Shown: positions 1 to 64,000 of the stretch, piece after piece
How the letters are laid out: each line of letters opens with the position of its first letter
Numbering within the stretch: position 1 is the first letter of the stretch
Assembly (NCBI GenBank): GCA_913045225.1
Contig: CAJWPC010000001.1
Location: 79,128 to 143,127, forward strand
Source of the DNA: an uncultured Rhodobiaceae bacterium
Lineage (GTDB): Bacteria > Pseudomonadota > Alphaproteobacteria > Rhizobiales > TMED25
Direction of reading: 5' to 3'
DNA length: 64,000 nt
Program-made: the position numbers and the translations under genes
The notes under the pieces: generated by a model
Databases searched by the model: none
What the model was told of the DNA's origin: nothing
Seen by the model: the letters and a program-made list of their open reading frames with translations, nothing else

Positions 1-1518
1 ACAGAGCTGCAGGTTAGTACCGAAGTTAAGTCTCATAACATGAAGGATGAAGATCAAATTCCACTCAGGAAATATGAACAAGCGAGGGTACTCGGAGGTG
101 GTTCATCTATAAACGGGTTAGTTGCAAATAGGGGTGCGCCAAACGATTACAGTATATGGGAGGAAAGAGGAGCAAAAGGTTGGTCGTGGGATGACGTACT
201 CCCATATTTTAAGAAAGTAGAAAAGGACACAGATTTTCAAGGTCCATTTCACGGTAATGATGGAAATATACCTGTCAGCCGAATTTTTCCTGATATTTGG
301 AATGGTCATGCTAAAGCATCTGCATCTGCATTTGAAGAGGCAGGATTCAAATACCTTGAAGATCAAAATGGAAAGTTTGAGGATGGCTATTTTCCTGTAA
401 CTGGCTCATTTATATACGAGAGAAGGGTTTCGGCAGCAATGGGCTATCTGACACAAGGCATCCGAAATCGAAAGAATCTAACAATAATGACCGAGTCATT
501 CGTTAAAGAAATTCTCTTTGATGGGAAAAAATGTATCGGTGTAAAGGTCAGAATTGAAGGCAAAGATAAAAAATTTTTTGCAAAAGAAATAATATTAAGT
601 TCAGGCGCAATTCATTCCCCAGCACATTTGATGAGGGCAGGAATTGGCCCCGCAATGGATCTCAAAGATAAGGGCATAAATGTACTAAAGAATCTTGGTG
701 GTGTCGGACAGAGGCTAATGGATCACCCGTCAATTAATATTGCCTCATTTATAAAACCTGAGGCACGAATTAATGAATATTCAAGACGGCATCTACTTGT
801 TGGCATGCGTTATTCATCTGGCCTTAAGAATATTCCAAAAGGTGACATGTATGTAGCGGTATGTTCAAAGACGGCTTGGCATTCAATTGGTGATCAACTA
901 GCTGCATTTATTTTATTTGTAAATAGAACCTACTCTGAGACAGGTCAAGTAAGATTAAGTACCACAGATCCTTATGATGAGCCAATTGTTGAGTTTAATT
1001 TACTTTCCGATGAGAGAGATCTTATGCGTCTGATGGAAGGCTTTCGTAAAATGGTTTTAATCCAACAAACTGAACCATTTCAGAGGATCTCTAAAGAGGT
1101 CTTTGCTGCAGTTTATGGTGATAAGGTGAGGCAGGTTGGAAAGGTCAATTTACAAAATAAATTACTCACAAAGGTCTTCTCAAAAATGCTTGATGGGCCG
1201 GATGCGTTGAGGAGGTATTTGCTAAATAAATTTGTTATCGAAGCACCTGAATTATCTGTACTGATGTCAGATGACGAAGTTTTATCAGATTTTATTAAAA
1301 AATCAACTGTTGGTGTGTGGCATGCATCATGCACCTGCAGAATGGGTGCTAAAACTGATAAAATGGCTGTTACTGACAATGAGGGTCGAGTGCATGGAAT
1401 AGATGGTTTGAGGGTAGTTGATGCGTCAATTTTTCCTATAGTACCATGCGCAAACCTAAATTTTCCAACCCTTATGACTGCGGAAAAGATTTCAGAAAAG
1501 ATACTTGCCTCAAACTAA
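1..1518 (+). CDS. GMC-family FAD oxidoreductase, 5-hydroxymethylfurfural oxidase (HMFO)-like; 5' truncated by window edge
   Basis: Frame is open from base 1 and the N-terminal GxGxxG is missing. Motifs ARVLGGGSSING, GWSWDDVLPYF, SSGAIHSP, GVGQRLMDHP, GVWHASCTCRMG, VVDASIFP, ANLN (His/Asn pair). Confidence 0.9.
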   Translation, partial: TELQVSTEVKSHNMKDEDQIPLRKYEQARVLGGGSSINGLVANRGAPNDYSIWEERGAKGWSWDDVLPYFKKVEKDTDFQGPFHGNDGNIPVSRIFPDIWNGHAKASASAFEEAGFKYLEDQNGKFEDGYFPVTGSFIYERRVSAAMGYLTQGIRNRKNLTIMTESFVKEILFDGKKCIGVKVRIEGKDKKFFAKEIILSSGAIHSPAHLMRAGIGPAMDLKDKGINVLKNLGGVGQRLMDHPSINIASFIKPEARINEYSRRHLLVGMRYSSGLKNIPKGDMYVAVCSKTAWHSIGDQLAAFILFVNRTYSETGQVRLSTTDPYDEPIVEFNLLSDERDLMRLMEGFRKMVLIQQTEPFQRISKEVFAAVYGDKVRQVGKVNLQNKLLTKVFSKMLDGPDALRRYLLNKFVIEAPELSVLMSDDEVLSDFIKKSTVGVWHASCTCRMGAKTDKMAVTDNEGRVHGIDGLRVVDASIFPIVPCANLNFPTLMTAEKISEKILASN

Positions 1519-1519
1519 T

Positions 1520-2650
1520 TTATGATAGTTTTTCAGAGAGCCATTCAAACGACGCGGCAGCCCAATGATCCTGGTACTTGAACGCGCAATGCCCAGCATC
1601 TGGGTAAATGCGAGCCTCTCTTCCATGAGGTGGGCCGTTCTCCAACATAAAGTAGATATTTCCAATAGGTGCAAGATGATCTTTTTTACCATTAATTAGA
1701 AGCATTGGCTGGTTTATCTTATCAAGTATACCAAGACTGCTTAATGACCATTTTTCAAATAACATCTGCTCTTTTTCTACAGTCCAAGGTGGAAAAGATG
1801 GTGGGTCTCCTATCTGCCCAAAGACATGCTGTGCTCGATCATTCCGTGCTTTTACAAAATTGCTCATTTCCTCTTCTGTCATCTTGTAACCGAAGGGATG
1901 CCCTGCATTTGCAACTATAGCTTTGACCATTTCGGGATAGGATCCTGCAAGTTGTACGACAGAATAGCCTCCTCTGCTTATACCAAAGGCACCTATCTTA
2001 TTTTCATCAACTTCAGGTCTACATGCAAGGTAGTCGATAGCTGCCATCCAAGCTGATACTGACTCTGGCTCCCATGGAAATGGATTTTCTCCGGTGGCGG
2101 GCCCATCCATGACAAGCGATGCTAGACCATTATCAATGGCATGCTGTGAAGCCCAACCTCTATCTTCCTTAAACATATCAGCTCCACACATGATGAGAAC
2201 TGCGGCAGTTTTCTCAGCCCCTTTTGGACACCTGTAATGACACGTTATTTCCTTATCACCACAACGGACTTTAACTATTTCAACTTTGGGCTCAAGTAGC
2301 TCACATGCTTTTCTGTATACCCTTGAGCATTCAGCGCTAATTTTTTTTTTATTCTCGGTAATCTCACCTGGATATCTTGCAATAGATAGGTACGTTTTTG
2401 CTAGCATAAACTCATTATATGCTTTCTGTTGGTTATTTTCCCTAATGAATTCGTCACCCTTCTTTTCATGTGTATCAGCAACTTCACTCCATATTGGTAT
2501 CCAAGACTCTTCAGTCGTACTTTTTATCTTACTAACCGCGGACACAAGTTCGTCTAGATCAGTTAGCATAGGCATCCACCTTCTGTAGAACCCCCCATAC
2601 TCAACAGCATATGGATTCTCCCCTGCGCTAAATTTAATTTGATCTCCCAT
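1520..2650 (-). CDS. Alpha/beta hydrolase, FrsA / 2,6-dihydroxypseudooxynicotine hydrolase-like
   Basis: Nucleophile elbow GISRGG, acid motif GKKDHL, His motif DAGHC; N-terminal helical cap; DGPATGE. Confidence 0.85.
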   Translation of the reverse strand: MGDQIKFSAGENPYAVEYGGFYRRWMPMLTDLDELVSAVSKIKSTTEESWIPIWSEVADTHEKKGDEFIRENNQQKAYNEFMLAKTYLSIARYPGEITENKKKISAECSRVYRKACELLEPKVEIVKVRCGDKEITCHYRCPKGAEKTAAVLIMCGADMFKEDRGWASQHAIDNGLASLVMDGPATGENPFPWEPESVSAWMAAIDYLACRPEVDENKIGAFGISRGGYSVVQLAGSYPEMVKAIVANAGHPFGYKMTEEEMSNFVKARNDRAQHVFGQIGDPPSFPPWTVEKEQMLFEKWSLSSLGILDKINQPMLLINGKKDHLAPIGNIYFMLENGPPHGREARIYPDAGHCAFKYQDHWAAASFEWLSEKLS

Positions 2651-2744
2651 TTACAAAGCCTATCGTGTATATATAATTAAATATATATTTATTTAACAAA
2701 AAAATAAATGTGCAAAATAAAGAAATACAGGGGATTTATTCATC

Positions 2745-3740
2745 ATGAGAGCAGCGGTAATTGGTCTAGGTTGGTGGGGTAAACAAATAATAAAATGCCT
2801 CAATGAGAGCAAAAAAATTGATATAACGCATGCTTTTGATCCTCAAATAAGTAAGGATGACCCAGTTTTTTCCAAGTTCTCGGTTGACCCGAGTTTAAAT
2901 TTTGACGCAATAATAGACAGTCCATCCGTTGATGCTGTCATTTTGGCAACACCAAATCAATTTCATGAAGAGCAAGTAATCTCTGCGGCAAACAAAGGAA
3001 AGCAGGTATTTTGTGAAAAACCAGTTGCCTTAAAATATGAGAGTATTAAGAGAATGGCATCCGCTTGCAAGAAAAATGGTATTATTCTCGGTGTCGGCCA
3101 TGAGCGACGATGGGAGCCCGCAATGGTCAAGCTCAGATACATGCTTGATGAAGGTATGCTTGGAGAAATCTTGCATATGGAGACAAATTTTAGTCACGAT
3201 ATCTTTATGAAGCTAGACAGAGATAATTGGAGGTTGGACCCAAAATCTGCTCCAGCCGGTGGAATGACTGCTCTTGGGATACATTTATCCGATTTTTTTG
3301 TGTCTTTCCTGGGATCGGCAAAGACTGTTTATGCAAAAACTGGCTCAATAGTCTTGGAGCATCCAAAAAAAGATACATTATCAGTGAATATAAGGTTTAA
3401 AAATAATGTCACAGCGTCACTCGCTGTCATGATATCGACTCCATTTTATGGTCGGTTTACTGTGTTTGGCGAGAAAGGTTGGGTAGAAATAAGGGAAGTA
3501 TCAAATGTTGATTTTGACGATCCAGCTGAATTTATCTATTGCGATAAACATGGCAAAAGAGTGGTTGAAGAACACCCGGTTGTAAATACCGTAAAATTGA
3601 ATTTCGAAGAATGGGCAGACGCGGTTGCAGGTCGTTCCACATATCGTATTAATATAGATGAAGTAGTATCAAATGTTCAAATATTAGAATCTATAATTAA
3701 TTCAGCTGAAAAAAATGAAATTATTAAAATAACCGATTAA
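2745..3740 (+). CDS. Gfo/Idh/MocA family NAD(P)-dependent oxidoreductase
   Basis: N-terminal GLGWWG Rossmann motif, ATPNQFH, FCEKP, GG-x-LGIH. Confidence 0.9.
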   Translation: MRAAVIGLGWWGKQIIKCLNESKKIDITHAFDPQISKDDPVFSKFSVDPSLNFDAIIDSPSVDAVILATPNQFHEEQVISAANKGKQVFCEKPVALKYESIKRMASACKKNGIILGVGHERRWEPAMVKLRYMLDEGMLGEILHMETNFSHDIFMKLDRDNWRLDPKSAPAGGMTALGIHLSDFFVSFLGSAKTVYAKTGSIVLEHPKKDTLSVNIRFKNNVTASLAVMISTPFYGRFTVFGEKGWVEIREVSNVDFDDPAEFIYCDKHGKRVVEEHPVVNTVKLNFEEWADAVAGRSTYRINIDEVVSNVQILESIINSAEKNEIIKITD

Positions 3741-3748
3741 TTGATGAA

Positions 3749-4750
3749 ATGATGTCCATCAAGAATTATGTAAATAATCTGTCTGATGAAGACCTAAAAA
3801 GAATATATAAAAAAATGCTCATGATCAGAAAGTGTGAAGAGCATTTGGGAGAGGCCACAAAAAATGGAGCCTTTCCAGGTGCTGTTCATCTTTATATTGG
3901 TCAAGAGGCAATCGCGGTACCGTTGTGTGATCAGTTGAATGACTCTGATTGGATATCGAGTACACATAGGGGCCATGGACATTTCATCGCAAAAGGTGGC
4001 GACGTAAAAAAAATGATGGCTGAAATTTACGGAAAGTCGACGGGAATATGTGGGGGTAAAGGTGGCTCTATGCATGTTGCTGATTTCAAAAAGGGAATAA
4101 TTGGAGCAAATGGTGTTGTTGCAGGCGGTATGGGATTAGCTGTAGGTGCAGCCCTGGCATCCAAAATGGATGGTAACGGAGCCGTTTCAATAATTTTTTT
4201 TGGGGATGGTGCAGCAAATCAGGGCGTTTTAATGGAGGCCATGAATATATGTTCATTGTGGAACTTACCAATGATATTTATGTGTGAAAATAACCAATAT
4301 TCTGAGTTTACTCACACATCGGAGGTAACTTCTGGAAAGATTGTTGATAGGGCTGAACCTTTTGGTATTCCAAAATATGAAGTTGATGGAAATAACGCTG
4401 TTGATGTGTGGCAAGCTGCCTATCAGGCAGTTCAGAGGGGGAGAAATGATGAGGGCCCATCATTTATTGAAGCGCATACATACAGGCAACGTGGGCATGT
4501 TGAATTTGAATACACATTTTTGTCACGAACTTACCGAGATCAGAGCGAGGTTGAGTTATGGAAAACAAATGACAAAGACCCGATATTGAGGCTTGAGTCA
4601 TACTTTATAGAACATAGTAAATATTCTGGAGATGATATTGAAAAAATTCAGAAGGAGGTTCAGGACGAAGTTGATGATGCAGTAAAATTTGCAATTGAAA
4701 GCCCAGAGCCAGAAATTTCCAGTGCTATGGATCATATGATTGAGAGATAA
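3749..4750 (+). CDS. ThDP-dependent dehydrogenase E1 alpha subunit (AcoA/PdhA-like)
   Basis: HLYIGQEA, THRGHGH, GKGGSMH, GDGAANQG...ENNQY ThDP motif, TYRQRGH. Confidence 0.93.
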   Translation: MMSIKNYVNNLSDEDLKRIYKKMLMIRKCEEHLGEATKNGAFPGAVHLYIGQEAIAVPLCDQLNDSDWISSTHRGHGHFIAKGGDVKKMMAEIYGKSTGICGGKGGSMHVADFKKGIIGANGVVAGGMGLAVGAALASKMDGNGAVSIIFFGDGAANQGVLMEAMNICSLWNLPMIFMCENNQYSEFTHTSEVTSGKIVDRAEPFGIPKYEVDGNNAVDVWQAAYQAVQRGRNDEGPSFIEAHTYRQRGHVEFEYTFLSRTYRDQSEVELWKTNDKDPILRLESYFIEHSKYSGDDIEKIQKEVQDEVDDAVKFAIESPEPEISSAMDHMIER

Positions 4751-4753
4751 GCA

Positions 4754-5728
4754 ATGTCCAAGCAAAGAATGATGCCAGCAATAAATCTGGCATTACAAGA
4801 AGAAATGGAAAGAGATAATAAAGTTATCCTTTACGGAGAGGATGCAGGTATTTCCCTTTTAGGGCAGACAACAGGTCTTCAAGAAAATTTTGGTAAAGAC
4901 AGGGTTAGAGATACGCCAATCTGTGAGAATATTATGACCGGTATGGCTGTTGGTGCAGCAGCAGCTGGATACCGACCAATTTGCCATCTTTTGTATGGAA
5001 ACTTCATATATACAGGGTTTGACTCAATAGCCAACCAAGCAGCAAAATTAAAGTATATGACCGCTGGGCAAGTAAAATTACCTATAGTTTATATGGCAGT
5101 TATCGGCGGCGGGAGGTCTGCGGCAGCGCAACACTCAGATATACCTTATCCCGCATTGATGAATTTAGGTGGTGTGAAGGTTGTTGTGCCGTCAAACTCT
5201 AGAACAGCCAAAGGCTTATTGAAGTCTGCGATCAGGGATGATAATCCAGTATTTTACTTAACTGCAGCTGGTGGTGGCCGACCAGAGGAAGTACCAGATG
5301 ATGATAACTATTTAATACCAATTGGGAAATCAGAAGTAATAAACCAAGGAAATGATGTCACAATTATATCAATTGGTTCAATGACTCTGAAAGCACTGCA
5401 GGCAACAAAAAAACTTAACGAAAAAGGTATAGGGGTTGACTTAATTGACCTCTTATCATTAGTGCCAATTGACGAGGATACAATCATAAATTCGTTAAAG
5501 AAAACAGGAAGAGTGATCATTGTTGATGAGGCTCGTGACATATGTAGTGCAGCAAGCCATATATCGGCTATCTTATCAGATAAGGCATTCAAATATCTAA
5601 AATCACCTATAAAAAGAGTTACAGTAAAAGATGTTGCAATTCCATACTCGCCCATCTTAGAAAGCCATGTGATACCAGAGGTAGCCGATATTGTGAATTG
5701 TATTGAAGAATTATTGGAGTTAAATTAG
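4754..5728 (+). CDS. ThDP-dependent dehydrogenase E1 beta subunit (AcoB/PdhB-like)
   Basis: RVRDTPICE, GMAVGAA, AQHS, AKGLLKSAIRDDNPV, IDLLSLVPID, KKTGRVIIVDE. Confidence 0.92.
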   Translation: MSKQRMMPAINLALQEEMERDNKVILYGEDAGISLLGQTTGLQENFGKDRVRDTPICENIMTGMAVGAAAAGYRPICHLLYGNFIYTGFDSIANQAAKLKYMTAGQVKLPIVYMAVIGGGRSAAAQHSDIPYPALMNLGGVKVVVPSNSRTAKGLLKSAIRDDNPVFYLTAAGGGRPEEVPDDDNYLIPIGKSEVINQGNDVTIISIGSMTLKALQATKKLNEKGIGVDLIDLLSLVPIDEDTIINSLKKTGRVIIVDEARDICSAASHISAILSDKAFKYLKSPIKRVTVKDVAIPYSPILESHVIPEVADIVNCIEELLELN

Positions 5729-5730
5729 CC

Positions 5731-5970
5731 ATGGAAAGAATAGTTAAAATGCCTAGAATGGGCATGAATGTTGATGAAGGTACAATCGTTGAGTGGCATG
5801 TAAAAGAAGGTCAGAGTTTTTCAAAGGGTGATGCCCTATATTCCATCGAGACCGATAAGACAACTGCTGAGATAGAAGCACCCTGTGACGGTGTTTTAAA
5901 TAAAATTCATGCAAATATTGGTGACGATATATCCGTTGGTGACCAGATATGCTCCATTACCGAGACTTAA
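5731..5970 (+). CDS. Stand-alone lipoyl-domain (lipoyl carrier) protein
   Basis: 79 aa; MPRMG..EGTIVEW..KEG..GD.L..IETDKT..EIEAP..G is a single lipoyl domain with the DK attachment lysine; 2 nt after E1 beta. Confidence 0.9.
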   Translation: MERIVKMPRMGMNVDEGTIVEWHVKEGQSFSKGDALYSIETDKTTAEIEAPCDGVLNKIHANIGDDISVGDQICSITET

Positions 5971-6009
5971 TTATCAAAAATATTATCTTTTATATCAATA
6001 TGTCCCAGC

Positions 6010-7395
6010 ATGCAATCTAGTCCAAAAAATACTTTTATGTATCATTATATGGATACCGTCCGTATGGGTTTTCCAATAATTATTGCTAGGACTTCAATTC
6101 TGATTATGGTTACAGTTGATGCAATCATGACGGGCTGGGCCGGTCCAGATCAACTGGCATATCTGGGAATTGGACTAGCTCCAGTAATTGCGCTCATGGT
6201 TATTTTTATTGGCGCACTAAACGCAACAGTCGTGCTTGCATCACAATCAATTGGAGCAAATGAAAGACACAAAGTTGGTTCTATTTGGTACTCCGCTATG
6301 ATCCATAGTATCTTATTTTCAATTATCTCTATCTTTATATCTTTTTTCTTTGAAGATTTTTTTCTAATTACAGGGCAAGAGCTTAATATCGCAGAGGAAG
6401 GTGCACGAGTTTCTCTGGTGTTCGCATACGGAATTCCTGGGATGTTATTTTTTGTCACAACAAACCTTATTTTAGAGGCAATGGGTTACCAAAAAGCGGG
6501 CATGTATGTCATGATTTTTGTTAATATACTAAACGTAATTTTTAATGGCATCTTCATATTATCTTGGGGCTCTTTTTATAATGGAGGTGGGGCTTATGAA
6601 GCGATCGTTATCTCATCAATATTAAGATGGACAGCATTTTTTATGACCTTAATTTACCTTGTCTACATATCAAAGAAGAATGGTGATGTTTTTAAGATGA
6701 AAAAAAACTTTTTAGAAATTAGAGAGAACATGTTTACTTTAAAATCAAGTATATCGAAGAAATTTAGAAAAATAGCGCTTCCAATGGCATTGTTGCAAGG
6801 TGTTGAAGTAATTGCCTTTGCAGCAGTTGTATTTATTGCGGGATGGTTTGGATCAGCTGCGCTTGCCGCTCACCATGCAACTTACACTGTTGTGAATTTA
6901 ATATATATGAGTGCAATTGGAGTCGCTGGTGCTACCTCTATCAGGGTTGGTATTGCGGTTGGTCAGCAATCAGTCAGCGATACGAAAAGAGCAGGGTTAA
7001 TGGGTATGCTGGTTGCTTTTTCAATAACGCTCCCAATATCTGTTTTTACACTCATTAATCCTGATGTGATTGCACGAGTTTTCTTTGATAACCCAGAGAT
7101 GATTTTGATGACTCAGGAAATAATATTTTTTGTAGGATTTCTATTTATTTTTGACACTTTGATGGCGGTTTCACTTGGTGCATTGAGAGGTACTGGAGAT
7201 GTGTGGGCGCCATTTATTATATTATCTGTCTGTTTCTGGATTTTTGGAATACCGCTTTCATACGTTTTTGCTGTCACACTTGATTTTGGATTGATTGGAT
7301 TATGGATTGGAATTGGTATTGGAATTATAAGTTCATTATTGATTCTCGCACCAAGATTTTATATAATTTCCTCATCTCCAATACAAAGATTATAA
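6010..7395 (+). CDS. MATE family efflux transporter
   Basis: About 12 hydrophobic segments; VDAIMTG..G...LA, SQSIGA, LAAHH, SIRVG..VG, ALRGTGD, GLIGLWIG. Confidence 0.9.
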   Translation: MQSSPKNTFMYHYMDTVRMGFPIIIARTSILIMVTVDAIMTGWAGPDQLAYLGIGLAPVIALMVIFIGALNATVVLASQSIGANERHKVGSIWYSAMIHSILFSIISIFISFFFEDFFLITGQELNIAEEGARVSLVFAYGIPGMLFFVTTNLILEAMGYQKAGMYVMIFVNILNVIFNGIFILSWGSFYNGGGAYEAIVISSILRWTAFFMTLIYLVYISKKNGDVFKMKKNFLEIRENMFTLKSSISKKFRKIALPMALLQGVEVIAFAAVVFIAGWFGSAALAAHHATYTVVNLIYMSAIGVAGATSIRVGIAVGQQSVSDTKRAGLMGMLVAFSITLPISVFTLINPDVIARVFFDNPEMILMTQEIIFFVGFLFIFDTLMAVSLGALRGTGDVWAPFIILSVCFWIFGIPLSYVFAVTLDFGLIGLWIGIGIGIISSLLILAPRFYIISSSPIQRL

Positions 7396-7406
7396 GATTG
7401 TCATTT

Positions 7407-8294
7407 ATGAGATTTCCAATAATAGATAGTCATCATCACATATGGAAGCAATCAGACTTAGATTGGCTCCAAGGTGAAATACAGCCAAGAATATTTGGAG
7501 ATTATACTTCAATCAAAAAAGACTATCTCATCGATGACTTTATTGAAGATGTTGTAAATTTTGGAGTGGAGCAGTCAGTTTATATCCAATGCAACTGGCC
7601 AATCGATAAATATTATGAAGAGGCAAAGTTTGTTGATGACTCTTTCAATAATTCGGGATGGCCAAACGCGTTTATCGGATATTGTAATTTATTAGATCCA
7701 AATGCTCCTGAGATGCTCGATAAATTATTTGACTATCCTCTGACGAGGGGCATAAGAATGCAGCTTCATTGGCATGAGCGTGAATTATATTCATTTGCAT
7801 CAGCGCCAGATATTATGGAGGATTCAATATTTAATAATAATTTTGAGTATTTGGCTAAAAAAGACTCAATTTTTGAATTACAAGTTTTTCAAAGTCAACT
7901 GAGTCATACAAAAAATCTTTTGAAAAGGTTTCCCGAAACAACTTTTGTTCTTCAGCATGCCGGCATGCCGCATGACTTATCGAATACTGGTTGGGCTGAA
8001 TGGAATATATTCATGGAAAGCCTTGCTGAATATAAGAACCTTTTCATTAAACTTTCAGGATTGGGAACATTTATTAATAAAAATGACCCTGAGTTTATAT
8101 CAAATATTGTTCAGAAAGTTTTAGCAAACTATCCATCAGATAGGTGTTTGTTTGGATCGAATTTCCCGATTGAGAAAATCTGGTGTAATTATGGCGATCT
8201 GATTAATGCATTCCGAATGGCAACGCGTAATATACCAATTACTGATCAGAAAAATATTTTTCATGATACGGCAAGCAAAGTTTATGGGATTTAG
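7407..8294 (+). CDS. Amidohydrolase_2 family protein (COG3618; L-fuconolactonase/LigI-like)
   Basis: Start reassigned to ATG 7407 (MRFPIIDSHHHIW); RGIR, QHAG, KLSG, FGSNFP. Confidence 0.85.
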   Translation: MRFPIIDSHHHIWKQSDLDWLQGEIQPRIFGDYTSIKKDYLIDDFIEDVVNFGVEQSVYIQCNWPIDKYYEEAKFVDDSFNNSGWPNAFIGYCNLLDPNAPEMLDKLFDYPLTRGIRMQLHWHERELYSFASAPDIMEDSIFNNNFEYLAKKDSIFELQVFQSQLSHTKNLLKRFPETTFVLQHAGMPHDLSNTGWAEWNIFMESLAEYKNLFIKLSGLGTFINKNDPEFISNIVQKVLANYPSDRCLFGSNFPIEKIWCNYGDLINAFRMATRNIPITDQKNIFHDTASKVYGI

Positions 8295-8295
8295 A

Positions 8296-9507
8296 TTATC
8301 TTGTGCCGAATATTATGACAGGGCGATCCTTTATTGGGTAATGTAGTACAGCTGCAAGCAAACCGAGTAAAACGGAAAACCACCACATAATGTTATAATC
8401 ACCAGTTAAGTCAAAAATCCACCCGCCCATCCACGAACTTACGAACCCACCTAATTGATGACTGAAAAATACAATTCCATATAGCATCGACATATATTTA
8501 GGTCCAAAAAAGGTTGCAACAAGACCACTTGTCAATGGGACGGTACCTAACCACAAGATACCAAGAACAAAGGTAAAAATTAATGTTGATATTACAGTGA
8601 TCGGTGTAATTATGTAGATTATAAATGCCAGAGCTCTGAGAGCATACAAAGCGACAAGTACATCATTTTTTTTGTATTTGTCACCTAAGCGACCAGCTAA
8701 TGCTACACCAAAAATATTTGCAAAACCAATCAAAGCGAGCGAAGTTGTAGCCACATTCCCCGGCAGTGACATATCTGAAATAAAAGCAGGCAGATGAGCG
8801 ACAATGAAATTCACATGAAATCCACAAATGAAAAAACCACATACTAGCAGTAGGAAGTTTTTTGATTTCAGTGCATGACTTAGTACCTCACTTAGTCTCT
8901 CACCAGCGTCATTCGTCTGGTTATTTTGGTTTCTTATTTTATCATTTTGTACCAGTCCGTAAACTAGAGGTATCATAACCAAGGAAATTGCGGCAAGTCC
9001 CAATAGAGCTCCCGACCAACCAAATGATTGAATGAAAGTGCCTGTAACGGGAACGCCTAAAAACATCCCTATTGAACCACCCATTGTTGTCAAACCTAGG
9101 GCGGTACCTCTTTTTTCAGGTGGTGCAGATTTTCCAACTGCACCTAGAATTACTGTAAAGCCCAATCCGGATAGCCCAGATCCTATAATTATTCCGCCAA
9201 GTAGTAATTCCTGAGGGGTGGCTGAATTTGATAAAATCAGAATACCACCCGAATAAAATAATGCACCTATTATAGCAACTCTTTTTAAACCAAATTTATC
9301 AGCTAGCGCCCCTGTAAATGGAGCAAGGGCTCCCCAAAGAAGATTCACAAGTCCAATTGAAAGAGCAAATGTCTCTCTTCCGATCTGCAGTGTTGTACTA
9401 ATTGGCTCCAGAAAAAGTCCAAATGATTGCCTAATACCAACTGCAATGGCAAGAATTAGGCCACCGCATATAATTTTAAATTGTAAAGGCGTCAATCCCT
9501 TAGTCAT
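8296..9507 (-). CDS. MFS transporter
   Basis: 12 TM segments; GALADKFG and GRLGDKY MFS loop motifs. Confidence 0.9.
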   Translation of the reverse strand: MTKGLTPLQFKIICGGLILAIAVGIRQSFGLFLEPISTTLQIGRETFALSIGLVNLLWGALAPFTGALADKFGLKRVAIIGALFYSGGILILSNSATPQELLLGGIIIGSGLSGLGFTVILGAVGKSAPPEKRGTALGLTTMGGSIGMFLGVPVTGTFIQSFGWSGALLGLAAISLVMIPLVYGLVQNDKIRNQNNQTNDAGERLSEVLSHALKSKNFLLLVCGFFICGFHVNFIVAHLPAFISDMSLPGNVATTSLALIGFANIFGVALAGRLGDKYKKNDVLVALYALRALAFIIYIITPITVISTLIFTFVLGILWLGTVPLTSGLVATFFGPKYMSMLYGIVFFSHQLGGFVSSWMGGWIFDLTGDYNIMWWFSVLLGLLAAVLHYPIKDRPVIIFGTR

Positions 9508-10396
9508 AAGCTCTACTCATTAAGATTTGTGTTTTAAACTTTTTAGTTTGCATGATGTAACTGCGACGATATACCTTAAGGCTCCATTTGTCATTCACTT
9601 TGTCAATATCATATTTTAAGAATGATAGTTTACCGCCGTTTGCTCGAGAGGTTGATGGGGCACCAAAGCAGGGAACATTAACCTCTTTTAGAGATATTTT
9701 TTTTTGACTTTCGGTGTGTAAGTGACCGTGTAATATCAAATTTATATTAAATCCACTGAGTATTTTAATTAATGAGTTCTTATTGAGCAGACCTTTAAAG
9801 TTCAGAAAACCGAATTCATGCAAAGGATGGTGTAATAGTAATATTATGAAATAATTATCTTTTGATAATGAATGTAATATCTCGGTTATGGTGTCTAATT
9901 GTGTTTCTGAGACACGCCCCCAAGACATTAGAGGTGGGGACGCGACAGCAGTTGAAATTCCAATGATTGCAATATCGTTAAATAATTTTAGATACGGAAA
10001 GGGTGACGCCTGAGTATTATCATGGTTATTTTCTGTGTATCGTCGCAGCATATACATTGAGTCTTCATAATTACATTTCACGTAATTATCATGGTTCCCA
10101 GGTATAATCGATAGCTTCTCTTTTGAGAAGTAACTTCCTAAGAAATCACTGGCCGACTCGAACTCACTGCGAAGTGACAAATTGACTATATCACCTGTCA
10201 AAATTGTATGGTCATCAGAATTTTTTAATATATCATCGAATATTATTTTGAGATTTTCAATGTCATGAATTTTTTTTCTGTTTGATGAATGATTAATAAA
10301 ACCAAACAATCTCTTGTTCAGTAAATCACTAAAACTCGGCTGAACTGTGATTGGAAGATGTATGTCTGAAATGTGGGATATAATCATATTATGCAC
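9500..10396 (-). CDS. Calcineurin-like metallophosphoesterase
   Basis: SDIH, TGD, PGNHD, LHHP, HGHLH metal motifs. Confidence 0.9.
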   Translation of the reverse strand: MHNMIISHISDIHLPITVQPSFSDLLNKRLFGFINHSSNRKKIHDIENLKIIFDDILKNSDDHTILTGDIVNLSLRSEFESASDFLGSYFSKEKLSIIPGNHDNYVKCNYEDSMYMLRRYTENNHDNTQASPFPYLKLFNDIAIIGISTAVASPPLMSWGRVSETQLDTITEILHSLSKDNYFIILLLHHPLHEFGFLNFKGLLNKNSLIKILSGFNINLILHGHLHTESQKKISLKEVNVPCFGAPSTSRANGGKLSFLKYDIDKVNDKWSLKVYRRSYIMQTKKFKTQILMSRAYD

Positions 10397-10419
10397 ATTT
10401 ATGTATACTTCTTTTGGTC

Positions 10420-10881
10420 CTAGCGGAATAGGTATTTTTGATGGTAATTTTCGGCTTCAAAGAAGGTCACATTTTCGTAAAGAATTGTTGAAATCGGATT
10501 ATTGTAGCGCTTTGATGTGTTGAGAGCATTAATGGCATTTTTGGCAATCTCGATGTATGGCTCATAATCCGTAAATATACAAGATCTGTATTGCGTTCCA
10601 ATGTCGACACCTTGTCTATTGATTTGAGTTGGATCATGAATATCCCAAAAGATATCTAGTAGCTTACTAAAATCAATTATATTTGTATCAAACTCAACTT
10701 TTACAACTTCAGCATGGCCCGTTTGACCTGAACAAACCTCTGCGTAGGTAGGGTTTTCTGTGGTACCGCCTGCATAGCCAACTTTTGTGCTTATGACACC
10801 GTCTGTTCTGTGGAATATCATCTCAGGATGCCAGAAACATCCTGAACCGAGTAGAACAATATTCGCATTATTTTTATCCAT
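10420..10881 (-). CDS. msrA: Peptide-methionine (S)-S-oxide reductase MsrA, short form
   Basis: GCFW, VGYAGG, GHAEVV, NRQG.DIGTQYRS, AENYHQKY. Confidence 0.93.
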   Translation of the reverse strand: MDKNNANIVLLGSGCFWHPEMIFHRTDGVISTKVGYAGGTTENPTYAEVCSGQTGHAEVVKVEFDTNIIDFSKLLDIFWDIHDPTQINRQGVDIGTQYRSCIFTDYEPYIEIAKNAINALNTSKRYNNPISTILYENVTFFEAENYHQKYLFR

Positions 10882-11856
10882 TTAATTGCCTCTATTATGC
10901 GGTTGAGTAAAATCAAATGCGGGTCCAGCTGCAACGACACCACTTGGATTTATTGTTTCATGACTGCCATAGTAATGGAGCTTACTGTACTCGTCATCGT
11001 AAGTATCAGAAATACCAGGATATTGATATAACTCTTTCGCATAATTGAACAGATTATCGTACTCCTTGATTTTTTTCTTATTACATTTAAAGTGTCCGTG
11101 ATAGACGCTATCGAATCTCAATAGTGTTGGCAATAACCTCCAGTCAGATTCTGTTATTTCATCGCCGATTAAATATTTTTGGTGGGACAATATACCATCT
11201 AACTTATCTAATCCGAGAAAAAGTGTTTCAATTGCTTCATTGTATGCTTCTTGAGTTGTTGCGAATCCAGATCTGTAAACACCATTATTTATATTTTGAT
11301 AAATATAGTCATTCATGTCGTCTATCGCAGTTCTTTTTGCTTCGGGATAATAATTACCAGGATTTGCTCCAATATCATCAAATTCTGAATTAAACATTCT
11401 AATTATATCAGCTGATTCATTGTTAACTATGGTTGATGTTTTTTTATCCCAAAGCAAGGGAACAGTTACTCTACCTGAATAGTTTTGGTCTTCTTTTAGA
11501 TATACCTCATATAAATATTTTTTATTATTCACACTATCTGCAATAACACCCTGTCCATCATCAAATGTCCATCCATGTGAACGCATTATGGCATTGACGA
11601 CAGAGATTGAAATTATATCCTCTAATCCCTTAATAGCTCGAAAAATCAGGGTTCTGTGAGCCCATGGACAAGCCCAGGATACATAAAGATGATATCTATC
11701 TTTTTCTGCTTTAAAACCATCTTTGCCCGACGGCCCTGCTGCACCATCTTTTGTTATCCAATTTCGATAAATTGATGGCTTGCGCACATAACGACCTTTT
11801 GTCTCCTTCGTGTTATGCCATTGATCGATCCATTTACCATTCTCTAATCTGCCCAT
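10882..11856 (-). CDS. yqjG: Glutathionyl-hydroquinone reductase / omega-like GST (YqjG/ECM4 family)
   Basis: YVSWACPWAHRT, RVTVPLLWD, VNNESADI, INNGVY, YYGSH..INP. Confidence 0.9.
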   Translation of the reverse strand: MGRLENGKWIDQWHNTKETKGRYVRKPSIYRNWITKDGAAGPSGKDGFKAEKDRYHLYVSWACPWAHRTLIFRAIKGLEDIISISVVNAIMRSHGWTFDDGQGVIADSVNNKKYLYEVYLKEDQNYSGRVTVPLLWDKKTSTIVNNESADIIRMFNSEFDDIGANPGNYYPEAKRTAIDDMNDYIYQNINNGVYRSGFATTQEAYNEAIETLFLGLDKLDGILSHQKYLIGDEITESDWRLLPTLLRFDSVYHGHFKCNKKKIKEYDNLFNYAKELYQYPGISDTYDDEYSKLHYYGSHETINPSGVVAAGPAFDFTQPHNRGN

Positions 11857-11965
11857 AAAGCAACATCCTTGTACAAAATAATTAGTTGTAGTATTTTTAG
11901 CATTTTTATTTTATTAATGCCATCAGAACGTTAATTATACCGCGCTATTTTAGAGTAATTTCAAT

Positions 11966-12475
11966 ATGAAGATGAATGATTCAATATTTATTCGAAAAGA
12001 GCAAGAAATAGATAACACTGAAATTAATACATTATACACTAACTCATTTGGACCAGGGCGTTACGCAAAGAGTGCTTTTCGATATCGAGAAAAATATGAT
12101 CATTTAATTGATATTTCTCAGGTACTCATTTGTCAAAATAAATTAATTGGCTCTGTTAGGTTTTGGAATATTCTCGTAAATAATAAAAAATCTTTGCTAT
12201 TGGGTCCAATCGTTATGCATCGTGATTATAGAGGACAGGGTTTTGGGAAGAGACTTTTAAAAGATAGTATTCTTAATTGTAAAAACTTGGGCCATAATTT
12301 AATAATTTTAGTTGGTGATTTATCTTATTATTCGAAAGTTGGCTTTAAACGAATTGGGCAGAGAAAGATTTTATTTGAAGGCCCTGTAAATTATGAACGC
12401 GTCTTGTATATTGAGTTTAATAAAAGTATAATTGAACATAGTACCGATATTAAAATAAACAAATTTATAGATTAA
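11966..12475 (+). CDS. GNAT family N-acetyltransferase
   Basis: SFGPGRYAKSAFRYRE, LLLGP, YRGQGFG, LVGDLSYY. Confidence 0.85.
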   Translation: MKMNDSIFIRKEQEIDNTEINTLYTNSFGPGRYAKSAFRYREKYDHLIDISQVLICQNKLIGSVRFWNILVNNKKSLLLGPIVMHRDYRGQGFGKRLLKDSILNCKNLGHNLIILVGDLSYYSKVGFKRIGQRKILFEGPVNYERVLYIEFNKSIIEHSTDIKINKFID

Positions 12476-12480
12476 AAAGA

Positions 12481-12990
12481 TTGTCTAAAACCAATAATAT
12501 TTATCAAAATAAAGATCCAAAAGCGAAGTTCCAAATTGATAGAGAATGTCGTTGGTTCTATGAGGGAACTGAGATAAAAAGGCATGCAATGGTGTGCCTA
12601 TTCTCGCGATATTTGAAACGAGATGATAATGGTGCGTATAATATTGTAACACCTTATGAGTGTGTTGCCGTTGGGGTTGAACATACTCCTTTTAAAGTAA
12701 TTAATATACAGATGAAGGGTAAGGGTGTTAAGTGTGATTTCTACATAGAGACAAATGTGAATGAGGTTATAAAAATAGAAAGAGAAGATCAGTTAAGTTA
12801 TTTAGTGGATGAAGAAAACCAAGGAATCATCCCATACATAAATATCAGAGAAAATATTGTAGCCATCTTCTCTAGATCATGCATGCTCGATTTAATAAAT
12901 TATTGTGATTATCATCCAGTAAATGGGGGGAAGACTTTTGGCTTTTGGAGCAACGGGATATTATTTCCTGTTGACATTATTAAAGATTGA
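12481..12990 (+). CDS. DUF1285 family protein (TTG start)
   Basis: IDRECRWFYEGT.I.R...V.LF, VTPYE...V.VE.TPF; usual neighbour of the CoA pyrophosphatase in alphaproteobacteria. Confidence 0.75.
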   Translation: MSKTNNIYQNKDPKAKFQIDRECRWFYEGTEIKRHAMVCLFSRYLKRDDNGAYNIVTPYECVAVGVEHTPFKVINIQMKGKGVKCDFYIETNVNEVIKIEREDQLSYLVDEENQGIIPYINIRENIVAIFSRSCMLDLINYCDYHPVNGGKTFGFWSNGILFPVDIIKD

Positions 12991-13010
12991 TTATCACATA
13001 ATAAATCTCT

Positions 13011-13607
13011 ATGAAATACTCACAAAAATTAATAAAAGACATGCCCACTTTTACCCCTCAAACATCTTTAAAGGATGATAGTACAAAATATTATTCTGTT
13101 ATTGATGGGGTTAAATATAGAAATTCTGCGGTTTTGGTTCCTTTAGTTGAAAAATCCAACGGCACAGAGATTATTCTAACTATTCGCTCCAATGATCTAC
13201 CCTCGCATGCGGGTCAAATATCTTTTCCTGGAGGAAAAGTAGACGCTGAGGATAAAAATCCAGTTGATACCGCTTACAGGGAAGCCTTTGAAGAGATAGG
13301 CTTATCTGAGAAACACATAAAGAGGCTCGGGTATTTAGATATCACAACAACCGGAACAAATTATATGATATTACCGGTGGTTGGCCTCATTGATATAGAT
13401 TTCTTGCCAAAAATAAATAGAAATGAGGTTGAGGATATCATATATCTGCCTTTAGAATTTATAGAGCATAAAAATAATTTGAAGTACGTAGATAAAGAAT
13501 TTAATGGAATTCGAAAATCGTTTTATTTATACCAATACAAAGAGTATTCTATATGGGGTGCAACTGCACGCATATTAAAAACACTATCTGAGAGGTTTTT
13601 TCAATAA
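13011..13607 (+). CDS. CoA pyrophosphatase (Nudix, NudL/PCD1-like)
   Basis: SAVLVPL, HAGQISFPGG, Nudix box TAYREAFEEIG, IWGATARIL. Confidence 0.9.
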   Translation: MKYSQKLIKDMPTFTPQTSLKDDSTKYYSVIDGVKYRNSAVLVPLVEKSNGTEIILTIRSNDLPSHAGQISFPGGKVDAEDKNPVDTAYREAFEEIGLSEKHIKRLGYLDITTTGTNYMILPVVGLIDIDFLPKINRNEVEDIIYLPLEFIEHKNNLKYVDKEFNGIRKSFYLYQYKEYSIWGATARILKTLSERFFQ

Positions 13608-13873
13608 TGGCAAGGCTAATAATATTACATCTACTAATTGTATCAATCCCATTTATATTAATGGGTCTCTTTTATATTTTTAGTGGCAGAACCAGTGAAC
13701 TTAAAAATATACCCAGAATTTATGGCTACAAATTGCTCATATTAGGTTTATCTATTTCTATAATAATTTTCTATCTAAACCCACTACTCTCAGGCATATC
13801 AAGAGATAATAACTACACACCTCCATATATAGAAGAAGGGAAAATTATTTCAGGTAATGTAAGTGAGAATTAG
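13607..13873 (+). CDS. Small membrane protein (DUF6111-like)
   Basis: Two TM helices, C-terminal YTPPYIEEGKIISG; conserved position between the CoA pyrophosphatase and cca. Confidence 0.6.
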   Translation: MARLIILHLLIVSIPFILMGLFYIFSGRTSELKNIPRIYGYKLLILGLSISIIIFYLNPLLSGISRDNNYTPPYIEEGKIISGNVSEN

Positions 13874-13882
13874 AAGTTATTT

Positions 13883-15136
13883 ATGGGAAAAATCCTACCA
13901 ATAGATAAATATAGCCGAAAAAAAATTGATGTAAGCAGCATCTTAAATAATGATGTTCGAAAGTTATATACTCAATTTTCAGAAAGTGGATTTCATTTGT
14001 TAATTGCTGGAGGCGCTGTTCGAGATCTTATTTTAAACCAGAAACCAAACGATATTGATTTTGTTACAAATGCTACACCAGATGAAGTTATTCAAAGATT
14101 TGGGAATAATAAAGAATACAGCATTATTGATCATGCAAAAAAATATGGCTGCATTACTTTCGTAAAGGGTAGTAAAAAATACGAAGTGACCTCTTTAAGG
14201 GTAGATACAAAAACCTTTGGTAGGGCCGCTAACATTGAATTTACAAATGATCTCCACAGTGATGCTATGAGGCGGGACTTCTCTTGCAATTCCCTATATT
14301 TATCATTTGACGGTACTATTTATGATCCCTTGAATGCTTACTCAGACATAGTAAGCCGTATAGTAAGATTTAATGGTGATGCACGGATGAGGATATTAGA
14401 AGACCATCTAAGAATTCTCAGATATCTCAGATTCTCATCCAGTCTCAAGGCGGTGATGAACCGTGATGAATTAGAGATATGTCTAGCAGAAAAGACCTTA
14501 TTACTCAAATTATCAAAAGAGAAAATAAAAGATGAGTTAATAAAGTTAATCCAATCAATCAAATCGCCAGATATCATAGCAAAGCTTCATCTAAGAGATT
14601 TTTTAGATCTCTTTAACCTAAAAATAAATGACTGTACTCATATACCGAAGCTTGCATCAATAAAGGAAATATTTGATGATTTTTTTCAAAATCCTCTATT
14701 TGAGCTCAGTCTAGCCCTCGATAACTCTATACCTGCAGATAGCATCTTTGATTCTCTAAGAGCGATTAAGTTTACAAATAACGAGATAAAGCAAATTAAA
14801 ATATTCTTGGAATTAATTAATCAATGTAAGACTCCAATTTCAGATAATATTGATGCTTACATTTATAAATATGGGAGGGAATTTACCAGATACGCTGTTA
14901 TCGTATCTTGGTTGATTGGGTCAAAAAATATACAAAATAAATTTCCCGTCAAATTATTGAATAGTGTAAGTGAAAAAATTATTCCTAACTTCCCCGTTCA
15001 ATCAACAGATATATTGGAATTAGGCGTGAAGCCTGGAAAAGAGGTGGGTCAAATTATCAAAAAACTTGAGAATAATTGGCTATCAAGTAATTGTCGGCTG
15101 ACTAGACGTGAACTTCTTGAAATAATAGGCACATAA
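13883..15136 (+). CDS. cca: CCA tRNA nucleotidyltransferase / poly(A) polymerase family
   Basis: GGAVRD...DIDF, EVTSLR, DAMRRDFSCN, RILEDHLRILRYLRF. Confidence 0.88.
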   Translation: MGKILPIDKYSRKKIDVSSILNNDVRKLYTQFSESGFHLLIAGGAVRDLILNQKPNDIDFVTNATPDEVIQRFGNNKEYSIIDHAKKYGCITFVKGSKKYEVTSLRVDTKTFGRAANIEFTNDLHSDAMRRDFSCNSLYLSFDGTIYDPLNAYSDIVSRIVRFNGDARMRILEDHLRILRYLRFSSSLKAVMNRDELEICLAEKTLLLKLSKEKIKDELIKLIQSIKSPDIIAKLHLRDFLDLFNLKINDCTHIPKLASIKEIFDDFFQNPLFELSLALDNSIPADSIFDSLRAIKFTNNEIKQIKIFLELINQCKTPISDNIDAYIYKYGREFTRYAVIVSWLIGSKNIQNKFPVKLLNSVSEKIIPNFPVQSTDILELGVKPGKEVGQIIKKLENNWLSSNCRLTRRELLEIIGT

Positions 15137-16009
15137 TTACCAACTGACCAACGGTGGTAATGACGATAAAATTGAGTCAATATTTCCACCGGTCTTTAAG
15201 CCAAATAATGTACCTTTGTCATACATTAAGTTAAATTCGACGTACCTACCCCTGAAATGTAATTGTTCTTGTTTTTGTTTTTCTGTCCAAGTTTTATCGA
15301 TATTGTCTTGAATAATAATTTTATAAACTTCAATAAAATTATCGCCGACTTGTTTAAGGAATGACAAATCACTGCTCGAATTCTTTGACTTGTAGTTGTC
15401 GAAAAAGATACCGCCAGTGCCTCTATTTTCATTTCTATGCTTTAAATGAAAATAAGTATCACAATTTTTTTTAAATTCATCATATTTATTGATTAATGAA
15501 TTTTCACAAGCAGACTTTAAATATTTGTGAAAAAGAACTGTATCTCTATCTTTTTCTGACCTTTTTATTTTTAGCATAGGGGTTAAATCAGCCCCACCGC
15601 CAAACCAATATTTATCTGTAACAATCATTCTAAGGTTAAGATGTGCAGAGGGTATAAAAGGACTTTGAGGATGGATAATTACTGAAATACCTGAAGCCCA
15701 AAAATCACTTTCTTTACTTTTCTGATCATTTAGTGCACCGCTTGGTAGCTGGCCATATACTGTTGACAGGTGGACTCCAGCTTTTTCAATAATAGATCCC
15801 CTCAGGATACTTGAAACACCACCACCACCTTCATTTCTGACCCACTCATTCACATGAAATGTTCTATCGGCGTTTGATGAATTTTTTTCGTATGATTCTA
15901 GGGTTTCACATAAGTTATCACGTAATGTCTTGAAAACTATTGCAGCCTCTTTCCTCAAGGATTTTGTATTATCGAGAATGTTTTCATGAATTTTTTTTTG
16001 ATATTTCAT
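15137..16009 (-). CDS. hemF: Oxygen-dependent coproporphyrinogen III oxidase
   Basis: GGGGVS, EKAGV, SAHLN.R, WFGGGADLTP, RGRYVEFNL.YD.GT.FGL. CAT at 16007-16009 and TTA at 15137 show it is on the minus strand; the ORF track strand label is wrong. Confidence 0.96.
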   Translation of the reverse strand: MKYQKKIHENILDNTKSLRKEAAIVFKTLRDNLCETLESYEKNSSNADRTFHVNEWVRNEGGGGVSSILRGSIIEKAGVHLSTVYGQLPSGALNDQKSKESDFWASGISVIIHPQSPFIPSAHLNLRMIVTDKYWFGGGADLTPMLKIKRSEKDRDTVLFHKYLKSACENSLINKYDEFKKNCDTYFHLKHRNENRGTGGIFFDNYKSKNSSSDLSFLKQVGDNFIEVYKIIIQDNIDKTWTEKQKQEQLHFRGRYVEFNLMYDKGTLFGLKTGGNIDSILSSLPPLVSW

Positions 16010-16015
16010 ATCACA

Positions 16016-16459
16016 TCAGGTTGAGATTTGTCTAATCGCTTCGCTCGTTATTATAGCGCAAGAATTTGATACGTTAAATGATCTAATGTTATTTTGCATC
16101 ATTATTCTGATTCTTATATCTGATTTTTCATGCACTGCATCTGGCACACCCGAGCTCTCTCTCCCAAAAACTATCACATCACTCGTTTTATATTCTATAT
16201 CTAGATAGGATTGACTAGCTTTTGTTGTTGCTAATAAAATCCTTTTTGACTGAGATCTAGACCATGAGTAGAATTTATCCCATGACTCGTGCCTGACTAA
16301 TTCAAGATATTCCAGATAATCCATTGCCACTCTTTTAAGTCTTTTATCATCAATCACAAAACCTGCAGGCTCAATTATGTGAAGTGTAAATCCAAAGCAC
16401 GCTGCTAGGCGAATAATTGAACCAGTATTTTGAGGAATATCTGGCTGATAGAGGGCCAC
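16016..16459 (-). CDS. trmL: tRNA (cytidine/uridine-34-2'-O)-methyltransferase
   Basis: LYQPDIPQNTG, LKRVAMDY, FGRESSGVP, RSFNVSNS (SPOUT fold). Start codon uncertain. Confidence 0.92.
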   Translation of the reverse strand: MALYQPDIPQNTGSIIRLAACFGFTLHIIEPAGFVIDDKRLKRVAMDYLEYLELVRHESWDKFYSWSRSQSKRILLATTKASQSYLDIEYKTSDVIVFGRESSGVPDAVHEKSDIRIRIMMQNNIRSFNVSNSCAIITSEAIRQIST

Positions 16460-16641
16460 AGATAATTTATTTTTCTGAATTTCTCTGTCCTGTCTGTTTA
16501 AAAATTATTAAATATTCTTATATATATAATTGAATTTTATGTTTTTGTAATTTACAACAAAAAATCAATTAATAACATGCATAAATATATAGCATTTTTT
16601 TTTAAATCAGTATAAATATATAGAGGAATTAAGAGGGCAAA

Positions 16642-17217
16642 TTGTCAGACAAAGATCCAAAGCAACCATCACGTAGAGATTTCATTTTTTTAGCCACAGG
16701 TGCCTTCGCTGCAGTAGGAGCTGCAAGCATCGCATGGCCAATAGTTGATCAAATGAATCCTGATGCGACGGCGCTTGCATTATCGAAAATTGAAGTTGAT
16801 ATCAGTCAACTTGAGAGAGGTCAAGCAATCACGGTCAAGTGGAGAGGAAAACCTGTTTTTATTCGAAGGAGAACTGAAGAAGAAATCCAGATGGCCTCAC
16901 GCGTGGACATTGATAGCTTACCTGACAATAACGCCCGAAATTATAATTTGAGCCCTGATTCAGCTGCATCAGATGAAAATAGGTCGCTCGATGAAAACGG
17001 AGAATGGCTAGTAATGGTAGGGGTTTGTACGCATCTTGGGTGCGTTCCAAAGGGTCAATCTCTGGGGGATTCTAAAGGGGATTTTGGGGGCTGGTATTGC
17101 CCTTGCCATGGTTCGCATTATGATACTGCTGGTAGAATAAGAAAAGGTCCAGCAGCTAAAAATCTTGATATACCAGCGGCAGAATTTATAAATCAAAACG
17201 TGATAAGAATAGGTTAG
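16642..17217 (+). CDS. petA: Ubiquinol-cytochrome c reductase Rieske Fe-S subunit (TTG start)
   Basis: Tat motif SRRDF; CTHLGC and CPCHGS. Confidence 0.98.
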
Positions 17218-17224
17218 TAATATA

Positions 17225-18484
17225 ATGAGTAAAGAATCTACATATATTCCAAAATCGGGCTTCTCGAAGTGGTTTGACCAGAGACTGCCATTACCAAGAA
17301 TGCTTCATGACAACATAAATGCATTTCCAACACCAAGAAACCTCAACTATTGGTATACTTTTGGTGGAATTTTGACATTCTGTCTCGTGACGCAAATAGT
17401 TACGGGCATAGTTCTCGCGATGCACTACACTGCCGACGCAGGACTCGCATTTGCATCTGTTGAGCACATAATGCGGAATGTAAATTATGGTTGGCTTATA
17501 AGATACATTCATGCTGTTGGAGCATCTATGTTCTTCTTAGCCGTTTATGTGCATATTTTCAGAGGTTTGTATTATGGATCATACAAAGCGCCAAGGGAAA
17601 TCCTATGGATACTAGGTGTGGTCATATATTTGTTAATGGTGATTACCGCCTTTATGGGCTATGTCTTACCTTGGGGACAAATGAGTTTCTGGGGCGCTAC
17701 TGTTATAACCAATCTATTTTCTGTGATACCGGTTGTGGGTACAACAATCACTGAATGGTTATGGGGTGGCTTTGCTGTAGATAATGCTACATTAAAAAGA
17801 TTTTTTAGTTTGCACTACTTGATGCCCTTCATGATCTTTGGTGTAGTAATTTTACACATTTGGTCACTTCATGTTACAGGTAATAATAACCCTGTTGGGG
17901 TTAGCGTCAAGGAAAAGCAGGATACAGTACCATTTGCTCCTTATTACACGGTAAAAGACGCATTTTCACTGGTTTGCTTTTTGATCTTATTTGCTTGGTT
18001 TATATTTTTTAATCCAAATATATTAGGTCACACAGACAACTATATAATGGCTGATCCATTAGTGACTCCAGCTCATATTGTGCCAGAATGGTACTTACTA
18101 CCATTTTATGCAATACTTAGAGCCATTCCATCAAAACTTGGTGGAGTATTAGTGATGGGTGCTGCAATAGCGATACTATTCATTTTGCCATGGCTTGACA
18201 CATCAAAAGTGAGGTCAGCTACCTTTAGACCATTGTACAAGCAATTTTATTGGATATTTGTAGTGAATTGCATTGCCCTTGGATATCTTGGTTCTCAGAA
18301 TCCAGAAGGTTTATTTTTAGTTGCATCCAGAATATGTACTGCATACTACTTCATACATTTTCTTCTTGTGCTTCCAATATTAGGGTTGGTTGAGAAGCCA
18401 AAGCCCATTCCCGAGAGCATAACTAAAGCTGTTCTTGAAAAAATGGAAATAAGGAATATGAAAGAAAAAAGCGCGGAGGCCTAG
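17225..18484 (+). CDS. petB: Cytochrome b
   Basis: [33 protein letters not shown]. Confidence 0.98.
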
Positions 18485-18493
18485 CTAAAATAA

Positions 18494-19342
18494 ATGTTCA
18501 AATTATCCGGGTATAATTTCAAGTTTTGTATATTGTTCCAAATTATATTTGTCTTATTTTTTTCGGTAAGTGCATTCGCTGCAGGGGAACAAAAAAGAGT
18601 TCAGAAGCATGACTGGACTTTTGCTGGTATATTTGGACATTATGATGATGCTCAACTTCAGCGTGGTTTTCAAGTGTATCGTGAGGTGTGCTCATCTTGT
18701 CACTCAATGAACTATGTATATTACAGAAATTTAGCTGAAGAAGGCGGCCCAGGTTTTACCGTTGAAGAAGTCAAAGTCATTGCATCAGAGGATATGATAA
18801 TTGATGGACCTGATGACTACGGGGAAATGTTCGAAAGACCAGGAAAGCCAAGTGATACGTTTGTTTCCCCATACGCCAATCAAAATGAAGCGCGTGCATC
18901 AAACGGTGGCGCATATCCTCCCGATTTCAGTGTACTCGCAAAAGCTAGAAGTACACTTAGAGGATTCCCTTGGTGGTTTGTTGACTTATTTACAGGGTAT
19001 CAAGAGCAGGGTGTAGATTATATTTATGCTCTCTTGAACGGGTATAGTGAACCACCTGAAGATTTTATATTACAATCAGGCATGCATTATAATGAATACT
19101 ATCCTGGTAACCAGATAGCAATGGGTCAACCACTCTATGAAGAGTCTGTTGAATATGCTGACGGAACTGTAGCAAGTGTTGAACAAATGGCAGAAGATGT
19201 CTCTGCATTCATGATGTGGGCTGCTGAGCCAAAGCTAGAAATTAGAAAACAAATGGGTTTCAAGGTTGCAATATTTTTATTTGTTCTTGCTGGCCTGCTA
19301 TATTACTCAAAGAAGAAAATATGGGCCAGAATTGAACATTAG
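18494..19342 (+). CDS. petC: Cytochrome c1
   Basis: Signal peptide, CSSCH heme motif, PPDFS, C-terminal TM anchor. Confidence 0.97.
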   Translation: MFKLSGYNFKFCILFQIIFVLFFSVSAFAAGEQKRVQKHDWTFAGIFGHYDDAQLQRGFQVYREVCSSCHSMNYVYYRNLAEEGGPGFTVEEVKVIASEDMIIDGPDDYGEMFERPGKPSDTFVSPYANQNEARASNGGAYPPDFSVLAKARSTLRGFPWWFVDLFTGYQEQGVDYIYALLNGYSEPPEDFILQSGMHYNEYYPGNQIAMGQPLYEESVEYADGTVASVEQMAEDVSAFMMWAAEPKLEIRKQMGFKVAIFLFVLAGLLYYSKKKIWARIEH

Positions 19343-19363
19343 AACCAATAAGTAATAGATCCA

Positions 19364-19894
19364 TTGAAAAACAATATAAATTATCTTGAAAAGAAAATAC
19401 GTGCGATAAAAGACTATCCCAAACCAGGTATCACTTATCAAGACATCACACCTCTTTTAAGAGACCCACAGGCCTTTTCACTTGCAATTGACCTATGTTG
19501 TGAAAAAGTGGATCGCGATATCGATTTAATAGCTGCAATTGATGCAAGAGGTTTTATTTTAGGTTCTAGTATTGCATACAAGACCGGAAAAGGAATCATC
19601 CCAATTCGTAAAATGAATAAGCTACCATATAATGTAATAGCAGAAAAATATTCCCTCGAGTATGGTCATGATCAAATTGAATTGCACACTGACTCAATCG
19701 AGGAAGGACAAAAAATAGTTTTGGTTGATGATGTTTTGGCAACCGGCGGAACAACAGAAGCTGCAATTAAACTTATCGATAGGTTAGGGGGTCAGTTGTG
19801 CGCGATAATTTTCTTATTAGAACTCAAAGACTTGAATGGTCGCACAAAGATAGCAAAATATGCAAATAACATTCACTCCTTGATCGAATTTTAG
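19364..19894 (+). CDS. apt: Adenine phosphoribosyltransferase
   Basis: DYPKPGI.YQDITP, YSLEYG, LVDDVLATGGT. Confidence 0.96.
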   Translation: MKNNINYLEKKIRAIKDYPKPGITYQDITPLLRDPQAFSLAIDLCCEKVDRDIDLIAAIDARGFILGSSIAYKTGKGIIPIRKMNKLPYNVIAEKYSLEYGHDQIELHTDSIEEGQKIVLVDDVLATGGTTEAAIKLIDRLGGQLCAIIFLLELKDLNGRTKIAKYANNIHSLIEF

Positions 19895-20988
19895 TTATTG
19901 CTCCTGAAGTGCATAACATCGCCGTCTTGAACTATATATTCCTTACCCTCAAGCCTCATTTTACCAGCTTCCTTCGCTCCTTGTTCCCCGTTATAATTAC
20001 AAAAATCTATATATGATGTGGTTTCTGCTCTTATGAAACCTTTTTCAAAATCTGTATGAATAACAGATGCAGCTTTTGGTGCTAAAGTATTCTTTTTTAT
20101 GGTCCAGGCCCTGGTCTCTTTCTGGCCACTTGTAAAATATGTTATAAGATCAAGTATGTAATAACCTGTTTTGATGACTTTAGTTAGCCCTGTTTCATTG
20201 AGGCCAATACTTTTCAAATATTCATCCTTTTCCAATTCGTCTAGGATTGATAGCTCTGACTCTGTCGAGGCCGAGATAGTTATACAATTGGAGTTTGATT
20301 TTGATACAAAGTCGTGAACTTCCCTGGAAAATACATTTCCTGAAGCTGCATCTGCCTCCTCAACATTACAAATATAAAAGATTGGTTTCGATGTGAGAAG
20401 ATTTAATTCAGTATAGATCTTCTTATTCATATCGTCGACTTTGAATTCCCTTGCCTGTTTTCCAGAGTCTAAAAAAGTTATGATCTTATCAATAAGCTCG
20501 TATGTTGATTTTGCTAGTTCGTCATTTCCCTTTATTTTGCGTTCCAGCCCATTTTTACGATTTTCCAGATTTTGTATATCAGCAAGTAGTAACTCAGTCT
20601 CAATCGATTGGATATCTGATATCGGATCTATCTTATTATTTACGTGGGTGACATTATCATTTTCGAAGCATCTTACAACATGCGCAATCGCATCTGTATC
20701 TCTTATATTTGATAAAAATTTATTACCAAGACCTTCTCCTTTTGATGCACCCTCAACTAAACCTGCTATATCTACAAAATTCAATTTTGTTGGGATTGTA
20801 TTAATTGATTTTGATATCTTACTCAAATTTATAAGCCTTTCATCGGGAACTGAAACCTCTCCTATATTTGGCTCAATGGTACAAAATGGGTAATTACTAG
20901 CCTCAGCATTTGCAGTCTGAGTTAGTGCATTAAATAAAGTAGATTTTCCAACATTCGGTAGTCCCACTATACCGCATTTAAAACCCAT
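19891..20988 (-). CDS. ychF: Redox-regulated ATPase YchF
   Basis: GIVGLPNVGKSTLFN, NYPFCTIEPN, DIAGLV.GAS.GEGLGN, TGS domain. Confidence 0.98.
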   Translation of the reverse strand: MGFKCGIVGLPNVGKSTLFNALTQTANAEASNYPFCTIEPNIGEVSVPDERLINLSKISKSINTIPTKLNFVDIAGLVEGASKGEGLGNKFLSNIRDTDAIAHVVRCFENDNVTHVNNKIDPISDIQSIETELLLADIQNLENRKNGLERKIKGNDELAKSTYELIDKIITFLDSGKQAREFKVDDMNKKIYTELNLLTSKPIFYICNVEEADAASGNVFSREVHDFVSKSNSNCITISASTESELSILDELEKDEYLKSIGLNETGLTKVIKTGYYILDLITYFTSGQKETRAWTIKKNTLAPKAASVIHTDFEKGFIRAETTSYIDFCNYNGEQGAKEAGKMRLEGKEYIVQDGDVMHFRSNN

Positions 20989-20997
20989 AGTTTTCTC

Positions 20998-21609
20998 TCA
21001 CTTAAATAAACCTAAAATTTTTTTTAATGGATTAATTTCTTGGTTTTGGACTTCTACGAGTTCAAAGTTAGCAATGAAGCTCTCTTTTTTATTTAAAATT
21101 TCATAGATGTTATTTGTTAGGTAATTCAGAATTTGATTGAGTTTCTCTTTCTCAGATCCCGTGAAGTTACCCATAACATGACCATTAACCCTCTCTTTAT
21201 TCCCAGGATGCCCTATACCAAGCCTGACTCTTGTATAATTATTATCAATTTTATTAGAAATTGATTTCAGTCCGTTATGGCCTGCGTTACCGCCTCCAGA
21301 TTTAATTCGAATTTTTCCAAATGGGATATCTAGTTCATCATGTAAAACTAATATATTTTTTGAGTCTATCTTATAAAAATTTGCAATTTGAAAGACAGCA
21401 TCGCCAGAATTATTCATGTATGTTTCTGGTTTTATAAGGATAATTCTATTCTTATCTATTATCGTTTCATAAATAATAGAGTTAAATTTCTTTTTAATTT
21501 TATAATCTTGTTGTGCAGAAACAATATTATCTATAGCCATATATCCGATATTATGGCGGGTATATTGGTATTTTTCCCCCGGGTTTCCGAGGCCAACTAT
21601 TAGTTGCAT
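20998..21609 (-). CDS. pth: Peptidyl-tRNA hydrolase
   Basis: GLGNPG..Y..TRHNIG, KP.TYMNNSG, HDELD, GHNGLKS. Confidence 0.97.
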   Translation of the reverse strand: MQLIVGLGNPGEKYQYTRHNIGYMAIDNIVSAQQDYKIKKKFNSIIYETIIDKNRIILIKPETYMNNSGDAVFQIANFYKIDSKNILVLHDELDIPFGKIRIKSGGGNAGHNGLKSISNKIDNNYTRVRLGIGHPGNKERVNGHVMGNFTGSEKEKLNQILNYLTNNIYEILNKKESFIANFELVEVQNQEINPLKKILGLFK

Positions 21610-21623
21610 TGCGCTATTTTTTT

Positions 21624-22274
21624 TTATTCTTGGCTATCTTCATCATCAGAGGTTTCTTGTGCATCACTATCCTCCACCTCTTCTGTTTCATCTGCTTCTT
21701 CAGTAATACCCGCTGGAGCCGCAATTGTAGCAATTGTAAAATCTCTATCAGTAATTGTAGGCGTAACGTCCTCAGGCAAAGTTACTGCTGAGATATGAAT
21801 TGAGTCACCGGTGTCTGCTTCAGAGAGGTCTACTATGATATTTTCAGGTATCGCATCAGCTGGGCATGATAATTCAACATTATAGCGAACAACATTCAGC
21901 ACGCCACCCTTCTTAATGCCTGGACAAATATCATCATTGATGAATGATACAGGTACCTCCACCACAACTTTTGCTTCTTTTGATAGCAATAGAAAATCAA
22001 CGTGCAGTGGTGTATCTTTTACTGGGTGGAGTTGTACATCTTTCGGTATTACACGTGTTTTTTTTCCATCCAAATTCAAATCATATAGTGTTGATAAAAA
22101 TCTACCAGTTTGGAAGTGCTTTACGAGTACTTTTGTTTCAACTGTTATATTTATTGGATCAATACCGGTCCCGTATAGTATGGCTGGTGTATTACCATCC
22201 CGTCTAATTGCACGTGAGCCACCAGTACCTATTTGGTCTCTAATTTTAACTTCGATTTCCTGTATATCAGCCAT
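21624..22274 (-). CDS. rplY: 50S ribosomal protein L25/Ctc
   Basis: SRAIRR.G..PAILYG, VQLHPV....LHVDF, GIKKGG, acidic tail. Confidence 0.96.
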   Translation of the reverse strand: MADIQEIEVKIRDQIGTGGSRAIRRDGNTPAILYGTGIDPINITVETKVLVKHFQTGRFLSTLYDLNLDGKKTRVIPKDVQLHPVKDTPLHVDFLLLSKEAKVVVEVPVSFINDDICPGIKKGGVLNVVRYNVELSCPADAIPENIIVDLSEADTGDSIHISAVTLPEDVTPTITDRDFTIATIAAPAGITEEADETEEVEDSDAQETSDDEDSQE

Positions 22275-22368
22275 TTTATTCTAAATATCTGCTTATGAAT
22301 TTATTAGTAGGTTCTTTTATTATTATCTATAAATAATTTTTAGAAAAAAAGAAAGATTTTTTTAATTA

Positions 22369-23325
22369 TTATATGAAGAGGCTTGAAACAGACTCTTCAT
22401 TTGAAGTTCTCATAATTGCATCGCCCAACAACTTTGCAACAGAAATTATTTTTATTTTTTTAGATCCAGCACCAACAGTTTCGTTAAAGATTGTATCACT
22501 TACAACAAGATTTTTTAGATCAGAGCTATTAATTCTTTCAACTGCTTCACCTGATAGAACGCCGTGAGTAATATAAGCGCTAACTTCTTTTGCCCCTGAC
22601 TCCAGTAATTTACTTGCGGCATTACATAATGTTCCACCAGAGTCTACAATGTCATCAACGAGTATACACGACCTTCCATTTACATCCCCTATAATATTCA
22701 TTACTTCTGATTGGCCGGGTTTATCTCTTCGTTTATCAACAATTGCTAATGGCGCACCACCAATTCTTTCGGCAATAAGTCGTGCCCTTACAACTCCCCC
22801 AACATCTGGCGAGACAACTGTAATTTTTTCAACATCCAGCGTATCTTTTATGCTTGCTACAATAACAGGCGCAGCCGATAGGTTATCCGTTGGTATGTCA
22901 AAAAAACCTTGTATTTGGCCAGCATGAAGATCAATAGTTAAAACTCTGTCAGCACCAGCATTTGTAATAAGGTTTGCAACTAATTTGGCAGAGATCGGAG
23001 TTCTACCCGATGTACGCCTATCTTGGCGAGCATATCCGTAGTAGGGTATTACCGCAGTAATTCTTCGCGCTGATGACCTTTTTAGGGCATCAATAAGTAT
23101 TAATAATTCCATTAAATGATCATTAGCAGGATATGATGTTGACTGTATAACAAAAACGTCCTCACCCCTTACGTTCTCAAGAATTTCGACAAATACTTCC
23201 ATATCAGCAAATCTACGAACGTTGCATTCGGTTAGGGGTATTTTAAGATAATTTGCAATATCTGTCGCAAGCCTCATATTTGAGTTCCCGGCCACGATTT
23301 TTATATTTTGATCTTGTTTTTTCAT
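22369..23325 (-). CDS. prs: Ribose-phosphate pyrophosphokinase
   Basis: [47 protein letters not shown]. Confidence 0.98.
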
Positions 23326-23405
23326 ACCAAGTCGTAGAATTTATTGTTTACACAATAACACTTTATTAAAATAAGTAAATATTTAGGTCTTTTTATAGCG
23401 TATAT

Positions 23406-24170
23406 TTATTTGTTAATGGTGATTGCATTTGCCTGTCTTCCATAATCCATTTCCTTTAGATGAAGAGATCTTCTAAAAGAAAAAAATTCATTACTATTTT
23501 CATATGTGCATTTTTTTATATTACCAATTTCTCTAACGCCACAATTTTTAATTTTATTTATGCAATATCGTGGTAAATCAAAATAGTATTTTTGATTTAC
23601 TTGGATAAAGAGCTCTTTATTTTTATCATCATCAATCACAAAATTATCCAAAAACTCATTGCCAACCTCATATGATTTTTGTTGTATACATGGCCCTATT
23701 ACTATTGATATATTTTCTATTTTTCCACCTAATTCCTGCACCTTCATTAATGTATTTTCTATAATATTATTTTTAGCTCCTTTCCAACCTGCGTGGATTG
23801 CACCAATTATATTTTTCTGTCTCTCATGAAGTAATATAGGAACACAATCGGCTGTCAAAATACAAAGAACAAGTTTTTCACTTTTTGTCACTAGCGCATC
23901 TGCTGTGACACTATGAGAGTCATTTTCCGTAATTACTTTGCATATATTTGTATGTTTTTGTATTGGTATGACAAGACTCGCACCTTCTTTACCCAGCTCT
24001 TTCAGAACTTTTTTTCTATTTTTGCTAGTATTCACATCTGAGTCATCTGACCTTCTACTGCAATTTAGGCTTTTATAAATGCCCTCAGAGTATCCTCCAT
24101 TGCGCGTGAAGAAGCCATAGCTACAGCCACTTAGGTAATTTTTTTTTGATTTTATAAAATTTTTTTTCAT
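23406..24170 (-). CDS. pgeF: PgeF/YfiH (polyphenol oxidase/laccase domain) protein
   Basis: FFTRNGG.S.G.Y.SLN, ADALVT, TADCVP, HAGWKG, FFSFRR. Confidence 0.92.
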   Translation of the reverse strand: MKKNFIKSKKNYLSGCSYGFFTRNGGYSEGIYKSLNCSRRSDDSDVNTSKNRKKVLKELGKEGASLVIPIQKHTNICKVITENDSHSVTADALVTKSEKLVLCILTADCVPILLHERQKNIIGAIHAGWKGAKNNIIENTLMKVQELGGKIENISIVIGPCIQQKSYEVGNEFLDNFVIDDDKNKELFIQVNQKYYFDLPRYCINKIKNCGVREIGNIKKCTYENSNEFFSFRRSLHLKEMDYGRQANAITINK

Positions 24171-25249
24171 TTCATTTTTTCTGGTACTGTAGAATTATTA
24201 TTTGAAAAGTATAGAACCTTAAATAATTTACCCATTTTATCAGGATCAGTTAATCGGTGATACTGTCTATCCAGTTTATTTTTATATTCATCACTTGCAT
24301 TTGATCTCAATATTTTGTATCTCTCAAAGATTCCCAAACTTAGCAGGAAGTCACTCTGATTAATTGGCCCGAATGAATTTATATTCATGGTTCTTGCAAT
24401 TTCTTGATATCTTTTTATGTCTATCAAGCTCGTTAAGTCAGTTTTGCCTGGCTCATAAAAAATAGACCTTTTTTTATGTGCTGAGATTGCTTGCATTGTA
24501 TCACCTCCTCCACCTCTTATTTTGGCGTAGTCTAAAATTAACAGACCACCATTTTTAGATATATTTTCAAAAATTATTTTTAATATATCATCTTGCTTTG
24601 GTGAGATTTCATAAACTTTATAATCATTTAATTCATGTTCTAGAAAGTCTAAATCAGTTGACTGCCCTTTTTGTTTATCAATAACAGAGTAAGTGAATCG
24701 ACCAAGATCATCTAAGTCGATAGCCCTTTCTTTCCAATTACCGGCGTCTCGAATATATTGTTTTATTGGTATTGCATCAAAAAATTCATTTGCAATAAAG
24801 AAGTTTATGCCATCAGGCATTTTCTTCAGCGTACTTACTCTCTTGAAATTGTAATCTATATTACGTGATTGTTCTTCTTTAAGAGTTTCATTTGTGTCAT
24901 ATAACCAAATATTGATTGATTTATAAAAATCTGGAAATTTTTTTGAAACTCTATGAATATCATTCATCATCAAACCATTTCCTGGACCTAATTCTATGAT
25001 ATTAATTTTTTGTTTCCCAATATTTTGCCATGCGGTGATCAGCCAGATCGCGATCATTTCACCAAACATTTGACTGACCTCGGGCGCTGTAATGAAATCA
25101 CGGTCTGCACCAATCGGTCTCTTATATTTGTAATAACCAAAATCCTCATCTTGAAGACATAATGTCATATACTCTTCAATTGTAATGAGCCCATCTTGAT
25201 AAATTTTGTCTTTAATTTTTTCTTCTAGATTTCTAAATTTTTTTTCCAT
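24167..25249 (-). CDS. SAM-dependent methyltransferase, NDUFAF7/MidA family
   Basis: DFITAPEVSQMFGE, ELGPGNG, ANEFFDAIP, DLTS, MGKLFKV. Confidence 0.9.
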   Translation of the reverse strand: MEKKFRNLEEKIKDKIYQDGLITIEEYMTLCLQDEDFGYYKYKRPIGADRDFITAPEVSQMFGEMIAIWLITAWQNIGKQKINIIELGPGNGLMMNDIHRVSKKFPDFYKSINIWLYDTNETLKEEQSRNIDYNFKRVSTLKKMPDGINFFIANEFFDAIPIKQYIRDAGNWKERAIDLDDLGRFTYSVIDKQKGQSTDLDFLEHELNDYKVYEISPKQDDILKIIFENISKNGGLLILDYAKIRGGGGDTMQAISAHKKRSIFYEPGKTDLTSLIDIKRYQEIARTMNINSFGPINQSDFLLSLGIFERYKILRSNASDEYKNKLDRQYHRLTDPDKMGKLFKVLYFSNNNSTVPEKMK

Positions 25250-26042
25250 TTTTTCTATTTAATAGTATTATTCCCAGAATCATCATGGGAATAGAGATAA
25301 TCATACCAATTGTAACTTGACCAAAAATATATCCGATTTGTTCATCTGGCAGTCTATATATTTCTGATATTATTCTGAAAACTCCATAAAAAATAAGGAA
25401 TATTGCTGATGCATTGCCTGGGGTTCTTAGAATACGATATCTTTTACATGCGACTAATAATATAAAAAATAAAACCAAGCCTTCCAATATCGCTTCATAT
25501 ATTTGCGATGGATGTCTAGAAATAAGTTCTCCAGTTGGATATATAACAGACCAAGGAAGATCGGATGGCTTTCCAATTAATTCATGATTTATAAAATTTG
25601 ATATTCTACCAAAGAAGATACCGATAGGCGCAGAAATTGCCAATAGATCTGCCAGTGATAAGAAGTTTAATTTATATTTTTTTGAAAATATTAGTGTTGA
25701 AATGATTATACCAACGAGGCCGCCATGAAAAGACATTCCGCCATTCCAAATTTTATATATTTCATGAAGATTTTCTAAAAAGTAAGAAAGATCGTATATT
25801 AAAACATACCCAAAACGACCGCCTAGTATGATACCAACAATAGCCCATGGAAGAAAATTACTAATCATTTCTCTACCAATGAATTTATCCGCAGCGTAAT
25901 CATGGATAAATTTAGAAGATATATATATCCAGCCAAGCAGGAGGCCCAGACCATAGGATAAGCCGTACCAGTGAATATTAATTGGTCCGATCTGAATCGC
26001 CACGGGGTCAATAACGGGCACGAGCATTGCAATTACATACAT
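25233..26042 (-). CDS. lgt: Prolipoprotein diacylglyceryl transferase
   Basis: IHWYG, GGRFGYV, GGMSFHGG, GRISNFIN, RHPSQIYE. Start ATG 26042 or TTG 26048. Confidence 0.97.
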   Translation of the reverse strand: MYVIAMLVPVIDPVAIQIGPINIHWYGLSYGLGLLLGWIYISSKFIHDYAADKFIGREMISNFLPWAIVGIILGGRFGYVLIYDLSYFLENLHEIYKIWNGGMSFHGGLVGIIISTLIFSKKYKLNFLSLADLLAISAPIGIFFGRISNFINHELIGKPSDLPWSVIYPTGELISRHPSQIYEAILEGLVLFFILLVACKRYRILRTPGNASAIFLIFYGVFRIISEIYRLPDEQIGYIFGQVTIGMIISIPMMILGIILLNRKNGKKI

Positions 26043-26123
26043 TAACAATATTTACCTTTAATTTTTAATTTTAATATATCATAATTACCTAAGAAAATAC
26101 TTTTAACAATAAATGGAGAATTT

Positions 26124-26390
26124 ATGAGTCAGTCGAGCTCAAACTTATTTAGTAAATTAACAGAAATATTGTCCGAAACAGCAGGGGCCGCCAGTGGGGT
26201 AAAAAAGGAAATTGAGATAATAGTAAAATCTCAAGTTGAGAAGTTATTGAATGATTTTGAAGTTGTTCAACGCGATGAATTTGATTTAATAAAAGAAATG
26301 CTCATTAAAGAGAAAGAAAAAAGTACGCTTCTTGAAAAAAAATTAAATGAAATAGAGAAGAAATTAAAAAAAAGAAATTCTACAAAGTAG
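26124..26390 (+). CDS. ubiK: Accessory factor UbiK/BMFP family coiled-coil protein
   Basis: AAG/ASG N-terminus, FEVVQRDEFD motif, C-terminal coiled coil; divergent from lgt. Confidence 0.8.
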   Translation: MSQSSSNLFSKLTEILSETAGAASGVKKEIEIIVKSQVEKLLNDFEVVQRDEFDLIKEMLIKEKEKSTLLEKKLNEIEKKLKKRNSTK

Positions 26391-26499
26391 TGGATAAGTC
26401 ACGAAGATATAGAAATAAAAATACACTCCTAGCTAGCGTAAATAAAAAATTAATCATTTAGCTTAAAATGGTAAATAGGTAAATTTACTTTTTTGTGCA

Positions 26500-26997
26500 A
26501 TGGAAAATTTATTATTTTTAAATAAAAAAAAGCATCCACTCGATGTAATTGAAGAAATTATAGACTCGCAGAGCTATACATTTAAAAGATCATTTCAAGA
26601 TGAATTGGACTTGTGGATATCAAGTAGGAGGTCGAATTTTCGAATAAATTTTAATTGGAATAGCAAATTAGAGGGTATTCACATTATTGTTTTTTTTGAA
26701 ACAAAGATTCCAGAACATAGACAGGATGAGGTGTATAAATTAACCATAAAAATTAATCAATTAATTTGGTTGGGACATTTTGATATCTGGAGTGACGAAC
26801 TAATGCCAGTGTTTAGGTATAATTTGCTGCTTTCTGGAGGCCTTATACCCACTGATATTCAATTCAATTCTTTACTTAGGCATATAACGGATACTTGTGA
26901 AAAATTTTTTCCATCATTCCAATACGTTATTTGGGGAGGAAACAATGCTGACGAGGCAATAAAAAATTCAATATTTACAACTGCTGGGGAATCTTGA
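26500..26997 (+). CDS. YbjN domain protein
   Basis: HPLDVIE, INQLIW.GHFDIW, P.FRY, C-terminal F.T.GE; conserved upstream of proC. Confidence 0.8.
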   Translation: MENLLFLNKKKHPLDVIEEIIDSQSYTFKRSFQDELDLWISSRRSNFRINFNWNSKLEGIHIIVFFETKIPEHRQDEVYKLTIKINQLIWLGHFDIWSDELMPVFRYNLLLSGGLIPTDIQFNSLLRHITDTCEKFFPSFQYVIWGGNNADEAIKNSIFTTAGES

Positions 26998-27815
26998 GTT
27001 TACAAACACTAAAAAAATTATCTCTTATTGGTATGGGTAGGATGGGCAGGTCCATGGTATATGGATGGTTAAATAGCGGTTTAAGCGCTAATAAGATACA
27101 GATTATTGACCCAAATATAAGTATTAATGATGATTTCATAACCGAAAATGATCTGAGTGTGAAATGTCTCGAAGAAATTGACTATACTCAAGGAACAATA
27201 GTCATTGCTGTAAAACCTCAAGTTGTAGAAAATATTCTAATTACACTAAGGGAGAAGTTAACGTCAGAGACAACAATCATATCGATTGTTGCAGGTTACT
27301 CAACCAAAGATATTAGGAATTATATTGGAAAGGCACCTAAATTGATTAGGACGATGCCAAACACACCGGCTGCAATCGGGAAGGGTATGACAGCAATATT
27401 TTCTGATAGCGCTCTGAGCCAAAATATAAGATCAGAAGCCGAGGCTCTGTTCAGCGCCATTGGAAAGTATTGCTGGATAGAAGACGAAGATCATATGCAT
27501 CTAATAACTGCTGTATCTGGCAGTGGCCCGGCTTATTATTATTTACTCACTGAATGTTTGATTGAAATTGCGAGCAGCTGCGGTCTTGAGAAAGATATTG
27601 CGGCATTACTTGTTGAACAAACTTTTACAGGTTCTGCTGCATTGGCAGAAACTTTTCCGAATATTTCTCCAACTCAACACCGTCAAAATGTTACCTCACC
27701 AGGTGGAACAACAGAGGCGGCATTGAAAATATTGATGGAAGATGATAAATTAAAAGGACTATTAGATTTAGCTATTAATAGTGCAGTTGAGAGAAGCAAA
27801 AATCTCTCAAAATAA
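26994..27815 (+). CDS. proC: Pyrroline-5-carboxylate reductase
   Basis: GMGRMG, AVKPQ, RTMPNTP, TAVSGSGPAY, VTSPGGTT. Confidence 0.96.
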   Translation: MSLQTLKKLSLIGMGRMGRSMVYGWLNSGLSANKIQIIDPNISINDDFITENDLSVKCLEEIDYTQGTIVIAVKPQVVENILITLREKLTSETTIISIVAGYSTKDIRNYIGKAPKLIRTMPNTPAAIGKGMTAIFSDSALSQNIRSEAEALFSAIGKYCWIEDEDHMHLITAVSGSGPAYYYLLTECLIEIASSCGLEKDIAALLVEQTFTGSAALAETFPNISPTQHRQNVTSPGGTTEAALKILMEDDKLKGLLDLAINSAVERSKNLSK

Positions 27816-27839
27816 TTTATCAATCTTGAGGTCAATAAA

Positions 27840-28448
27840 TTGGCAGATTTAAATAAAAAGCAGATCATTGCAGCTTTCATAGATATTTTAAAGAAAAATA
27901 GCTACAGCTCTATTACTATTGAAAAAATTGCAAGAAAAGCAAAAGTCAAAAAAGAAGTAATTATGTCTGAGTTTCTTGATGTTGACTCAATAGCACTTCA
28001 ATATCTTAATGAAGTTGATATTGAAACGTTAAATTTGGCAAAAGAGGACTCGGACTTAAATAATCCCAAAGATATTATGTTTAATATCATCATTAATAGA
28101 CTGGAAATATACGAGAGGAGTCGTGCTTCTATTCTCAATTTATTAGATAGAAAATCTGACTTTAGGCTAAAATATATAGCAACATTGCCAAGATTAATAA
28201 AAATCTTTGATCTTATTTATAAAAATAAAAATAATACAAGTTTGAAAAAATTATCTAGAGATGCTGGATTTCTATACATCTACAAACAAGTATTGCGTGC
28301 CTGGATAATAAATAAGGAGATATCGGAGCTTATGTCTATGACCGATAAAAAACTTATAAGAGCTGGTGAAATATATAGCTATATCAGCAAACCGGTGGCT
28401 ATTCTAGACGATCTATTATGTAAGCAACTAAAGACTAAGAAAAATTAG
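27840..28448 (+). CDS. TetR/AcrR-like helical protein
   Basis: N-terminal HTH-like segment (SITIEKIARKAKV), MTDKKL near the C-terminus; divergent. Confidence 0.6.
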   Translation: MADLNKKQIIAAFIDILKKNSYSSITIEKIARKAKVKKEVIMSEFLDVDSIALQYLNEVDIETLNLAKEDSDLNNPKDIMFNIIINRLEIYERSRASILNLLDRKSDFRLKYIATLPRLIKIFDLIYKNKNNTSLKKLSRDAGFLYIYKQVLRAWIINKEISELMSMTDKKLIRAGEIYSYISKPVAILDDLLCKQLKTKKN

Positions 28449-28542
28449 CAATTAAAAATAAAAATATATAGTTTTTTTCTTCCAGAAAAGTTAACAATAT
28501 TGTATATACTGCATATAAGTATTTCAAATATAGAGATGTTTC

Positions 28543-29412
28543 ATGGCACCACATTTTGACAATAGAGAAGGTTATATTTGGTTCAATGGTGATTTTGTCG
28601 ATTGGGCTGATGTAAAACTGCACGTTCTAAGTCATGCATTACATTATGCGAGCTCTGTCTTTGAAGGCGAAAGAGTCTACAAGAAAAAAATATTTAAGCT
28701 AAATGAACATACTGAACGACTGTTTTACTCAGCGAATACGATGGATATGGAAATACCTTATACTATGGATGAAGTGAATGAAGCATGCAACTCTACTGTC
28801 AAAAAAAATAAGATCATTGATGGTTATGTAAGGCCAATTGCTTGGAGAGGTGCAGAAATGATGGGTGTGTCTGCACAAAATACAAAAATCAATTTTGCAG
28901 TTGCTGTTTGGGAATGGCCATCATACTTTGATCCGGAAGAAAGGCTTAAAGGTATTCGGCTGTCACTATCCAAGTGGAGAAGGCCTTCGCCTGAGACCAT
29001 ACCTTGTGATACTAAAGCCGCAGGCTTGTATATGATCTGTACTCTCTCAAAGCATGACGCTGAGAAAAACGGATACGCAGACTCATTAATGTTAGATTTT
29101 GAAGGTTACGTTGCTGAGGCTACAGGAGCAAATGTTTTCTTTATAAAAGACAATGAAATTCATACGCCTAGCCCAGATTGTTTTTTAGATGGTATAACAA
29201 GGAGAACAGTCATAGAGCTTGCAAAGACGAGAGGCCTATCAATCGTCGAAAGAAAGATATTACCAGAGGAAATGGCAGAATTTACTGAGTGTTTTTTGAC
29301 TGGAACAGCTGTTGAGGTCACCCCAGTATCACAAATTGGTCAGTATGATTTCAAACCAGGTCTGATTACAAAAAACTTAATGGAAGACTACATAAGTCTG
29401 GTAAATAGATAG
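28543..29412 (+). CDS. ilvE: Branched-chain amino acid aminotransferase
   Basis: HALHYASSVFEG, YVRP, KAAGLY, EATGAN, LDGITR, TGTAVEVTP. Confidence 0.95.
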   Translation: MAPHFDNREGYIWFNGDFVDWADVKLHVLSHALHYASSVFEGERVYKKKIFKLNEHTERLFYSANTMDMEIPYTMDEVNEACNSTVKKNKIIDGYVRPIAWRGAEMMGVSAQNTKINFAVAVWEWPSYFDPEERLKGIRLSLSKWRRPSPETIPCDTKAAGLYMICTLSKHDAEKNGYADSLMLDFEGYVAEATGANVFFIKDNEIHTPSPDCFLDGITRRTVIELAKTRGLSIVERKILPEEMAEFTECFLTGTAVEVTPVSQIGQYDFKPGLITKNLMEDYISLVNR

Positions 29413-29434
29413 ACCTTTCGCCTGATTTCAAAGA

Positions 29435-29890
29435 CTAAAAATTCTCCCATTGATATAACTTCCTCAAGTCACTCTCCTTTTGCTCGACCCATATCTCTTT
29501 ATCAGGGTATATTTCTTTTTTCCAGAATGGTGCTGAACTTTTCAGGAAATCCATGATGAATTGATTAGCGCTCATACTATCAGAGCGATGACTTGATCCA
29601 GTTATTACCAAAACGATGTTGTCGTTTGGTTTTAATGAACCATATCTGTGTAGTACCCTAATGTTATTAAGAGTCCATTTCGAGCACGCAATTTCTGCCA
29701 TATTTTTGATTTCTTTTTGAGCCATTTCTGGGTAGCAATCAATCTGCATACTCTGTAGGCCATTCTCAGGTCGTACCTTACCAATGAAAATTGAGACAGC
29801 TCCATGATCAGAACTATTCTTATTAAAGATTTCTAACTCCTCAGTAAGATCAAAATCATCTTTTGTGATATTAATATCCATATTAACCAC
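29435..29890 (-). CDS. moaE: Molybdopterin synthase catalytic subunit
   Basis: GAVSIFIGKVR, YPEMA, HRYG.L, DFLKS.APFWKKE. Confidence 0.95.
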   Translation of the reverse strand: MVNMDINITKDDFDLTEELEIFNKNSSDHGAVSIFIGKVRPENGLQSMQIDCYPEMAQKEIKNMAEIACSKWTLNNIRVLHRYGSLKPNDNIVLVITGSSHRSDSMSANQFIMDFLKSSAPFWKKEIYPDKEIWVEQKESDLRKLYQWENF

Positions 29891-30134
29891 CCGTCATTGG
29901 AGGAAAGAAGGCTACCTCATCAGCTTTTGATATCAACTCATTTTCATTCACTAGAACTTGGTTTACCGCGAATTTGATACTTTTTCTTTTTTCGAAAGCT
30001 TTTTTGTAAGCTTCATCGATTGAGGATAGATAATCAATGAGTTGTCCTATTGTTTCGATTCCAGATGGTATTTCTAAACTCTCTTCCCGTTTATCAATAA
30101 TTTCTGCTATCCATGCGAAATACTTAAGATTCAT
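29883..30134 (-). CDS. moaD: Molybdopterin synthase sulfur carrier
   Basis: YFAW, AVNQ, DEVAFFPPMTGG (C-terminal GG). Confidence 0.96.
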   Translation of the reverse strand: MNLKYFAWIAEIIDKREESLEIPSGIETIGQLIDYLSSIDEAYKKAFEKRKSIKFAVNQVLVNENELISKADEVAFFPPMTGG

Positions 30135-30711
30135 TTTCTTTCTTTTTTATAATGCTTCTATGAACAGTTTTTATATATATCATCAGAGATATTACACTTA
30201 TTATTGCTGTAGCATAGATAAATGTGTTTGTAAGATTTATTATCTGTATGCCTGAGTTACGAGTGAGTGATACCAAAAAAAGTAGAATTAGTGAAATAAA
30301 TTGTAATGTTGTTTTTAATTTTGATAGCCTAATTACATCTATCATTATTCCCTGATGCGCTGTTATTTCTCGCATTGTCATTACTATTATCTCCCTAGCT
30401 GTGATAATCAGTATCCCGATTGTGGTGTAAGTATTGAGCAAATCAGAATTTATGAACATCATGAATGCCAAAATGACCAGAAGCTTATCAGCAATTGGGT
30501 CTAGGATTTTTCCAAGTACTGATGTTTGATTTAATTTTCTTGCAAGATATCCATCAAGAAAATCAGAAAGAGATGCCAGAATAAAAATAATAAAAGCCAA
30601 TAATTGTAGAATGTATATTCCTGACAAATAGAATACGAGAATAAATGGGATAGATAGGAGTCTAAAATATGTAATTAAATTTGGTATGGAATATAGGGAG
30701 CTTTTTTGCAT
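30124..30711 (-). CDS. pgsA: CDP-diacylglycerol--glycerol-3-phosphate 3-phosphatidyltransferase
   Basis: PNLITYFR, DFLDGYLAR, GKILDPIADK, REI, KLKT. Confidence 0.93.
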   Translation of the reverse strand: MQKSSLYSIPNLITYFRLLSIPFILVFYLSGIYILQLLAFIIFILASLSDFLDGYLARKLNQTSVLGKILDPIADKLLVILAFMMFINSDLLNTYTTIGILIITAREIIVMTMREITAHQGIMIDVIRLSKLKTTLQFISLILLFLVSLTRNSGIQIINLTNTFIYATAIISVISLMIYIKTVHRSIIKKKENES

Positions 30712-30720
30712 TTTTATATT

Positions 30721-32574
30721 TTATCTATTTTTAAACGAAGAGTGTATATCTTTTGCTATCTTTTCATTTATCCCAGGAACTTTTATTATATCTTCAAAGC
30801 TTGCTTCACTTATAGACTTTATGCTTCCAAAATGTCTCATCAACTGTTGCTTTCTCTTCAGCCCAATGCCTTCGATATCATCAAGTCTAGAGTAATTAAT
30901 TTGTTTAACTCGTCTTGTTCTGTGGCTACCTATTGCAAATCTGTGAGCTTCATCTCTGATGCGTTGTAAGAAAAAAAAGATAGGGTCATTCTTGTCCAAA
31001 ATGAAAACCCCTTTGTCTTTTGAGTGTATCTTTTCATTACCATATTTTCTATTTTTATCTTTTGATATACTTATAACCTCAATATCTTTTATCTTATTCT
31101 CTTTTATTATATCAATCGCAATATTCAATTGACCTTTACCCCCATCAATTACAACAAGGTCAGGAGAACTATCTTGAAAATCTGTCTCAGATAGTTTTGC
31201 AAATCTCCGTGTGAGAACCTCTCGCATCATAGCATAGTCATCACTTGTTGAGATATCTCTCGATTTTATATTAAATTTTCTATAATTCTTATTATCAAAA
31301 CCGTTTTGACCAACAACGATCATAGCGCCGACTGGAAAGCTGCCCTGGGTATGGCTATTATCGTAGACTTCAATTCTACGTGGTACTTTATTTAATTGTA
31401 ATTTCGTGGCAAGTCCTTCAAGTAGACTCTGCTGATCTTGCATCTGGTTAACTTTTCGATTAAGAGCCTGTTCAGCATTCATAAGCACTTTTTTAACAAG
31501 TCTATATTTTTCACCCTGTTTAGGTTGTGTAATTTTTATTTTTCGCTTGTTTTTTTCTGATAAAGCACTTGCAAGAAGTTTTTCACTAGGTAATTTCTCA
31601 GACACGATTACGTTATTTGGGCATGGGTGAGATGTATAAAACTGAGCGATAAATGAGTCTAGTATTTCTGGATTTTTATCAAGCTTATTCGCGATGGGGT
31701 AGTATTCCCTATTACCCCAATTTTGACCCGCCCTGATAAAAAAAACTTGTATGCACACGATATTATTTAATCGACTAACGCCAAAGACATCTGCATCACC
31801 AAGATTTGAATTATTTATAGATTGTTGGGATATTATTTTGTTTATGGTCTCTAATCTATCTCTTAGTTTTGCCGCATTCTCGTAATTAAAGTTTGCTGAT
31901 TCCCTCTGCATGTCAGTATAAATTTTATCTTTGATATTGCTTGCATGTCCATTCATAAAATCTTGCAGGTCGTTAATCAGATGGTCATAATTTTGTTTAG
32001 TAATTTCTCCTGTACATGGCGCAGAGCATCTGTTTATTTGGTATAAAAGACAAGGTCTAGATCTATTTTCAAATACATGATTACTGCAAGTTCTGATTAA
32101 GAAGGCTTTCTGTAAAGTATCAATGGTCTTGTTGACAGCGCCAGCAGATGCAAATGGTCCATAATAATCACCATTTAACTTATTATCACCCCTATATTTC
32201 ATCAATCTTGGGTAATCATGTTCCTTATTGACCAGTATTTTTGCAAAAGACTTATCATCGCGCATGGCGATATTATATTTTGGTTTGTTTTTCTTAATAA
32301 GATTTGCTTCTAAGAGAAGTGCTTCAGCTTCAGTGCCAGTTATTGTAAACTCCATTGATCTTGTCTCTGAGATCATTTTCTTTATTCTGTATGTATGATT
32401 GTTGAGATTTGTATAGCTTTTAACCCTATTGAATAAGTTTTTTGCTTTTCCGATGTATAATATATTTTTGTTGTTATCGAGCATTTTATATACACCAGGC
32501 TTCTTGGTGAGATCTTTGGAATAAGACCTGATGGTAAGAATGCCTGTTTCAGTATTCGTTAGTTCTCTCTTCAT
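30721..32574 (-). CDS. uvrC: Excinuclease ABC subunit C
   Basis: GIY-YIG (PGVY...YIGKA), C-x-YQI..CSAPC, IEVYDNSH, IDGGKGQ, RDEAHRFA, HhH tail. Confidence 0.98.
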   Translation of the reverse strand: MKRELTNTETGILTIRSYSKDLTKKPGVYKMLDNNKNILYIGKAKNLFNRVKSYTNLNNHTYRIKKMISETRSMEFTITGTEAEALLLEANLIKKNKPKYNIAMRDDKSFAKILVNKEHDYPRLMKYRGDNKLNGDYYGPFASAGAVNKTIDTLQKAFLIRTCSNHVFENRSRPCLLYQINRCSAPCTGEITKQNYDHLINDLQDFMNGHASNIKDKIYTDMQRESANFNYENAAKLRDRLETINKIISQQSINNSNLGDADVFGVSRLNNIVCIQVFFIRAGQNWGNREYYPIANKLDKNPEILDSFIAQFYTSHPCPNNVIVSEKLPSEKLLASALSEKNKRKIKITQPKQGEKYRLVKKVLMNAEQALNRKVNQMQDQQSLLEGLATKLQLNKVPRRIEVYDNSHTQGSFPVGAMIVVGQNGFDNKNYRKFNIKSRDISTSDDYAMMREVLTRRFAKLSETDFQDSSPDLVVIDGGKGQLNIAIDIIKENKIKDIEVISISKDKNRKYGNEKIHSKDKGVFILDKNDPIFFFLQRIRDEAHRFAIGSHRTRRVKQINYSRLDDIEGIGLKRKQQLMRHFGSIKSISEASFEDIIKVPGINEKIAKDIHSSFKNR

Positions 32575-32581
32575 ATAATTT

Positions 32582-33331
32582 CTAATTCTCTATAAAGTCT
32601 GGCGTCTTCCAGGATAAGTGTTGTCCAGAGTCGATTGCGATTATCTGACCTGTAACCGATTCTGTACTTAAAAGGAATTTAATTGCATTTGAGATATCTT
32701 TTATACTTGGTTGTTTTTTAAGCGGTGTATTGTTTGCTTCAGCATCAAACATCTCTGTTGTCTGATCATGGTTTGCTAATATGGGACCTGGTGCAATTGC
32801 ATTAACTCTAATTGTTGGACTGTATTCTTGAGCCATCATTTGAGTAACGCCCCACAAACCAAACTTGCTGACTGAATAACTAAAATATGAGGGATTTAAC
32901 CTCATTACACGCTGGTCGATTATGTTAATAATATTATTGTCTCGATCTTTTTGGTGTATCTTACATAGATGCTTTGATAGTAAAATTGGTGCCAAAAGAT
33001 TTATATCCATATGTTTAGAAAAATTGTCAATTGTAATATTTTTAGCACTGTCATCTTCAAATACTGATGCACAATTAATGATTGTATCCAGATCTTGTCC
33101 AACATCTTTTGTAATTTTATCCAGCATATTGATAATATCGTTCTCCTTTGACAGGTCAGCTTTATAGATAAATGCTTCTATTTTTTTATTTTTTAGGTCA
33201 TTTTGTAATTTTTTAGCATCTACATCGGAATTGTTATAATGAATTAAGATACGATTACTCTCATGACCGAGTTCTTCTGCAATTGACTTACCAATTCTTT
33301 TTGCGCCACCAGTTATTAATATTGTTCTCAT
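32582..33331 (-). CDS. SDR family oxidoreductase (pteridine reductase-like)
   Basis: TGGAKRIG, HYNNS, NCAS.F, YSVSK, RVNAIAPG; start reassigned to MRTILITGG (33331). Confidence 0.88.
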   Translation of the reverse strand: MRTILITGGAKRIGKSIAEELGHESNRILIHYNNSDVDAKKLQNDLKNKKIEAFIYKADLSKENDIINMLDKITKDVGQDLDTIINCASVFEDDSAKNITIDNFSKHMDINLLAPILLSKHLCKIHQKDRDNNIINIIDQRVMRLNPSYFSYSVSKFGLWGVTQMMAQEYSPTIRVNAIAPGPILANHDQTTEMFDAEANNTPLKKQPSIKDISNAIKFLLSTESVTGQIIAIDSGQHLSWKTPDFIEN

Positions 33332-33347
33332 TAAGTGCTCCACTACA

Positions 33348-35360
33348 TCAATGATCTTCATCGATAAGTAAATTTTTATTACTTAGCCTTTTTAGTTCAT
33401 CCCTAATTCTTGCAGCCTCTTCAAATTCAAGATTTGAAGCAGCATCTAGCATTTCTTTTTTTAATCTTTCAACTTTCTTACCAAAATCTTCTTCTTTCAG
33501 TTCTATTTTACTATCTATTCCAACATTATAGTAATCTTTTTCATAAATTGAATAATCAAGGTCATCAACATTTCTCGATATTGTTTCGGGGGTAATATTA
33601 TTATCGTTGTTGTATAGTCTTTGTTTTTTCCTTCTTCTCTCAGTTTCTGCTAATGCATTAGATATTGAATTTGTAACTTTATCGGCATAAAGGATTACTC
33701 TCCCATTTACATTTCTTGCCGCTCTTCCAATAGTTTGTGTGAGTGATGTCTCAGATCTTAAAAAACCCTCTTTATCAGCGTCAAGTATTGCCACAAGTGA
33801 ACACTCTGGAATATCTAGGCCCTCCCTAAGTAGGTTTATACCAATTAATACATCAAAAATTCCCTTTCTCAGGTCCCTAATTATTTCAATACGTTCGATC
33901 GTATCAATATCTGAGTGTAAATAGCGAACCCTAATACCTTTTTCATGCATAAATTCAGTCAAATCTTCGGCCATTTTTTTTGTGAGAACTGTGATCAGTA
34001 CTCTCTGATTACTTTTTGTTGCATTATTTATTTCGTCAACAATATCCTCTACCTGATTTTTTACTGGCCTAATCTCTGTGGTTGGGTCAATTAGACCAGT
34101 TGGCCGAATAATTTGCTCAATAAATCTACCTCCAGTTTGGCTCAATTCCCACTTACCCGGTGTAGCTGAAACATAAATAGTTTGAGATCTCATACCATTC
34201 CACTCATTAAAATTTAGGGGTCTATTATCCTTGCATGATGGCAACCTAAAACCATATTCAGATAAGTTTTCTTTTCGGCTCAGGTCCCCCTTATACATCG
34301 CACCCAACTGAGGGATTGTTACGTGACTCTCATCAATGAAAACAATTGCATCTTTTGGCATAAACTCAAATAATGTAGGTGGTGGATTACCCTCTCGTCT
34401 TCCTGATAAGTACCTCGAGTAATTTTCTATGCCTGCGCATGTTCCGGTAGTACCTATCATTTCGAGATCAAATATTGTTCTTTGTTCTAATCTTTGGGCC
34501 TCAAGCAACTTATTCTCTTTATTGAAGAAATCTAGGCGTGACTTTAGGTCATTTTTTATTTGCAGCATTGCTGTCTCGAGAGTTGGCTTTGGGGTTATAT
34601 AATGAGAGTTTGCAAATATTGTTATTGAATTAATATTGTCAAAAATTTCACCAGTAAGAGGGTCAAATTCTTCAATTGACTCAACGTCATTACCAAAGAA
34701 AGATATTCTCCAAGCTTTATCGTCATAATGGGCCGGAAATATTTCAAGCGTATCTCCCCTGACCCTAAATGTGCCGCGATAAAAATTTAGATCATTTCGT
34801 TTGTATTGGAGCTCAACTAATCTCGTAATAATCATCCGCAGGTCAATATTCATATTAACTTCAATTTTCTCTGTCATATCAGCATATACATCCAAAGGCC
34901 CAATCCCATAAATGCATGACACTGATGCAACGATAATAAGATCCTTCTTTTCAATAAGTGATCTTGTTGCTGAGTGCCGCATTTTATCGATCTGCTCGTT
35001 TATTGAGGCGTCTTTTTCAATGTATGTGTCTGTCCTTGCAACATATGCTTCTGGTTGATAATAATCATAATATGATACAAAATATTCGACAGCATTTTGG
35101 GGGAAGAAAGATTTAAATTCACCGTATAATTGAGCTGCAAGTGTTTTATTTGGTGCCAATATAATGGCAGGGCGTTGAACTTCTTCAATTATCTTTGCCA
35201 TGGTATATGTTTTACCAGAGCCAGTTACACCAAGTAATACTTGATCTTTTACTCCATTATTTAATCCCTCTGTAAGTAATTTTATCGCATTTGGCTGATC
35301 GCCTGAGGGCATAAACTTGGATTGTATTTGAAATTTATTTTGGACCAAATCTGTAGACAT
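33348..35360 (-). CDS. uvrB: Excinuclease ABC subunit B
   Basis: [44 protein letters not shown] domain. Confidence 0.99.
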
Positions 35361-35509
35361 TTTTAGCTGTCATTTTGTTATTATATTTTATGTATAATTA
35401 TTATGTTTACATTTAAATTTCAATATTTATAAACTATATTTTTTGTAACAAATAAATTATATTTGTGTTAGATAAATGACAGGGATCGAATATCTTCGGA
35501 GGAATTGTA

Positions 35510-37023
<1,514 letters not shown>

Positions 37024-37025
<2 letters not shown>

Positions 37026-37061
37026 AAAAAACTGGACGCTAGGGCAGAGTCCAGTTTTTTT
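37024..37061. terminator. Bidirectional Rho-independent terminator
   Basis: AAAAAAAACTGGAC-gctagggcaga-GTCCAGTTTTTTT: perfect stem with A/T tails on both sides, between convergent aatA and lsrB. Confidence 0.9.
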
Positions 37062-37120
37062 GTGATGTGCAAGCGTATATGTTAATTGGGAGGTATCATA
37101 TACAATATGAGCAATTTAAC
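37024..37120 (-). ncRNA. Candidate AbcR-like (alpha-r15-type) small RNA
   Basis: About 97 nt. 5' hairpin exposing CCUCC(CA) anti-SD, 3' intrinsic terminator, directly downstream of lsrB/vtlR as AbcR1/2 are in Rhizobiaceae. Confidence 0.55.
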
Positions 37121-37180
37121 GCAATTATCTATGCAAATCTATACATAATAATGCAAAATAGATATGCATTTTTTGCAATA

Positions 37181-38062
37181 CTAAAATGCCCACTCTTTCC
37201 CTTTTTCAATAATAAATTCCCTGAAAACTGCGATTCTTTTTGAATTCCTTCTTTCTTCAGCATAGGTTAGATAGGTATCAATTTCTGGGAGTTTTGCATT
37301 GAAAGCTATTCTGACTAAATTATCATCCTGACCAACAAGATAATCCGGAAGCATTGCAATCCCAATACTGTTGGAGACCGCCATGTGTAATCCTTTTATA
37401 TTACCTATTTTTAAAATTGGTTTTATCTTATATTCTTTAGTTATATTCTCCAGCCAATTTATCTCTTTCAGATAATCGGGTGCCCTCCCATATGTGACAA
37501 TTTTATGGTTCGTAAGGTCACTTATCTTACTTGGGGTACCATACTCATCAAGATACTTTGGCGATGCGTATAAATGAAAATGAACAGTAAATAGTTTGCG
37601 TTGAATCAGATCTAATTGTTGTGGCTTATGAAACCTGATTGCGATATCGGCTTCCCTCATCCCAACATCAAGCTCTGCATCAGTTAACCTTAGCTCTAGA
37701 TTAATTTCAGGAAATTTTGAAGTAAAATCTTTAAGGCGAGGCGTAAGCCAATTAGTGCCTAGACCAACTGTTGTGGTAACAGATAAATCTCCCGATGGCC
37801 TTTCTTTGCTATCTATTAACTCAAATTCAGCTTCCTTAATTATATCAACAATATTTCTTGTCCGCTTATAGAGTAGTTCGCCCTGCTCGGTAAGTATAAG
37901 TCCTCGAGGGTGCCTGTGAAATAGCGGCATACCAACCTCATATTCGAGATTAGAAACCTGCCTACTAATAGCAGATTGACTTGTGTTAATTTCCTCACTT
38001 GCATGAGAAAAGCTACCAGCATCTGCAACAATATGAAAAATTCTTAACCTATCCCAGTCCAT
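37181..38062 (-). CDS. lsrB: LysR-type regulator, LsrB/VtlR orthologue
   Basis: DWDRLRIFH...GSF......SQSAISRQVS.LE...LFHRH.RGL.LTEQGE, VTTTVGLG; overlaps the trxB 3' end as in Rhizobiales. Confidence 0.85.
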   Translation of the reverse strand: MDWDRLRIFHIVADAGSFSHASEEINTSQSAISRQVSNLEYEVGMPLFHRHPRGLILTEQGELLYKRTRNIVDIIKEAEFELIDSKERPSGDLSVTTTVGLGTNWLTPRLKDFTSKFPEINLELRLTDAELDVGMREADIAIRFHKPQQLDLIQRKLFTVHFHLYASPKYLDEYGTPSKISDLTNHKIVTYGRAPDYLKEINWLENITKEYKIKPILKIGNIKGLHMAVSNSIGIAMLPDYLVGQDDNLVRIAFNAKLPEIDTYLTYAEERRNSKRIAVFREFIIEKGKEWAF

Positions 38063-39002
38063 TGGTATTCTTGTTTGCTAAAAAATTTTCAGCGTCCAGG
38101 GCGGCCATGCAGCCCATTCCTGCGGCAGTAACAGCTTGACGATATTTTTCATCGGTCACATCACCAGCAGCAAAGACACCAGATATTGAGGTTTTTGTAG
38201 ACCCAGGAGTGGTGAGAATGTATCCATTTTTGGTTTCTAAATCTTTTGTGAATAGTTCAGTTGCAGGTTTGTGACCAATTGCAATAAAAACACCGTCTGT
38301 TTCGAAGTGTCCTGTTTTATTTGATTTTGTGTTTCGTATATTTATGCCAGTCACAGAATTTGGATTTTTAGTACCCGTAATCTCATCTACAACACTATCC
38401 CAGATTACATTTATTTTCTTATTCTTGAATAATCTGTCTTCGAGTATCTTTTCGCATCGCAATTCATCTCGTCTATGTATGAGGGTTACTTTACTTGCAA
38501 AATTTGTTAAAAATAACGCCTCTTCAACAGCTGTATTGCCACCCCCAACGACAACTACAGTCTTATCTTTATAAAAGAACCCGTCACAGGTTGCGCAGGC
38601 TGAAACTCCAAAACCCTTGAATTTTTCCTCGGTTTCCAAACCAAGCCATTTTGCTTGGGCTCCAGTACATATAATAAGACTTTCGGCAATATACTCAGTG
38701 CCGGAGTCACCATTCATTTGGAATGGGTATTTAGATAGATTGCATAGATTGATGTGGTCATTTATCACTTCTACACCTGTGTTCTTGGCCTGCAGTCTCA
38801 TCTGATCCATGAGCCAAGGGCCCTGTATAATATCTGCAAAACCTGGGTAGTTTTCCACGTCGGTAGTTATTGTAAGTTGACCGCCGGGTTGGATACCTTC
38901 AATTAGAATTGGTTCTAGCATTGCGCGCGCAGCATAAATTGCAGCAGTGTATCCAGCTGGACCTGAACCAATTATTATTACTTTAGATTTTTTTTCAGCC
39001 AT
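38049..39002 (-). CDS. trxB: Thioredoxin reductase
   Basis: GSGPAG, GGQL..TT.VENYPG, CATCDG, GGGNTA, AAGDV.D..YRQA. Confidence 0.98.
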   Translation of the reverse strand: MAEKKSKVIIIGSGPAGYTAAIYAARAMLEPILIEGIQPGGQLTITTDVENYPGFADIIQGPWLMDQMRLQAKNTGVEVINDHINLCNLSKYPFQMNGDSGTEYIAESLIICTGAQAKWLGLETEEKFKGFGVSACATCDGFFYKDKTVVVVGGGNTAVEEALFLTNFASKVTLIHRRDELRCEKILEDRLFKNKKINVIWDSVVDEITGTKNPNSVTGINIRNTKSNKTGHFETDGVFIAIGHKPATELFTKDLETKNGYILTTPGSTKTSISGVFAAGDVTDEKYRQAVTAAGMGCMAALDAENFLANKNTNGLG

Positions 39003-39038
39003 ATATTTATAATTTATCCATTGGATACTGCGGTTAAT

Positions 39039-39515
39039 TTATGCATACTTAATTTTGATAATTTCATAGCTTTTACCGCCACCTGGCGTCGCAACTTCGA
39101 CACTATCACCGATAGTTTTTCCGATTAATGCCCTTGCAATTGGTGAGCTAATCGAAATTAAACCCTCGGAGATGTTAGACTCAAACTCACCAACAATTTG
39201 ATACTTAGCTTCTTTTTCTGTATCCTCATCTATTACGGTCACCATTGCACCAAATTTAACAATATTACCTGATAATTTTGATATATCAATGACATCTGCT
39301 CTTGATAATTTATCCTCCAGATCACTAATCTTTGCCTCATTCATTGCCTGTTGTTCTTTTGCTGCATGATACTCAGCATTTTCTGACAAATCACCGTGCT
39401 TTCGCGCTTCAGCAATCGCTGCAATAATTTGAGGTCTTTCAGTCGTCTTCAAGCGCTTTATTTCAGCTTGGAGATTTTCATAACCATTGATTGTCATTGG
39501 TATTTTATCCATCAT
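39039..39515 (-). CDS. greA: Transcription elongation factor GreA
   Basis: [23 protein letters not shown]. Confidence 0.98.
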
Positions 39516-39571
39516 TTATCCTGTATGAATTCGTTCCTATTATAGTGTAAGGCTACATTACTAAATAATTA

Positions 39572-42500
39572 TTAAAAATACTCCTGCAAGGATTTAATTT
39601 TCCCTAATCCATTTATATATCTTTCGATAGCTATGACCGCCGCTAATGCGCCAGATAATGTTGTGTAGTAGGGGATCCTATTTCTTAGGGCTGCTTGCCT
39701 GAGTGATTTGCTATCTGATAATGCTTTGCTTCCTTCTGTTGTATTAATAACCAAGTTTATATTGTTATTGTTCATGGAGTCAACAACGTGTGGCCTTCCC
39801 TCTAAGACTTTATTAACTCTTTCCACACTTATTCCATTTTCAATCAGGAAGCGCTGAGTTCCACCAGTGGCAAGGATCTTAAAGCCCAGATTTTCTAATA
39901 CCCGCACAGATTCAATGATATGAGATTTATCTTTATCCTTGACTGAAACAAAAACATTTCCCTGCTTTGGAAGGGGGACATTGGTTCCCAATTGGCTCTT
40001 CGCAAAAGCAATTCCAAAGTCATCTCCAATTCCCATAACTTCTCCTGTTGATTTCATCTCAGGACCCAACAAAACATCAATCCCATCGAATTTGGTGAAG
40101 GGAAAAACGGCTTCTTTAACTGCGATGTGTCTCCTAGTTGAGATTTTCTTTGGTGGTTTAAAACCTCTACCTGTTATAATCTCCGTAGCTATTTTCGCAA
40201 CAGGGTAACCTGTAACCTTTGCAACAAATGGGATGGTTCTGCTTGCGCGTGGATTTACCTCAATTATGTAAATTTCATCATCTTTGATTGCAAATTGTAT
40301 GTTTATACAACCTATAATATTGAGTGACTCACTTATTGCATTTGTTTGTCTTTCAAGTTTGTTGATAATATTAGACTTTAGTGAGTAAGGGGGGATGGAG
40401 CATGCGCTATCGCCTGAATGAACGCCAGCCTCTTCGATATGCTGCATTATTCCACAAATATGAACCTTCTTTCCATCAGAAATTGCGTCAACATCTACCT
40501 CAACTGCATCCGAAAGGTATCGATCTAAAAGCAATGGATTATCTTTTAGAAGAGTATCAATTTGCCTCTCTCTGTTTTGGGGATATTTTGATTTTATGCT
40601 CTCTGGGATCAGTTCCGGTAAAGTGCTTTCAATATAGTCATCATAGTCATTTTCATCCCTTAGTATTACCATCGCTCTGCCACCTAAGACATAAGATGGC
40701 CTCAGGATAATTGGTAAACCAATATCTAAAATTGATTTACGAGCTTCACTTATGGAGTAGGCAATTTTATTTTCCGGCTGTTTTAACTTTAAGTCTCTAA
40801 TTAATTTTTGAAATCTGTCTCGATCTTCTGCGAGGTCAATAGCATCAGGTGAAGTCCCAAGGATATTTATACCTCTTTTTGATAGTTCCTCGGATAATTT
40901 TAGCGGCGTTTGCCCCCCAAATTGTACAATTACCCCAATTAATTTACCAGTTTCCTGCTCTAATTTTATAATTTCAAACACATCTTCCGTCGTCAGAGGT
41001 TCAAAATATAGCCTATCAGATGTATCATAATCTGTGGAGACAGTCTCTGGATTACAATTTATCATTATTGTTTCAATACCCATCTCTTTAAGTGCGAAGC
41101 ATGCGTGGCAGCAGCAATAATCAAATTCAATTCCCTGACCAATTCTATTTGGCCCGCCACCAATGATAATTATTTTTTCATTATCACTCGGATTTGCCTC
41201 ACAATCCATGTCCTGATTATCGAAATGGCTGTAAGTAGAGTACATATAGGCAGTTAATGTTTGGAATTCAGCTGAACAAGTATCAATATGTTTGAAGACT
41301 GGCTTTATGCTTAAATCTTCCCTTATTTGTCTTACATAGTGCTCTTCTTCTCCTATCAAATTAGCAAGTCGCGCATCAGAGAAGCCATACGATTTTAAAA
41401 GGCGAAAATTTTCCTGATCTTTTGGTAACCCATAAAGTTGTATCTTATTTTCAATATCAATAATTTCTTGCAGTTTATCAATAAACCACGGATCAATTTT
41501 ACATGACTGATGGATTTGTTCGTGAGATATACCAAGCCTCAATGCTTGTGCAACTTTTAATATACGATTTGGTGTTGGCTCACCTAATTCAGCACGTACA
41601 ATATTTTTTTTTGCATCTTTACCAATATCTGAAAACTCGATTGGGTCCAAACCAGTTAAACCAATTTCTAGGGATCTAAGTGCCTTTTGAAGGCTCTCGG
41701 CAAAAGTTCTACCAAATGCCATTGCTTCGCCAACGGATTTCATCGAGGTTGTTAATAACGGCTCAGCATCTGGAAATTTTTCAAATGCAAATCTCGGTAT
41801 TTTTGTAACAATGTAATCAATTGTAGGTTCAAAAGAAGCAGGTGTTTGGCCTCCTGTTATATCATTTGAAAGTTCGTCAAGAGTGTATCCTAGGGCTAAT
41901 TTAGCAGCTACCTTAGCAATTGGAAATCCCGTGGCTTTTGAAGCTAATGCCGATGATCTTGAAACTCTTGGGTTCATCTCAATTACAACCATTTCTCCAT
42001 TCTCGGGATTCACTGCAAATTGTACGTTTGAACCACCAGTTTCTACTCCAATTTTGCGGAGAATTGCGATTGAGGCATTTCTCATAATTTGATACTCTTT
42101 ATCAGTTAGAGTTAACGCTGGAGCGACGGTAATTGAGTCACCTGTGTGAATACCCATTGGATCAACATTTTCTATAGAGCATATGATTATGCAATTATCA
42201 TTTTTATCTCTTACAACCTCCATTTCATATTCTTTCCAACCCAAAACAGACTCCTCAATTAAAACTTCTGAAGTTGGTGAAGCATCGATACCATTCTCAA
42301 CTATTTTAATAAACTCCTCACGTGTGTAGGCGATGCCACCACCAGTTCCCCCAAGGGTAAAAGAGGGACGAATTATTACCGGAAGACCAAGTTCAACTAA
42401 AGCATCGAGTCCTTGTGATAGATTATGAGCTAGAAGTGATTTTGGTGTTTTCAATCCAATCTCCCCCATTGCTTCTCTAAAAAGCTCTCTATCTTCCGCC

Positions 42501-42874
42501 ATGTCGATAGCTTCAGATGATGCCCCAATCATTTCGACATTATGCTTGTCAAGTACCCCTAATTTTTTTAGAGAAAGCGTCGTGTTTAGAGCTGTCTGCC
42601 CACCCATTGTTGGCAGAATTGCATCAGGCTTTTCTTTTTCTATAATTTTTTCTAAAAGCTCAGGTGTTATTGGTTCGATGTATGTAGCGTCTGCTAATTC
42701 TGGATCGGTCATTATTGTGGCTGGATTCGAATTAATTAAAATTACACGGAAACCCTCCTCTTTGATTGCTTTTAATGCTTGTGTTCCAGAATAATCAAAT
42801 TCACAAGCTTGCCCTATGACAATTGGTCCAGCGCCAACAACGAGTATAGACTCTATATCACTTCTTCTTGGCAC
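39572..42874 (-). CDS. carB: Carbamoyl-phosphate synthase large subunit (GTG start)
   Basis: [17 protein letters not shown], duplicated ATP-grasp domains, [20 protein letters not shown] domain. Confidence 0.99.
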
Positions 42875-44093
42875 CGTACTTCCTTTTATTTACTGATTGA
42901 ATAGTTTTAATAAATTTCTCGAAAATGGAATAACAATCCTGTGGACCAGGTGATGCCTCTGGATGAAATTGAACTGAAAAAATTGGTTTATCTTTAACTT
43001 CAAAGCCACAATTAGATTGATCAAATAGTGATCGATGTGTTTCCTGAACATTACTCGGTAGGGAATCCATATCTACTGTAAAACCATGATTCATTGATGT
43101 TATCTGAACTTTTTTATTACTCAAATCTTGAACAGGATGATTTGCCCCATGATGTCCAAAAGACATTTTTTTTGTTTCACCCCCCAAAGCAAGAGCTAAT
43201 ATCTGATGGCCTAAGCATATGCCAAATATAGGTATATTTTTGTCAATTATACCTCTAATTAATTCAAGGCTATATGTGGATGTTGCCTCCGGATCTCCGG
43301 GGCCATTGGATAGGAGAACTCCATCTGGATCATATTTCATGATGCTATCTATTTCTGTTTTTGCGGGAAATATTTTGGTTTCACAATCGTATGTATTGAG
43401 CATTCTAATTATATTTGTTTTTATGCCATAATCAATTAGAGCGATCTTTATTTTTGTATGATTATTTTTTCTATATCCTCTATCCCACTCCCATGCTTTC
43501 GAATTTAAATTATAAATACTGCTTGTGGAGGCTTCGGAAGCTAGATCTAAACCTTCCATTTTTTTCACATTTTCTAGTATTTTGAGTAATTTCGGTATAT
43601 CAAATATTCCATCGTGCCGATGTTCTATAAGACAACTCATCATTCCTTCATCTCTAATAAGTTTTGTTACATATCTTGTGTCAATACCAGAAATACCTGT
43701 GATTTTTCTATCCCTCATCCACTCCGAAAGAGTGCTTTCAGATCTATAATTCGATGGTTTTTCATTGTATGAATGCGTTATGATCCCCGATATGTGTATT
43801 TCTTGATCTGGATTCGCGGTTTCATTATCTTCGTTATTTGCTCCAACGTTACCAATATGTGGAAACGTGAAATTAACTATTTGATGAGCGTAGGATGGAT
43901 CTGACATAATTTCTTGATAGCCCGTGATTGATGTATTGAAACAAACCTCACCAGAAGTTATTCCTGTGCTTCCAATTCCAAAACCATATTTAATTAAACC
44001 ATTAGAAAAAAGTAGAACGGCAGTTTTTTTTATTGGTTGCCATCCAGCTGTTTTGTTAGCAGCATTAGCACTTGCTATTTTTGACTCACGCAT
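42858..44093 (-). CDS. carA: Carbamoyl-phosphate synthase small subunit
   Basis: [42 protein letters not shown]. Confidence 0.98.
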
Positions 44094-44264
44094 AATATGT
44101 TAGTTTTATGAATATTCGTATAATGTATACATCATTTATTTGTATTATTCTCAAAATTCATTCAATATTTATCACTTTTCCAAGGTAAATTTTATTCATA
44201 AATAAAAAAAAATGAATATAATGGAAAATGTTATAAAATCAGCAAATTCCGAAGAGATAAAATT

Positions 44265-44717
44265 ATGATAAAAGATACTATTAATTCAGAGCTAAAAATT
44301 TCTATGCTCAGCTCAAACAAGGATAAAACATCAACCTTACGCCTTATACTTGCGGCAATAAAAGATCGAGAAATAGCAGCAAGAGAAAAGAAACAGGATA
44401 TTGATGATGCGATTGTTATGGACGTATTGTCTAAGATGGTTAAGCAACGTTTAGAGTCAGCAGATATATACAAAAAAAATAATAGATTGGAATTAGCTGC
44501 CAAAGAAGAGCTTGAGATCGAGGTTATAAGAGAATTCTTGCCAAAACAACTAACCGAGCAGGAAATAAAGGAAATTATTCTTAAACTCATTGAGGAAACA
44601 AACTCATCTTCGATCCGGGATATGGGCAATATTATGGGCACACTAAAATCTAAATACGCTGGACAATTGGACTTTGCTCTCGCAGGAAAATTATTGAAAG
44701 AGCATTTATCGAGTTAG
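44265..44717 (+). CDS. GatB/YqeY domain protein
   Basis: LRLILAAIKD, KQRLES...Y....R.ELA.KE..E, FLPKQL, DMG.IMG. Confidence 0.92.
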   Translation: MIKDTINSELKISMLSSNKDKTSTLRLILAAIKDREIAAREKKQDIDDAIVMDVLSKMVKQRLESADIYKKNNRLELAAKEELEIEVIREFLPKQLTEQEIKEIILKLIEETNSSSIRDMGNIMGTLKSKYAGQLDFALAGKLLKEHLSS

Positions 44718-44736
44718 TTGATTAGGCTGTAAATTT

Positions 44737-46662
44737 ATGAACACACAGAAAACATCTAATAATGTAACCGAAGAGATTAAGTCAAAAATTTCTCTGTCTG
44801 ATATTATTCAGAAGTATGTCACGTGGGATAATAAAAAATCAAATCCAACTCGCGGAAGCTATTGGGCGTGTTGCCCTTTTCATAATGAGAAGACCGCATC
44901 ATTTACTGTAGATAATCACAAAAATACCTATCATTGCTTTGGATGTAATGCTCATGGTGATGCATTTAAATTTCTAATGGATATAGAAAATATAGATTTT
45001 CCAGAAGCATTGAGGAGGCTAGCTGATATATCAGGCGTCAATCTTCCAGAAAAAATTAATTTTGATCCGGTAGAGAAACAAAAAAGAGAAATTATTCAAC
45101 GCATAAATGAAGATGCAAAGAAGTTTTTTATTAATGAATTGATTAAGTCAGAAAACGCGACTGTATTTGATTACCTAATGAAAAGAGGCCTGACAAAGGA
45201 TAATATAGAGCAGTTTGAGATTGGTATAACCGCAAAGCGAGGGGAATTAGTTCGTCATTTGAGCTCTATTGGATATAATGAGAAACAAATATTTGATGCT
45301 GGGCTGTCCGCACAAAATGACGATGGCGAATATTATGAGCGATTTATTAATAGGATCACTTTCCCAATTAATGATAAAAATGGCAGAACAGTTGCATTTG
45401 GTGGTCGAGACTTAACAAATAAAGCACCAGCTAAGTATCTAAACTCACCTGAAACTATCCTATTCCAGAAAAAAAATATTGTTTATAACTATCACAACGC
45501 AAAGAAATTATTAGCAAATGAGTCCCAATTACTTGTCTGTGAAGGCTATTTCGACTGCATAACATTATCTATCAACGGGTTCCGTAAGTCTGTAGCAACA
45601 ATGGGTACAAGTATGTCTGCGGTACAGATACAATTGCTTTGGCAACTCTCAAATCTTCCAATACTTTGTTATGATGGGGATACAGCGGGGGTTAACGCAG
45701 CAAATCGAATAATCGACATTATTTTTCCTATATTAAAACCTGGTTATTCTATGAAATTTATTTTTTTTCCAGATGGTATGGATCCTGATGATTTTTTAAA
45801 AAAACGTGGAAAAAATGAAATGGATAAACTTATTTCTAATGCAACTCCACTTATAGACATATTTTGGGCCCATTTCATTACTTCATCTAATTTTGGAACA
45901 CCTGAAGATAGGGCAAATATTGAAAATCAGCTAAATAAAATGATGGATAGAATTGAGAATGCTGAAGTAAAAAAACAATACAAGCTTGAAATAAGAGACA
46001 GATTAACTGCATATTGGAGGTCGAAAAGTTTTGAGTCAAACCGTGTTTTTTTTAAAACCACTAAGAAAAAACCAAGTGCAAAATTACTACAAAAATATAG
46101 ATCAAATTCTGGAGAGGATGGTATATCGTGGCAAAACTCAATATTCATTTTATCGTTAATCAGGTGTCCAGAATTAGTTGCTGAATTTATGGACGAGATT
46201 AGTCTAGTTGAATTATTGGATGACAGAGTAATTTTACTTAAAGAGAAAATATTTAAATTTGTAATAGAAAATAAAGTTAAAAACGAACAATCGATCTTAT
46301 TAGTTAACCATTTAAAAGATTTAGGATATGCAAGGCTTATGGAAACGATCGAAAGAAACACAAATGAGAAAATACATATTAGTTTATTGGATGATGTAAA
46401 CATTAAAGATGCCAAGGTGAAGTTTAGAAATGTATTAAATGAGCTGGAGAAAAATAGATTGGCTAATGATTTGGAAGCGGCAAAATTATCTTATTTTGAG
46501 AATGCGACGGATATAAATGAGAGTAAAATATATGAATTAAAAAAAGAGCTCGATAATTTAAAGAATCGTGAAAGTCAAGGCCATAAGCAGGAGGCGCATA
46601 TTGAAAAGAAGTTTGACAAATGGTATGAGGAAAATAAATCTAGGCTAGAGAGAAAAAATTAA
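44737..46662 (+). CDS. dnaG: DNA primase
   Basis: CCPFHNEKT.SF zinc finger, CFGC, FGGR, KYLNSPET, EGYFD, CYDGD.AG, DPDD. Confidence 0.97.
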   Translation: MNTQKTSNNVTEEIKSKISLSDIIQKYVTWDNKKSNPTRGSYWACCPFHNEKTASFTVDNHKNTYHCFGCNAHGDAFKFLMDIENIDFPEALRRLADISGVNLPEKINFDPVEKQKREIIQRINEDAKKFFINELIKSENATVFDYLMKRGLTKDNIEQFEIGITAKRGELVRHLSSIGYNEKQIFDAGLSAQNDDGEYYERFINRITFPINDKNGRTVAFGGRDLTNKAPAKYLNSPETILFQKKNIVYNYHNAKKLLANESQLLVCEGYFDCITLSINGFRKSVATMGTSMSAVQIQLLWQLSNLPILCYDGDTAGVNAANRIIDIIFPILKPGYSMKFIFFPDGMDPDDFLKKRGKNEMDKLISNATPLIDIFWAHFITSSNFGTPEDRANIENQLNKMMDRIENAEVKKQYKLEIRDRLTAYWRSKSFESNRVFFKTTKKKPSAKLLQKYRSNSGEDGISWQNSIFILSLIRCPELVAEFMDEISLVELLDDRVILLKEKIFKFVIENKVKNEQSILLVNHLKDLGYARLMETIERNTNEKIHISLLDDVNIKDAKVKFRNVLNELEKNRLANDLEAAKLSYFENATDINESKIYELKKELDNLKNRESQGHKQEAHIEKKFDKWYEENKSRLERKN

Positions 46663-46784
46663 AAGCCATAAATTTAATCGCAAAAAAAATAATTAAAAAT
46701 ACCTAGTAATTAAGGGGTAAATTTATTATATAGAATTAAATAATCTTACTGAAAGAAACACAGTACAAGTAATAGAAAACCAGA

Positions 46785-48755
46785 ATGACACCAAGACCAA
46801 AAAAAAATCAAGATAAACCTGAAGAGATAGTTGAAACCAAGAAAGACTCTCCGCTTATAGATACTTCTGACCGAACAGTAAAAAGCTGGATTAGACTCGG
46901 GAAAAAAAGGGGGTACATAACATACGACGAATTAAATGAGATTTTACCATCAGAAGAGGTTTCATCAGAGCAAATAGAAGATATTATGGCAATGTTTTCT
47001 GATATGGGGATAAACGTAATTGAGAACGAAGAAGCCGACGATCAATTAGGATCTGACTCAGAAGGACAGCTTCCCGCAAAAATCGAACAATCTGGATCAT
47101 CTGGTGCCGATAGATCCGATGACCCTGTCAGAATGTACCTAAAAGAGATGGGCTCTGTTGAGCTTTTATCAAGGGATGGTGAAATTGCAATTGCAAAAAG
47201 AATAGAGGCAGGTAAGGAAGCAATGATGCGTGGTCTGTGCGAGAGCCCACTAACATTTCAAGCAATAATAATTTGGAGAGAGCAGTTAAATGATGGCGAC
47301 GTACTTTTGAGAGATATCATTGACCTAGAAGCGACGTATTCTGGTCCTGATGCGCAAGAAATGCCGAAAATCGATATGATCGATGAAGTAGAAGAACCAG
47401 TCCAAAGTAATCAAGCGGATGGTGAGGATAGCGAAGATCTAGAAAAATCCATAGAAGAAGACCAAGATGACGAAGAAAATGAAAATAATCTTTCACTTGC
47501 GGCAATGGAGTTGGCATTAAAAGACCAAGTCTCGTCAAGATTTAATAAAATTGCAAAAGAATATGCAAGTCTAGAAAAATTAAAAAAATCAATTGAGAAA
47601 AAAAATGCTAATACAAAAAATTTTACTGCATCCGAAGAAAAAAAATATACAAAAATTCGTACAACACTCATTGATGAAGTCAATGCTCTATCGTTAAACG
47701 CAAACAGAATAGAAGCGCTCGTGCATCAGCTATATAATATCAACAAGAGGCTAATGTCCTTAGAAGGAAAGCTAATGAGGTTAGCAGAGAGTTATGGGGT
47801 TGACAGAAGCGAATTTATTAAACAGTACCACAATAATGAACTTGATCCGAACTGGGTTCGTCGGGTATCCAGACTAAGCGCAAAAGGTTGGAAAGACTTT
47901 ACCTCATCTGAAAAGGCTGAGATAAAAAACATAAGAGAAGAAATTTCATCGTTGGCATCTGAGGCGGGTCTGGATGTTAACGAGTTCCGGAATATAGTGC
48001 ATATGGTGCAAAAAGGAGAACGAGAGTCACATTCTGCAAAAAGAGAAATGGTCGAGGCGAACTTAAGGCTAGTTATCTCGATTGCAAAGAAATATACAAA
48101 TCGAGGCCTACAATTTCTGGATCTAATACAGGAAGGAAATATAGGCTTGATGAAAGCTGTAGAAAAATTTGAGTATCGAAGAGGCTATAAATTTTCAACT
48201 TACGCTACATGGTGGATTAGACAGGCAATAACTAGGTCAATTGCAGACCAAGCAAGAACAATTAGAATACCTGTTCACATGATTGAGACGATAAATAAGA
48301 TTGTAAGGACGTCACGACAAATACTCAATGAAATTGGGAGAGAACCAACTCCTGAAGAAATATCTGAAAAACTTGGTATGCCTCTCGATAAAGTCAGAAA
48401 AGTAATGAAGATAGCAAAAGAGCCAATTTCTCTTGAAACGCCGGTAGGTGATGAGGATGATAGTCACCTTGGCGATTTTATTGAAGACAAAAATGTTATT
48501 TTGCCCATTGATGCTGCTATCCACTCAAATTTAAGGGATACCACAACGAGAGTTCTTGCTACTTTAACACCAAGAGAAGAGAGGGTTCTAAGAATGAGGT
48601 TTGGTATTGGTATGAATACAGACCACACTCTTGAAGAGGTTGGTCAACAATTTTCTGTAACGAGAGAGAGAATCCGTCAAATCGAAGCAAAAGCGCTCAG
48701 AAAGCTGAAGCATCCATCAAGAAGCAGAAAGCTTCGAAGCTTTCTTGACAGCTAA
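46785..48755 (+). CDS. rpoD: RNA polymerase primary sigma factor
   Basis: Region 1.1, [52 protein letters not shown]. Confidence 0.99.
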
Positions 48756-48812
48756 AACCAGTCTCTTTAATATCCGAACACGTAGCTTCACCTATATTCA
48801 CATATTTGTGGC

Positions 48813-48841
48813 TTTACATATCAATAATGTAGTACTATAAA
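48813..48841 (+). promoter_or_regulatory. Sigma70 promoter for the tRNA
   Basis: TTTACA (48813-18), N17, TATAAA (48836-41), ending 7 nt before the tRNA 5' end. Confidence 0.65.
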
Positions 48842-48848
48842 AAAATTA

Positions 48849-48925
48849 GGGCGATTAGCTCAGTTGGTTAGAGCCCTCCGCTCATAACGGAGTGGTCCCA
48901 GGTTCGAGTCCTGGATCGCCCACCA
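48849..48925 (+). tRNA. tRNA with CAT anticodon, most likely tRNA-Ile2 (lysidine)
   Basis: Acceptor GGGCGAT/ATCGCCC, D arm AGCTCAGTTGGTTAGAG, anticodon arm CTCCG-CTCATAA-CGGAG, T arm GGTTCGAGTCC, encoded CCA. Lacks the fMet GGG/CCC stem; sits downstream of rpoD like E. coli ileX. Confidence 0.93.
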
Positions 48926-49053
48926 GTTGAATATTTTTACAGGGTATTGAACGATTGAAAAGAGTTATACTGATTTACTCCAACATATGAGTTACAACTT
49001 CGCTGTCAAATGTGAATCGCGAATAAGCGAATAGAAATAAAAGGAGTTAAATA

Positions 49054-49470
49054 ATGATTGAAAATTTTAATGGTATATTTTTCCTAGTGACACATATTCT
49101 TGTTCTGATAATGATAAGTTTTTATCTTATTCGTATCATATTTGCACCAAGTGGTATTGCTGAAGAGTTTGGTGTGGATAAATCAGGAATTTATATTACA
49201 AGAATATTGGGGACGTTTGTTGCGCCGTTGTTTATTATTGGCGTTTACATCATATTTAGAGACGGTGGACCGACTGGCTGTTGGATCTGGTATGTTACTT
49301 TAGCAACAACATCAATTCTTCAACTTAGTTATGAAAGTTCCTTTTATTTTAAGAAAATTGATACTGCTATTGGTGCAAAAAATAAGTTACTCGATGTGAT
49401 CGTATCCGCTATTTTTACGATAATATCAGTTGTCCTCATTCTGGGTTTATCAGATAAAATATATTTATAG
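49054..49470 (+). CDS. Hypothetical 4-TM membrane protein
   Basis: Strong AAGGAG RBS; four hydrophobic segments; family not recognised. Confidence 0.75.
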   Translation: MIENFNGIFFLVTHILVLIMISFYLIRIIFAPSGIAEEFGVDKSGIYITRILGTFVAPLFIIGVYIIFRDGGPTGCWIWYVTLATTSILQLSYESSFYFKKIDTAIGAKNKLLDVIVSAIFTIISVVLILGLSDKIYL

Positions 49471-49508
49471 TATTTCCTATTTTTTTTCACAAATGAGATT
49501 GCATTAGT

Positions 49509-49564
49509 CTCTATTTCTGTGTTAAATAGAGTGATTATTAAAACATTACATCAGTATTGTAATG
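49509..49564. promoter_or_regulatory. Two tandem inverted repeats, candidate operators of the M24 operon
   Basis: CTCTATTT-N7-AAATAGAG (49509-49531) and CATTACA-N7-TGTAATG (49544-49564). Confidence 0.5.
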
Positions 49565-49595
49565 ATGTGTAAGAAGTTAAAAAGGGGTATGAATA

Positions 49596-50942
49596 ATGAA
49601 ACCAGTGGATCCTACTAAGGGTTATGAGCTAGATACTAGCTTTATTCAAGAGCAGCACCATACAAATCCGAGAAGACTATACAGTCAAACTGGTGCAGAT
49701 TGGCAATATCGTGTTGATCACGAAAGACTAAGAAGGCAGAGATTAGAGCGAATTAGAGCCGAAATGGAAGCGGATGATCTGGGAGCGCTTGTTGTGTTTC
49801 AAGGCGCTAATGTACGATATATAACAGGTTCCTACCAAGGAAATTGGAAATATAACATTAACATTAGGTATGCTGTGCTACCTCGTGGCGGCGATCCAGT
49901 CCTGTTTGAAACAGCTGGTTCGGATATGAGAAATGCTCACTTAGACCTACCTTGGTTGGGTGAAGAAAATATTAGACCCGCTATGACATGGCAGTGGGCT
50001 GAAGGTGCTGTTGGTGAAATGGCTGACAAAATGGTCGCAACCGTAAAGCAAGTTTTAGTTGATAACGGTGTTGACAAAGAAAAGATTGGTGTTGACCAGT
50101 TAGATATGCCTGCACTTCATGCAATGGAAAAAGCTGGCATTAAAATTGTAAATGGCTGGCCAGCAATGTCACGTGCAAGAGTTGTGAAAACAATAGACGA
50201 AATCGAGCATTTAAAGATGTCATCATCAATTGGTGATGCGGCAATGTGGCATGTTAAGCATGAGTGGTTAAAACCAGGTATAACAGAACGTCAAATCGAA
50301 GCAAAAGTACACGACTTTATGCTGTCACGTGGATGTGAAATTATTTATGACATCATTGTTGCGTCCGGTGGTAATACAAGCCCATACAGAAGATGGGCAA
50401 CTGACAAACTGATTCAACAAGGCGATCTACTAATTGTTGATATTAACGCAGTTGGCCCCGGTGGTTACTTTATTGACTATGTTCGAACATTCAAATGTGG
50501 CTCGAAAATGAGTCAGCAAGAAATTGACCTATATCGTGAAACATATGACTCAATGTATGCAGGGCTAGAAAACCTTAGACCTGGAAAAACTTCAGCAGAT
50601 GTTGTATCAAAATTCCCAGAGTATGATGATGATAAGTACGGTACTGTCACACTTCAACAGTTTGCTCACTCAATAGGTATCACACTATATGAAGGGATGT
50701 GGATGAGTAGGGCTTACTCACTAAAATATCCTGCGGAAATAAAGGAAAATATGTATTTTGCTATTGAGACTTTTGCTGGACATCCAGGCCTTCCTCAAAC
50801 TTGTAGGTTAGAGGAAAATGTTCTGGTCACAAAAGATGGACCATCTGTATTTACTAAAATGGAGCATATGGAAGAGGCCGTCGCGGGATACAGACCAGGC
50901 GAATTCCATCATGCAGAGATTTTTGGATACCCTCAAAAATAA
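49596..50942 (+). CDS. M24B-fold metalloenzyme (Xaa-Pro peptidase family, DddP-like architecture)
   Basis: Creatinase-N domain (NVRYITG), RVVKT.DEI; metal ligands D (VDINA), D (FIDYVRT), H (FAHSIG), E (FAIET), E (RLEEN). Confidence 0.9.
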   Translation: MKPVDPTKGYELDTSFIQEQHHTNPRRLYSQTGADWQYRVDHERLRRQRLERIRAEMEADDLGALVVFQGANVRYITGSYQGNWKYNINIRYAVLPRGGDPVLFETAGSDMRNAHLDLPWLGEENIRPAMTWQWAEGAVGEMADKMVATVKQVLVDNGVDKEKIGVDQLDMPALHAMEKAGIKIVNGWPAMSRARVVKTIDEIEHLKMSSSIGDAAMWHVKHEWLKPGITERQIEAKVHDFMLSRGCEIIYDIIVASGGNTSPYRRWATDKLIQQGDLLIVDINAVGPGGYFIDYVRTFKCGSKMSQQEIDLYRETYDSMYAGLENLRPGKTSADVVSKFPEYDDDKYGTVTLQQFAHSIGITLYEGMWMSRAYSLKYPAEIKENMYFAIETFAGHPGLPQTCRLEENVLVTKDGPSVFTKMEHMEEAVAGYRPGEFHHAEIFGYPQK

Positions 50943-50952
50943 ATATAATATA

Positions 50953-50980
50953 AACCTCGGGGCTTTACTGCCTCGAGGTT
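50953..50980 (+). other. Intercistronic 11-bp RNA hairpin
   Basis: AACCTCGGGGC-tttact-GCCTCGAGGTT (one G-U pair); no U tail on the + strand. Confidence 0.7.
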
Positions 50981-51034
50981 CACACCATATAAAGGCAAAC
51001 TTTTGTGTATTATAAGTTTGAAAAAAATCGCTCA

Positions 51035-51820
51035 ATGATTTTTAATCCATTAATAATTGTTGCGTCTGAACTCGGTATAAGAGATTTATCATCAGAGCCT
51101 CCAAAGCCTAAAGAACAAGTCAAGGCAATGGTTACTGCTTTTCGAAAAGTCAATGACTCAGGTATTGGTAGTGTAATAGTTGATGGTGTATCAGACGAAC
51201 AAGTGACCGAGCTCGAGGGAAATGGAGCTTACACTGTTAAAACTGATATGTCTGAATTTGGAAAAGACCACAATTATCGTTCGAAATCGGGGGCTGAACG
51301 CATAGCGGCAACAGTTAATAAATTTGATCGATATTACACACATGATATTGTTGTAGCTGTGCCTGATGATATGCCCGAGCTAAAGCCATATTATATGCAA
51401 GCACTCATGTATGCACTTTCAGATAGTGATGTCGGTATTGCTACAATGGTCTCGCCGTTAACTGATGAAGAGCGATATGATAATGAAGTGGTCAAGGCAA
51501 GGGTTGATTGGAACTCTGACAGAATCGTCTATCCTTTAGAAGGATCAAAAGTCGGCACTTTAAAGGATATTAGGAGAAATATTGATGACTTTGATACTGA
51601 CGATGTATATAAGCTTGTTCCCATACATGCGTGGAGGAGGGGTCCATTAGATAAACTAATTGAGCTGCCACCATCAGACCGTGAATTTGAAGAAGGAACG
51701 GACCTTGTTCGAGCCTTAGATGCTGGCATGAGGATTGATGTCACATTTGTAACTGACAATATGAAGGTATTGATTACACCAGAAGAATTAGATGAAGCCG
51801 CATATGAAATTGAAGGATAG
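51035..51820 (+). CDS. KdsB (CMP-Kdo synthetase)-like protein with degenerate active site
   Basis: SGAERI, DIVVAVPDDMP, GIATMV, EVVKA, AWRRGPL, LPPS..E, RALDAGMRIDV and ITPEEL follow the alphaproteobacterial KdsB scaffold; start reassigned to ATG 51035. Confidence 0.8.
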   Translation: MIFNPLIIVASELGIRDLSSEPPKPKEQVKAMVTAFRKVNDSGIGSVIVDGVSDEQVTELEGNGAYTVKTDMSEFGKDHNYRSKSGAERIAATVNKFDRYYTHDIVVAVPDDMPELKPYYMQALMYALSDSDVGIATMVSPLTDEERYDNEVVKARVDWNSDRIVYPLEGSKVGTLKDIRRNIDDFDTDDVYKLVPIHAWRRGPLDKLIELPPSDREFEEGTDLVRALDAGMRIDVTFVTDNMKVLITPEELDEAAYEIEG

Positions 51821-51846
51821 TCTGTTGCTTCAAAATGAGGTTTAAA

Positions 51847-53115
51847 ATGAATAGACCATACTACAAGCCAGATCCTGTTGGGGGGGCAGAACAATATGTT
51901 GGTGCTGAACATAAACTTAATGAGCCATGGGAGGAACAAGCCCATAATGTAAAATTAGTTGGGCATTCAGATCTAAATGGCTGGGGTGACGCCTTCCAGA
52001 TACAGGTATCAAATGGAATATGTTATGTTGCAGCTTCAGGAATTAATGGTCATAATGGCATGACAATTCTTGATGTCAAAGATCCGTCAAAGCCGAAAAT
52101 ATTAAATCAAATATCAGACTCGCCTGGTGCAAGAACCCATAAGGTTCTCAGAATTAGTGATGATGTATTAATTACAAATTCAGAGCTGAGGCCTAATCTA
52201 GTTGGTCAATATCCAGAACTAAAAGGTGGATTAAGAGTTTTTGATATATCAGATCCTATTAATCCAAAGTTTATTAGACACGTTGAAGTAGATAGTTTTG
52301 GTATACATAGACCGATCTATGATAGGGATAGAAAATTGATGTATAGTTCTGGTTTTAAAGACGGTTATAATGGAAAAATACTGCTTATTCATGATATGAA
52401 AGATCCATCAAATCCTCGTTTTATTGGTCATGGTTGGGTTGAGGGTCAAAAAGAAGGCGAAGAGTATTCATGGGATAACTCAATAGTTAAAAACGAAGCT
52501 TGGTGCCACGAAGGAAATCCATGGGGTAATTTCGTTACCGCCGGATGGTGGGATGGGGGTATTGTTTTATTTGATTGTACGGATCCATCAAAACCAGAAT
52601 TTAAGTGGAGACATAACCCTCATGAAACCCATGGTTGGCCGGGAAACTATCATAGTTTTCTTGTGCCAAAAGGCTCTGAATTTGGAATTGTCACTCAAGA
52701 AACTATAACTGTCAACTGTGAACACCCGCCAGCATTTATTACATTCTACGATTTAAGAAATAGAGATGTCCCTCTTCCAGTAAGTACATATATGCCATTT
52801 GATATAGATCCATATGAGATGAGACCATTAGACTCTAAATGGGGGCAGACAGGATCAAGGCATGGCGCTCATAATATATGGTTGGATATGGAAAAAAATG
52901 ATCTTATCTACATTGCTTGGTTTAATGCTGGGTTAAGAATCATTGACTGGAGCAATCCATTTAGCCCCAAAGAAGTTGGATCTTATATCCCAGCAGGAAA
53001 TAGAGAACGATGCTGTCCACAAAGTAACGATGTTTATGTTGATCGTGAAACCGGACTTATATATATGTCTGATCGATGGGGATTAGGTCTGCATATTCTC
53101 GAATATACAGGTTAA
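51847..53115 (+). CDS. LVIVD-repeat beta-propeller protein, cytoplasmic
   Basis: Repeats LDVKDPSKP, FDISDPINP, HDMKDPSNP, FDCTDPSKP, YDLRNRDVP, IDWSNPFSP; no signal peptide; start ATG 51847 or 51835. Confidence 0.85.
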   Translation: MNRPYYKPDPVGGAEQYVGAEHKLNEPWEEQAHNVKLVGHSDLNGWGDAFQIQVSNGICYVAASGINGHNGMTILDVKDPSKPKILNQISDSPGARTHKVLRISDDVLITNSELRPNLVGQYPELKGGLRVFDISDPINPKFIRHVEVDSFGIHRPIYDRDRKLMYSSGFKDGYNGKILLIHDMKDPSNPRFIGHGWVEGQKEGEEYSWDNSIVKNEAWCHEGNPWGNFVTAGWWDGGIVLFDCTDPSKPEFKWRHNPHETHGWPGNYHSFLVPKGSEFGIVTQETITVNCEHPPAFITFYDLRNRDVPLPVSTYMPFDIDPYEMRPLDSKWGQTGSRHGAHNIWLDMEKNDLIYIAWFNAGLRIIDWSNPFSPKEVGSYIPAGNRERCCPQSNDVYVDRETGLIYMSDRWGLGLHILEYTG

Positions 53116-53120
53116 ATTAT

Positions 53121-54308
53121 ATGAAAAAACCTTTAGAAGGTATTAGGGTAATTGAGTTTGGCAACTTTATTGCTGGACCTTTCTGCGGAATGTTGCTTGC
53201 AGATATGGGAGCAGAAGTAATAAAAATTGAGCCTCTGTCAGGTGACTTGGCCCGAGCTATACCACCAATAATTGATGGTAAAAGTGCTGCATTTATGACT
53301 CTAAATAGGAATAAAAAAAGTCTAGCAATAGATTTAAAGTCGAACCATGGTAGGTCTCTTACGCTTGAGATATGCAAATCAGCAAATGTCATAATTGAGA
53401 ACAATAGACCAGGTGTGATGCAAAGACTGGGTTTGGGTGAAGAGGAAGTAAAAAAAATAAATAATAAAATTGTTTATACATCTGTATCTGGTTTTGGACA
53501 AACAGGTGAATTAAAAAATAGAGCGGGGATAAATCTTATTATTGAAGCATTATCTGGAACGTTGTCCGTAATGGGTGAGAAAGGCGAAATTCCCCCAAGG
53601 CCCGGCTTGCAAACCGCAGACATTCTTGGTGCAATGTTTGCAACCTATTCAACTTTAGCTGGATTAATTGGACAGATTCAACACAATCAAGGTATGCATG
53701 CAGATGTAGCTCTAATCGAGGCATCCATCGCCTCTGCTGTATGGGAAACAACAGAATACTTATCGAGTGGTATCGTTCCAGAACAATTAGGGCATTCACA
53801 CCGAGCAAGTGCACCATATCAATTATTTGAAACAAATGATAAAAGGTATATTGCAATAGGCGCGCCGAGTGACGCACATTTTAAGAGATTGATGAACATA
53901 CTAGATCTAAATGATTTATGTGAAAATCCGAAATTTACTTCATATTCCAGTAGAAAAGAAAATGAAAACGATCTTGTCCCAGTTGTTGCAGAAAAAATAA
54001 TGGATTGGGACTCATCAAATTTAGAAATTAAATTGACAGAAGCTGGTATACCATGCGGCTGTGTAAGAAATTACAAAGAAGCTCTAAATAATCCTCATAG
54101 CATCGAAAGGCAGCTGGTAAAGGAAATAAGTGATGGTCAAGGTTCTAAAATTAAGACAATACGTAATCCAGTCTTAATTAATAAAAAACCAATAAGAATT
54201 GATAACCTTGCTCCAGAATTAGGTCAGCACAGCTTTGAAATTTTAAATGAAGTTGGTATTGATAAAAATGCGTTCAGCAAACTTGTCAGTGATGGGATTA
54301 CTATCTAG
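53121..54308 (+). CDS. Class III CoA-transferase (CaiB/BaiF family)
   Basis: AGPFCGMLLADMGAEVIKIEP, NRNKKS..DLK, ENNRPG, catalytic Asp in ADILGA, APELGQH; start reassigned to ATG 53121. Confidence 0.94.
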   Translation: MKKPLEGIRVIEFGNFIAGPFCGMLLADMGAEVIKIEPLSGDLARAIPPIIDGKSAAFMTLNRNKKSLAIDLKSNHGRSLTLEICKSANVIIENNRPGVMQRLGLGEEEVKKINNKIVYTSVSGFGQTGELKNRAGINLIIEALSGTLSVMGEKGEIPPRPGLQTADILGAMFATYSTLAGLIGQIQHNQGMHADVALIEASIASAVWETTEYLSSGIVPEQLGHSHRASAPYQLFETNDKRYIAIGAPSDAHFKRLMNILDLNDLCENPKFTSYSSRKENENDLVPVVAEKIMDWDSSNLEIKLTEAGIPCGCVRNYKEALNNPHSIERQLVKEISDGQGSKIKTIRNPVLINKKPIRIDNLAPELGQHSFEILNEVGIDKNAFSKLVSDGITI

Positions 54309-55356
54309 TTTTTACTTTTTCTATTATTGCATTTGTCATATCAATTGTAGAAGATTTTCCTCCAATATCTGCTGTTAGGTATTTTCTTTCTTTGATTACT
54401 TCTGATGTTGACTCCTCAATAATATTTGAAGCCATAATTAATTTTTCCTCATTATATTTAGAGCCCATCCATGATAACAGCATTGATGTTGACATAATCA
54501 TGGCATATGGGTTCGCAACATTTTTTCCTGCAATATCCGGCGCAGAACCATGCGTTGCTTGAGCCATTGCAATATTTTCTCCAAGACAGAGACCAGGCGC
54601 CATGCCAATTGAACCAATTAAACCTGCTCCAATATCACTTAATATATCGCCGAATTGATTTGTTGTTACAACAACATCAAATGACTCAGGATTTGAGACT
54701 AGGTGCATAGCAGTTGTATCAATTAGTGTATCCTCATAAGAGATTGAAGGATATTCCTTTGAAACTTTTACGCATTCCTCCAAGAACATTCCACAACTTA
54801 ATCTAAATAGGGGTTCTTTATGTGCTGCTGTAACTTTGGATCTATTTTTGCTTATAGCCAAATCAAAGGCAGCTTTAGCTACTCGATTAGAACCTTTTCT
54901 TGTAATAACCCTTGATGCGATAGTGATATCATCGTTTGGACGAAATTCAGGGTATCCTCCAACAATTGTGTCTGAACTCTGCAGACCTTCAGTTAATTCT
55001 CTGACGAAAATGATATCTATATTCTTCGAATTATCATATGACTTCGCAGGTCTTACCGCAGCATATAATTCAAATTTTTTTCTAATAGGGGGCATTTTCC
55101 ACGTCGAGTCATTTCGGGGATAATTATTATGCCCAATAGGGCCACAAATTATTCCATGGACTTCATTTAATTGAGATACTGTGTATTCAGGAAAGGTATC
55201 GCCGTACTTACTATGTGCTAAATTTCCAATGGGTAAGTCAATTAGTTCAATATCATACCCAAGGGTCTTTAGTGCTTCAGTTAATACCAACTTTGCCATT
55301 GGGACAATTTCTATACCAATATCATCACCGTTCATAATTGCAATTTTTAGCTTCAT
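54301..55356 (-). CDS. Isocitrate/isopropylmalate/tartrate dehydrogenase family (beta-decarboxylating dehydrogenase)
   Basis: GDDIGIEIV, VRELTEG, NQFGDILSD, ATHGSAPDIAGK..ANP, TADIGG. Confidence 0.92.
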   Translation of the reverse strand: MKLKIAIMNGDDIGIEIVPMAKLVLTEALKTLGYDIELIDLPIGNLAHSKYGDTFPEYTVSQLNEVHGIICGPIGHNNYPRNDSTWKMPPIRKKFELYAAVRPAKSYDNSKNIDIIFVRELTEGLQSSDTIVGGYPEFRPNDDITIASRVITRKGSNRVAKAAFDLAISKNRSKVTAAHKEPLFRLSCGMFLEECVKVSKEYPSISYEDTLIDTTAMHLVSNPESFDVVVTTNQFGDILSDIGAGLIGSIGMAPGLCLGENIAMAQATHGSAPDIAGKNVANPYAMIMSTSMLLSWMGSKYNEEKLIMASNIIEESTSEVIKERKYLTADIGGKSSTIDMTNAIIEKVKTR

Positions 55357-55386
55357 GCTGAAATGATATCAGATTTGGAAATGAAA

Positions 55387-56016
55387 TTAATCAAATTTTT
55401 TTGATAGATTATTTATGAGTTGGGATACAGATTTATTAGAAAGATAGGATGTAAACTCGTCTTTTTTTTGGAGCGTAAGCGATACACCAGCAAGAGTTAG
55501 GTCTATTACTTTATACTGCTGATCTTTATTTATAATTATCCACCATCTTATTGATGCAAGTCTTGAGTCATCCTTAAGAACATCACCATCCACCAAAAAC
55601 TCTCTATTTTTTGACCCTTTGGTTCTACAACTGTCATTAACAATCCCGTATGTAACGTCTGGTTCCTCTTCATCATTATCCAATCTATCATATATCGTCT
55701 TCGTCAGCATCTTTTGGATAAGATCGGTATAGACCTCTTTCATGTCATCAGGTAGTTTCCGTGCATATTTACCGAGCATGACTTTGCCCATTGTCTCGAA
55801 ATCAGCATTTTTGTTGAGTAGCTCCGAAAGATTAGATTTTTTTTGATTTTTGGTAAACTCAGATGAGTTTATGATACTTAATGTTTCATCTGTTACTTCA
55901 TTAATGAAAGCAATAGCCTCATCGCAATATTCCCTACCATTGGCGCTCGACACAAAAATAACTAATAATAACAATGAACCAATGAGGTATTTATTTAAAT
56001 TCTGAAACATGATCAA
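55387..56016 (-). CDS. mlaC: Phospholipid-binding periplasmic protein MlaC/Ttg2D
   Basis: Signal peptide, DF..MG...LG.Y, KVIDL..AGVSL.....DEF.S. Confidence 0.85.
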   Translation of the reverse strand: MIMFQNLNKYLIGSLLLLVIFVSSANGREYCDEAIAFINEVTDETLSIINSSEFTKNQKKSNLSELLNKNADFETMGKVMLGKYARKLPDDMKEVYTDLIQKMLTKTIYDRLDNDEEEPDVTYGIVNDSCRTKGSKNREFLVDGDVLKDDSRLASIRWWIIINKDQQYKVIDLTLAGVSLTLQKKDEFTSYLSNKSVSQLINNLSKKFD

Positions 56017-56021
56017 CCTAG

Positions 56022-56855
56022 TTAGAATACTAAGTTGAGATCCCGTGCTGTGTCAATTGAAAATTCAGATGGTTCGTCGCTTGGAACACCGTTTGAAATT
56101 TCATCCATTCTTCTTTGCATGTACATATTTCTTATACTAACATAGTAATCAGTAGAACTTGCCTCGATGTCATCAAGCACATCTAGTAGTTCTTCTCGAG
56201 CAACTACAGCTTCTGAAATTCCGTATGAGTAACGATATCCATCATTTTGATTTTGCAAATACCAAGTTAGTGGGTGTACCGCAAAGTCCACTACACGCCC
56301 AGCAATATGACGCGGCGTTGATGGTCCAAAAAGAGGCGAGACAATGTAGGGACCGCTTTCAACACCATAAACAGCGAGTGTTTGTGCAAAATCTTCTGTG
56401 TGCCTCGGGTATCCCATATCTGTCGCTGGATCACCAAATCCAAAAAAACCAACTGAAGAATTTATGACAAACCTATTAACTGTGTTAGATGCTCGTTCTT
56501 CTTCACCTTGAAGGATATCATTAAAAAGAATTGTCGGAGATTCTAAGTTGCGTAGGAAATTCCTAATCGACTCGCGACCGCCTTCTGGCACAATATCCCG
56601 ATAAGCTTGAGCCATTGGTTTTAATATTGCTTTGTCAACTGCTTGGTTAAAAGCAAACATCTTTCTATTAGTTTCCTCGAAGGGATCAAAAGTATTATAA
56701 TCGATTTCAGGGGAAGATGGCTCGACGTAGGATGAATTATAATTTTCTTCAATAAATTGGGATATATCTGCTTTGGATGCTGTTGTATGCAAAAAAAGCA
56801 TTATAGAAAGTGTTATTACAAAGAGTATTCTATGTATATTTATTTTGGCCACCAT
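56022..56855 (-). CDS. mlaA: VacJ/MlaA family protein
   Basis: DPFE..NR.MF.FN...D...LKP, RF.INS.VG..G..D.A, EDFAQTL..YG...GPY.V.PL.GPSTPR. Confidence 0.92.
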   Translation of the reverse strand: MVAKINIHRILFVITLSIMLFLHTTASKADISQFIEENYNSSYVEPSSPEIDYNTFDPFEETNRKMFAFNQAVDKAILKPMAQAYRDIVPEGGRESIRNFLRNLESPTILFNDILQGEEERASNTVNRFVINSSVGFFGFGDPATDMGYPRHTEDFAQTLAVYGVESGPYIVSPLFGPSTPRHIAGRVVDFAVHPLTWYLQNQNDGYRYSYGISEAVVAREELLDVLDDIEASSTDYYVSIRNMYMQRRMDEISNGVPSDEPSEFSIDTARDLNLVF

Positions 56856-57105
56856 TACATCCCATTTGTTTGTTATAACTTTATATAGGCTAACATAATA
56901 TATATCAAATATGATTAAAAATAAATAAATTTGACATGTTTTGTTTTTAGTTTAATCATCAATTGTTAAGATGATCTTAAAGACTTACGTTCTGATGTTA
57001 AATATTGTTCAAAATTTAGGCAAAATAAATTCAATTTTTTTAATTATGTGATATATCAACAGCTTTTTGATCGAGTTTTTTACATAATCTTGATATTATC
57101 GACTA

Positions 57106-58029
57106 ATGAAATCAAATCAAATAGTTTTGCTTGATGGGGGAATTGGCCAGGAGATATACAAAAGAGCTGGATCACCCGAATCAAAAACGCTCTGGTCTTT
57201 ACAGATCATGCGAGATAATCCAGATATTGTAGTTGGCGTACATAAGGATTTTATAAATGCAGGATCAAAAGTTTTAAGCTTAAATAATTATGCTGCAACC
57301 CCATCAAGATTAGAGAGAGTTGGTATGCGAGACAGTTTTGATGAAATCCACTCTTTGTCCATCCAGTTGTTGAATACCGCAATTTCTGAATCAAAGTATA
57401 CTAGATCAGATTTGTCCATCGCTGGTTGCTTGCCGCCACTTATCGCTAGTTATACAGCTGAGGATAGTAGAGGCAATAAGGAACTTTTTGACGAGTATAT
57501 TCTTTTAATTGAACAGCAAATTGATGATGTCGATTTATTTCTGGTGGAGACAATGTCTAGCATCAAAGAGATAATTGTTGTCACCGATGCTCTTGATCAT
57601 TTTGGACTGGGTAAGTATGTTAGTCTCACGTTAGATGATGATTATCCCAATTTGCTCAGATCTGGTGAAAATTTGGTAGATGCGATTAAATTATTGGAAA
57701 TGAAATCCGCAGACGCAATTTTATTAAATTGCTCCTGTCCAGAAACAATATCCTCAGCGTTAACTAAATTTAAAAATATTGACATACCCTTTGGTGCTTA
57801 CGCAAATGGTTTCTCTTCTGTCAAAGATTTGAAATTTGGAAAAAGTGTAAATGTATTGGAGGCAAGAAATGACCTCGGTCCGGATGAATATTTAAAATTT
57901 GTGATGGATTGGATCAGTAAAGGTGCAAGAATAATTGGTGGCTGTTGTGAGATTGGTCCAAAGCACATCAATAGAGTTTCAGATCAGTTACACCTTAATG
58001 GCTACACAACCATGAAGCTTAGATTATAA
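57106..58029 (+). CDS. Homocysteine S-methyltransferase family protein
   Basis: LLDGGIG.E, VHKDFI.AG, ETMS, Zn ligands LNC and GGCC. Confidence 0.9.
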   Translation: MKSNQIVLLDGGIGQEIYKRAGSPESKTLWSLQIMRDNPDIVVGVHKDFINAGSKVLSLNNYAATPSRLERVGMRDSFDEIHSLSIQLLNTAISESKYTRSDLSIAGCLPPLIASYTAEDSRGNKELFDEYILLIEQQIDDVDLFLVETMSSIKEIIVVTDALDHFGLGKYVSLTLDDDYPNLLRSGENLVDAIKLLEMKSADAILLNCSCPETISSALTKFKNIDIPFGAYANGFSSVKDLKFGKSVNVLEARNDLGPDEYLKFVMDWISKGARIIGGCCEIGPKHINRVSDQLHLNGYTTMKLRL

Positions 58030-61000
58030 CTTATTTTTTTTACCGTATCCTCCACCTGAAGGAGTAGTGATCATCAGCTGATCTCCGATGGCTAATTCTA
58101 TTTGGCAATTTCCTTCTATCTCTATTGCCACATTGTTTCTTATTATTGTGTTTGACCCCAGCTTCCCCGGCTCACCTCCACAAAGACCAAATGGCTGTTC
58201 TTTCCTGTTATTTGATAACAGAGAACAACTCATATTATCACAAATGAAGAATATTTTTTTTAAACCACGGCCACCTGCAAATTTACTATTATATTGTTTC
58301 CCCTCAACTAGGGATATTTCTGAGAGAATAATTGGGTATTCTTCCTCAAAAATTTCAGGATCGGTAGATCTTGAATTTGTCATATTTGTCTGTATCGCAT
58401 CACAACCATTATGATTTTTCCCTGCTCCCTGACCTCCGCATACAGTTTCATAATATTGAAATTTGTCATTACCAAAAATGATATTGTTCATTGTAGATTG
58501 ACAAGATGCTTTGATGGAGAGCGCACCAAAAATACAATTTGCAAGAGCTTGGCTCACTTCAACATTTCCCGCTGAGACGGCCGCATTTTTTGAGGGATTT
58601 ATTATAGAGTTGCTGTCCGTAGATATTTCTACAGGTTCAAGGATTCCTGAATTTAGAGGAATATCCTCATTAATTAAACATCTTAAGACATAAATTATGA
58701 CAGCTTTTGTGATTGGAAGCGGCGCATTAAAATTATCTGAACTTTCTCCACTTGATCCAGTGAAGTCAAAGTTAATCTTTTTACCATCAGAGCATGTATT
58801 TATTCTTAATTTGAGATAAAAATTATCAAGTGTCATATCAAAGCTTGATGCTTTAATATTTTTCAATATCCCGAGACATGCCTCTTTTGCATTCTCTTGT
58901 ATTGCAAACATTTGTTTAAGAACAACCTCTAATCCATAGTAGTCAATGATTTTACGCAATTGTATCTCACCAATTTTATTTGCTGCTGCTTGAGCTGTAA
59001 TGTCTTGTATGTTGAGCTCTGGATTTCTCGCTGGATATTTACCACTATTTAATTTTTTTTGTAATCGTTCGTGTTTCGTAAGATCATTCATCCGAATTTT
59101 AAAATTATCAAATATAATACCTTCATCATCCAATTTTTTTGCTTCGGGAGTCATAGATCCAGGATAAATTCCACCAATATCAGGGTGATGACCCCGCGTG
59201 GCCAAGTAAAAAATTATATCATTGGTTTTATCAGAAAAGATAGGGGAAATAATAGTAATATCAGGCAAATGCGTTCCTCCAGAACTAGGTGAGTTATTTA
59301 TAAATATATCCCCCCTGTTTACAGATTGATTTTTCTTGATAAGCCCTTTTACGCAATCATCCATAGATCCGAGATGTACTGGTATATGAGGTGCATTCGC
59401 AACAAGATTACCGATATTATCAAATAGAGCACACGAGTAATCAAGCCGCTCTTTTATATTTATAGAGGCCGCAGTCCTTTGTAGTGTTTCCCCCATTGTT
59501 TCTGCTACTGACATAAAAAGGTTGTTAAAAATCTCCAACATTATTGGTGACTCATCAGCTTTTCTATGAGTTTTTGATGTTTTTATTTTTTTTATTAGAA
59601 TATTGCCTGATTGGTCCCTAGTTGCTTGCCATCCCTCTTCTACGATTATTGTTGAGTGATCATCAATCAGAATTGCTGGCCCTGTAAGTTTGAAGTCATA
59701 GAATTTTTCTATTCGACACACAATTGCCTTAACCCATTTTCCTTTACTATAGAAATTTTCATAATCAATCTTATTTTCAGTATTTATTTTTTTTATGGGC
59801 AGTTCGATTTTATTATATCGAGGAGTTGTTTCAACTTGGATCATATCAAGTATAATTTTTCTATTTAGATTATAGCCGTATATCTTTTTATGAATTTTCC
59901 TAAAATTTTTGATTAAATCTTCACACTTAATATTTGATTTTTTTTCTTTTATGCAAATACTTTGATCGGTACCCTTGTACTTCAAATAAAATAAATTTAA
60001 ATGAGATACAGTCATGGATTTGGTGTTAGCTAGGTTTTCTTTTTGTAATTTTTTTATAAGAGCATCAATTTTATTTCTATATTTTTTATCAAATTCAAAA
60101 AAAGTACTCTCTTGTTTAATATACTTCTCTCCAGATTGAGCCATACCATATGCCGATAAAAAACTTGATAGTGGATTAATAATAACTGTTTTGATCTCAA
60201 GGTTCTCAGCAATCTGGCAAGCGTGTTGGCCACCAGCCCCCCCATAACTCACGAGCGCATGCTCTTCCAAGTGCAGACCTTTCCTTGTGGCAATTTTTCT
60301 TATTACTCTACACATTTTCTCAACTGCAATTTTTATAAACCCTTCAGCTACATCTTCTGGAAGCATTTTTGGATCTATATTATCTCTCAGTTGATTGAAT
60401 TCCTTAGATACAATTTGCTTATTCAGTGAGGATTTGCCGTCATGGCCAAACTTCTGTGGGAAATACTTTTCTATAATTTTGCCAAGAAATAGGTTTGCAT
60501 CTGTAAGTGTGAGGGGGCCATTTTTTCCATAAGACATTGGTCCGGGGTATGAACCCGCTGATTTTGGTCCAACGATCATCCTCGAGTTCCTATAGTCTAA
60601 AATTGAACCTCCACCAGAAGCAATTGTATCTATATCAATGATAGGTACCTGAAGTATTTGGTTATCGATCGTTTTCTCATTCTTGTACTCCAATTCACCC
60701 TCGAAATGTGAGACGTCTGTAGAAGTGCCACCCATATCAAAAGTTATAATTTTTTTAAAGCCTGAGTTTTTACCGACTGAGATTGCACCCATTACGCCCC
60801 CAGCTGGACCCGATAATATAGAATTTATACCTCGGAAGTTTTTTTCTTCTGCTAGGCCACCATTCGATTGCATGTATCTAAGACTAATATTATTCTTATT
60901 AAAATTTATTTCTTTTTTTAAATTATCAATATCGCTTCTGATAATAGGATCTACATAGGCATGAACAAGAGATGTATGGGTTCTTCGTATATATTTAATC

Positions 61001-61590
61001 GTTTTTGAAATTTCATGACCAAGTGTAACATTTTTGTGTCCAAGTTGATTTAATATACTTTGGATCTCAATTTCATAACTGGGAAATTTCCATCCATGAA
61101 TTAAGCTTACACAAATTGAATTATAATTCCCTATTTTTATTTGTTTTAATTGCTCCGTAATTGTTTTCCAATTTGGTTTTATGAAATCATTCCCACTATT
61201 TGTGAGACGGATGTCCAATTCTATTACTTTTGAATACAACGGGATTGGCCTTTTGATTTCTAGTGAAAATATATCTTCTCTACTTTGATAACCAATCTTT
61301 TGGCAGTCTCTAAAGCCTTTTGGAACAATTAAAAGTGTTTTTTCACCTGTTCTCTCCAAAAGAGTATTTGTAGCTTTCGTTGTTCCAACGGTTATATTCC
61401 CTATATTTTTAAGGTCTGCAGAGTTATCGGTTAAGATTTTTTTTATACCAGTTGAAACAGGGTCATCATTCTTGTTTTGAGACTGACTCAATACTTTTTC
61501 TAGAAATAGATTATTATTTGGGGAAAGGGCAATTACATCAGTAAATGTACCACCTTTATCTATCCAGAAATTCCAATTATTTTTTTCCAT
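58024..61590 (-). CDS. ATP-dependent 5-oxoprolinase / fused hydantoinase A-B family
   Basis: DKGGTFTD, SGPAGGV, DMGGTSTDV, NIKERLDYSCA, IPVHLGSM, GGTHLPD, YYET..GG.GA, TPSGGGYG. Confidence 0.93.
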   Translation of the reverse strand: MEKNNWNFWIDKGGTFTDVIALSPNNNLFLEKVLSQSQNKNDDPVSTGIKKILTDNSADLKNIGNITVGTTKATNTLLERTGEKTLLIVPKGFRDCQKIGYQSREDIFSLEIKRPIPLYSKVIELDIRLTNSGNDFIKPNWKTITEQLKQIKIGNYNSICVSLIHGWKFPSYEIEIQSILNQLGHKNVTLGHEISKTIKYIRRTHTSLVHAYVDPIIRSDIDNLKKEINFNKNNISLRYMQSNGGLAEEKNFRGINSILSGPAGGVMGAISVGKNSGFKKIITFDMGGTSTDVSHFEGELEYKNEKTIDNQILQVPIIDIDTIASGGGSILDYRNSRMIVGPKSAGSYPGPMSYGKNGPLTLTDANLFLGKIIEKYFPQKFGHDGKSSLNKQIVSKEFNQLRDNIDPKMLPEDVAEGFIKIAVEKMCRVIRKIATRKGLHLEEHALVSYGGAGGQHACQIAENLEIKTVIINPLSSFLSAYGMAQSGEKYIKQESTFFEFDKKYRNKIDALIKKLQKENLANTKSMTVSHLNLFYLKYKGTDQSICIKEKKSNIKCEDLIKNFRKIHKKIYGYNLNRKIILDMIQVETTPRYNKIELPIKKINTENKIDYENFYSKGKWVKAIVCRIEKFYDFKLTGPAILIDDHSTIIVEEGWQATRDQSGNILIKKIKTSKTHRKADESPIMLEIFNNLFMSVAETMGETLQRTAASINIKERLDYSCALFDNIGNLVANAPHIPVHLGSMDDCVKGLIKKNQSVNRGDIFINNSPSSGGTHLPDITIISPIFSDKTNDIIFYLATRGHHPDIGGIYPGSMTPEAKKLDDEGIIFDNFKIRMNDLTKHERLQKKLNSGKYPARNPELNIQDITAQAAANKIGEIQLRKIIDYYGLEVVLKQMFAIQENAKEACLGILKNIKASSFDMTLDNFYLKLRINTCSDGKKINFDFTGSSGESSDNFNAPLPITKAVIIYVLRCLINEDIPLNSGILEPVEISTDSNSIINPSKNAAVSAGNVEVSQALANCIFGALSIKASCQSTMNNIIFGNDKFQYYETVCGGQGAGKNHNGCDAIQTNMTNSRSTDPEIFEEEYPIILSEISLVEGKQYNSKFAGGRGLKKIFFICDNMSCSLLSNNRKEQPFGLCGGEPGKLGSNTIIRNNVAIEIEGNCQIELAIGDQLMITTPSGGGYGKKNKL

Positions 61591-61669
61591 AATAAATCTA
61601 AATTATTGCTGTTATGGCAACTATGAAAGACTATAATTAACATAGATGATTATATAAAGTTTTTACAAA

Positions 61670-62407
61670 ATGATAAGCCATAAATATAAATCACCAAACT
61701 ATAGTGATCGAGTTAAGGATTCAAAAATAGAGTTTATAATAATTCATTATACTGGTGTTGATATGCAATTTCACAAAGTTATTAATTGGTTTCTCGATGA
61801 GCGATCGAGAGTAAGTTGTCACTTTCTAATAGATACATCAGGTAAAATTTATAATTTAGTTGATATCTCAAAGCGCGCTTGGCATGCGGGGAAATCATTC
61901 TGGAATAATTGCGTTGATATTAATTCAAATTCAATTGGAATAGAGTTGCACAATGCAGGCAATGAAGATTTTACGGCTCACCAGCTTGAGTCATTAGTAA
62001 AACTAGTAAAAAAACTTATGAGAGACAATGCAATTCAAAGCTGGGATATTCTGGGGCATTCTGATGTTTCAATTGGAAGAAAGATTGACCCGGGAGTAAA
62101 ATTTCCATGGCAACACCTCGCAAAAGAAAAAATTGGTTTTTTTTCAGATCTTTCACAAGAAAATTTTGATATGGACAATTCAGATAAGAATAGTCCGCAA
62201 TTCATCAAGGAAATACAAACTAAACTCATGACAATTGGATATCATGTATATAAATCTGGAGTTTTTGATACGCAAACTGTTGAAGCACTGAAGGCATTTC
62301 AGAGACACTGGAGGCCAGTAAAAGTTAATGGTATGTTAGATGTCTCAACAAAACAAATACTCACAGAAGTACATAAAAAATTATCTGAGTTTAGGGGTGG
62401 TCATTAG
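61670..62407 (+). CDS. N-acetylmuramoyl-L-alanine amidase (AmpD/AmiD type) with peptidoglycan-binding domain
   Basis: SPNY, IHYT, VSCHFLID, RAWHAG.S.W, SIGIE, GHSD....RK.DPG..FPW, AFQRHWRP. Confidence 0.93.
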   Translation: MISHKYKSPNYSDRVKDSKIEFIIIHYTGVDMQFHKVINWFLDERSRVSCHFLIDTSGKIYNLVDISKRAWHAGKSFWNNCVDINSNSIGIELHNAGNEDFTAHQLESLVKLVKKLMRDNAIQSWDILGHSDVSIGRKIDPGVKFPWQHLAKEKIGFFSDLSQENFDMDNSDKNSPQFIKEIQTKLMTIGYHVYKSGVFDTQTVEALKAFQRHWRPVKVNGMLDVSTKQILTEVHKKLSEFRGGH

Positions 62408-62447
62408 TCTATGTGGACAATTGGTAATTATTCATGTTAAAACAAAT

Positions 62448-62793
62448 ATGCTAGATGGCTGGATGATCGCTATTTATTAGAGGAAAGTCCGGGCTCCACA
62501 GAGGAACAGTGCCGGATAACATCCGGCGGGGGTGACCCTAGGGAAAGTGCAACAGAAAATATACCGCCATGATTAAATGGTAAGGGTGAAATGGTGTGGT
62601 AAGAGCACACCGCAATGGTGGTAACATCATTGGCAGTGTAAACCCCACTGGGAGCAAGACCAAATAGAGATGGAAATATGTCCTCTGCATTCTGCCATCT
62701 GGGTAGGTCGCTAGACTCAATGAGTAATCATAGAGCGAGATGAATGATCATCGTCAAATTGACACAGAACCCGGCTTATAGGCCATCTAGCAT
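62448..62793 (+). ncRNA. rnpB: RNase P RNA, bacterial type A
   Basis: GAGGAAAGTCCGGGCTCC, GGAAAGTGCAACAGAAA, GGTAAGGGTGAAA, GGAGCAAG, ACAGAACCCGGCTTA; P1 ATGCTAGATGGC/GCCATCTAGCAT; P2 GATGATC/GATCATC. Confidence 0.97.
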
Positions 62794-62802
62794 TAGAATT
62801 TG

Positions 62803-62818
62803 GTTAATAAATAATTAA
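62803..62818 (-). promoter_or_regulatory. CtrA-binding consensus upstream of mraZ
   Basis: GTTAA-TAAATAA-TTAA, the reverse complement of TTAA-N7-TTAAC, 8 nt upstream of a TTGACT -35 element. Confidence 0.55.
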
Positions 62819-62821
62819 AAA

Positions 62822-62866
62822 AACCATTGACTTCCAAAAAATACCATGATATCCCATAAATACCCA
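62822..62866. promoter_or_regulatory. Phased MraZ-box-like direct repeats
   Basis: AACCA, TTCCA, TACCA, TCCCA, ACCCA at an exact 10-bp period (reverse strand TGGNN/TGGGN). Confidence 0.65.
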
Positions 62867-62881
62867 TTTATGGAATTTAAC

Positions 62882-63340
62882 ATGCAATTATTTTTATCTA
62901 AATTTAAGAATAAAATTGATCAGAAAGGTCGCGTCTCGATACCGTCGCAATTCAGGAGTATTTTATTTCAAGATGGATCCCAAAAAATGTTCTGCTATCC
63001 ATCTCTTGATGCAGAAGCAATTGATGCAGGAGGTGACAGTCTATCTCGGGAGATTTATGCACTTATGGATAATCTTGATCCATACTCAGATGAGAAAGAT
63101 TTTCTATCAACAGCACTTTTTGGGCTGTCTGAAGAACTCCGAATTGATAGTGACGGCCGAGTCATCATAAGCGATGCCCTAATTCAGCATGCTCAGATTA
63201 ATGACGAGGTTATATTCGTAGGTTTAGGTCAAAAATTCCAAATATGGGAGCCAAATAGATTTAGTAATTATTTGCAAGAAGCCCAAAAAAAGGTAAGAGA
63301 GCAAAGGCTATTATTGAGTAAGAAAAACAAAGGTTTTTAG
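62882..63340 (+). CDS. mraZ: Division/cell wall cluster transcriptional repressor MraZ
   Basis: FLS......IDQKGRVSIPSQFR, D.DGRV, GLGQKFQIWEP; start reassigned to ATG 62882. Confidence 0.95.
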   Translation: MQLFLSKFKNKIDQKGRVSIPSQFRSILFQDGSQKMFCYPSLDAEAIDAGGDSLSREIYALMDNLDPYSDEKDFLSTALFGLSEELRIDSDGRVIISDALIQHAQINDEVIFVGLGQKFQIWEPNRFSNYLQEAQKKVREQRLLLSKKNKGF

Positions 63341-63344
63341 TGTG

Positions 63345-64000
63345 ATGGATAGTAGAAAAATTTCTACTGGCGGACCATACTATCACACACCTGTCATGAC
63401 CAAGAAGGTGCTTGATGCATTATCACTCAGAGGAGGAAGTGTATTTGTGGATGGCACCTTTGGCGGGGGCGGACATTCTAGTGCGATATTGGATTTATTT
63501 GATTGCATAATTATTGCAACAGATAGAGATGTCAATTCTGTTCCTATTGCAAAAAAACTTAATGAAAAATATCAGGACCGAATTAATTTTTATAATGCGA
63601 GTTATACGCAAATTCCAAACATACTTGATAGCCTATCAATTAAAGCGGTAGATGGACTCTTGTTAGATCTCGGGGTATCATCGATGCAAATTGATGATCC
63701 AAAAAGAGGATTTTCATTTCAGAATGAAGGGCCCCTAGATATGCGGATGGGAAAAAATACAATTAGCGCTCATGATGTTGTTAACAAGATGAAGGAGGAG
63801 CATTTATCCGAAATAATCAGTGACTTTGGTGAAGAAAAGTACTCACGTATTATTGCGAGTAGGATTAATGATTATAGACAAAAAAATACTATCAAAACGA
63901 CCACTCAACTCAGTAAAATAATTAATGATGCCGTCGGAAATTTTTATAAAAAACAAAAAGGAGCCCATATTCATCCAGCAACACGCACCTTTCAGGCCAT
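63345..64000 (+). CDS. rsmH: 16S rRNA m4C1402 methyltransferase RsmH (MraW); runs off the window end, absent from the ORF track
   Basis: My translation: MDSRKISTGGPYYHTPVM...DGTFGGGGHS...DRD...DLGVSSMQID...RGFSF...GPLDMRM...HPATRTFQA. Confidence 0.96.
   Translation, partial: MDSRKISTGGPYYHTPVMTKKVLDALSLRGGSVFVDGTFGGGGHSSAILDLFDCIIIATDRDVNSVPIAKKLNEKYQDRINFYNASYTQIPNILDSLSIKAVDGLLLDLGVSSMQIDDPKRGFSFQNEGPLDMRMGKNTISAHDVVNKMKEEHLSEIISDFGEEKYSRIIASRINDYRQKNTIKTTTQLSKIINDAVGNFYKKQKGAHIHPATRTFQA

What the first reader, a model, noticed from the sequence alone, without database searches (positions are those of the whole stretch)
2745..8294. Candidate undescribed pathway: dehydrogenase + E1alpha/beta + free lipoyl carrier + MATE + atypical lactonase, with no E2 or E3
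Seen: six same-strand genes with gaps of 8, 3, 2, 39 and 11 nt, and no acyltransferase core or dihydrolipoamide dehydrogenase. Established: canonical 2-oxoacid/acetoin dehydrogenase operons encode a full E2; ThDP E1 plus lipoyl carriers can also hand off ketose-derived C2 units (quinocarcin/naphthyridinomycin QncN/L-type systems). Inference: the Gfo enzyme makes a keto compound or lactone, the amidohydrolase opens it, E1 cleaves it onto the free lipoyl protein, and the acyl group is removed by a non-standard partner.
Basis: partly seen in the sequence, partly recalled or inferred. Interest (0 to 1): 0.68.

Follow-up and report, generated by a model that had tools for sequence, protein, structure and literature searches.

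The report
E1 enzyme with free lipoyl carrier
A marine OCS116 bacterium encodes a thiamine-dependent E1 enzyme pair next to a tiny stand-alone lipoyl carrier with no E2 or E3 partner; this unit is a widespread, apparently uncharacterised relative of the acetoin-cleaving system, and the neighbouring exporter and hydrolase genes are a separate add-on.

Summary
Six same-strand genes lie at 2745-8294 with gaps of 8, 3, 2, 39 and 11 nt. They are GFO/IDH/MocA dehydrogenase, E1alpha, E1beta, a 79-aa lipoyl-only protein, a MATE transporter and an Amidohydro_2 protein. No E2 catalytic core or E3 occurs anywhere in the 64 kb.

The six-gene pathway reading is only partly supported. The conserved unit is dehydrogenase + E1alpha + E1beta + stand-alone lipoyl protein. 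The E1alpha-E1beta-lipoyl triad is adjacent in 76 of 84 related loci, 69 of them outside OCS116, spanning Proteobacteria, Acidobacteriota and Actinomycetota; Thermus thermophilus carries one too. None has an E2 core, E3 or lipA within 10 kb. The partner dehydrogenase is usually an SDR, and an aldehyde dehydrogenase is often present.

Triad E1alpha proteins form their own clade beside true AcoA. They share the STHRGHGH motif and carry a clade-specific 4-residue insertion after the catalytic His.

MATE and Amidohydro_2 do not travel with the triad. They recur as their own pair elsewhere, and the Amidohydro_2 family has Asn where lactonases have the catalytic Asp.

Best reading: an acetoin-dehydrogenase-like C-C-cleaving E1 that loads a free lipoyl protein, with the acyl group and electrons handled in trans. 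It is a new variant of a known kind; substrate and acyl fate are unknown.

The parts
2650..2677 (+). Best sigma-70-like promoter match (TTTACA-16-TATAAT, 11 of 12) in the 94-nt divergent intergenic region upstream of the GFO gene
   Evidence: It is the top-scoring site in 1400-9700. It is a consensus match only, not shown to function. No + strand terminator-like site lies between 2900 and 8294.
2745..3740 (+). GFO/IDH/MocA NAD(P)-dependent dehydrogenase (331 aa). Proposed to make the keto substrate for E1.
   Evidence: Pfam PF01408, PF22725 and PF02894. All NCBIfam equivalogs score far below cut-off: xylose 1-DH 122 vs 350, IolG 111 vs 355. The nearest PDB entries are uncharacterised oxidoreductases. 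The gene ends 8 nt before E1alpha, and RNA contig 3477-3902 spans the junction.
3749..4750 (+). ThDP-dependent E1 alpha subunit (333 aa) of the free-lipoyl triad clade
   Evidence: PF00676, 239 bits. PDH_E1_alph_y scores 311, below its cut-off of 393.85. The GDG...ENN ThDP motif, the STHRGHGH motif and the clade-specific 4-residue insertion GHVEFEYTFLSRTYR are present. It sits in the clade with 31 triad E1alpha sequences.
4754..5728 (+). E1 beta subunit (324 aa)
   Evidence: PF02779 + PF02780. NF006667 scores 288.5, below its cut-off of 321. RNA contig 4640-4838 spans the E1alpha/E1beta junction.
5731..5970 (+). Stand-alone lipoyl-domain protein (79 aa) with predicted lipoyl-lysine K43 in ETDKT. 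It has no subunit-binding domain and no catalytic domain.
   Evidence: PF00364 covers residues 5-76. The best NCBIfam match is the N-terminus of AcoC, PRK14875, 84 bits. K43 is invariant in 10 homologues. The same architecture is found in 76 of 84 loci.
6010..7395 (+). MATE family transporter (461 aa). Part of a separate MATE-Amidohydro_2 pair.
   Evidence: TIGR00797 scores 185, above its cut-off of 147.4. MATE lies directly upstream of Amidohydro_2 homologues in L116 and L122, which have no E1. RNA contig 7238-7910 spans the MATE/Amidohydro_2 junction.
7407..8294 (+). Amidohydro_2 (cog3618-like) protein (295 aa). Lactonase-like fold with an atypical active site; function unknown.
   Evidence: PF04909, 121 bits. 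FuconLaconase scores 78, below its cut-off of 400. The family profile matches 4DLF at E=3e-28 over the full length. The family has invariant GSNFP (N252) where 4DLF has GSDWP.
1520..2650 (-). Divergently transcribed FrsA-like alpha/beta hydrolase (376 aa). Context gene, and a possible but unproven thioester or ester hydrolase partner.
   Evidence: PF06500. It is kept next to GFO in all OCS116-clade loci, including L107. It is absent from triad loci outside the clade. It matches the AcoC hydrolase domain only at 23% over 92 aa, E=0.008.
40..1518 (+). GMC oxidoreductase, cut by the window start (567 aa in L001). Context gene.
   Evidence: PF00732 + PF05199. The full-length gene and the upstream MFS-HpcH/HpaI aldolase-MFS-glyoxalase block are seen in L001.
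8296..9507 (-). Convergent MFS transporter (403 aa). Context gene.
   Evidence: PF07690. The best NCBIfam match is the L-lactate MFS transporter, 135 vs cut-off 320. Its stop codon lies 1 nt after the Amidohydro_2 stop.

Best explanation
The locus is composite.

Its core, 2745-5970, is one instance of a widespread module: an NAD(P)-dependent dehydrogenase (GFO here, usually an SDR elsewhere), a heterotetramer-type ThDP E1 (alpha and beta) related to the acetoin-cleaving AcoA/AcoB, and a stand-alone lipoyl protein.

Proposed mechanism, all steps inferred:
1. The dehydrogenase oxidises a secondary alcohol of a diol, polyol or sugar-like compound to a ketone next to a hydroxyl (an acyloin or ketose-type alpha-hydroxyketone).
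2. E1 adds ThDP to the carbonyl and cleaves the adjacent C-C bond. This releases an aldehyde, which in many other lineages is oxidised by a linked aldehyde dehydrogenase.
3. E1 reductively acylates the lipoyl-lysine of the free 79-aa carrier.
4. The acyl-dihydrolipoyl carrier diffuses to partners encoded elsewhere. The likeliest are the catalytic core of a housekeeping E2 (acyl-CoA formation) and the housekeeping E3 (re-oxidation with NAD+). A less likely route is simple thioester hydrolysis.

The MATE transporter and the Amidohydro_2 protein (6010-8294) form a second, independently conserved two-gene unit. In the OCS116 lineage it has been placed behind the module and appears to be transcribed with it. 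Its chemistry is unknown and may or may not act on the same compound.

Shown: gene content, order and spacing; absence of a linked E2 core or E3; conservation of the triad; its own E1alpha clade with a signature insertion; transcription in seawater.

Inferred: the substrate class, reductive acylation of the carrier, and the trans partners.
For: Gene content and spacing.

Triad conservation: the lipoyl domain starts -7 to +58 nt after the E1beta stop, and the ORF ends no more than 13 residues after the domain, in 76 of 84 loci. These come from Alpha-, Beta- and Gammaproteobacteria, Acidobacteriota and Actinomycetota. Thermus thermophilus plasmid pTF24b has TrmB regulator-acoA-E1beta-82-aa Biotin_lipoyl protein-TRAP transporter.

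Linked partners absent: 0 of 84 loci have an E2 catalytic domain, E3 or lipA within 10 kb.

Neighbours: SDR in 35 loci, directly before E1alpha or directly after the lipoyl gene; aldehyde dehydrogenase in 19; zinc alcohol dehydrogenase and AP_endonuc_2 TIM barrel in about 10 each.

Relationship to Aco: the E1alpha clade is separate from AcoA but next to it. STHRGHGH is shared with bona fide Aco operons from Acinetobacter and Paracoccus, whereas alphaproteobacterial PdhA differs. The 4-residue insertion is present in 31 of 31 clade members. The lipoyl protein is closest to the AcoC lipoyl domain.

Biochemical plausibility of working in trans: an isolated lipoyl domain is reductively acylated by E1o at 99 per second, and an independently expressed E2 catalytic domain was assayed for acyl transfer (PMC5986005). 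Natural split E2s exist: Phaeobacter and Pacificitalea plasmids encode a lipoyl protein and a 292-aa catalytic-only PF00198 protein.

Composite nature: no GFO, MATE or Amidohydro_2 near other triads; no E1 or lipoyl gene near 75 other Amidohydro_2 homologues; MATE-Amidohydro_2 pairs in L116 and L122.

Expression: metatranscriptome contigs cover all six genes and cross the GFO/E1alpha, E1alpha/E1beta and MATE/Amidohydro_2 junctions. There is a promoter-like site upstream and no internal terminator-like site.
Against: - No substrate is identified. The GFO, SDR and aldehyde dehydrogenase partners score below every curated equivalog cut-off.
- No member of the triad clade has been assayed, as far as the held literature shows.
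- The presence of an E2 core and E3 elsewhere in the OCS116 genome is assumed from general knowledge of aerobic Alphaproteobacteria, not shown.
- Within the OCS116 clade the whole 20 kb, housekeeping flanks included, is syntenic. Local conservation therefore does not prove functional coupling of GFO with E1.
- No RNA contig crosses the E1beta/lipoyl or lipoyl/MATE junctions. RNA libraries can contain DNA.
- The NJ tree has no support values.
- E1 could equally act on a 2-oxo acid.
Confidence: 0.5

Rival explanations
1. It is an ordinary acetoin / 2,3-butanediol (or pyruvate) dehydrogenase whose E2 catalytic core and E3 are encoded elsewhere. Only the gene layout would be unusual.
For: E1alpha is 42-46% identical to AcoA of canonical aco operons and shares STHRGHGH. 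The lipoyl protein's best model is AcoC. Some source annotations call close homologues 'acetoin:DCPIP oxidoreductase alpha'. SDR partners score about as well against meso-2,3-butanediol dehydrogenase as against other SDR models. Split E2s exist.
Against: The triad forms a separate clade with its own active-site-loop insertion. No acoX, no sigma-54 AcoR and no butanediol dehydrogenase equivalog occur here or in the sampled triad loci, unlike Paracoccus and Acinetobacter. Contexts are varied: TTT, TRAP or ABC transporters, sulfatases, an enolase-superfamily dehydratase, split transketolase. This points to several different substrates. The PDH E1 models are below cut-off.
Confidence: 0.2
2. GFO makes a lactone or keto compound, the amidohydrolase opens it, E1 cleaves it onto the lipoyl carrier, MATE moves substrate or product, and a non-standard partner removes the acyl group.
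For: The six genes have operon-like spacing, one strong promoter-like site and no internal terminator-like site. RNA contigs cross three junctions. The arrangement is kept down to 72% E1alpha identity. Amidohydro_2 homologues elsewhere often sit beside dehydrogenases (L134, L145).
Against: There is no co-conservation outside one clade, and that clade's flanks are also syntenic. MATE-Amidohydro_2 is a unit of its own. Amidohydro_2 has Asn instead of the beta-8 Asp and scores 78 against a cut-off of 400 for fuconolactonase. MATE proteins are normally exporters (established knowledge).
Confidence: 0.12
3. This is a truly E2-independent system. The acyl-dihydrolipoyl thioester is resolved without CoA, either by hydrolysis (for example by the divergent FrsA-like hydrolase) or by intramolecular attack of a hydroxyl of a polyhydroxy-acyl group to give a lactone, which the Amidohydro_2 protein then opens. 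Only E3 is borrowed.
For: 0 of 84 triad loci have a linked E2 core. The FrsA-like hydrolase stays next to GFO even where the E1 genes differ (L107). Proteobacterial AcoC itself is a lipoyl domain fused to an alpha/beta hydrolase fold (Paracoccus AcoC = Biotin_lipoyl + Abhydrolase_1). A lactonase-like gene lies in the same operon.
Against: No hydrolase recurs next to triads outside OCS116. The FrsA-like protein resembles the AcoC hydrolase domain only at fold level (E=0.008). The Amidohydro_2 protein lacks the catalytic Asp. Discarding a thioester would waste energy in a streamlined oligotroph (inference).
Confidence: 0.13

Closest known systems
Acetoin dehydrogenase enzyme system (AcoA/AcoB/AcoC, with or without AcoL), e.g. 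Paracoccus denitrificans acoXABC and Acinetobacter acoABC-lpdA
   Same: Both have heterotetramer-type ThDP E1 alpha and beta subunits with the STHRGHGH motif. The lipoyl domain is most like that of AcoC. A secondary-alcohol dehydrogenase is encoded alongside. The proposed chemistry is the same: C-C cleavage of an alpha-hydroxyketone onto lipoate.
   Different: There is no acyl-transferring domain on the lipoyl protein (AcoC is 367-511 aa; here 79 aa). There is no linked E3, AcoX or AcoR. The E1alpha clade is separate, at 42-46% identity, with a 4-residue insertion after the catalytic His. The dehydrogenase is a GFO, not a butanediol dehydrogenase.
Putative acetoin dehydrogenase complex of Sulfolobus solfataricus (Payne, Hough and Danson, FEBS Lett 2010, PMID 20171216)
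   Same: From my memory of the paper, which is not held in the library: an E1alpha/E1beta operon whose E2 gene is truncated and lacks the catalytic domain, with E1 acting on acetoin. That would be an earlier report of an E2-core-less Aco-like system.
   Different: It is archaeal. As I recall, the truncated E2 there keeps more than a bare lipoyl domain. I could verify only the title and citation and made no sequence comparison.
Pyruvate / branched-chain 2-oxoacid dehydrogenase complexes (E1alpha-beta, E2, E3)
   Same: Same E1 fold and domain families (PF00676, PF02779, PF02780). The nearest solved structure is human PDH E1alpha, E=5e-53. A lipoyl domain serves as acceptor. Alphaproteobacterial PDH E1beta itself carries an N-terminal lipoyl domain (model NF008854 matches the 79-aa protein at positions 4-79 and E1beta at 141-460).
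   Different: Scores are below the curated PDH E1 cut-offs: 311 vs 393.85 and 288.5 vs 321. Identity to an alphaproteobacterial PdhA is 36%. There is no E2 or E3 and no subunit-binding domain.
QncN/QncL/QncM-type glycolicacyl-ACP systems (quinocarcin, naphthyridinomycin, scleric acid SclQ1-4)
   Same: A ThDP E1-like enzyme plus a lipoyl arm takes a C2 unit from a ketose.
   Different: The Qnc and Scl systems include an acyltransferase catalytic domain fused after the lipoyl domain and a dedicated ACP, and they sit in NRPS clusters. None of these is present here.
Split E2 systems on Phaeobacter inhibens and Pacificitalea manganoxidans plasmids
   Same: The lipoyl-bearing protein and the acyltransferase catalytic domain are separate polypeptides beside E1alpha/beta. 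This shows that a lipoyl carrier can work with a catalytic core in trans.
   Different: There the 292-aa catalytic-only protein and lpdA are in the same operon, and the lipoyl protein is 428 aa with two lipoyl domains. E1alpha is only 41% identical and lies outside the triad clade.
cog3618 lactonases of the amidohydrolase superfamily (L-fucono-1,5-lactonase BmulJ_04915, PDB 4DLF; LigI)
   Same: The Amidohydro_2 protein aligns over its full length with 4DLF and has the N-terminal DxHxH motif.
   Different: The single sequence matches only at E=6e-11. The NCBIfam score is 78 against a cut-off of 400. The beta-8 Asp, which is catalytic in this superfamily (established knowledge), is an invariant Asn in the window's family.

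Membership tests
Heterotetrameric ThDP-dependent E1 (2-oxoacid/acetoin dehydrogenase E1 alpha + beta) | E1_dh domain in alpha; Transket_pyr + Transketolase_C in beta | tested here: met
   PF00676 at 239 bits; PF02779 at 111 bits and PF02780 at 120 bits.
Heterotetrameric ThDP-dependent E1 (2-oxoacid/acetoin dehydrogenase E1 alpha + beta) | ThDP/Mg-binding motif GDG-X(~26)-NN in alpha | tested here: met
   FFGDGAANQG...CENN read directly in the translation and alignment. It is invariant in alignment A1.
Pyruvate dehydrogenase E1 (NCBIfam TIGR03182 / NF006667) | Score at or above the curated equivalog or subfamily cut-off | tested here: not met
   Alpha scores 311.1 vs 393.85; beta scores 288.5 vs 321.
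Acetoin dehydrogenase enzyme system (AcoABC(L)) | E2 (AcoC) with a lipoyl domain plus an acyl-transferring domain (2-oxoacid_dh or alpha/beta hydrolase fold) encoded next to acoB | tested here: not met
   The lipoyl protein is 79 aa with PF00364 only. Comparators: Paracoccus AcoC has Biotin_lipoyl + Abhydrolase_1, and the Acinetobacter E2 is 511 aa. No E2 core occurs in the 64 kb.
Acetoin dehydrogenase enzyme system (AcoABC(L)) | E1alpha groups with characterised or annotated AcoA | tested here: inconclusive
   It shares STHRGHGH and 42-46% identity with AcoA but falls in a separate clade in an unsupported NJ tree. No curated AcoA model is in the libraries searched.
Acetoin dehydrogenase enzyme system (AcoABC(L)) | Activity on acetoin (DCPIP-linked or NAD-linked cleavage) | not testable with these tools
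   This needs an enzyme assay.
Free-lipoyl E1 triad (clade defined here) | E1alpha-E1beta followed within about 60 nt by a lipoyl-only ORF of about 80 aa, with no linked E2 core or E3 | tested here: met
   The window has a 2-nt gap, a 79-aa ORF and no E2 or E3. The same holds in 76 of 84 loci, and 0 of 84 have a linked E2 core or E3.
Free-lipoyl E1 triad (clade defined here) | 4-residue insertion after the catalytic GH of E1alpha | tested here: met
   GHVEFEYTFLSRTYR in the window. The insertion is present in 31 of 31 clade members and absent from 9 of 10 comparators, including those with an E2 and the Thermus free-lipoyl E1; the tenth, L107, is unrelated in sequence here.
Lipoyl domain (lipoate carrier, not biotin carrier) | Biotin_lipoyl fold with the DK(A/T) lipoyl-lysine turn rather than the MKM biotin motif | tested here: met
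   PF00364 at 71.6 bits. ETDKT with K43 is invariant in 10 homologues. E2 and AcoC models score 48-84 bits against 36 bits or less for biotin carriers.
Lipoyl domain (lipoate carrier, not biotin carrier) | Actual lipoylation of the lysine | not testable with these tools
   This needs mass spectrometry or an anti-lipoate blot.
QncN/L/M-type ketose-to-glycolicacyl-ACP system | Acyltransferase catalytic domain fused to the lipoyl domain, plus a dedicated ACP | tested here: not met
   The architecture comes from PMC6335953. Neither domain is in the cluster or the window.
cog3618 sugar lactonase (L-fucono-1,5-lactonase / LigI type) | Curated family score and the conserved beta-8 catalytic Asp | tested here: not met
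   NF052480 scores 78.3 vs 400. GSNFP replaces GSDWP of 4DLF, and N252 is invariant in 26 homologues. The fold-level match is met (PF04909).
GFO/IDH/MocA oxidoreductase | N-terminal Rossmann domain plus the family C-terminal domain | tested here: met
   PF01408 at 97.7 bits and PF22725 at 75.5 bits. No equivalog cut-off is reached, so the substrate is unknown.
MATE transporter | Score above the TIGR00797 cut-off | tested here: met
   185 vs 147.4.

The most novel reading that the evidence does not exclude
The free-lipoyl triad is a sixth kind of lipoate-dependent system. In this reading an Aco-like E1 cleaves diverse hydroxyketones or ketoses onto a diffusible lipoyl protein. The acyl group then leaves without any E2, by hydrolysis or self-lactonisation of a polyhydroxy-acyl thioester. 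In OCS116 the neighbouring hydrolase or Amidohydro_2 protein would help. Lipoate would then act as a free, ACP-like carrier rather than as a swinging arm inside a complex.
Probability: 0.15. Interest if true: 0.8.

Novelty: new variant of a known kind. Interest (0 to 1): 0.57.

Why it matters
Lipoate is known from very few systems. A 2018 review-level statement counts five characterised complexes, plus the LbpA sulfur-oxidation proteins (PMC6067878). In all of the 2-oxoacid and acetoin systems the lipoyl domain is tethered to an E2 core.

Here a stand-alone lipoyl protein is consistently paired with an Aco-like E1. No E2 or E3 is linked in any of 84 loci from several phyla, and the E1 carries a clade-specific change in the active-site loop. 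This suggests a common but unstudied way of using lipoate in the breakdown of diols, polyols or sugar-like compounds.

The OCS116 clade is widely detected in marine 16S surveys, and its copy is transcribed in seawater. Working out the substrate would assign function to genes now annotated only as 'TPP-dependent dehydrogenase E1' and 'lipoyl domain-containing protein'. It would also test whether an E1 can work with a free carrier and borrowed partners. Thermus thermophilus has such a triad on a plasmid and offers a tractable test organism.

Tried and rejected
1. Split AcoC idea. I asked whether the divergent FrsA-like hydrolase is the detached hydrolase half of AcoC. BLASTP against Paracoccus AcoC gives only 23% over 92 aa around the nucleophile elbow, E=0.008. 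No hydrolase recurs beside other triads. Rejected at the sequence level.

2. Profile search of 1.84 billion representatives with the lipoyl protein alignment. The list was swamped by multi-lipoyl E2 proteins and said nothing about free carriers.

3. Word-indexed homologue search with the 79-aa protein. It found only OCS116-clade relatives.

4. Literature searches. They covered stand-alone, free or orphan lipoyl proteins, truncated E2, and ketose or lipoyl carrier terms. No description of this triad turned up. Payne 2010 is cited by others but is not held.

5. NCBIfam naming of the SDR, aldehyde dehydrogenase, zinc alcohol dehydrogenase and TIM-barrel partners. All are below cut-offs, so no substrate emerges.

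6. Plasmid collection. All hits are below 53% identity. Most have a full or split E2. They were useful only as comparators.

7. Greedy ORF calling in high-GC loci. It gave spurious antisense ORFs, so I relied on homology clusters and on called genes with Pfam marks instead.

8. Genome-wide search for an E2 core or E3 in the OCS116 genome.

9. The rest of the window is housekeeping: bc1 complex, UvrB/C, CarAB, DnaG, RpoD. It contributes nothing to the cluster.

Full report
OBSERVATION

The last ORF opens at 7302, but gene callers on ten near-identical public contigs use the ATG at 7407. The gaps are 8, 3, 2, 39 and 11 nt.

Pfam gives GFO_IDH_MocA, E1_dh, Transket_pyr + Transketolase_C, Biotin_lipoyl only (residues 5-76 of 79), MatE and Amidohydro_2. 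The small protein is a lipoyl carrier, not a biotin carrier. It has ETDKT with an invariant lysine. It scores 48-84 bits on E2 and AcoC lipoyl models against 36 bits or less on biotin-carrier models.

A six-frame scan of the whole window used a complete E2 and an E3 as queries. It found no E2 catalytic core and no E3. The only weak hit is a 317-aa Pyr_redox_2 protein that looks like a thioredoxin reductase (my inference from size and Pfam content). The rest of the window is housekeeping.

SOURCE AND LOCAL CONTEXT

The sequence comes from the marine OCS116 cluster of Alphaproteobacteria. E1alpha is 98% identical to that of single-cell genome AG-891-J06. Contigs of about 1.36-1.38 Mb carry the locus.

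Just upstream of the cluster lie a divergent FrsA-like alpha/beta hydrolase and a GMC oxidoreductase. Beyond the window start lie MFS-HpcH/HpaI aldolase-MFS-glyoxalase and a 244-aa protein without a Pfam match. Downstream is a convergent MFS transporter.

The best promoter-like site in 1400-9700 lies in the hydrolase/GFO intergenic region. No + strand terminator-like site lies inside the cluster.

Seawater metatranscriptome contigs cover pieces of all six genes. They cross the GFO/E1alpha junction (3477-3902), the E1alpha/E1beta junction (4640-4838) and the MATE/Amidohydro_2 junction (7238-7910). None crosses E1beta/lipoyl or lipoyl/MATE, and DNA carry-over cannot be excluded.

WHAT IS CONSERVED

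Within the OCS116 clade (E1alpha 72-100% identical) the whole 20 kb, housekeeping flanks included, is syntenic. That says little about functional coupling.

The informative comparison is further out. A scan of one genome per species with an E1alpha alignment returned 80 loci. Together with four loci fetched earlier (L011-L014), this gives 84:
- In 76 of the 84, 69 of them outside OCS116, the lipoyl domain starts -7 to +58 nt after the E1beta stop. The ORF ends no more than 13 residues after the domain.
- These loci come from Alpha-, Beta- and Gammaproteobacteria, Acidobacteriota and Actinomycetota. A Chloroflexota locus has the lipoyl gene 3.6 kb away.
- None of the 84 has an E2 catalytic domain, an E3 or lipA within 10 kb.

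Thermus thermophilus plasmid pTF24b carries TrmB regulator-'acoA'-E1beta-82-aa protein-TRAP transporter. The 82-aa protein is annotated as hypothetical but is a Biotin_lipoyl domain.

Clustering of neighbours shows what travels with the triad:
- an SDR in 35 loci, directly before E1alpha or directly after the lipoyl gene
- an aldehyde dehydrogenase in 19
- a zinc alcohol dehydrogenase and an AP_endonuc_2 TIM barrel in about 10 each
- TTT, TRAP or ABC transporters, GntR-type regulators and sulfatases

None of these loci has a GFO (one weak hit), MATE, Amidohydro_2 or FrsA-like homologue.

The converse also holds. I scanned metagenome contigs with an alignment of the Amidohydro_2 family. None of the 75 loci recovered outside OCS116 has E1 or a lipoyl gene. 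In two of them (L116, L122) a MATE gene sits directly upstream, as in the window. Other contexts are TRAP-TauD-SDR-Amidohydro_2-EamA-SDR and zinc ADH-Amidohydro_2.

The window's cluster is therefore a junction of two units: [dehydrogenase-E1alpha-E1beta-lipoyl] and [MATE-Amidohydro_2].

RELATIONSHIP TO KNOWN SYSTEMS

Canonical aco operons in the plasmid collection served as comparators:
- Acinetobacter: lipA | acoA-acoB-E2 (511 aa)-lpdA-acetoin reductase-butanediol dehydrogenase
- Paracoccus denitrificans: acoX-acoA-acoB-AcoC-...-butanediol dehydrogenase-sigma-54 regulator

Paracoccus AcoC is Biotin_lipoyl + Abhydrolase_1.

In a neighbour-joining tree all triad E1alpha sequences, OCS116 included, form one clade. 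AcoA, the sugar-cluster E1s with a full E2 (Agrobacterium, C. difficile), the Phaeobacter split-E2 E1 and the Thermus E1 lie outside it. An alphaproteobacterial PdhA is the most distant, at 36% identity (no support values).

The motif STHRGHGH is shared by the triad clade and the Aco-like comparators; PdhA has TGYRDHGH. All 31 sampled triad-clade sequences carry a 4-residue insertion immediately after the catalytic GH (GHVEFEYTFLSRTYR against GHFEGDA----QTYK). None of the E2-linked comparators has it. In PDH E1alpha this loop (GHSMSDP) is the phosphorylation loop that lines the entrance for the lipoyl arm. That point is established knowledge and was not tested here.

Curated PDH E1 models are missed (311 vs 393.85 and 288.5 vs 321). 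The nearest solved structure is human PDH E1alpha.

This locus has neither, so it is not a member. The chemical analogy (a ThDP enzyme handing a ketose-derived unit to lipoate) remains possible.

An earlier report of an Aco-like operon with a truncated E2 in Sulfolobus solfataricus (PMID 20171216) is, from my memory, the nearest precedent. Only its citation could be verified.

HOW IT MOST LIKELY WORKS

Shown: the architecture, its conservation, its own clade and its expression.

Inferred:
1. The dehydrogenase (GFO here) oxidises a secondary alcohol to a ketone flanked by a hydroxyl.
2. The Aco-like E1 cleaves the adjacent C-C bond through ThDP. An aldehyde is released, which matches the frequent aldehyde dehydrogenase partner.
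3. E1 reductively acylates the free lipoyl protein.
4. The acyl-dihydrolipoyl protein is then handled in trans.

Step 4 is biochemically reasonable. An isolated lipoyl domain is acylated by E1o at 99 per second, and an independently expressed E2 catalytic domain was assayed for acyl transfer (PMC5986005). Natural split E2s exist, with a catalytic-only 292-aa protein. The most economical partners are the housekeeping E2 core and E3. Their presence in OCS116 is assumed, not shown.

The variety of transporters and accessory enzymes around the triad argues for a family acting on several related substrates, not on acetoin alone.

THE AMIDOHYDRO_2 PROTEIN

It belongs to a large family of about 295-aa proteins. 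The family aligns over its full length with L-fucono-1,5-lactonase 4DLF (profile E=3e-28). It has an invariant Asn (GSNFP) where 4DLF has the beta-8 Asp (GSDWP). It scores 78 against a cut-off of 400 for the lactonase model. 'Atypical' is fair; 'lactonase' is unproven.

VERDICT

An E2- and E3-less, lipoyl-dependent E1 module is real, widespread and, in the literature I could search, undescribed. The six-gene linear pathway is not supported.

I rate it a new variant of a known kind (the acetoin / 2-oxoacid dehydrogenase family). My confidence is 0.5 in the mechanism outlined. I give 0.2 to an ordinary acetoin or pyruvate system with unlinked E2 and E3, and about 0.13-0.15 to a truly E2-independent system, which would be the most interesting outcome.

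Noticed in passing
L107 1-4061 (ENA contig BRAK15-1 scaffold_10207): This is an OCS116 relative. Its GMC, FrsA-like hydrolase and GFO are 78-82% identical to the window. Its E1alpha matches the window closely only up to about residue 183 and is unrelated after that (overall 61%). The E1beta fragment is only 34% identical to the window's and 31-38% to its best matches among the fetched loci. Either the E1 genes were replaced by recombination in the same slot, or the contig is an assembly chimera.
   Followed up: partly
window 7407-8294 (residue N252) and alignment A3: The Amidohydro_2 family has an invariant GSNFP where the solved lactonase 4DLF has GSDWP. The beta-8 Asp, normally catalytic in the amidohydrolase superfamily, is Asn in all 26 aligned homologues. 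An extra His gives DSHHH at the N-terminus.
   Followed up: partly
L116 2-1760 and L122 1-2415: A MATE gene lies directly upstream of the Amidohydro_2 homologue (49-51% identical) in two unrelated high-GC metagenome contigs that show no E1 genes (both contigs are short). The MATE-Amidohydro_2 pair therefore looks like a unit of its own.
   Followed up: partly
L104/L106 (Thermus thermophilus TF24 plasmid pTF24b, record 239248-244213): The 82-aa 'hypothetical protein' after acoA-E1beta is a Biotin_lipoyl domain. The operon continues into a TRAP transporter and an MFS gene and is preceded by a TrmB-type sugar regulator. This gives an E2-less triad in a genetically tractable organism, although its E1alpha lies outside the main triad clade.
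   Followed up: partly
L100 6977-13979 (Phaeobacter inhibens pP92_e) and L101 (Pacificitalea manganoxidans pDY25-A): Naturally split E2. The order is E1alpha-E1beta-428-aa protein with two lipoyl domains-succinate-semialdehyde-type dehydrogenase-292-aa catalytic-only 2-oxoacid_dh protein-lpdA. Sugar ABC transporter genes, SDRs and an Xaa-Pro peptidase-family gene lie alongside.
   Followed up: partly
L036 8186-13208 (also L028, L032, L035, L039, L044; Paracoccaceae): The two halves of a split transketolase (275-aa Transketolase_N and 327-aa Transket_pyr + Transketolase_C) bracket SDR-E1alpha-E1beta-lipoyl. An aldehyde dehydrogenase, an enolase-superfamily protein, an SDR and a zinc ADH follow. 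A TctABC transporter and a GntR regulator lie upstream.
   Followed up: partly
L098 1-11239: In a 4.3-Mb genome the SDR-triad follows a sulfatase, an FGE-sulfatase gene and a NitT/TauT-type ABC transporter (NMT1 binding protein). Sulfatases recur near triads in about 10 loci. This hints at sulfated or sulfonated substrates in some lineages.
   Followed up: no
L015 (PCAT01000062.1, labelled 'MAG: Balneola sp.'): A 7.9-kb contig encodes an E1alpha 100% identical to the window's (its GMC, hydrolase and GFO score almost as high) but is filed under a Bacteroidota-type genus. It is almost certainly a mis-binned OCS116 contig.
   Followed up: no
L004, L006, L007, L009 (long-read '_pilon' contigs of 0.9-1.4 Mb): Several genes of the cluster (GMC, hydrolase, GFO, E1beta, MATE, MFS) are split into two or three ORFs in these assemblies but are intact in short-read contigs of the same population. 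These look like residual indel errors rather than pseudogenes.
   Followed up: no
L001 5316-6050 (upstream of the window start): A conserved 244-aa protein between the glyoxalase and GMC genes has no Pfam match at all. It is kept in relatives at 72% E1alpha identity (245 aa in L011).
   Followed up: no
window 8150-8359: One metatranscriptome contig runs across the 1-nt gap between the convergent Amidohydro_2 and MFS stop codons. Either the transcripts overlap at their 3' ends, or there is DNA in the RNA library.
   Followed up: no
L096 (Agrobacterium tumefaciens pAtCFBP7129b, record 140726-153598): A complete E1alpha-E1beta-E2-lpdA-lipA set sits directly behind a sugar ABC transporter, a PfkB kinase and an NAD(P)H-dependent oxidoreductase. 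C. difficile plasmids have a similar set after glycoside hydrolase genes (L105). Aco-like complexes embedded in carbohydrate clusters appear to be common.
   Followed up: no

Follow-up and report, generated by a model that had tools for sequence, protein, structure and literature searches.

A candidate AbcR-like small RNA gene downstream of the trxB-lsrB operon in a streamlined marine OCS116 genome

The trxB-lsrB locus and its downstream spacer

The element described here lies in a 64-kb stretch of DNA (64,000 nucleotides, hereafter the window) from an OCS116-cluster marine member of the Hyphomicrobiales with a genome of ~1.36 Mb and 35% GC. OCS116 is an abundant marine clade, uncultured and genome-streamlined. 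On the minus strand, trxB and a gene for a LysR-type regulator form an operon in which the 3′ end of trxB overlaps the start of the LysR gene by 14 nt (Table 1). LsrB of A. tumefaciens has the redox-active cysteines C144/C273, and the LsrB cysteines of Agrobacterium and Sinorhizobium are held to sense redox. Inspection of the protein sequence of the window regulator found no redox cysteines of the C144/C273 type; its cysteine count is zero, as it is in all 13 OCS116-clade homologues and in the LysR homologues of Kaustia, Rhodoligotrophos, and Aestuariivirga.

Besides the window, trxB was linked to the LysR gene in 36 of 83 homologous loci (numbered with the prefix L below), and the relatives carrying a homologous LysR protein are labelled as OCS116, Hyphomicrobiales, Rhizobiales, or Rhodobiaceae. 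The LysR protein is also represented in Tara Oceans data. Because the trxB-lsrB operon is a hallmark of LsrB in Rhizobiales (PMC11975290), its sequence context supports assigning the gene next to the element as an lsrB/vtlR orthologue, in line with the neighbor named in a preliminary description of this DNA. On the other side, the spacer is closed by a convergent aspartate aminotransferase gene whose stop codon occupies positions 37023-37025 of the plus strand and which is also the neighbor in L001-L013. Since this gene bounds the locus, a promoter of the element would drive no protein-coding gene.

Table 1. Positions of genes, predicted sites, and RNA features at the locus, in window coordinates.
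Feature	Coordinates	Strand	Remarks
trxB (thioredoxin-disulfide reductase)	38049-39002	-	First gene of the trxB-lsrB operon; TIGR01292, 402.9 bits, over cutoff
lsrB/vtlR-like LysR-type regulator, 293 aa	37181-38062	-	HTH_1 and LysR_substrate domains
TGCA-N5-TGCA dyad (T-N11-A type LysR box)	37165-37177	-	4 nt past the lsrB stop codon; kept in L001-L010
LsrB/VtlR-type box GCATATCTATTTT, GCAT-N3-TA-N3-T	37155-37167	-	Position fixed in all 14 relatives
-35-like hexamer TAGATT	37136-37141	-	TAGAnn/TATAnn at the same box offset in 14/14 sequences and L210
-10-like hexamer TAAATT	37113-37118	-	Exactly 17 nt past the -35-like hexamer
Predicted transcription start	37106	-	Within ~2 nt; inferred as the seventh base past the -10-like hexamer
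Seed hairpin, 7-bp stem GUAUAUG (37103-37097)/CAUAUAC (37081-37075)	37075-37103	-	15-nt loop AUACCUCCCAAUUAA
CUCCCA, equal to AbcR motif M1 (anti-Shine-Dalgarno)	37087-37092	-	Unpaired in the seed-hairpin loop
A-rich single-stranded linker GCUUGCACAUCAC + A7	37055-37074	-	Unpaired in the centroid fold except the A7 run
Intrinsic terminator, stem-loop 37054-37032 + U8 37031-37024	37024-37054	-	Shared with the convergent aminotransferase gene
Aspartate aminotransferase gene, convergent	35814-37025	+	NF004769, E = 3e-166, 553 bits, under the model's 617-bit cutoff

A conserved hairpin with an exposed anti-Shine-Dalgarno loop

The module downstream of the operon is conserved on the minus strand in at least 14 related genomes. 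In most of these genomes, lsrB has reached saturation at neutral sites, and identity to the window at four-fold degenerate sites was 0.33-0.40 in L004 and L006-L012, 0.49 in L005, and 0.24 in L013. The arms of the hairpin were 100% identical in L001-L010, where the box, the -35 and -10 hexamers, and the U-run were also kept; identity fell to 0.33-0.67 in the 9-13 nt directly upstream of the hairpin. As judged from these alignments, strong purifying selection on the spacer is supported. A comparison of the relatives' spacers found no conserved small open reading frame (ORF) on either strand.

The seed hairpin is both the minimum free energy (MFE) and the centroid fold, as well as the RNAalifold consensus; with a folding energy of -3.3 kcal/mol (37 °C), it is weak. 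Pairing is maintained through stem changes from U:A to C:G, from G:C to A:U, and from U:A to U.G, although sequence conservation in the stem exceeds covariation and the few independent compensatory events may come from one or two lineages. Between identical arms, loop length varied from 13 to 17 nt among the relatives, which argues against a DNA operator of fixed spacing. The whole CCUCCCA lies inside the 15-nt loop, with CCUCCC at 37093-37088, and CUCCC was invariant in all relatives, some of which carry CUCCCU in place of CUCCCA. CCTCCC occurs nine times in the window against 11.8 expected; as this is not above chance, the significance of the motif comes only from its conservation.

The linker that follows is 90-100% identical within the subclade of the window and is replaced by (C)AUACCCAAAA in L006-L013. 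In the terminator, CUGGAC (37054-37049) pairs with GUCCAG (37037-37032), and the A7 run at 37061-37055 renders the structure bidirectional, so that it also serves the convergent aminotransferase gene. Six pairs showed compensatory changes across relatives, mostly in the terminator stem, and the fold of a 111-nt segment gave z = -4.2 against shuffles. Pairing of the U-tail with the A7 run before it is possible and would leave the tail less available to Hfq. A covariance model built on the OCS116 clade recovered L013, which lay outside its training set, at E = 2e-5, and did not reach the GC-rich relatives.

These results bear on the preliminary description, which had proposed an AbcR-like RNA with an unpaired CCUCC and a U-tailed terminator. 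The sequence that it quoted was located on the minus strand at 37120-37081, and both the C-rich motif and the terminator are present. The 5′ hairpin that it drew, with an outer stem GUUAAAUUG/CAAUUAAC and an inner stem UCAUA/UAUGA, is not the MFE fold of the window and places CCUCC in an internal loop. The 5′ arm of that hairpin (37120-37104) falls within the least conserved part of the spacer, and the fold was rejected as a conserved structure, being the MFE fold in only 2 of 12 relatives. It could still occur as a minor alternative if transcription started further upstream. Leader-loop duplex energies for this fold were -2.4 kcal/mol for cognate and -1.75 kcal/mol for non-cognate pairs, with a permutation p of ~0.03 that is uncorrected for relatedness, and L001 carries one apparently compensatory change. 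The earlier observation is partly confirmed: the feature is real, though it had been wrongly drawn.

Candidate regulator boxes and a candidate promoter

Two sites that resemble LysR-type boxes follow the lsrB stop codon. Tandem T-N11-A boxes are reported upstream of the abcR1 promoter, PabcR1 (PMC8844928), and the published LsrB/VtlR box reads GCAT-N3-TG-N3-T (PMC7486931). The box in the window departs from it by one mismatch, TA for TG, and those in L006 and L007 match exactly. Elsewhere in the 64-kb window, the sole exact LsrB-box match falls inside uvrB, a count at chance level.

Downstream of the box, the order box, 13 nt, TAGAnn, 17 nt, and TAnnnn was found at identical offsets in 14/14 sequences and in one extra lineage (L210, TAGATA-N17-TATATA), with the leading TA of the last hexamer invariant amid variable bases. 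On the basis of this pattern, we regard TAGATT-N17-TAAATT (37141-37113) as a weak candidate promoter. With the start set at 37106, the -35/-10 numbering is canonical and the box would occupy the interval reported for the LsrB box of S. meliloti PabcR1 (-61 to -49; PMC8844928). A simple sigma-70 scan called no promoter at the element. A pattern scan of metagenomes on the promoter boxes returned at least three relevant loci (L132, L172, and L186) and otherwise mostly chance matches.

The promoter proposed earlier, TTGCAT-N17-CATAGA, exists as a pair of hexamers (37156-37151 and 37133-37128) but is unsupported as a promoter: TTGCAT belongs to the TGCA repeats of the regulator boxes, and in place of CATAGA the relatives have CATACA, CATAGC, or CATGCT, never with a final T. 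The RNA length of 97 nt that followed from this promoter and start loses its support with them, and a start near 37106, giving ~83 nt, is better supported. An alternative promoter, TTGCGT-N18-TATGAT with a start near 37088, was not conserved.

Relationship to the AbcR and NfeR1 families

We compared the element with the AbcR family (alpha-r15; Rfam ar15, RF02345) of Sinorhizobium, Agrobacterium, and Brucella, whose RNAs bind Hfq and repress the mRNAs for ABC-transporter binding proteins. The ar15 model gave no match in the window at its gathering threshold of 40 bits, none on 36900-37300 (401 nt) even at E ≤ 10, and none in L011-L031 or L081-L083; the positive control, the plasmid copy Smr15A on S. 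meliloti pSymA, scored 94.2 bits. The earlier suggestion that covariance models may miss the element was borne out. Our own model misses the GC-rich relatives, so that a link to canonical AbcR rests on synteny and architecture and not on statistics.

The likenesses are positional and structural. The spacer beside lsrB holds both AbcR1 and AbcR2, the first of which requires LsrB (PMC8844928 and PMC7486931; further context on the adjacency to lsrB/vtlR in PMC3712013). The element is likewise adjacent to lsrB/vtlR, as judged by position, and belongs to the same taxonomic order (Rhizobiales/Hyphomicrobiales); with its predicted start it would share the placement of the LsrB/VtlR-type box ~61-49 nt upstream. 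In AbcR, motif M1 (CUCCCA) is an unpaired part of the hairpin 1 loop (PMC5461406), and the window has it likewise in the loop of its conserved first hairpin, where 10 of 12 positions match the ar15 consensus loop cUuuucCUcccagUu. Both RNAs end in a Rho-independent terminator.

The differences are considerable. The alpha-r15 body has three hairpins in ~110-120 nt, of which the middle hairpin and the terminator are common to suhB, a partial homology described for this family (PMC3346310), whereas the window RNA would have two hairpins in ~83 nt and lacks the suhB-like middle hairpin. Motif M2 of AbcR (GUUCCC, single-stranded between hairpins 1 and 2) is absent from 37106-37024. The first stem of AbcR1/2 is long, interrupted, and GC-rich, in contrast to a 7-bp stem that is AU-only inside its terminal G:C pairs; the AbcR genes form a tandem pair, against a single copy in the part of the genome seen; their flanking gene encodes an ArsR regulator in place of an aminotransferase; and the window regulator has no cysteines. 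The view of the element as a diverged AbcR homologue is incomplete, as two defining AbcR traits, M2 and the three-hairpin body, are absent.

Some relatives have intermediate forms. L012 and L013 have a second hairpin with an M2-like UUCCCAU loop, and exact GUUCCC was found in L014, L081, and L082. In L081 (Kaustia) and L082 (Rhodoligotrophos), the loop of the first hairpin has UUACUCCCUCCCC; GUUCCC follows inside the loop of the next hairpin, and past it comes a region with weak suhB-type matches. Such weak suhB matches were seen in the GC-rich lsrB-adjacent sRNAs of L020, L028, L081, and L082. MmgR/suhB itself (RF00519, in clan CL00108 with ar15) is an alphaproteobacterial sRNA with a single-stranded CUCCC-type motif and then a terminator, as in the window, but no suhB match was obtained in the window, and the suhB similarity concerns the middle hairpin that is absent from the OCS116 RNA.

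Hairpins with a CUCCC loop had a density of 2.78 per kb in the regions after trxB-linked LysR genes vs 0.23 per kb elsewhere.

Taken together, the element is probably an independent sRNA gene of ~83 nt (~37106-37024, minus strand) and a positional orthologue of AbcR1 (alpha-r15), reduced to the functional 5′ module and the terminator. Its assignment to ar15/AbcR over ar14/NfeR1 rests on position and loop motif, not on a model score.

An LsrB-driven anti-Shine-Dalgarno sRNA not derived from AbcR, either a reduced alpha-r14/NfeR1 member or an independent sRNA with a C-rich loop, would act through the same loop pairing, and we consider this origin unlikely. The NfeR1/alpha-r14 'cuckoo' sRNAs are LsrB-activated, as the window element would be by analogy, and carry C-rich anti-Shine-Dalgarno motifs in hairpin loops; for NfeR1, a box at -72 to -57 makes transcription LsrB-dependent (PMC10746234). 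Most of the U-tail of their terminator pairs with A residues that precede it, as in the window. Two distant sRNAs downstream of lsrB match ar14 and not ar15, both below threshold (L020, 34.2 bits, E = 0.012; L016, 26.9 bits); L020 carries CCUCCUCCC, and the two tandem CUCCC-loop hairpins of L013 recall the repeat architecture of ar14. The lack of any ar15 score for the window and its relatives also fits such an origin. However, alpha-r14 (RF02344; gathering threshold 58.8 bits) gave no match in the window at any threshold, and its RNAs have two or three CCUCCUCCC loops in ~120 nt, whereas the window has one CCUCCCA loop that reads CCUCCCA-UU as in the ar15 consensus. In S. meliloti, alpha-r14 is not encoded beside lsrB as the window element is: Smr14C2 lies ~31 kb from Smr15C/Smr16C, the AbcR pair flanking lsrB (PMC3346310; PMC8844928). 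With the predicted start, the box lies at -61 to -49, in agreement with PabcR1 and not with PnfeR1, and the intermediates L081 and L082 combine exact M2 GUUCCC with ar15-typical suhB-like 3′ modules.

An untranslated region, a DNA site, or a small protein

The element could instead belong to the 3′ untranslated region (UTR) of the trxB-lsrB mRNA, as a stabilizer or a processed sRNA, with the TGCA boxes serving LsrB autoregulation or roadblocking. With no terminator between the lsrB stop (37181) and the element, transcripts of the operon must continue across the element as far as the shared terminator; the trxB-lsrB operon of Agrobacterium is autoregulated by LsrB (PMC11975290), and the sigma-70 scan stayed silent here. 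On this reading, boxes past the stop codon would be odd for autoregulation, as the operon promoter lies ~1.9 kb upstream. The fixed 17-nt spacing and box offset of the -35/-10-like hexamers in 14/14 relatives and L210, with the invariant TA, and a box position that reproduces the activator geometry of PabcR1 speak against it as well. We judge a purely 3′ UTR role to be rather improbable, while noting that read-through and an own promoter are not mutually exclusive.

It is very unlikely that the spacer has no RNA function and consists of a bidirectional terminator with DNA-level protein sites (a GTATATG/CATATAC palindrome and the TGCA dyads). In favor of this reading are a clearly bidirectional terminator, hairpin arms that keep their sequence and do not covary freely, and a CCTCCC motif that is not over-represented in the window. 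But an arm spacing of 13-17 nt misfits a dimeric DNA site, the U.G wobble in the L002 stem keeps pairing only in the minus-strand RNA, and the C-rich core of the loop never varies and is specific to one strand. A CUCCC-loop hairpin, moreover, is kept by distant relatives on entirely different stems.

A small protein, encoded by a plus-strand 13-codon ORF with GGAGG as ribosome-binding site, as the preliminary description had considered, or by a minus-strand micro-ORF from the hairpin AUG, is extremely unlikely. In the window, GGAGG precedes the start of the ORF MSNLTQLSMQIYT by 13 nt, but only L005 shares this ORF, with L001, L002, L003, and L007-L010 lacking it. The stretch that holds it is the most variable one and comes after the plus-strand terminator, and the minus-strand ORFs vary in frame and length (5 codons in the window vs 15-19 in L006 and L008-L010).

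Proposed mechanism and wider reading

Under the reading of the element as a reduced AbcR1 orthologue, LsrB/VtlR, encoded directly upstream, would bind at about -61 to -49, to the GCAT-N3-TA-N3-T box and the TGCA dyads on its flanks, and activate the weak sigma-70 promoter TAGATT-N17-TAAATT. The transcript would fold into a short hairpin with CCUCCCA displayed in its loop, and this anti-Shine-Dalgarno loop may pair with ribosome-binding sites in a subset of mRNAs, which would block translation and possibly trigger decay. By analogy, the targets would be transport and binding-protein mRNAs with GGGAGG-type Shine-Dalgarno sequences, and we would expect UUGGGAGG-like ribosome-binding sites, especially for solute-binding proteins. 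The 64-kb window contains neither an ABC-transporter binding-protein gene nor hfq, and duplex energies of the element with start regions in the window were within background.

An RNA of this kind is already well known, and what we add is computational support for it at this locus. A literature search found no paper describing regulatory RNAs of OCS116. Regulators are scarce in streamlined genomes, so a regulator-sRNA pair that is still present would mark a circuit that selection would not give up. If the element is orthologous to AbcR1, the M1-bearing 5′ hairpin would be what the family cannot do without, and M2 and the middle hairpin could be spared. The LsrB-AbcR circuit, so far known in host-associated rhizobia and pathogens, would then also be present in free-living oligotrophs. 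The locus also reveals that the Rfam ar15 model has a blind spot when genomes are AT-rich.

A broader and more tentative reading, which we find possible but doubtful, is that the lsrB-adjacent sRNA with an anti-Shine-Dalgarno loop is an ancient module of trxB-lsrB that reaches beyond the Rhizobiales lineages of alpha-r15. The OCS116 form would then be a minimal working core, a 7-bp CCUCCCA hairpin and a terminator; streamlining would have removed M2, the middle hairpin, and the tandem paralogue, and from the regulator even the redox cysteines. In that case, the OCS116 RNA would be the smallest functional AbcR-type riboregulator, and the OCS116 LsrB would sense something other than thiol oxidation.

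Genomic setting

The element, a putative sRNA gene at ~37106-37024 (-), lies in a window of ~35% GC. Marine metagenome-assembled and single-cell genomes labelled OCS116 cluster, Rhizobiales TMED28, Rhodobiaceae or Hyphomicrobiales encode proteins that share 81-100% identity with the window's LysR protein. Several contigs carrying these homologues are ~1.36 Mb; together, labels and contig sizes indicate that the source is a streamlined marine Hyphomicrobiales genome. The minus-strand gene order is greA–trxB–LysR–155-nt spacer, and because a trxB–lsrB operon is characteristic of LsrB in Rhizobiales (PMC11975290) and the trxB–LysR linkage is found here and in 36 of 83 fetched homologous loci, the LysR gene was treated as the lsrB/vtlR orthologue. 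Its product contains no cysteines, as in L001-L013, L016-L019 and L081-L083 (homologous LysR loci from other genomes), and cysteines are absent from most trxB-linked LysR homologues outside model rhizobia. Since a thiol-based redox-sensing role is ascribed to LsrB of A. tumefaciens (C144/C273) and S. meliloti, the cysteine-free homologues must either respond to a different signal or be constitutively active. The only Rfam/ARAGORN matches in the window were RNase P RNA and tRNA-Met.

Features of the element and the surrounding window
Feature	Position	Strand	Remark
LsrB/VtlR-type box GCATATCTATTTT	37167-37155	-	one mismatch to published box, TA for TG
TGCA-N5-TGCA dyad (T-N11-A type)	37177-37165	-	overlaps upstream end of box
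-35-like TAGATT	37141-37136	-	exactly 13 nt downstream of box
-10-like TAAATT	37118-37113	-	exactly 17 nt after TAGATT
CCUCCC	37093-37088	-	read in sequence
CUCCCA (M1)	37092-37087	-	read in sequence
LysR (lsrB/vtlR-like)	37181-38062	-	between trxB and 155-nt spacer
trxB	38049-39002	-	overlaps LysR by 14 nt
Aspartate aminotransferase gene	ends 37025	+	convergent on LysR/spacer
tRNA-Met (CAU)	48849-48925	+	
Bacterial RNase P RNA class A	62451-62794	+	321 bits

Conserved hairpin and terminator

The sequence quoted in the preliminary description was found at 37120-37081 (-). CCTCCC occurs 9 times in the window where 11.8 copies are expected, so the hexamer is not enriched and any significance has to be sought by comparing relatives. 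Folding of the 111-nt region gives z = -4.2 relative to shuffled sequences. In both the minimum-energy and centroid structures, GUAUAUG (37103-37097) pairs with CAUAUAC (37081-37075) around a 15-nt loop, AUACCUCCCAAUUAA; the hairpin described previously is absent from both, and it is the minimum-energy form in only 2 of 12 relatives. The 5′ arm of its outer stem sits in the 9-13 nt directly 5′ of the conserved hairpin, where identity drops to 0.33-0.67 and length is variable, and its leader-loop pairing shows only a faint cognate preference (-2.4 vs -1.75 kcal/mol; permutation p ~0.03, relatedness ignored). The terminator proposed there was borne out, with CUGGAC (37054-37049) pairing with GUCCAG (37037-37032) ahead of U8 (37031-37024); owing to the A7 run at 37061-37055, it can serve both strands.

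Regions downstream of LysR were taken from 13 species-level relatives (L001-L013; LysR 98-72% identical), and a few further metagenome loci were added (L132, L172, L186, L205-L211). Identity to the window at LysR 4-fold degenerate sites was 0.33-0.40 in L004 and L006-L012, 0.49 in L005 and 0.24 in L013, values that approach saturation, given this base composition, for most of those relatives. Despite this divergence, both hairpin arms are 100% identical across L001-L010, the CUCCC loop core is invariant, and conservation extends to the TGCA boxes, the U-run and two promoter-like hexamers. RNAalifold recovered the identical 7-bp hairpin and the terminator from 15 sequences; six pairs show compensatory changes, the majority of them in the terminator. 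Within the hairpin, pairing is kept through U:A to C:G in L012 and L013a (one of the L013 hairpins), G:C to A:U in L013a, and U:A to U.G in L002, the last of which maintains pairing on minus-strand RNA only. Identical arms enclose loops of 13 to 17 nt, a variation that fits poorly with a dimeric DNA operator but is readily accommodated by an RNA hairpin. No small ORF on either strand is conserved among the relatives, including the 13-codon ORF considered previously. A covariance model trained on clade sequences, with L013 left out, found one copy in the window and matched L013 at E = 2e-5; it gave no match in GC-rich relatives. The anatomy of the element and its conservation are directly observed: it is real, conserved and non-coding.

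Predicted LsrB-dependent promoter

The published VtlR/LsrB box, GCAT-N3-TG-N3-T (PMC7486931), is matched exactly in L006 and L007. Offsets between box, -35-like and -10-like hexamers are identical in 14 of 14 sequences, in which the -35 position reads TAGAnn or TATAnn and the -10 position TAnnnn, its TA invariant amid otherwise variable sequence; L210 retains TAGATA-N17-TATATA, though without the fourth TGCAT repeat. A predicted transcript from 37106 would be ~83 nt long and begin 3 nt before the hairpin. This start puts the -10 at -12 to -7, the -35 at -35 to -30 and the box at -61 to -49, the same box geometry as in S. meliloti PabcR1, whose box at -61 to -49 lies upstream of a sigma-70 promoter with tandem T-N11-A motifs nearby (PMC8844928). 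The promoter proposed in the preliminary description appears less likely than TAGATT-N17-TAAATT: its -35 is one of the TGCA repeats, and its -10 hexamer never ends in T. A simple sigma-70 scan called neither promoter, in keeping with a weak activator-dependent -35. An extra box-like site, GCAT-N8-TGCA (GCATTTTAGTATTGCA, 37174-37189, -), spans the last codons and stop of lsrB; together with the downstream boxes it makes up four or five successive TGCA repeats. Its conservation is explained in part by coding sequence.

Relationship to AbcR and related families

Rfam 15 gave no match in the spacer at gathering thresholds, and the ar15 (alpha-r15/AbcR), ar14 (alpha-r14/NfeR1) and suhB models gave none at E <= 10 (401 nt searched), the silence of ar15 agreeing with the earlier expectation that covariance models may miss the element. 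As a positive control, Smr15A, the plasmid-borne alpha-r15 copy of S. meliloti (probe coordinates from PMC3346310), scored 94.2 bits against ar15 (RF02345, gathering score 40). In the ar15 consensus, a long first hairpin (loop cUuuucCUcccagUu) precedes single-stranded GUUCCCCUCU, after which come a second hairpin and a terminator. AbcR motif M1 is CUCCCA, located in the loop of the first hairpin, and M2 is GUUCCC, located between the first two hairpins (PMC5461406). The window RNA has an exact M1 in its loop, and its ACCUCCCAAUU equals the consensus loop at 10/12 positions by our own count, but it lacks both M2 and the second hairpin.

Intermediate forms occur among the homologous loci. L012 and L013 (LysR 72% identical) retain a second hairpin with a UUCCCAU loop, and L013 has the first hairpin duplicated. 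L081-L083 (Kaustia mangrovi, Rhodoligotrophos and Aestuariivirga; trxB-linked LysR, 55-59% identical) share a GC-rich hairpin whose loop is rich in C and reads UUACUCCCUCCCC in L081 and L082. Among these three, a box-like GCAT motif precedes the hairpin in L081 and L082 only; both also have GUUCCC in the following hairpin's loop and then weak suhB matches, and partial suhB homology has been described for alpha-r15 (PMC3346310). Across all trxB-linked loci, CUCCC-loop hairpins occur at 2.78/kb in the 450 nt downstream of LysR vs 0.23/kb elsewhere. The tandem first-type hairpins of L013 (3979-4044) have loops CAUAUCUCCCAAUUA and ACCUCCCUA. In L012, L013 and L205, an extra AU hairpin, AUGAAAUAAAUUUUCAU, separates the -10-like hexamer from the first CUCCC hairpin (~3950-3975 in L012/L205), and the UUCCCAU-loop hairpin is the third.

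Two GC-rich MAGs with an sRNA-like region downstream of lsrB, L020 (3989-4107, 34.2 bits) and L016 (3960-4101, 26.9 bits), gave sub-threshold full-length matches to ar14, not ar15; L020 carries CCUCCUCCC. These matches hint that ar14-like and ar15-like sRNAs may replace each other downstream of lsrB. Because of these two distant loci, and because NfeR1 (alpha-r14) is likewise LsrB-activated (PMC10746234), we are more confident of the functional class than of the family label; the element is most likely a reduced AbcR1-type sRNA.

Proposed mechanism and targets

The evidence best supports reading the element as a trans-acting sRNA activated by LsrB, for which we infer transcription, LsrB dependence, pairing and targets. 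LsrB would activate the putative sRNA, whose loop would base-pair with ribosome-binding sites of the GGGAGG type to repress translation, by analogy with the 5′ hairpin of Agrobacterium AbcR1, which has been shown to repress in that way (summarised in PMC3346310 and PMC5461406). Because the stretch from lsrB to the element contains no terminator, this RNA could additionally derive from the operon 3′ UTR. Neither an ABC-transporter binding-protein gene nor hfq was found within the 64-kb window, only a few window genes have a GGAGG-type Shine-Dalgarno, and duplex energies with local start regions were within background. A 100-aa ABM-family (antibiotic biosynthesis monooxygenase-like) gene at 35510-35812 (+), directly upstream of the aminotransferase, is among only a handful of sizeable window ORFs preceded by a GGAGG/GGGAG Shine-Dalgarno; the duplex predicted between it and the sRNA loop (-12 kcal/mol) was not above background.

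Possible distribution beyond Rhizobiales

An lsrB plus anti-Shine-Dalgarno sRNA module may extend beyond the Rhizobiales range described for alpha-r15. Six loci from MAGs labelled Rhodospirillaceae or Alphaproteobacteria (L025, L036, L038, L055, L058, L065), with trxB-linked LysR 45-50% identical to that of the window, carry YACGU[CUCCCAG]ACGUG as a near-identical small hairpin, or else hold this motif within a wider fold; it lies ~170-200 nt beyond the LysR stop codon. In the loci read, AAGCCUCCCU comes next; a terminator also follows in L025.

Follow-up and report, generated by a model that had tools for sequence, protein, structure and literature searches.

A conserved gene pair for an M24-fold protein and a KdsB-derived partner in a locus of an OCS116-cluster alphaproteobacterium

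Among five adjacent genes of an OCS116-cluster alphaproteobacterium only two, encoding a protein of the M24 fold and a KdsB-like protein, travel together across bacteria, and these two form a real, conserved and hitherto undescribed pair. The CoA-transferase, dehydrogenase and propeller genes are their neighbours only in the OCS116 marine lineage. The locus is probably (about 65%) a mosaic, in which the conserved pair lies beside unrelated genes, and not the five-gene pathway suggested in a preliminary description of this DNA. The features below lie in the window, i.e. the whole stretch of 64,000 nucleotides that was analysed.

48849-48925: single tRNA-Met
49054-49470, + strand: ORF for a predicted membrane protein of 138 amino acids, between tRNA-Met and the M24 gene (context only)
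49491..49527, + strand: promoter-like element 5' of the M24 gene, AAATGAGATTGCAT, 13 nt, TGTGTTAAAT
49596-50942, + strand: gene of the M24 protein, 448 amino acids (Pfam M24 and Creatinase_N)
50953..50980, + strand: stem-loop of 11 bp between the M24 gene, whose stop codon it directly follows, and the KdsB-like gene
51005/51035-51820, + strand: KdsB-like gene (ORF2), 271 amino acids from GTG 51005 or 261 amino acids from ATG 51035
51835/51847-53115, + strand: LVIVD propeller gene (Pfam LVIVD)
53121-54308, + strand: gene of a class III (CaiB/BaiF) CoA-transferase (Pfam CoA_transf_3)
54301-55356, - strand: gene of an Iso_dh-family dehydrogenase (Pfam Iso_dh)

The order and spacing of the five genes were as described previously when measured to the ATG starts used there (gaps of 92, 26 and 5 nt), and the 8-nt overlap of the convergent CoA-transferase and dehydrogenase genes gave the same value on re-measurement. 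The cluster had also been placed directly after a tRNA region, which is inaccurate: there is only one tRNA-Met, and the 138-codon ORF intervenes. This ORF had no family match in Pfam or NCBIfam, was confined to 8 loci of the closest relatives and is outside the conserved pair. For the KdsB-like gene GTG 51005 is a more likely start than ATG 51035, since the ten codons preceding the ATG keep their amino acids in a distant orthologue from Rhodobacteraceae and differ there by synonymous changes at third bases; the gap to the M24 gene is then 62 nt, not 92. ORF2, the LVIVD gene and the CoA-transferase gene are probably co-transcribed in the OCS116 organism because they are tightly packed (14-26 nt and 5 nt apart, respectively). 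The dehydrogenase gene points in the same direction as mlaC and mlaA. None of the six proteins tested matched the PADLOC models of anti-phage defence.

The M24 protein scored 109 bits against Pfam PF00557 (cut-off 23) and has a Creatinase_N domain as well. The five canonical ligands of the binuclear metal centre (D282, D294, H358, E391 and E406) are all present and invariant in 74 distinct sequences, as are 225 of the 448 positions in total. Relatives with at least 75% identity were counted in about 300 (~312) of 185,579 species-representative genomes belonging to several phyla, and their hosts include anaerobic, soil and groundwater bacteria. No NCBIfam model reached its cut-off: the best one was DddP (NF043017; 122.5 bits vs 600), which was also the best PDB match (E 8e-24), and the PepQ, YpdF and PepP models gave 46-81 bits against cut-offs of 393-630, with 60.6 vs 613 for ectoine hydrolase DoeA (TIGR02993). 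In Xaa-Pro peptidases (M24B) the His of the 'VHE' motif (H..G...HE) is a second-shell residue; the M24 family has the motif HSIGITLYE, with invariant Tyr365 at the position of this His. The protein has been rightly called an atypical member of its fold, its second-shell and catalytic positions being unlike those of DddP and the peptidases. Judged by sequence, this is an extremely conserved subfamily, as yet uncharacterised, in which no binuclear-metal ligand is missing.

Similarity of the second protein to KdsB is weak (best NCBIfam score 89 bits vs 281; PDB E 6e-7), and no Pfam family, CTP_transf_3 included, matched at E 0.01. The strictly conserved Asp corresponding to D219 of Aquifex KdsB is replaced by Ile, Phe or Met in the KdsB-like family, and the region of Aquifex K19 is variable or deleted; the equivalent of Aquifex D95 (D122) is kept in most members and is His in Rariloculaceae. 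With the catalytic residues of the cytidylyltransferase gone, its earlier designation as a pseudoenzyme relative to KdsB holds. A working CMP-Kdo synthetase was rejected on account of the lost D219 and K19 and the missed Pfam and NCBIfam cut-offs. Polar residues specific to the family (HNY, FDR, HD, R173, R212, D216 and RE..E) are invariant, which argues against simple decay.

In 54 of the 86 loci examined the KdsB-like gene is the next gene 3' of M24, in the same orientation. The pair is carried by Alpha-, Beta- and Gammaproteobacteria (Hyphomicrobiales, Hyphomonadaceae, Rhodospirillales, Rhodobacteraceae, one betaproteobacterium and Rariloculaceae), large genomes of 2.5-6 Mb included. Pairwise identities of the two proteins are correlated (r = 0.81), with a floor among pair carriers of 76% for M24 and 26% for the partner. 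In loci devoid of the KdsB-like gene M24 is conserved to an equal degree, only two positions separating both sets, so an obligate complex of the two proteins is unlikely and an accessory role of the KdsB-like protein is something that we infer. The M24 neighbours in such loci are SDR, cupin, HMGL-like, Zn-ADH and GFO/IDH/MocA genes; on a Haloarcula plasmid the M24 gene lies beside genes for an SDR, xanthine-dehydrogenase-family subunits and an amidohydrolase. A stand-alone CobW_C gene is found directly 5' of M24 in 15 loci.

The remaining genes behave differently from the pair. The whole set was absent from the other loci checked, an outcome that the preliminary description had itself named as speaking against its proposal, and the five-gene system is therefore not supported. 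Only in the OCS116/Rhodobiaceae lineage do the CoA-transferase and dehydrogenase genes adjoin M24, and there rpoD, mlaC and mlaA share the synteny to the same degree. The families listed for 138 genes around the pair, from 18 further lineages, did not include CoA_transf_3 or Iso_dh, and none of them occurred more than four times. In the reverse direction, 39 loci of at least 6 kb that carry the dehydrogenase subfamily contained no M24 protein of the family studied here.

The CoA-transferase matched CoA_transf_3 over the full model (366 bits, positions 1-366 of 366) and reached no NCBIfam equivalog cut-off; its best PDB matches were a formyl-CoA transferase entry (10UH), SUGCT (9BR7) and YfdE. 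On these similarities it is of class III and closest to the dicarboxylate-type enzymes. The dehydrogenase reached no NCBIfam cut-off and, which had been overlooked before, is devoid of the catalytic Tyr of the Iso_dh family, having Q126 instead. Each of the 18 close orthologues, with identities of 54-95%, has Gln or Leu at this position, as does the Syntrophus protein (locus L085), and a relative of 39% identity (L029) keeps the Tyr. In β-decarboxylating dehydrogenases a Lys-Tyr pair reportedly serves in acid-base catalysis (Aktas & Cook 2009, cited in PMC12427979); the Lys of this pair is present here (AAHKEP). Elsewhere the Tyr-less subfamily adjoins TctC, acyl-CoA-dehydrogenase-like, PrpD and PEP-mutase/ICL genes.

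The LVIVD protein scored 60 bits against Pfam PF08309 (cut-off 20). Its AlphaFold2 model (pLDDT 91.9) is all-β with ~28 strands, according to which the protein is a seven-bladed β-propeller; it is predicted to be cytoplasmic, no signal peptide being seen. The top Foldseek match of the model was the Sphingobium TCM1 phosphotriesterase 5HRM (E 1e-18, TM 0.67). Residues H154, H269, H342, E285, D183 and D302 are invariant in the family, and H40 and H98 nearly so. The gene is present at the locus in two of the four clades of the OCS116 lineage only and is absent from L021, L023, L003-6 and L032-33. In the orthologue contexts examined in other lineages it had other neighbours and was never beside M24. 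The Ancylobacter orthologue (75% identical) lies among two Fur-family regulators, three CobW genes and FolE, HisI, CysS and ThrS-type genes; four further contexts held no metal genes. In one Acidobacteria locus (L089) the gene directly 5' of M24 encodes a distant LVIVD homologue.

The earlier description of the propeller as 'His-ringed' stands as far as the conserved histidines go, but not its remodelling, as there is no reference site from which it could have been remodelled. The broader claim of systematic active-site remodelling in three proteins thus applies to the KdsB-like protein and, in M24, to second-shell and catalytic positions; the five metal ligands of M24 and the propeller do not bear it out.

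Upstream of M24 the element at 49491..49527 resolves into a -35-like TTGCAT and, after a spacer of 17 nt, an extended -10-like TGTG-TTAAAT. It is kept in 8 loci of the OCS116 lineage, divergent L003 and L032 included, within a variable AT-rich spacer, and may act as a promoter. An inverted repeat 5' of M24 was not conserved among relatives. The stem-loop at 50953..50980 (MFE -21.2 kcal/mol, z = -5.6) resembles a terminator or attenuator and has no U tract. Hairpins at the M24/KdsB-like junction were found in four lineages (strong in L003, z -7.9, and in L029, z -8.9 with a U tract; weaker, z -2.6, in L001), one of them being a full intrinsic terminator.

We propose that M24 is most likely a binuclear-metal hydrolase, whose substrate would be a small metabolite that is not a peptide and probably bears a carboxylate. 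Its KdsB-like partner is not a cytidylyltransferase and would most likely have an accessory, regulatory or maturation role, being produced in smaller amounts by read-through of the hairpin that follows M24; an involvement in metal-centre assembly is suggested by the stand-alone CobW_C that joins the pair upstream in other lineages. The LVIVD propeller is an independent, highly conserved gene product, probably a metal-dependent hydrolase with a fold related to the Sphingobium phosphotriesterase, whose gene sits between those of the KdsB-like protein and the CoA-transferase in part of the OCS116 lineage only. The CoA-transferase and the Tyr-less dehydrogenase would belong to di- or tricarboxylic-acid metabolism and lie beside M24 only by lineage-specific synteny. 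A bolder extension, to which we assign a low probability, is that M24, its KdsB-derived partner and, in other lineages, CobW_C constitute a new maturation-dependent metalloenzyme for an unrecognised, widely available metabolite, feeding a new acid-catabolic route with the altered-chemistry Tyr-less Iso_dh enzyme in OCS116 and Syntrophus.

Broadly as suggested before, the pair could have been joined in OCS116 to the propeller, CoA-transferase and dehydrogenase in a lineage-specific catabolic operon degrading one small acid-containing metabolite. The tight packing of ORF2, LVIVD and CoA-transferase genes is consistent with it, as is the survival of the four-gene block M24-ORF2-CoA-transferase-dehydrogenase in clades whose RpoD is only 72% identical. 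It would also accommodate the Syntrophus cluster, in which the M24 family and the Tyr-less subfamily (54% identical) lie on one strand, the LVIVD homologue next to M24 in Acidobacteria, and the acyl-CoA dehydrogenase and enoyl-CoA hydratase genes that flank the pair in some Rhodospirillaceae. However, the housekeeping genes on either flank are just as syntenic, no enrichment of CoA_transf_3 or Iso_dh is seen in the 18 other lineages, the 39 dehydrogenase loci are free of the M24 family, and LVIVD orthologues have unrelated neighbours. The dehydrogenase gene runs opposite to the other four, in the direction of mlaA and mlaC, and a hairpin directly follows M24; we consider such an operon unlikely.

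Two further readings appear weaker. M24 with its partner and, separately, LVIVD might be clients of COG0523-type metallochaperones, or low-zinc substitutes, under metal scarcity, as could be suggested by CobW_C next to M24 in 15 loci, by the Fur-family and CobW surroundings of the Ancylobacter orthologue and by Zur-regulated znuCBA-COG0523 operons of Bradyrhizobiaceae with a propeller labelled 'WD40', which may differ from LVIVD proteins (PMC2770081). The 'creatinase' of that work is COG1402 and not M24, no CobW, Zur or znu gene is near the locus in the window, the inverted repeat is not kept in relatives and four other LVIVD contexts are without metal genes, which makes this improbable. That both proteins are ordinary housekeeping enzymes, i.e. 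the cell's divergent CMP-Kdo synthetase and a prolidase or aminopeptidase, would agree with their source-database names ('CMP-KDO synthetase', 'Xaa-Pro aminopeptidase'), the intact M24 metal ligands, the housekeeping-type surroundings and the lack of a second kdsB within the 64-kb window. This we regard as very improbable in view of the lost KdsB catalytic residues, the invariant Tyr in place of the peptidase-type His, the wide margins by which all peptidase and KdsB cut-offs of NCBIfam were missed, the linkage to M24 even in large genomes and the rarity of the M24 family. The mosaic locus with one conserved pair is thus the reading we prefer.

Compared with known systems, the CoA-transferase shares a full-length family III match and its top PDB scores with the dicarboxylate class III enzymes (SUGCT, YfdE, CaiB/BaiF) but falls short of every equivalog cut-off. 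The dehydrogenase has the full-length Iso_dh match and keeps the Lys, Asp metal ligands and Arg residues of NAD-IDH, IPMDH and homoisocitrate dehydrogenase, whereas their catalytic Tyr is Gln or Leu across its subfamily and its substrate loop, NDSTWKMPPIR, is unlike that of IDH or IPMDH. Sb-PTE of Sphingobium sp. TCM1 (5HRM), which carries a binuclear metal centre according to a title cited in PMC11656708, is the one specific relative that the LVIVD protein has in structure; the two share the seven-bladed propeller, a likeness at the level of fold (17% identity, TM 0.58-0.67), and the LVIVD protein is shorter and without a signal peptide.

M24 equals the DMSP lyase DddP (PDB 4RZY, 4S01, 4B28), its top sequence match in PDB and NCBIfam, in length and architecture (N-terminal extension, Creatinase_N, pita-bread domain), with identity of ~25%. 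Of the invariant DddP ligands D295, D297, D307, H371, E406 and E421 five are kept, but the DddP-specific Asp297 is N284, and L353 and L364 stand in for Tyr366 and Asp377, the invariant catalytic candidates of DddP; all three replacements are invariant in the M24 family. They and the NCBIfam score far short of its cut-off speak against a DddP-type DMSP lyase, and the analogy drawn previously is not supported. With Xaa-Pro dipeptidases and aminopeptidase P (M24B), creatinase and DoeA the protein has the fold and both domains in common. Its five metal ligands are the same as in the peptidases; creatinase is without metal ligands. Tyr365 in place of the peptidase His, the missed equivalog models and the dedicated KdsB-like neighbour set the M24 family apart from these enzymes. 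Homology of that neighbour to KdsB (CMP-Kdo synthetase) is detectable over nearly its full length, and the motifs SGxxR and, C-terminally, PPSxRE..E / R.A.D.G.R are retained. In place of the N-terminal nucleotide-binding motif PAR..S.R.P.K it has VASELG, the second strictly conserved Mg-binding Asp is lost, and the HNYR insertion and FDR..HD motif are specific to its family, a small, M24-linked clade (14 clusters at E <= 1e-30).

The five reading frames that the preliminary description had joined into one catabolic system are all present as it described them, and its spacing (gaps of 92, 26 and 5 nt and a convergent overlap of 8 nt) is reproduced when its ATG starts are used. The region is organized as follows:

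49054-49470, multi-pass membrane-protein ORF of 138 aa between tRNA-Met and M24, without a family match
49596-50942, plus strand, M24 protein
51005 or 51035 to 51820, plus strand, KdsB-like protein
51835 or 51847 to 53115, plus strand, LVIVD-repeat protein
53121-54308, plus strand, class III CoA-transferase
54301-55356, minus strand, Iso_dh-family dehydrogenase

The cluster was said to start right behind a tRNA region; what precedes it is a single tRNA-Met (48849-48925) and then the 138-aa membrane-protein ORF, which is confined to the closest relatives. Housekeeping genes surround the region: greA, carAB, yqeY, dnaG and rpoD lie on the upstream side, and mlaC, mlaA, a homocysteine methyltransferase gene, a gene of fused oxoprolinase type, RNase P RNA and mraZ on the downstream side. 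The oxoprolinase-type gene (58024-61590, minus strand) is a single hydantoinase A/B fusion of 1188 aa, and the RNase P RNA (62451-62794, plus strand) belongs to bacterial class A. A search of the window and seven diverse loci at Rfam gathering thresholds returned tRNAs and RNase P RNA only, with no riboswitch or leader RNA, and PADLOC gave no hits to anti-phage defence for the six proteins submitted to it. The KdsB-like gene probably starts at GTG 51005, because a Rhodobacteraceae orthologue shares the codons before the ATG and differs from them by synonymous changes. A Shine-Dalgarno sequence was rejected as the cause of the conserved 'NRS' preceding this ATG, since the DNA lacks AGGAG and the changes are synonymous.

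Among 86 M24 loci searched by tblastn, the CoA-transferase and Iso_dh genes occur with M24 in a single lineage, OCS116/Rhodobiaceae; the five-gene set therefore does not co-occur elsewhere, and the system proposed in the preliminary description was not borne out. We consider the locus to be a mosaic in which only the pair of M24 and KdsB-like genes is conserved across lineages (probability about 0.65). The pair, sometimes joined by a CobW_C gene, is the real and undescribed feature, and the remainder is its neighbourhood.

The main alternative, a pathway specific to this lineage and joining all five genes, is unlikely. It is favoured by the tight gene spacing in the window, by the survival of the gene block at 72% RpoD identity and by a Syntrophus sp. 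locus (L085, 254-11638) in which the M24 family of the window and an atypical Iso_dh-family protein (IsoDH) occur together. This eleven-gene, single-strand cluster encodes two different M24 proteins and two Iso_dh-family proteins in the order atypical IsoDH, second M24, cupin, second IsoDH, 2-hydroxyacid dehydrogenase, GntR, HIBADH-like, HbpS-like, window-type M24, HMGL-like and FAD oxidase. Against such a pathway, the five genes are not found together outside the OCS116/Rhodobiaceae lineage, and the flanking housekeeping genes, with rpoD before the block and mlaC and mlaA after it, are equally conserved there. The dehydrogenase gene of the window is, moreover, co-directional with mlaA and mlaC and not with M24. 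Tight spacing and stable synteny in streamlined genomes are insufficient alone to define a pathway.

For the dehydrogenase, matches to NAD-IDH, archaeal IPMDH and homoisocitrate dehydrogenase are of about the same strength. It reads VRELTEGLQ instead of VRENTEGxY, so that the Tyr of the Lys-Tyr pair is missing; three independent structure alignments each put Gln126 where RENTEG-x-Y has its catalytic Tyr. Gln or Leu occupies this position in 18/18 close orthologues (54-95% identical), including the Syntrophus relative at 54%, and the loss is common to the whole subfamily, soil and freshwater relatives included. A metagenome scan with this subfamily gave 79 loci at 69-91% identity. The next gene upstream is TctC in 16/30 loci, the next one downstream is acyl-CoA-dehydrogenase-like in 11/30, and SDR, PrpD and PEP-mutase/ICL genes also recur. 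The window-type M24 family was found in 0/39 subfamily loci of at least 6 kb, the Syntrophus-type contigs stopping before the expected M24 position, and a family III CoA-transferase lies 4-8 kb from the dehydrogenase in 5/39. The CoA-transferase of the window is a full-length family III member; its nearest relatives are a formyl-CoA transferase entry, SUGCT and YfdE, the latter two both acting on dicarboxylates.

The LVIVD protein is likewise found in other settings. Its AlphaFold2 model is a seven-bladed propeller (pLDDT 91.9) with invariant H154, H269 and H342 and nearly invariant H40 and H98. Structurally it has one specific relative, the Sphingobium TCM1 phosphotriesterase (Foldseek E 1e-18, TM 0.67; sequence match E 5e-7), a propeller enzyme whose binuclear metal centre is named in a title cited by PMC11656708. 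Orthologues 56-77% identical occur in Ancylobacter, Mesorhizobium and Nitrospinaceae. In Ancylobacter mangrovi (L092, 4996-13430) a 75%-identical orthologue lies in a Zur/CobW cluster with a pair of Fur-family regulators, three CobW genes and genes of the FolE, HisI, CysS and ThrS types, a gene content that is the signature of a zinc-limitation cluster. Other contexts hold Ldh_2 and glycolate-oxidase-like genes, or an ABC transporter and a metallo-beta-lactamase-fold gene; M24 is absent from the neighbourhoods of LVIVD orthologues in the contexts examined outside the OCS116 lineage. Within this lineage the propeller is present in two clades and missing from two. At a single Acidobacteria locus (L089) a secreted homologue, 28% identical, is encoded directly upstream of M24, and a profile search shows no KdsB-like gene there.

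The pair behaves differently from the five-gene set. In 54 of the 86 loci a profile search found that the gene immediately following M24, on the same strand, is KdsB-like. These loci comprise all Hyphomicrobiales, Hyphomonadaceae and Rhodobacteraceae, most Rhodospirillales, a betaproteobacterium and Rariloculaceae; one Rhodospirillaceae clade lacks the KdsB-like gene, as do the delta, Acidobacteria and Chloroflexi loci. The pairwise identities of M24 and its partner correlate (r = 0.81), M24 remaining above 76% while the partner falls to 26%. M24 proteins with and without a partner differ at only 2 positions. Group-specific residues were for this reason dropped as an interface signal, and the small difference is evidence against an obligate complex.

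M24 itself, of Creatinase_N plus pita-bread domain architecture, is 99-100% identical in the window and in OCS116-cluster single-cell and metagenome-assembled genomes, and is kept in the ~1.4-Mb genomes of this marine clade. Relatives of 75-100% identity were found in ~312 stretches of species-representative genomes from Alpha-, Beta-, Gamma- and Deltaproteobacteria, Acidobacteria and Anaerolineae. In 74 distinct sequences 225 of the 448 positions are invariant, half of the residues thus being unchanged from Alphaproteobacteria to Acidobacteria and Chloroflexi. A plasmid search found an archaeal copy, 60% identical, on Haloarcula sp. JP-L23 plasmid CP050017 (L099, 8953-10299), and distant relatives at 31-33%. 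Such constraint is unusual in an accessory enzyme, yet the family has no assigned function or curated model.

No Pfam family occurs more than 4 times among the 138 neighbours of the pair in 18 lineages, and CoA_transf_3 and Iso_dh are not among the families listed for them. Partner-less M24 genes adjoin SDRs (15), cupins (12), HMGL-like enzymes (9), MFS transporters, Zn-ADH and GFO/IDH/MocA oxidoreductases, and the Haloarcula copy adjoins an SDR, xanthine-dehydrogenase-family subunits, an amidohydrolase and a cyclase. Carboxylate transporters of the TRAP and TctC types recur as well. The surroundings are those of a catabolism of small oxygenated acids, with no single pathway standing out.

Three features have a bearing on how the pair is expressed. 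A strong stem-loop follows the M24 stop codon and precedes the KdsB-like gene in four lineages, its position being conserved and its sequence not. The features, in the window and at other loci compared with it, are:

50953-50980 (window), stem-loop, z -5.6
about 11349-11387 (locus L003), stem-loop, z -7.9
about 11340-11395 (locus L029), stem-loop, z -8.9, forming with its U tract a full intrinsic terminator
locus L001, stem-loop, z -2.6
49491-49527 (window), promoter-like element, TTGCAT, 17 nt, extended -10-like TGTG-TTAAAT; upstream AAATGAGA
9364-9987 (locus L002), 9421-9990 (L039), 9357-9902 (L040) and 12 more loci, stand-alone CobW_C protein

The -35/extended -10-like element before M24 is present in 8/8 OCS116-lineage loci compared; a scan for consensus promoters and terminators was uninformative, its counts equalling the shuffled expectation. 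A Zur-box-like inverted repeat just upstream of M24 (ACATTAC-N9-GTAATGA) was dropped, as it is not conserved in relatives. The CobW_C protein, without a GTPase domain, is encoded directly upstream of M24 at 15 loci of other lineages (Rhodospirillales, a betaproteobacterium, Rariloculaceae). The published link between COG0523 and a 'creatinase' does not concern M24, that creatinase being COG1402. Taken together, the stem-loop, the promoter-like element and the upstream CobW_C suggest that the catalytic protein is abundant and that an accessory factor, which may be linked to the assembly of a metal centre, is made at a lower level. In the mechanism favoured here M24 would be a binuclear-metal hydrolase acting on a small non-peptide acid, with the KdsB-derived protein as its sub-stoichiometric accessory factor; this specific accessory role is a tentative proposal, somewhat short of even odds. 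The substrate, once found, could expose a metabolite flux absent from current models.

The similarity of the partner to KdsB is real but weak (NCBIfam 89 bits vs 281; PDB E 6e-7); it has no Pfam hit, and its AlphaFold2 model is poor (pLDDT 52). When it was aligned with canonical alphaproteobacterial KdsB, the N-terminal IPARxxSxRLPxKPL was found replaced by IVASELGI and a variable stretch, and the Asp of the VDT motif by Ile, Phe or Met. This Asp is equivalent to D219 of Aquifex KdsB, one of the two Mg-binding residues that are strictly conserved (PMC3149649); the other strictly conserved Asp is retained in most KdsB-like members and is His in Rariloculaceae. The protein does not appear to be decaying, because 51 orthologues share invariant polar residues absent from KdsB (HNY, FDR, HD and several Arg/Asp/Glu). 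The family is small: a profile search of 1.84 billion representatives gave 14 clusters at E <= 1e-30 and no gene fusions among family representatives. A sister group (L007-L011, 8001-8792), 47-50% identical and likewise without canonical KdsB motifs, occupies a conserved argG-X-rmuC-def-fmt-truA context, and M24 is not found near it. The fixed pairing of M24 with a relative of KdsB that is catalytically disabled has not been described before, and the partner may be a new case in which a nucleotidyltransferase fold has been recruited to an accessory role.

M24 is claimed by no curated model, its top NCBIfam match being DddP (122 bits; cut-off 600). DddP is also the closest solved structure (E 8e-24, ~25% identity), and mapping onto DddP numbering shows that all five canonical M24 ligands are present (D282, D294, H358, E391 and E406 of the window protein). 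The DddP-specific sixth ligand Asp297 is replaced by Asn, however, and the invariant catalytic candidates Tyr366 and Asp377 are both replaced by Leu. H..G...HE is a peptidase motif, and the histidine that it carries in Xaa-Pro peptidases is Tyr365 in the window protein. Because the five ligands are kept and these four residues substituted, M24 is predicted to be a metal enzyme distinct from both DddP and the typical Xaa-Pro peptidases.

What the first reader, a model, noticed from the sequence alone, without database searches (positions are those of the whole stretch)
49596..50942. M24 enzyme keeps all five metal ligands but swaps both substrate-binding His for Tyr
Seen: SGGNTSPYRR where peptidases have S...PH, and HSIGITLYE where they have HGIGLxxHE; the N-terminal extension (MKPVDPTKG...) and 448-aa length resemble DddP. 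Established: E. coli PepP needs His243 and His361, and DddP has an Asp base in its HGVGLCDEW loop, which is absent here. Inference: neither a standard prolidase nor a true DddP, but a new M24 activity. Sampled lines look GC-richer than dnaG, like the conserved pet genes, suggesting strong constraint.
Basis: partly seen in the sequence, partly recalled or inferred. Interest (0 to 1): 0.65.

Follow-up and report, generated by a model that had tools for sequence, protein, structure and literature searches.

The report
Ultra-conserved orphan M24 metalloenzyme family
A marine OCS116 bacterium carries a strongly transcribed, extremely conserved metal enzyme of the prolidase/DddP fold that lacks the residues needed for either known job. 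Its substrate is unknown, and it is one branch of a large unexplored enzyme radiation rather than a unique oddity.

Summary
The ORF at 49596-50942 (+, 448 aa) is real and has the Creatinase_N + Peptidase_M24 architecture. All five canonical metal ligands are invariant (D282, D294, H358, E391, E406). The three auxiliary His of Xaa-Pro peptidases are missing: Y264 or R265 stands for PepP His243 depending on the alignment, Q354 for His350, and Y365 for His361. The DddP-specific residues are missing too (N284, L353, L364). DddP is the nearest named family and solved fold, but the protein scores 122 bits against a 600-bit cutoff and falls outside the DddP-signature clade.

It belongs to a tight family with at least 75% amino-acid identity across Alpha-, Gamma- and Deltaproteobacteria, Acidobacteria and Anaerolineae, although synonymous sites are saturated. 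A Tyr/Tyr pair is common among neighbouring unnamed M24B clades, so it is not unique.

In alpha- and gammaproteobacteria the gene is followed by a degenerate KdsB-like gene, across a conserved hairpin. Elsewhere it sits with isopropylmalate-synthase-like, 2-hydroxyacid-dehydrogenase, SDR, GFO and TRAP/TTT genes. In three of five marine metatranscriptomes examined its contig depth is about 5-10 times that of rpoD and of the partner.

Most likely it is a non-peptidase binuclear metalloenzyme acting on a small hydroxy- or oxo-carboxylate. The substrate is unresolved.

The parts
49596..50942 (+). M24B metalloenzyme gene (448 aa): N-terminal extension, Creatinase_N domain and pita-bread catalytic domain
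   Evidence: ORF. Pfam PF01321 + PF00557. AF2 model with pLDDT 92.6. Best solved folds are DddP 4S01/4RZY/4B28, TM 0.77-0.79.
49827..49871 (+). Invariant N-domain stretch GSYQGNWKYNINIRY (residues 78-92). It probably helps shape the active site or the dimer interface.
   Evidence: Residues 78-92 are all invariant in 26 sequences. The role is inferred from the DddP dimer description in PMC4108388.
50364..50393 (+). SGGNTSPYRR loop (residues 257-266). Y264 or R265 occupies the place of PepP His243; R266 is widely conserved in the radiation.
50439..50477 (+). D282-x-N284 ... D294: two Asp metal ligands. N284 replaces DddP's extra ligand D297.
50652..50693 (+). LQQFAHSIGITLYE. L353 corresponds to DddP Y366, Q354 to PepP H350, H358 is a metal ligand, L364 corresponds to DddP D377, Y365 to PepP H361 / Pf H291, and E366 follows.
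50766..50813 (+). E391 and E406 (metal ligands) and R404 (equivalent of the peptidase R-x-E arginine, retained)
50877..50939 (+). C-terminal tail AVAGYRPGEFHHAEIFGYPQK. A tail ending ...GYP..K accompanies the partner gene. Partner-less Rhodospirillaceae carry a different tail ending (...GRDH), and the 422-aa forms have no tail.
50953..50980 (+). Strong intercistronic stem-loop (11 bp) just after the M24 stop codon. Transcript contigs stop at 50997-51021.
   Evidence: Fold -25.6 kcal/mol, z = -6.0. A hairpin of different sequence sits at the same place in most partner-carrying lineages. Depth drops after it.
50987..51008 (+). Second, weaker hairpin covering the AAAGG and GTG start region of the partner gene
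51005..51820 (+). Degenerate KdsB-like gene (271 aa from the GTG; the conserved part starts at the ATG at 51035). It is the conserved downstream partner.
   Evidence: Full-length but sub-threshold KdsB hits. It lacks the PAR..GKPL, QGD and GVDT motifs. It lies directly downstream in 14 of 31 M24 groups.

Best explanation
The gene encodes a catalytically competent binuclear-metal enzyme of the creatinase/prolidase (M24B, pita-bread) fold. It is not a peptidase and not a DMSP lyase.

Proposed mechanism (inferred): the two metals, held by D282, D294, H358, E391 and E406, bind the carboxylate or carbonyl of a small anionic substrate, most likely a hydroxy- or oxo-carboxylic acid derivative taken up by TRAP/TTT carriers. 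R266, R404 and the two tyrosines position and polarise it. Chemistry then goes one of two ways:
- attack by metal-bridged hydroxide on a C-N or C-O bond, as in creatinase and DoeA. I favour this slightly (about 0.35 of all probability);
- DddP-style alpha-proton abstraction with beta-elimination (about 0.2).

The product would be a 2-hydroxy or 2-oxo acid. Neighbouring 2-hydroxyacid dehydrogenases and an isopropylmalate-synthase-like enzyme would process it further.

In alpha- and gammaproteobacteria a degenerate, catalytically dead KdsB-like protein, and often a stand-alone CobW_C protein, are co-encoded. They are made at lower levels behind an intercistronic hairpin. They probably act as accessory, maturation or regulatory factors rather than stoichiometric catalytic subunits.

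Shown: fold, ligand conservation, loss of the peptidase and DddP residues, extreme purifying selection, gene linkage, transcript levels.
Inferred: substrate class, reaction type, role of the partner.
For: - Fold and ligands.
- Loss of the three peptidase His and of DddP D297/Y366/D377.
- All curated family cutoffs missed. Only the DddP model hits any of 94 relatives, and nothing else is named. The family is a separate tight clade.
- Constraint: at least 75% identity across phyla with saturated four-fold sites.
- Context across 31 groups dereplicated at 92% identity: partner 14, IPMS-like 12, GlcD-like or D-2-hydroxyacid dehydrogenase 12, SDR 9, GFO/IDH/MocA 8, TRAP/TTT 8. The same D-2-HADH group (mostly 42-48% identical) lies within 6 kb of the M24 in bacterial loci labelled Acidobacteria, Anaerolineae and Alphaproteobacteria, and about 10 kb away on a Haloarcula plasmid.
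- A coherent delta-proteobacterial operon: SDR-M24-SDR-cupin-cupin-SDR-SDR-TctCBA-GFO.
- No peptide transporter or peptidase genes recur in these contexts.
- Partner: linkage and tail correlation, dead motifs, hairpin, roughly 5-10-fold lower transcript depth.
Against: - No biochemical data exist and no ligand is identified.
- Gene contexts are heterogeneous. Apart from the partner, no neighbour occurs in more than about 40% of groups.
- R404 and E366, typical of peptidases, are retained.
- Tyr could in principle substitute for His as an oxyanion hydrogen-bond donor, so an unusual peptide or amide substrate is not excluded.
- Contig depth is a poor measure of expression.
- A 47-52% identical KdsB-like group stands alone in a housekeeping-type locus without the M24, so the partner family is not exclusively tied to this enzyme.
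- Which of Y264 and R265 faces the metals was not checked on coordinates.
Confidence: 0.55

Rival explanations
1. It is a divergent Xaa-Pro (or other) di-/aminopeptidase in which Tyr, Arg and Gln have taken over the roles of the three auxiliary histidines, perhaps for an unusual dipeptide.
For: - The five ligands, R404 (R-x-E) and E366 (the 'HE' glutamate) are retained.
- Prolidases are the second-best sequence and fold matches.
- Sources annotate it as a Xaa-Pro aminopeptidase.
Against: - His243, His350 and His361 equivalents are all absent and invariantly replaced.
- Scores are far below the PepQ and PepP cutoffs.
- Neighbours are oxidoreductases, an IPMS-like enzyme and carboxylate transporters, not peptide permeases.
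- The family nests in a DddP-proximal, non-peptidase radiation.
Confidence: 0.15
2. It is a lyase using DddP-like chemistry. The metals bind the carboxylate, the alpha-proton is abstracted and a beta-leaving group is eliminated. The substrate could be DMSP or a related sulfonium, a C3 sulfonate such as sulfolactate, or a sugar acid (dehydratase reaction).
For: - DddP is the nearest named family and the nearest solved fold.
- High transcript depth in surface-ocean metatranscriptomes.
- A TauE-family exporter ends the delta operon in two related loci. HisD-like, SDR and 2-HADH genes surround the Haloarcula homologue.
- Adjacent GlcD-like, 2-HADH and IPMS-like enzymes could consume pyruvate or lactate.
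- The partner derives from an enzyme that binds a 2-keto-3-deoxy sugar acid.
Against: - DddP's proposed base D377, Y366 and ligand D297 are L364, L353 and N284.
- The family also occurs in groundwater, peat, lake and anaerobic sediment MAGs, where DMSP is unlikely.
- TauE is found in only 2 related loci, and that family is not specific for sulfite.
- No paper links M24 to sulfonate pathways.
Confidence: 0.2
3. The linkage with the KdsB-like gene is incidental, or the 'partner' is simply the lineage's real but divergent CMP-Kdo synthetase. In that case the M24 works alone.
For: - The core enzyme is at least 75% identical in lineages with and without the partner.
- The partner is far less conserved, 28-55% identity.
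- A related KdsB-like group stands alone near argG-rmuC-def-fmt.
- Partner transcript depth is low.
Against: - The partner lies directly downstream on the same strand, from overlapping to about 266 nt away (most within about 110 nt), in 14 of 31 groups. These span loci labelled Hyphomicrobiales, Rhodobacteraceae, Caulobacterales/Hyphomonadaceae, Rhodospirillales, Gammaproteobacteria (including Candidatus Rariloculaceae) and one Betaproteobacteria MAG, with otherwise different neighbours.
- Presence correlates with a specific M24 C-terminal tail.
- The CTP-binding and Mg-binding motifs are lost, so it is unlikely to be an active KdsB.
Confidence: 0.25

Closest known systems
DddP (DMSP lyase, M24-like; PDB 4RZY/4S01/4B28; NCBIfam NF043017)
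   Same: - Best sequence match (E about 1e-23 to 1e-27) and best fold match (TM 0.77-0.79).
- Same architecture, including the N-terminal extension aligned from residue 4.
- Five shared metal ligands.
- The peptidase His in the 'P-x' loop is also lost (DddP has Trp).
   Different: - 20% identity; 122 bits against a 600-bit cutoff.
- Sixth ligand D297 is N284, Y366 is L353, and the proposed base D377 is L364.
- R404 stands where DddP has Lys.
- It falls outside the clade carrying the DddP signature.
- It occurs in many non-marine and anaerobic lineages.
Xaa-Pro dipeptidase/aminopeptidase (PepQ, PepP, prolidase; e.g. 1PV9, 1A16)
   Same: Pita-bread fold with Creatinase_N domain; five metal ligands; the R-x-E arginine; the glutamate after the second auxiliary position.
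   Different: His243, His350 and His361 (PepP numbering) are replaced by Y264/R265, Q354 and Y365. Scores are far below the family cutoffs. There is no peptide-related gene context.
Ectoine hydrolase DoeA/EutD (6TWJ), which works with the deacetylase DoeB/EutE
   Same: An M24B enzyme that opens a small carboxylated non-peptide substrate. It is encoded beside the second enzyme (DoeB/EutE) with which it acts. The fold match is significant.
   Different: 61 bits against a 613-bit cutoff. The partner here is a dead KdsB-like protein, not a deacetylase. No ectoine catabolic genes are nearby.
Creatinase (creatine amidinohydrolase; 1KP0, 7YTO)
   Same: Same two-domain fold; acts on a small carboxylated non-peptide substrate.
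   Different: From established knowledge, creatinase is metal-free and lacks the ligand set. This protein keeps all five ligands invariantly. No creatinase model was hit.

Membership tests
Peptidase M24 superfamily (M24B, creatinase/prolidase type) | Pfam Peptidase_M24 and Creatinase_N domains above gathering score; pita-bread fold | tested here: met
   PF00557 109 bits (cutoff 23) and PF01321 35 bits (cutoff 22). AF2 model plus Foldseek hits.
Peptidase M24 superfamily (metal-dependent members) | Five metal ligands D, D, H, E, E | tested here: met
   D282, D294, H358, E391 and E406 are aligned and invariant.
Xaa-Pro peptidases (PepP/PepQ/prolidase) | Auxiliary histidines equivalent to E. coli PepP His243, His350 and His361 | tested here: not met
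   Y264/R265, Q354 and Y365. They are invariant in the family.
Xaa-Pro peptidases (PepP/PepQ/prolidase) | Curated NCBIfam score cutoffs | tested here: not met
   PepQ 80.8 vs 630; PRK09795 72.5 vs 393; PepP 45.8 vs 465.
Xaa-Pro peptidases (PepP/PepQ/prolidase) | Hydrolysis of Xaa-Pro bonds | not testable with these tools
   Needs an enzyme assay.
DddP DMSP lyase | NCBIfam NF043017 equivalog cutoff (600 bits) | tested here: not met
   122.5 bits.
DddP DMSP lyase | Invariant D297 (sixth ligand), Y366 and D377 (proposed base), per PMC4108388 | tested here: not met
   N284, L353 and L364.
DddP DMSP lyase | Placement inside the DddP clade | tested here: not met
   In the NJ tree of 94 sequences, the clade with W264/D284/D294/Y353/D364 is separate from the query clade. 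There was no bootstrap and no experimentally verified DddP in the tree; the clade was identified by its signature and by the NCBIfam hits.
DddP DMSP lyase | DMS release from DMSP | not testable with these tools
   Needs a gas-chromatography assay.
Ectoine hydrolase DoeA/EutD | TIGR02993 / NF038259 cutoffs | tested here: not met
   60.6 vs 613 and 35.5 vs 575.
Creatinase | Metal-free active site lacking the Asp/Glu ligand set (established knowledge) | tested here: not met
   All five ligands are present and invariant. Creatinase structures rank only 26th or lower in Foldseek.
CMP-Kdo synthetase KdsB (for the partner gene) | Curated cutoffs and the PAR..S.RLPGKPL, QGD and GVDT motifs seen in canonical KdsB sequences | tested here: not met
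   89 bits vs 281 and no Pfam hit. The motifs are absent in the alignment with canonical P0388/P0390.

The most novel reading that the evidence does not exclude
The M24 protein, its degenerate KdsB-like companion and, in some lineages, a stand-alone CobW_C protein form a previously unrecognised enzyme system. It would carry out a non-peptidase reaction, for example DddP-style elimination or ring/amide opening, on an abundant dissolved hydroxy-, sulfo- or N-containing carboxylate. Its high transcript level in OCS116 would then mark a quantitatively relevant, unannotated step of marine organic-matter turnover.
Probability: 0.2. Interest if true: 0.7.

Novelty: new variant of a known kind. Interest (0 to 1): 0.45.

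Why it matters
M24B enzymes have repeatedly turned out to catalyse environmentally important non-peptidase reactions, as with DddP, creatinase and ectoine hydrolase.

This family is annotated everywhere as 'Xaa-Pro aminopeptidase', yet it lacks the peptidase residues. It is under unusually strong purifying selection across phyla. It also appears to be one of the best-transcribed genes of this OCS116 genome region in seawater.

Identifying its substrate would correct a widespread misannotation. It could also reveal an unrecognised catabolic step for a common organic acid.

The surrounding radiation comprises 214 clusters at 50% identity. Among the 94 closest sequences scanned, only the DddP model gave a named hit. 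That makes it a sizeable reservoir of unknown chemistry.

Tried and rejected
- **Dihydrophloroglucinol cyclohydrolase.** The SDR-flanked delta operons suggested it. Rejected: DPGC belongs to the 'cyclase' family, not M24.
- **Riboswitch or leader RNA as a ligand clue.** No Rfam hit upstream in the window or in 8 diverse loci; only tRNAs were found.
- **Promoter/terminator pattern scan.** Not above the shuffled expectation.
- **Literature.** Searches for DddP-like proteins, M24 non-peptidases, OCS116 + Xaa-Pro, and sulfonate pathways + M24 found nothing on this family.
- **First AF2 run.** With 26 near-identical sequences it gave pLDDT 49 and was discarded. The run with 94 diverse sequences succeeded.
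- **TRAP binding protein and IPMS-like neighbour against PDB.** Only distant, uninformative matches.
- **NCBIfam on the delta-operon SDRs, cupins, TctC and TauE.** Generic hits only.
- **Organosulfonate idea.** TauE occurs in only 2 related loci and HisD-like genes in 3. Kept only as a minor rival.
- **Model coordinates.** Not available to scripts, so the Y264-versus-R265 question could not be settled geometrically.

Full report
**What is there.** The window comes from a marine alphaproteobacterium of the OCS116 cluster (Rhodobiaceae/Hyphomicrobiales). Six genome records carry the same protein at 100% identity. The ORF 49596-50942 (+) is real and encodes 448 aa. It lies after dnaG, rpoD, a tRNA (48849-48922) and a small membrane-protein gene. 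Pfam finds Creatinase_N plus Peptidase_M24. An AlphaFold model built on a diverse alignment is confident (pLDDT 92.6). Its best solved-structure matches are the DMSP lyase DddP (TM 0.77-0.79, 20% identity), followed by prolidases, ectoine hydrolase EutD/DoeA and creatinase.

**Checking the observation.**
- Alignments with DddP and with P. furiosus prolidase place D282, D294, H358, E391 and E406 on the five canonical metal ligands. All five are invariant in 26 family members.
- Y365 aligns without gaps to the second auxiliary histidine, Pf His291 / PepP His361.
- The first auxiliary histidine is less clear. Anchoring on the conserved Pro gives Y264, but the ungapped profile alignment gives R265.
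- In 89 related clusters, positions 264 and 266 follow clade-specific patterns while 265 is scattered. This favours Y264 and R266 as the active-site-facing residues. I could not inspect coordinates.
- There is no His anywhere in residues 262-268. The third peptidase histidine, PepP His350, is Q354.
- Compared with DddP, the sixth ligand D297 is N284, Y366 is L353 and the proposed base D377 is L364.
- R404, the peptidase R-x-E arginine, is retained.
- The gene is GC-richer (0.414) than dnaG (0.325), mainly at codon positions 1 and 2.

**Family placement.** Every curated NCBIfam model is missed by a wide margin: DddP 122 vs 600, PepQ 81 vs 630, DoeA 61 vs 613, PepP 46 vs 465.
- A search of about 5.8 billion proteins gave 1599 hits, and the best 120 are all 76-98% identical.
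- In a library clustered at 50% identity, the family collapses to essentially one representative (61% identity). The next full-length relative is at 41%, and many clades follow at 27-40%. In total 214 clusters have E < 1e-30.
- Of the 94 closest sequences, only 11 match any named NCBIfam model at E below 1e-60, and that model is DddP.
- In an NJ tree the query family is a long-stemmed, tight clade inside a 'P-Y-x-R' group. The clade carrying the DddP signature (W264, D284, D294, Y353, D364) is separate.
- Tyr at position 264 occurs in 25 of the 89 full-length representatives and Tyr at 365 in 29. The Tyr/Tyr pair is therefore a recurrent state in this radiation, not a unique feature.

**Constraint.** The protein is 76-88% identical between the 36%-GC OCS116 genome and hosts whose copy of this gene has GC3 of 0.55-0.96. 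Those loci are labelled Rhodobacteraceae, Rhodospirillales, Hyphomonadaceae, Gammaproteobacteria, Deltaproteobacteria, Anaerolineae and Acidobacteria. Four-fold degenerate sites within identical residues match in only 11-33% of cases, which means they are saturated. This is long-term purifying selection, not recent transfer. A haloarchaeal plasmid carries a 60% identical homologue.

**Partner and operon anatomy.** In 14 of 31 M24 groups (dereplicated at 92% identity), all alpha-, beta- or gammaproteobacterial, the next gene on the same strand is a 230-290 aa protein with no Pfam hit.
- It is a full-length but sub-threshold KdsB homologue.
- It has lost the PAR..GKPL, QGD and GVDT motifs present in canonical KdsB sequences, and it has family-specific insertions.
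- Its presence goes with a particular C-terminal tail on the M24 (...YRxGxFHH....GYP..K). Partner-less Rhodospirillaceae have a ...GRDH tail, and the 422-aa deltaproteobacterial, acidobacterial and Anaerolineae forms have no tail.
- A stand-alone CobW_C gene precedes the M24 in several alpha/gamma lineages.
- A 47-52% identical KdsB-like sister group stands alone between argG and rmuC-def-fmt-truA, without the M24. The partner family is therefore not exclusive to this enzyme.
- A strong stem-loop (50953-50980, -25.6 kcal/mol, z = -6) separates the two genes. Hairpins of unrelated sequence occupy the same position in most partner-carrying lineages.

**Expression.** Five marine metatranscriptomes (X1-X5) were examined.
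- In X1-X3, contig depth over the M24 gene is 25-40x. That compares with about 0-9x over rpoD, about 0-2x over dnaG and 0-8x over the partner.
- X4, laid only on 48700-55500, shows 12-18x over the M24 against at most about 4x over its flanks.
- X5 shows no such excess.
- Contigs end at 50997-51021, just past the hairpin.
- Contig depth is a crude measure. Even so, the pattern repeats across three independent studies. It fits an abundant, essentially monocistronic M24 mRNA with attenuated read-through into the partner gene.

**Other context.** Outside the partner, neighbours vary but some recur across phyla:
- an isopropylmalate/homocitrate-synthase-like gene, 12 of 31 groups, at least 49% identical to one another;
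- GlcD-like or D-2-hydroxyacid dehydrogenases, 12 of 31;
- SDRs, 9 of 31;
- GFO/IDH/MocA oxidoreductases, 8 of 31, often directly upstream;
- TRAP or TTT carboxylate transporters, 8 of 31.

A deltaproteobacterial operon reads XRE-cupin | SDR-M24-SDR-cupin-cupin-SDR-SDR-TctCBA-GFO-TauE, with IPMS-like and GlcD-like genes divergent from it. The Haloarcula copy sits with SDRs, a xanthine-dehydrogenase-family enzyme, an amidohydrolase, a cyclase and HisD-like and CtBP-like dehydrogenases. In the window itself the downstream genes are the partner, an LVIVD beta-propeller, a CaiB-type CoA-transferase and a convergent isocitrate/isopropylmalate-dehydrogenase-like gene. No peptide transporters recur.

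**Interpretation.** The intact, invariant metal site argues for a working enzyme. Loss of all three peptidase histidines and of the DddP-specific residues argues against both known activities. The contexts point to catabolism of a small hydroxy- or oxo-carboxylate.
- I favour a non-peptidase binuclear metalloenzyme (0.55 overall). Within that, hydrolysis of a C-N or C-O bond is slightly more likely than DddP-style beta-elimination.
- The partner and CobW_C proteins are most simply read as accessory or maturation factors, given their low conservation, dead motifs and lower transcript level. This is inference.
- Rivals are an unusual peptidase (0.15) and a DddP-like lyase acting on a sulfonium, sulfonate or sugar-acid substrate (0.2).
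- The substrate remains unknown, and I found no paper describing the family.

**Verdict.** 'Not prolidase, not DddP' is supported. 'New activity' is plausible but unproven, and the active-site pattern is less exceptional than implied. The family is an uncharacterised, misannotated, very strongly constrained branch of a large M24B radiation. It has a conserved pseudo-KdsB companion and notable in-situ transcript levels. Interest is moderate.

Noticed in passing
window 48849-48922 (+): A tRNA gene (69.8 bits) lies between rpoD and the small membrane-protein gene upstream of the M24 gene.
   Followed up: no
window 51835-53115 (+) and 53076-54308 (+): An LVIVD-repeat beta-propeller protein has a faint hit to methanethiol oxidase MtoX (22 bits vs 650). 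Its 3' end overlaps the start of a CaiB-type family III CoA-transferase by 40 nt. The LVIVD gene is missing in some close OCS116 relatives (L021, L023, L032, L033), while the M24, partner, CaiB and IDH-like genes remain.
   Followed up: partly
window 54301-55356 (-): An isocitrate/isopropylmalate/tartrate-dehydrogenase-like gene is convergent with the CaiB gene and overlaps its last 8 nt. It is below all equivalog cutoffs. It could be functionally linked, because other lineages pair the M24 with an isopropylmalate-synthase-like gene.
   Followed up: partly
window 57106-58029 (+) and 58024-61590 (-): A homocysteine S-methyltransferase-family gene sits next to a fused 1188-aa hydantoinase A/B (oxoprolinase-like) gene. 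MlaC and MlaA lie at 55387-56855 (-).
   Followed up: no
Alignment A3 / representatives P0121-P0270: In 47 of 89 related full-length clusters the second Asp metal ligand (position 294) is Cys. In a subset the first Asp is also replaced (Q/N/L/A with C-C). This suggests different metal chemistry or metal-free, creatinase-like states in this radiation.
   Followed up: no
L093-L098 (gene at 6001-6792 of L093): A 263-aa degenerate KdsB-like group, 47-52% identical to the partner, stands alone in a conserved argG - x - rmuC - def - fmt - truA locus of marine Rhodospirillales-type contigs. It might serve in trans the partner-less M24 forms of that order. This was not tested.
   Followed up: partly
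L003 4660-5910 (+): A second, DddP-like M24 paralogue (416 aa, 112 bits to the DddP model) lies 2 kb upstream of the family member. It is followed by a PPDK_N/PEP-utilising enzyme and a SnoaL-like protein.
   Followed up: no
L092 (Haloarcula sp. JP-L23 plasmid CP050017.1, 47290-48636): An archaeal homologue at 60% identity sits in a cluster with three SDRs, xanthine-dehydrogenase-family subunits, an amidohydrolase, a cyclase-family protein, and HisD-like and CtBP-like dehydrogenases.
   Followed up: partly
L029 (Bauldia litoralis MAG), intergenic after the M24 stop: The intercistronic hairpin here is a perfect 16-bp GC-rich stem followed by TTTTTT (z = -10). It looks like a full intrinsic terminator between the M24 and the partner gene.
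   Followed up: no
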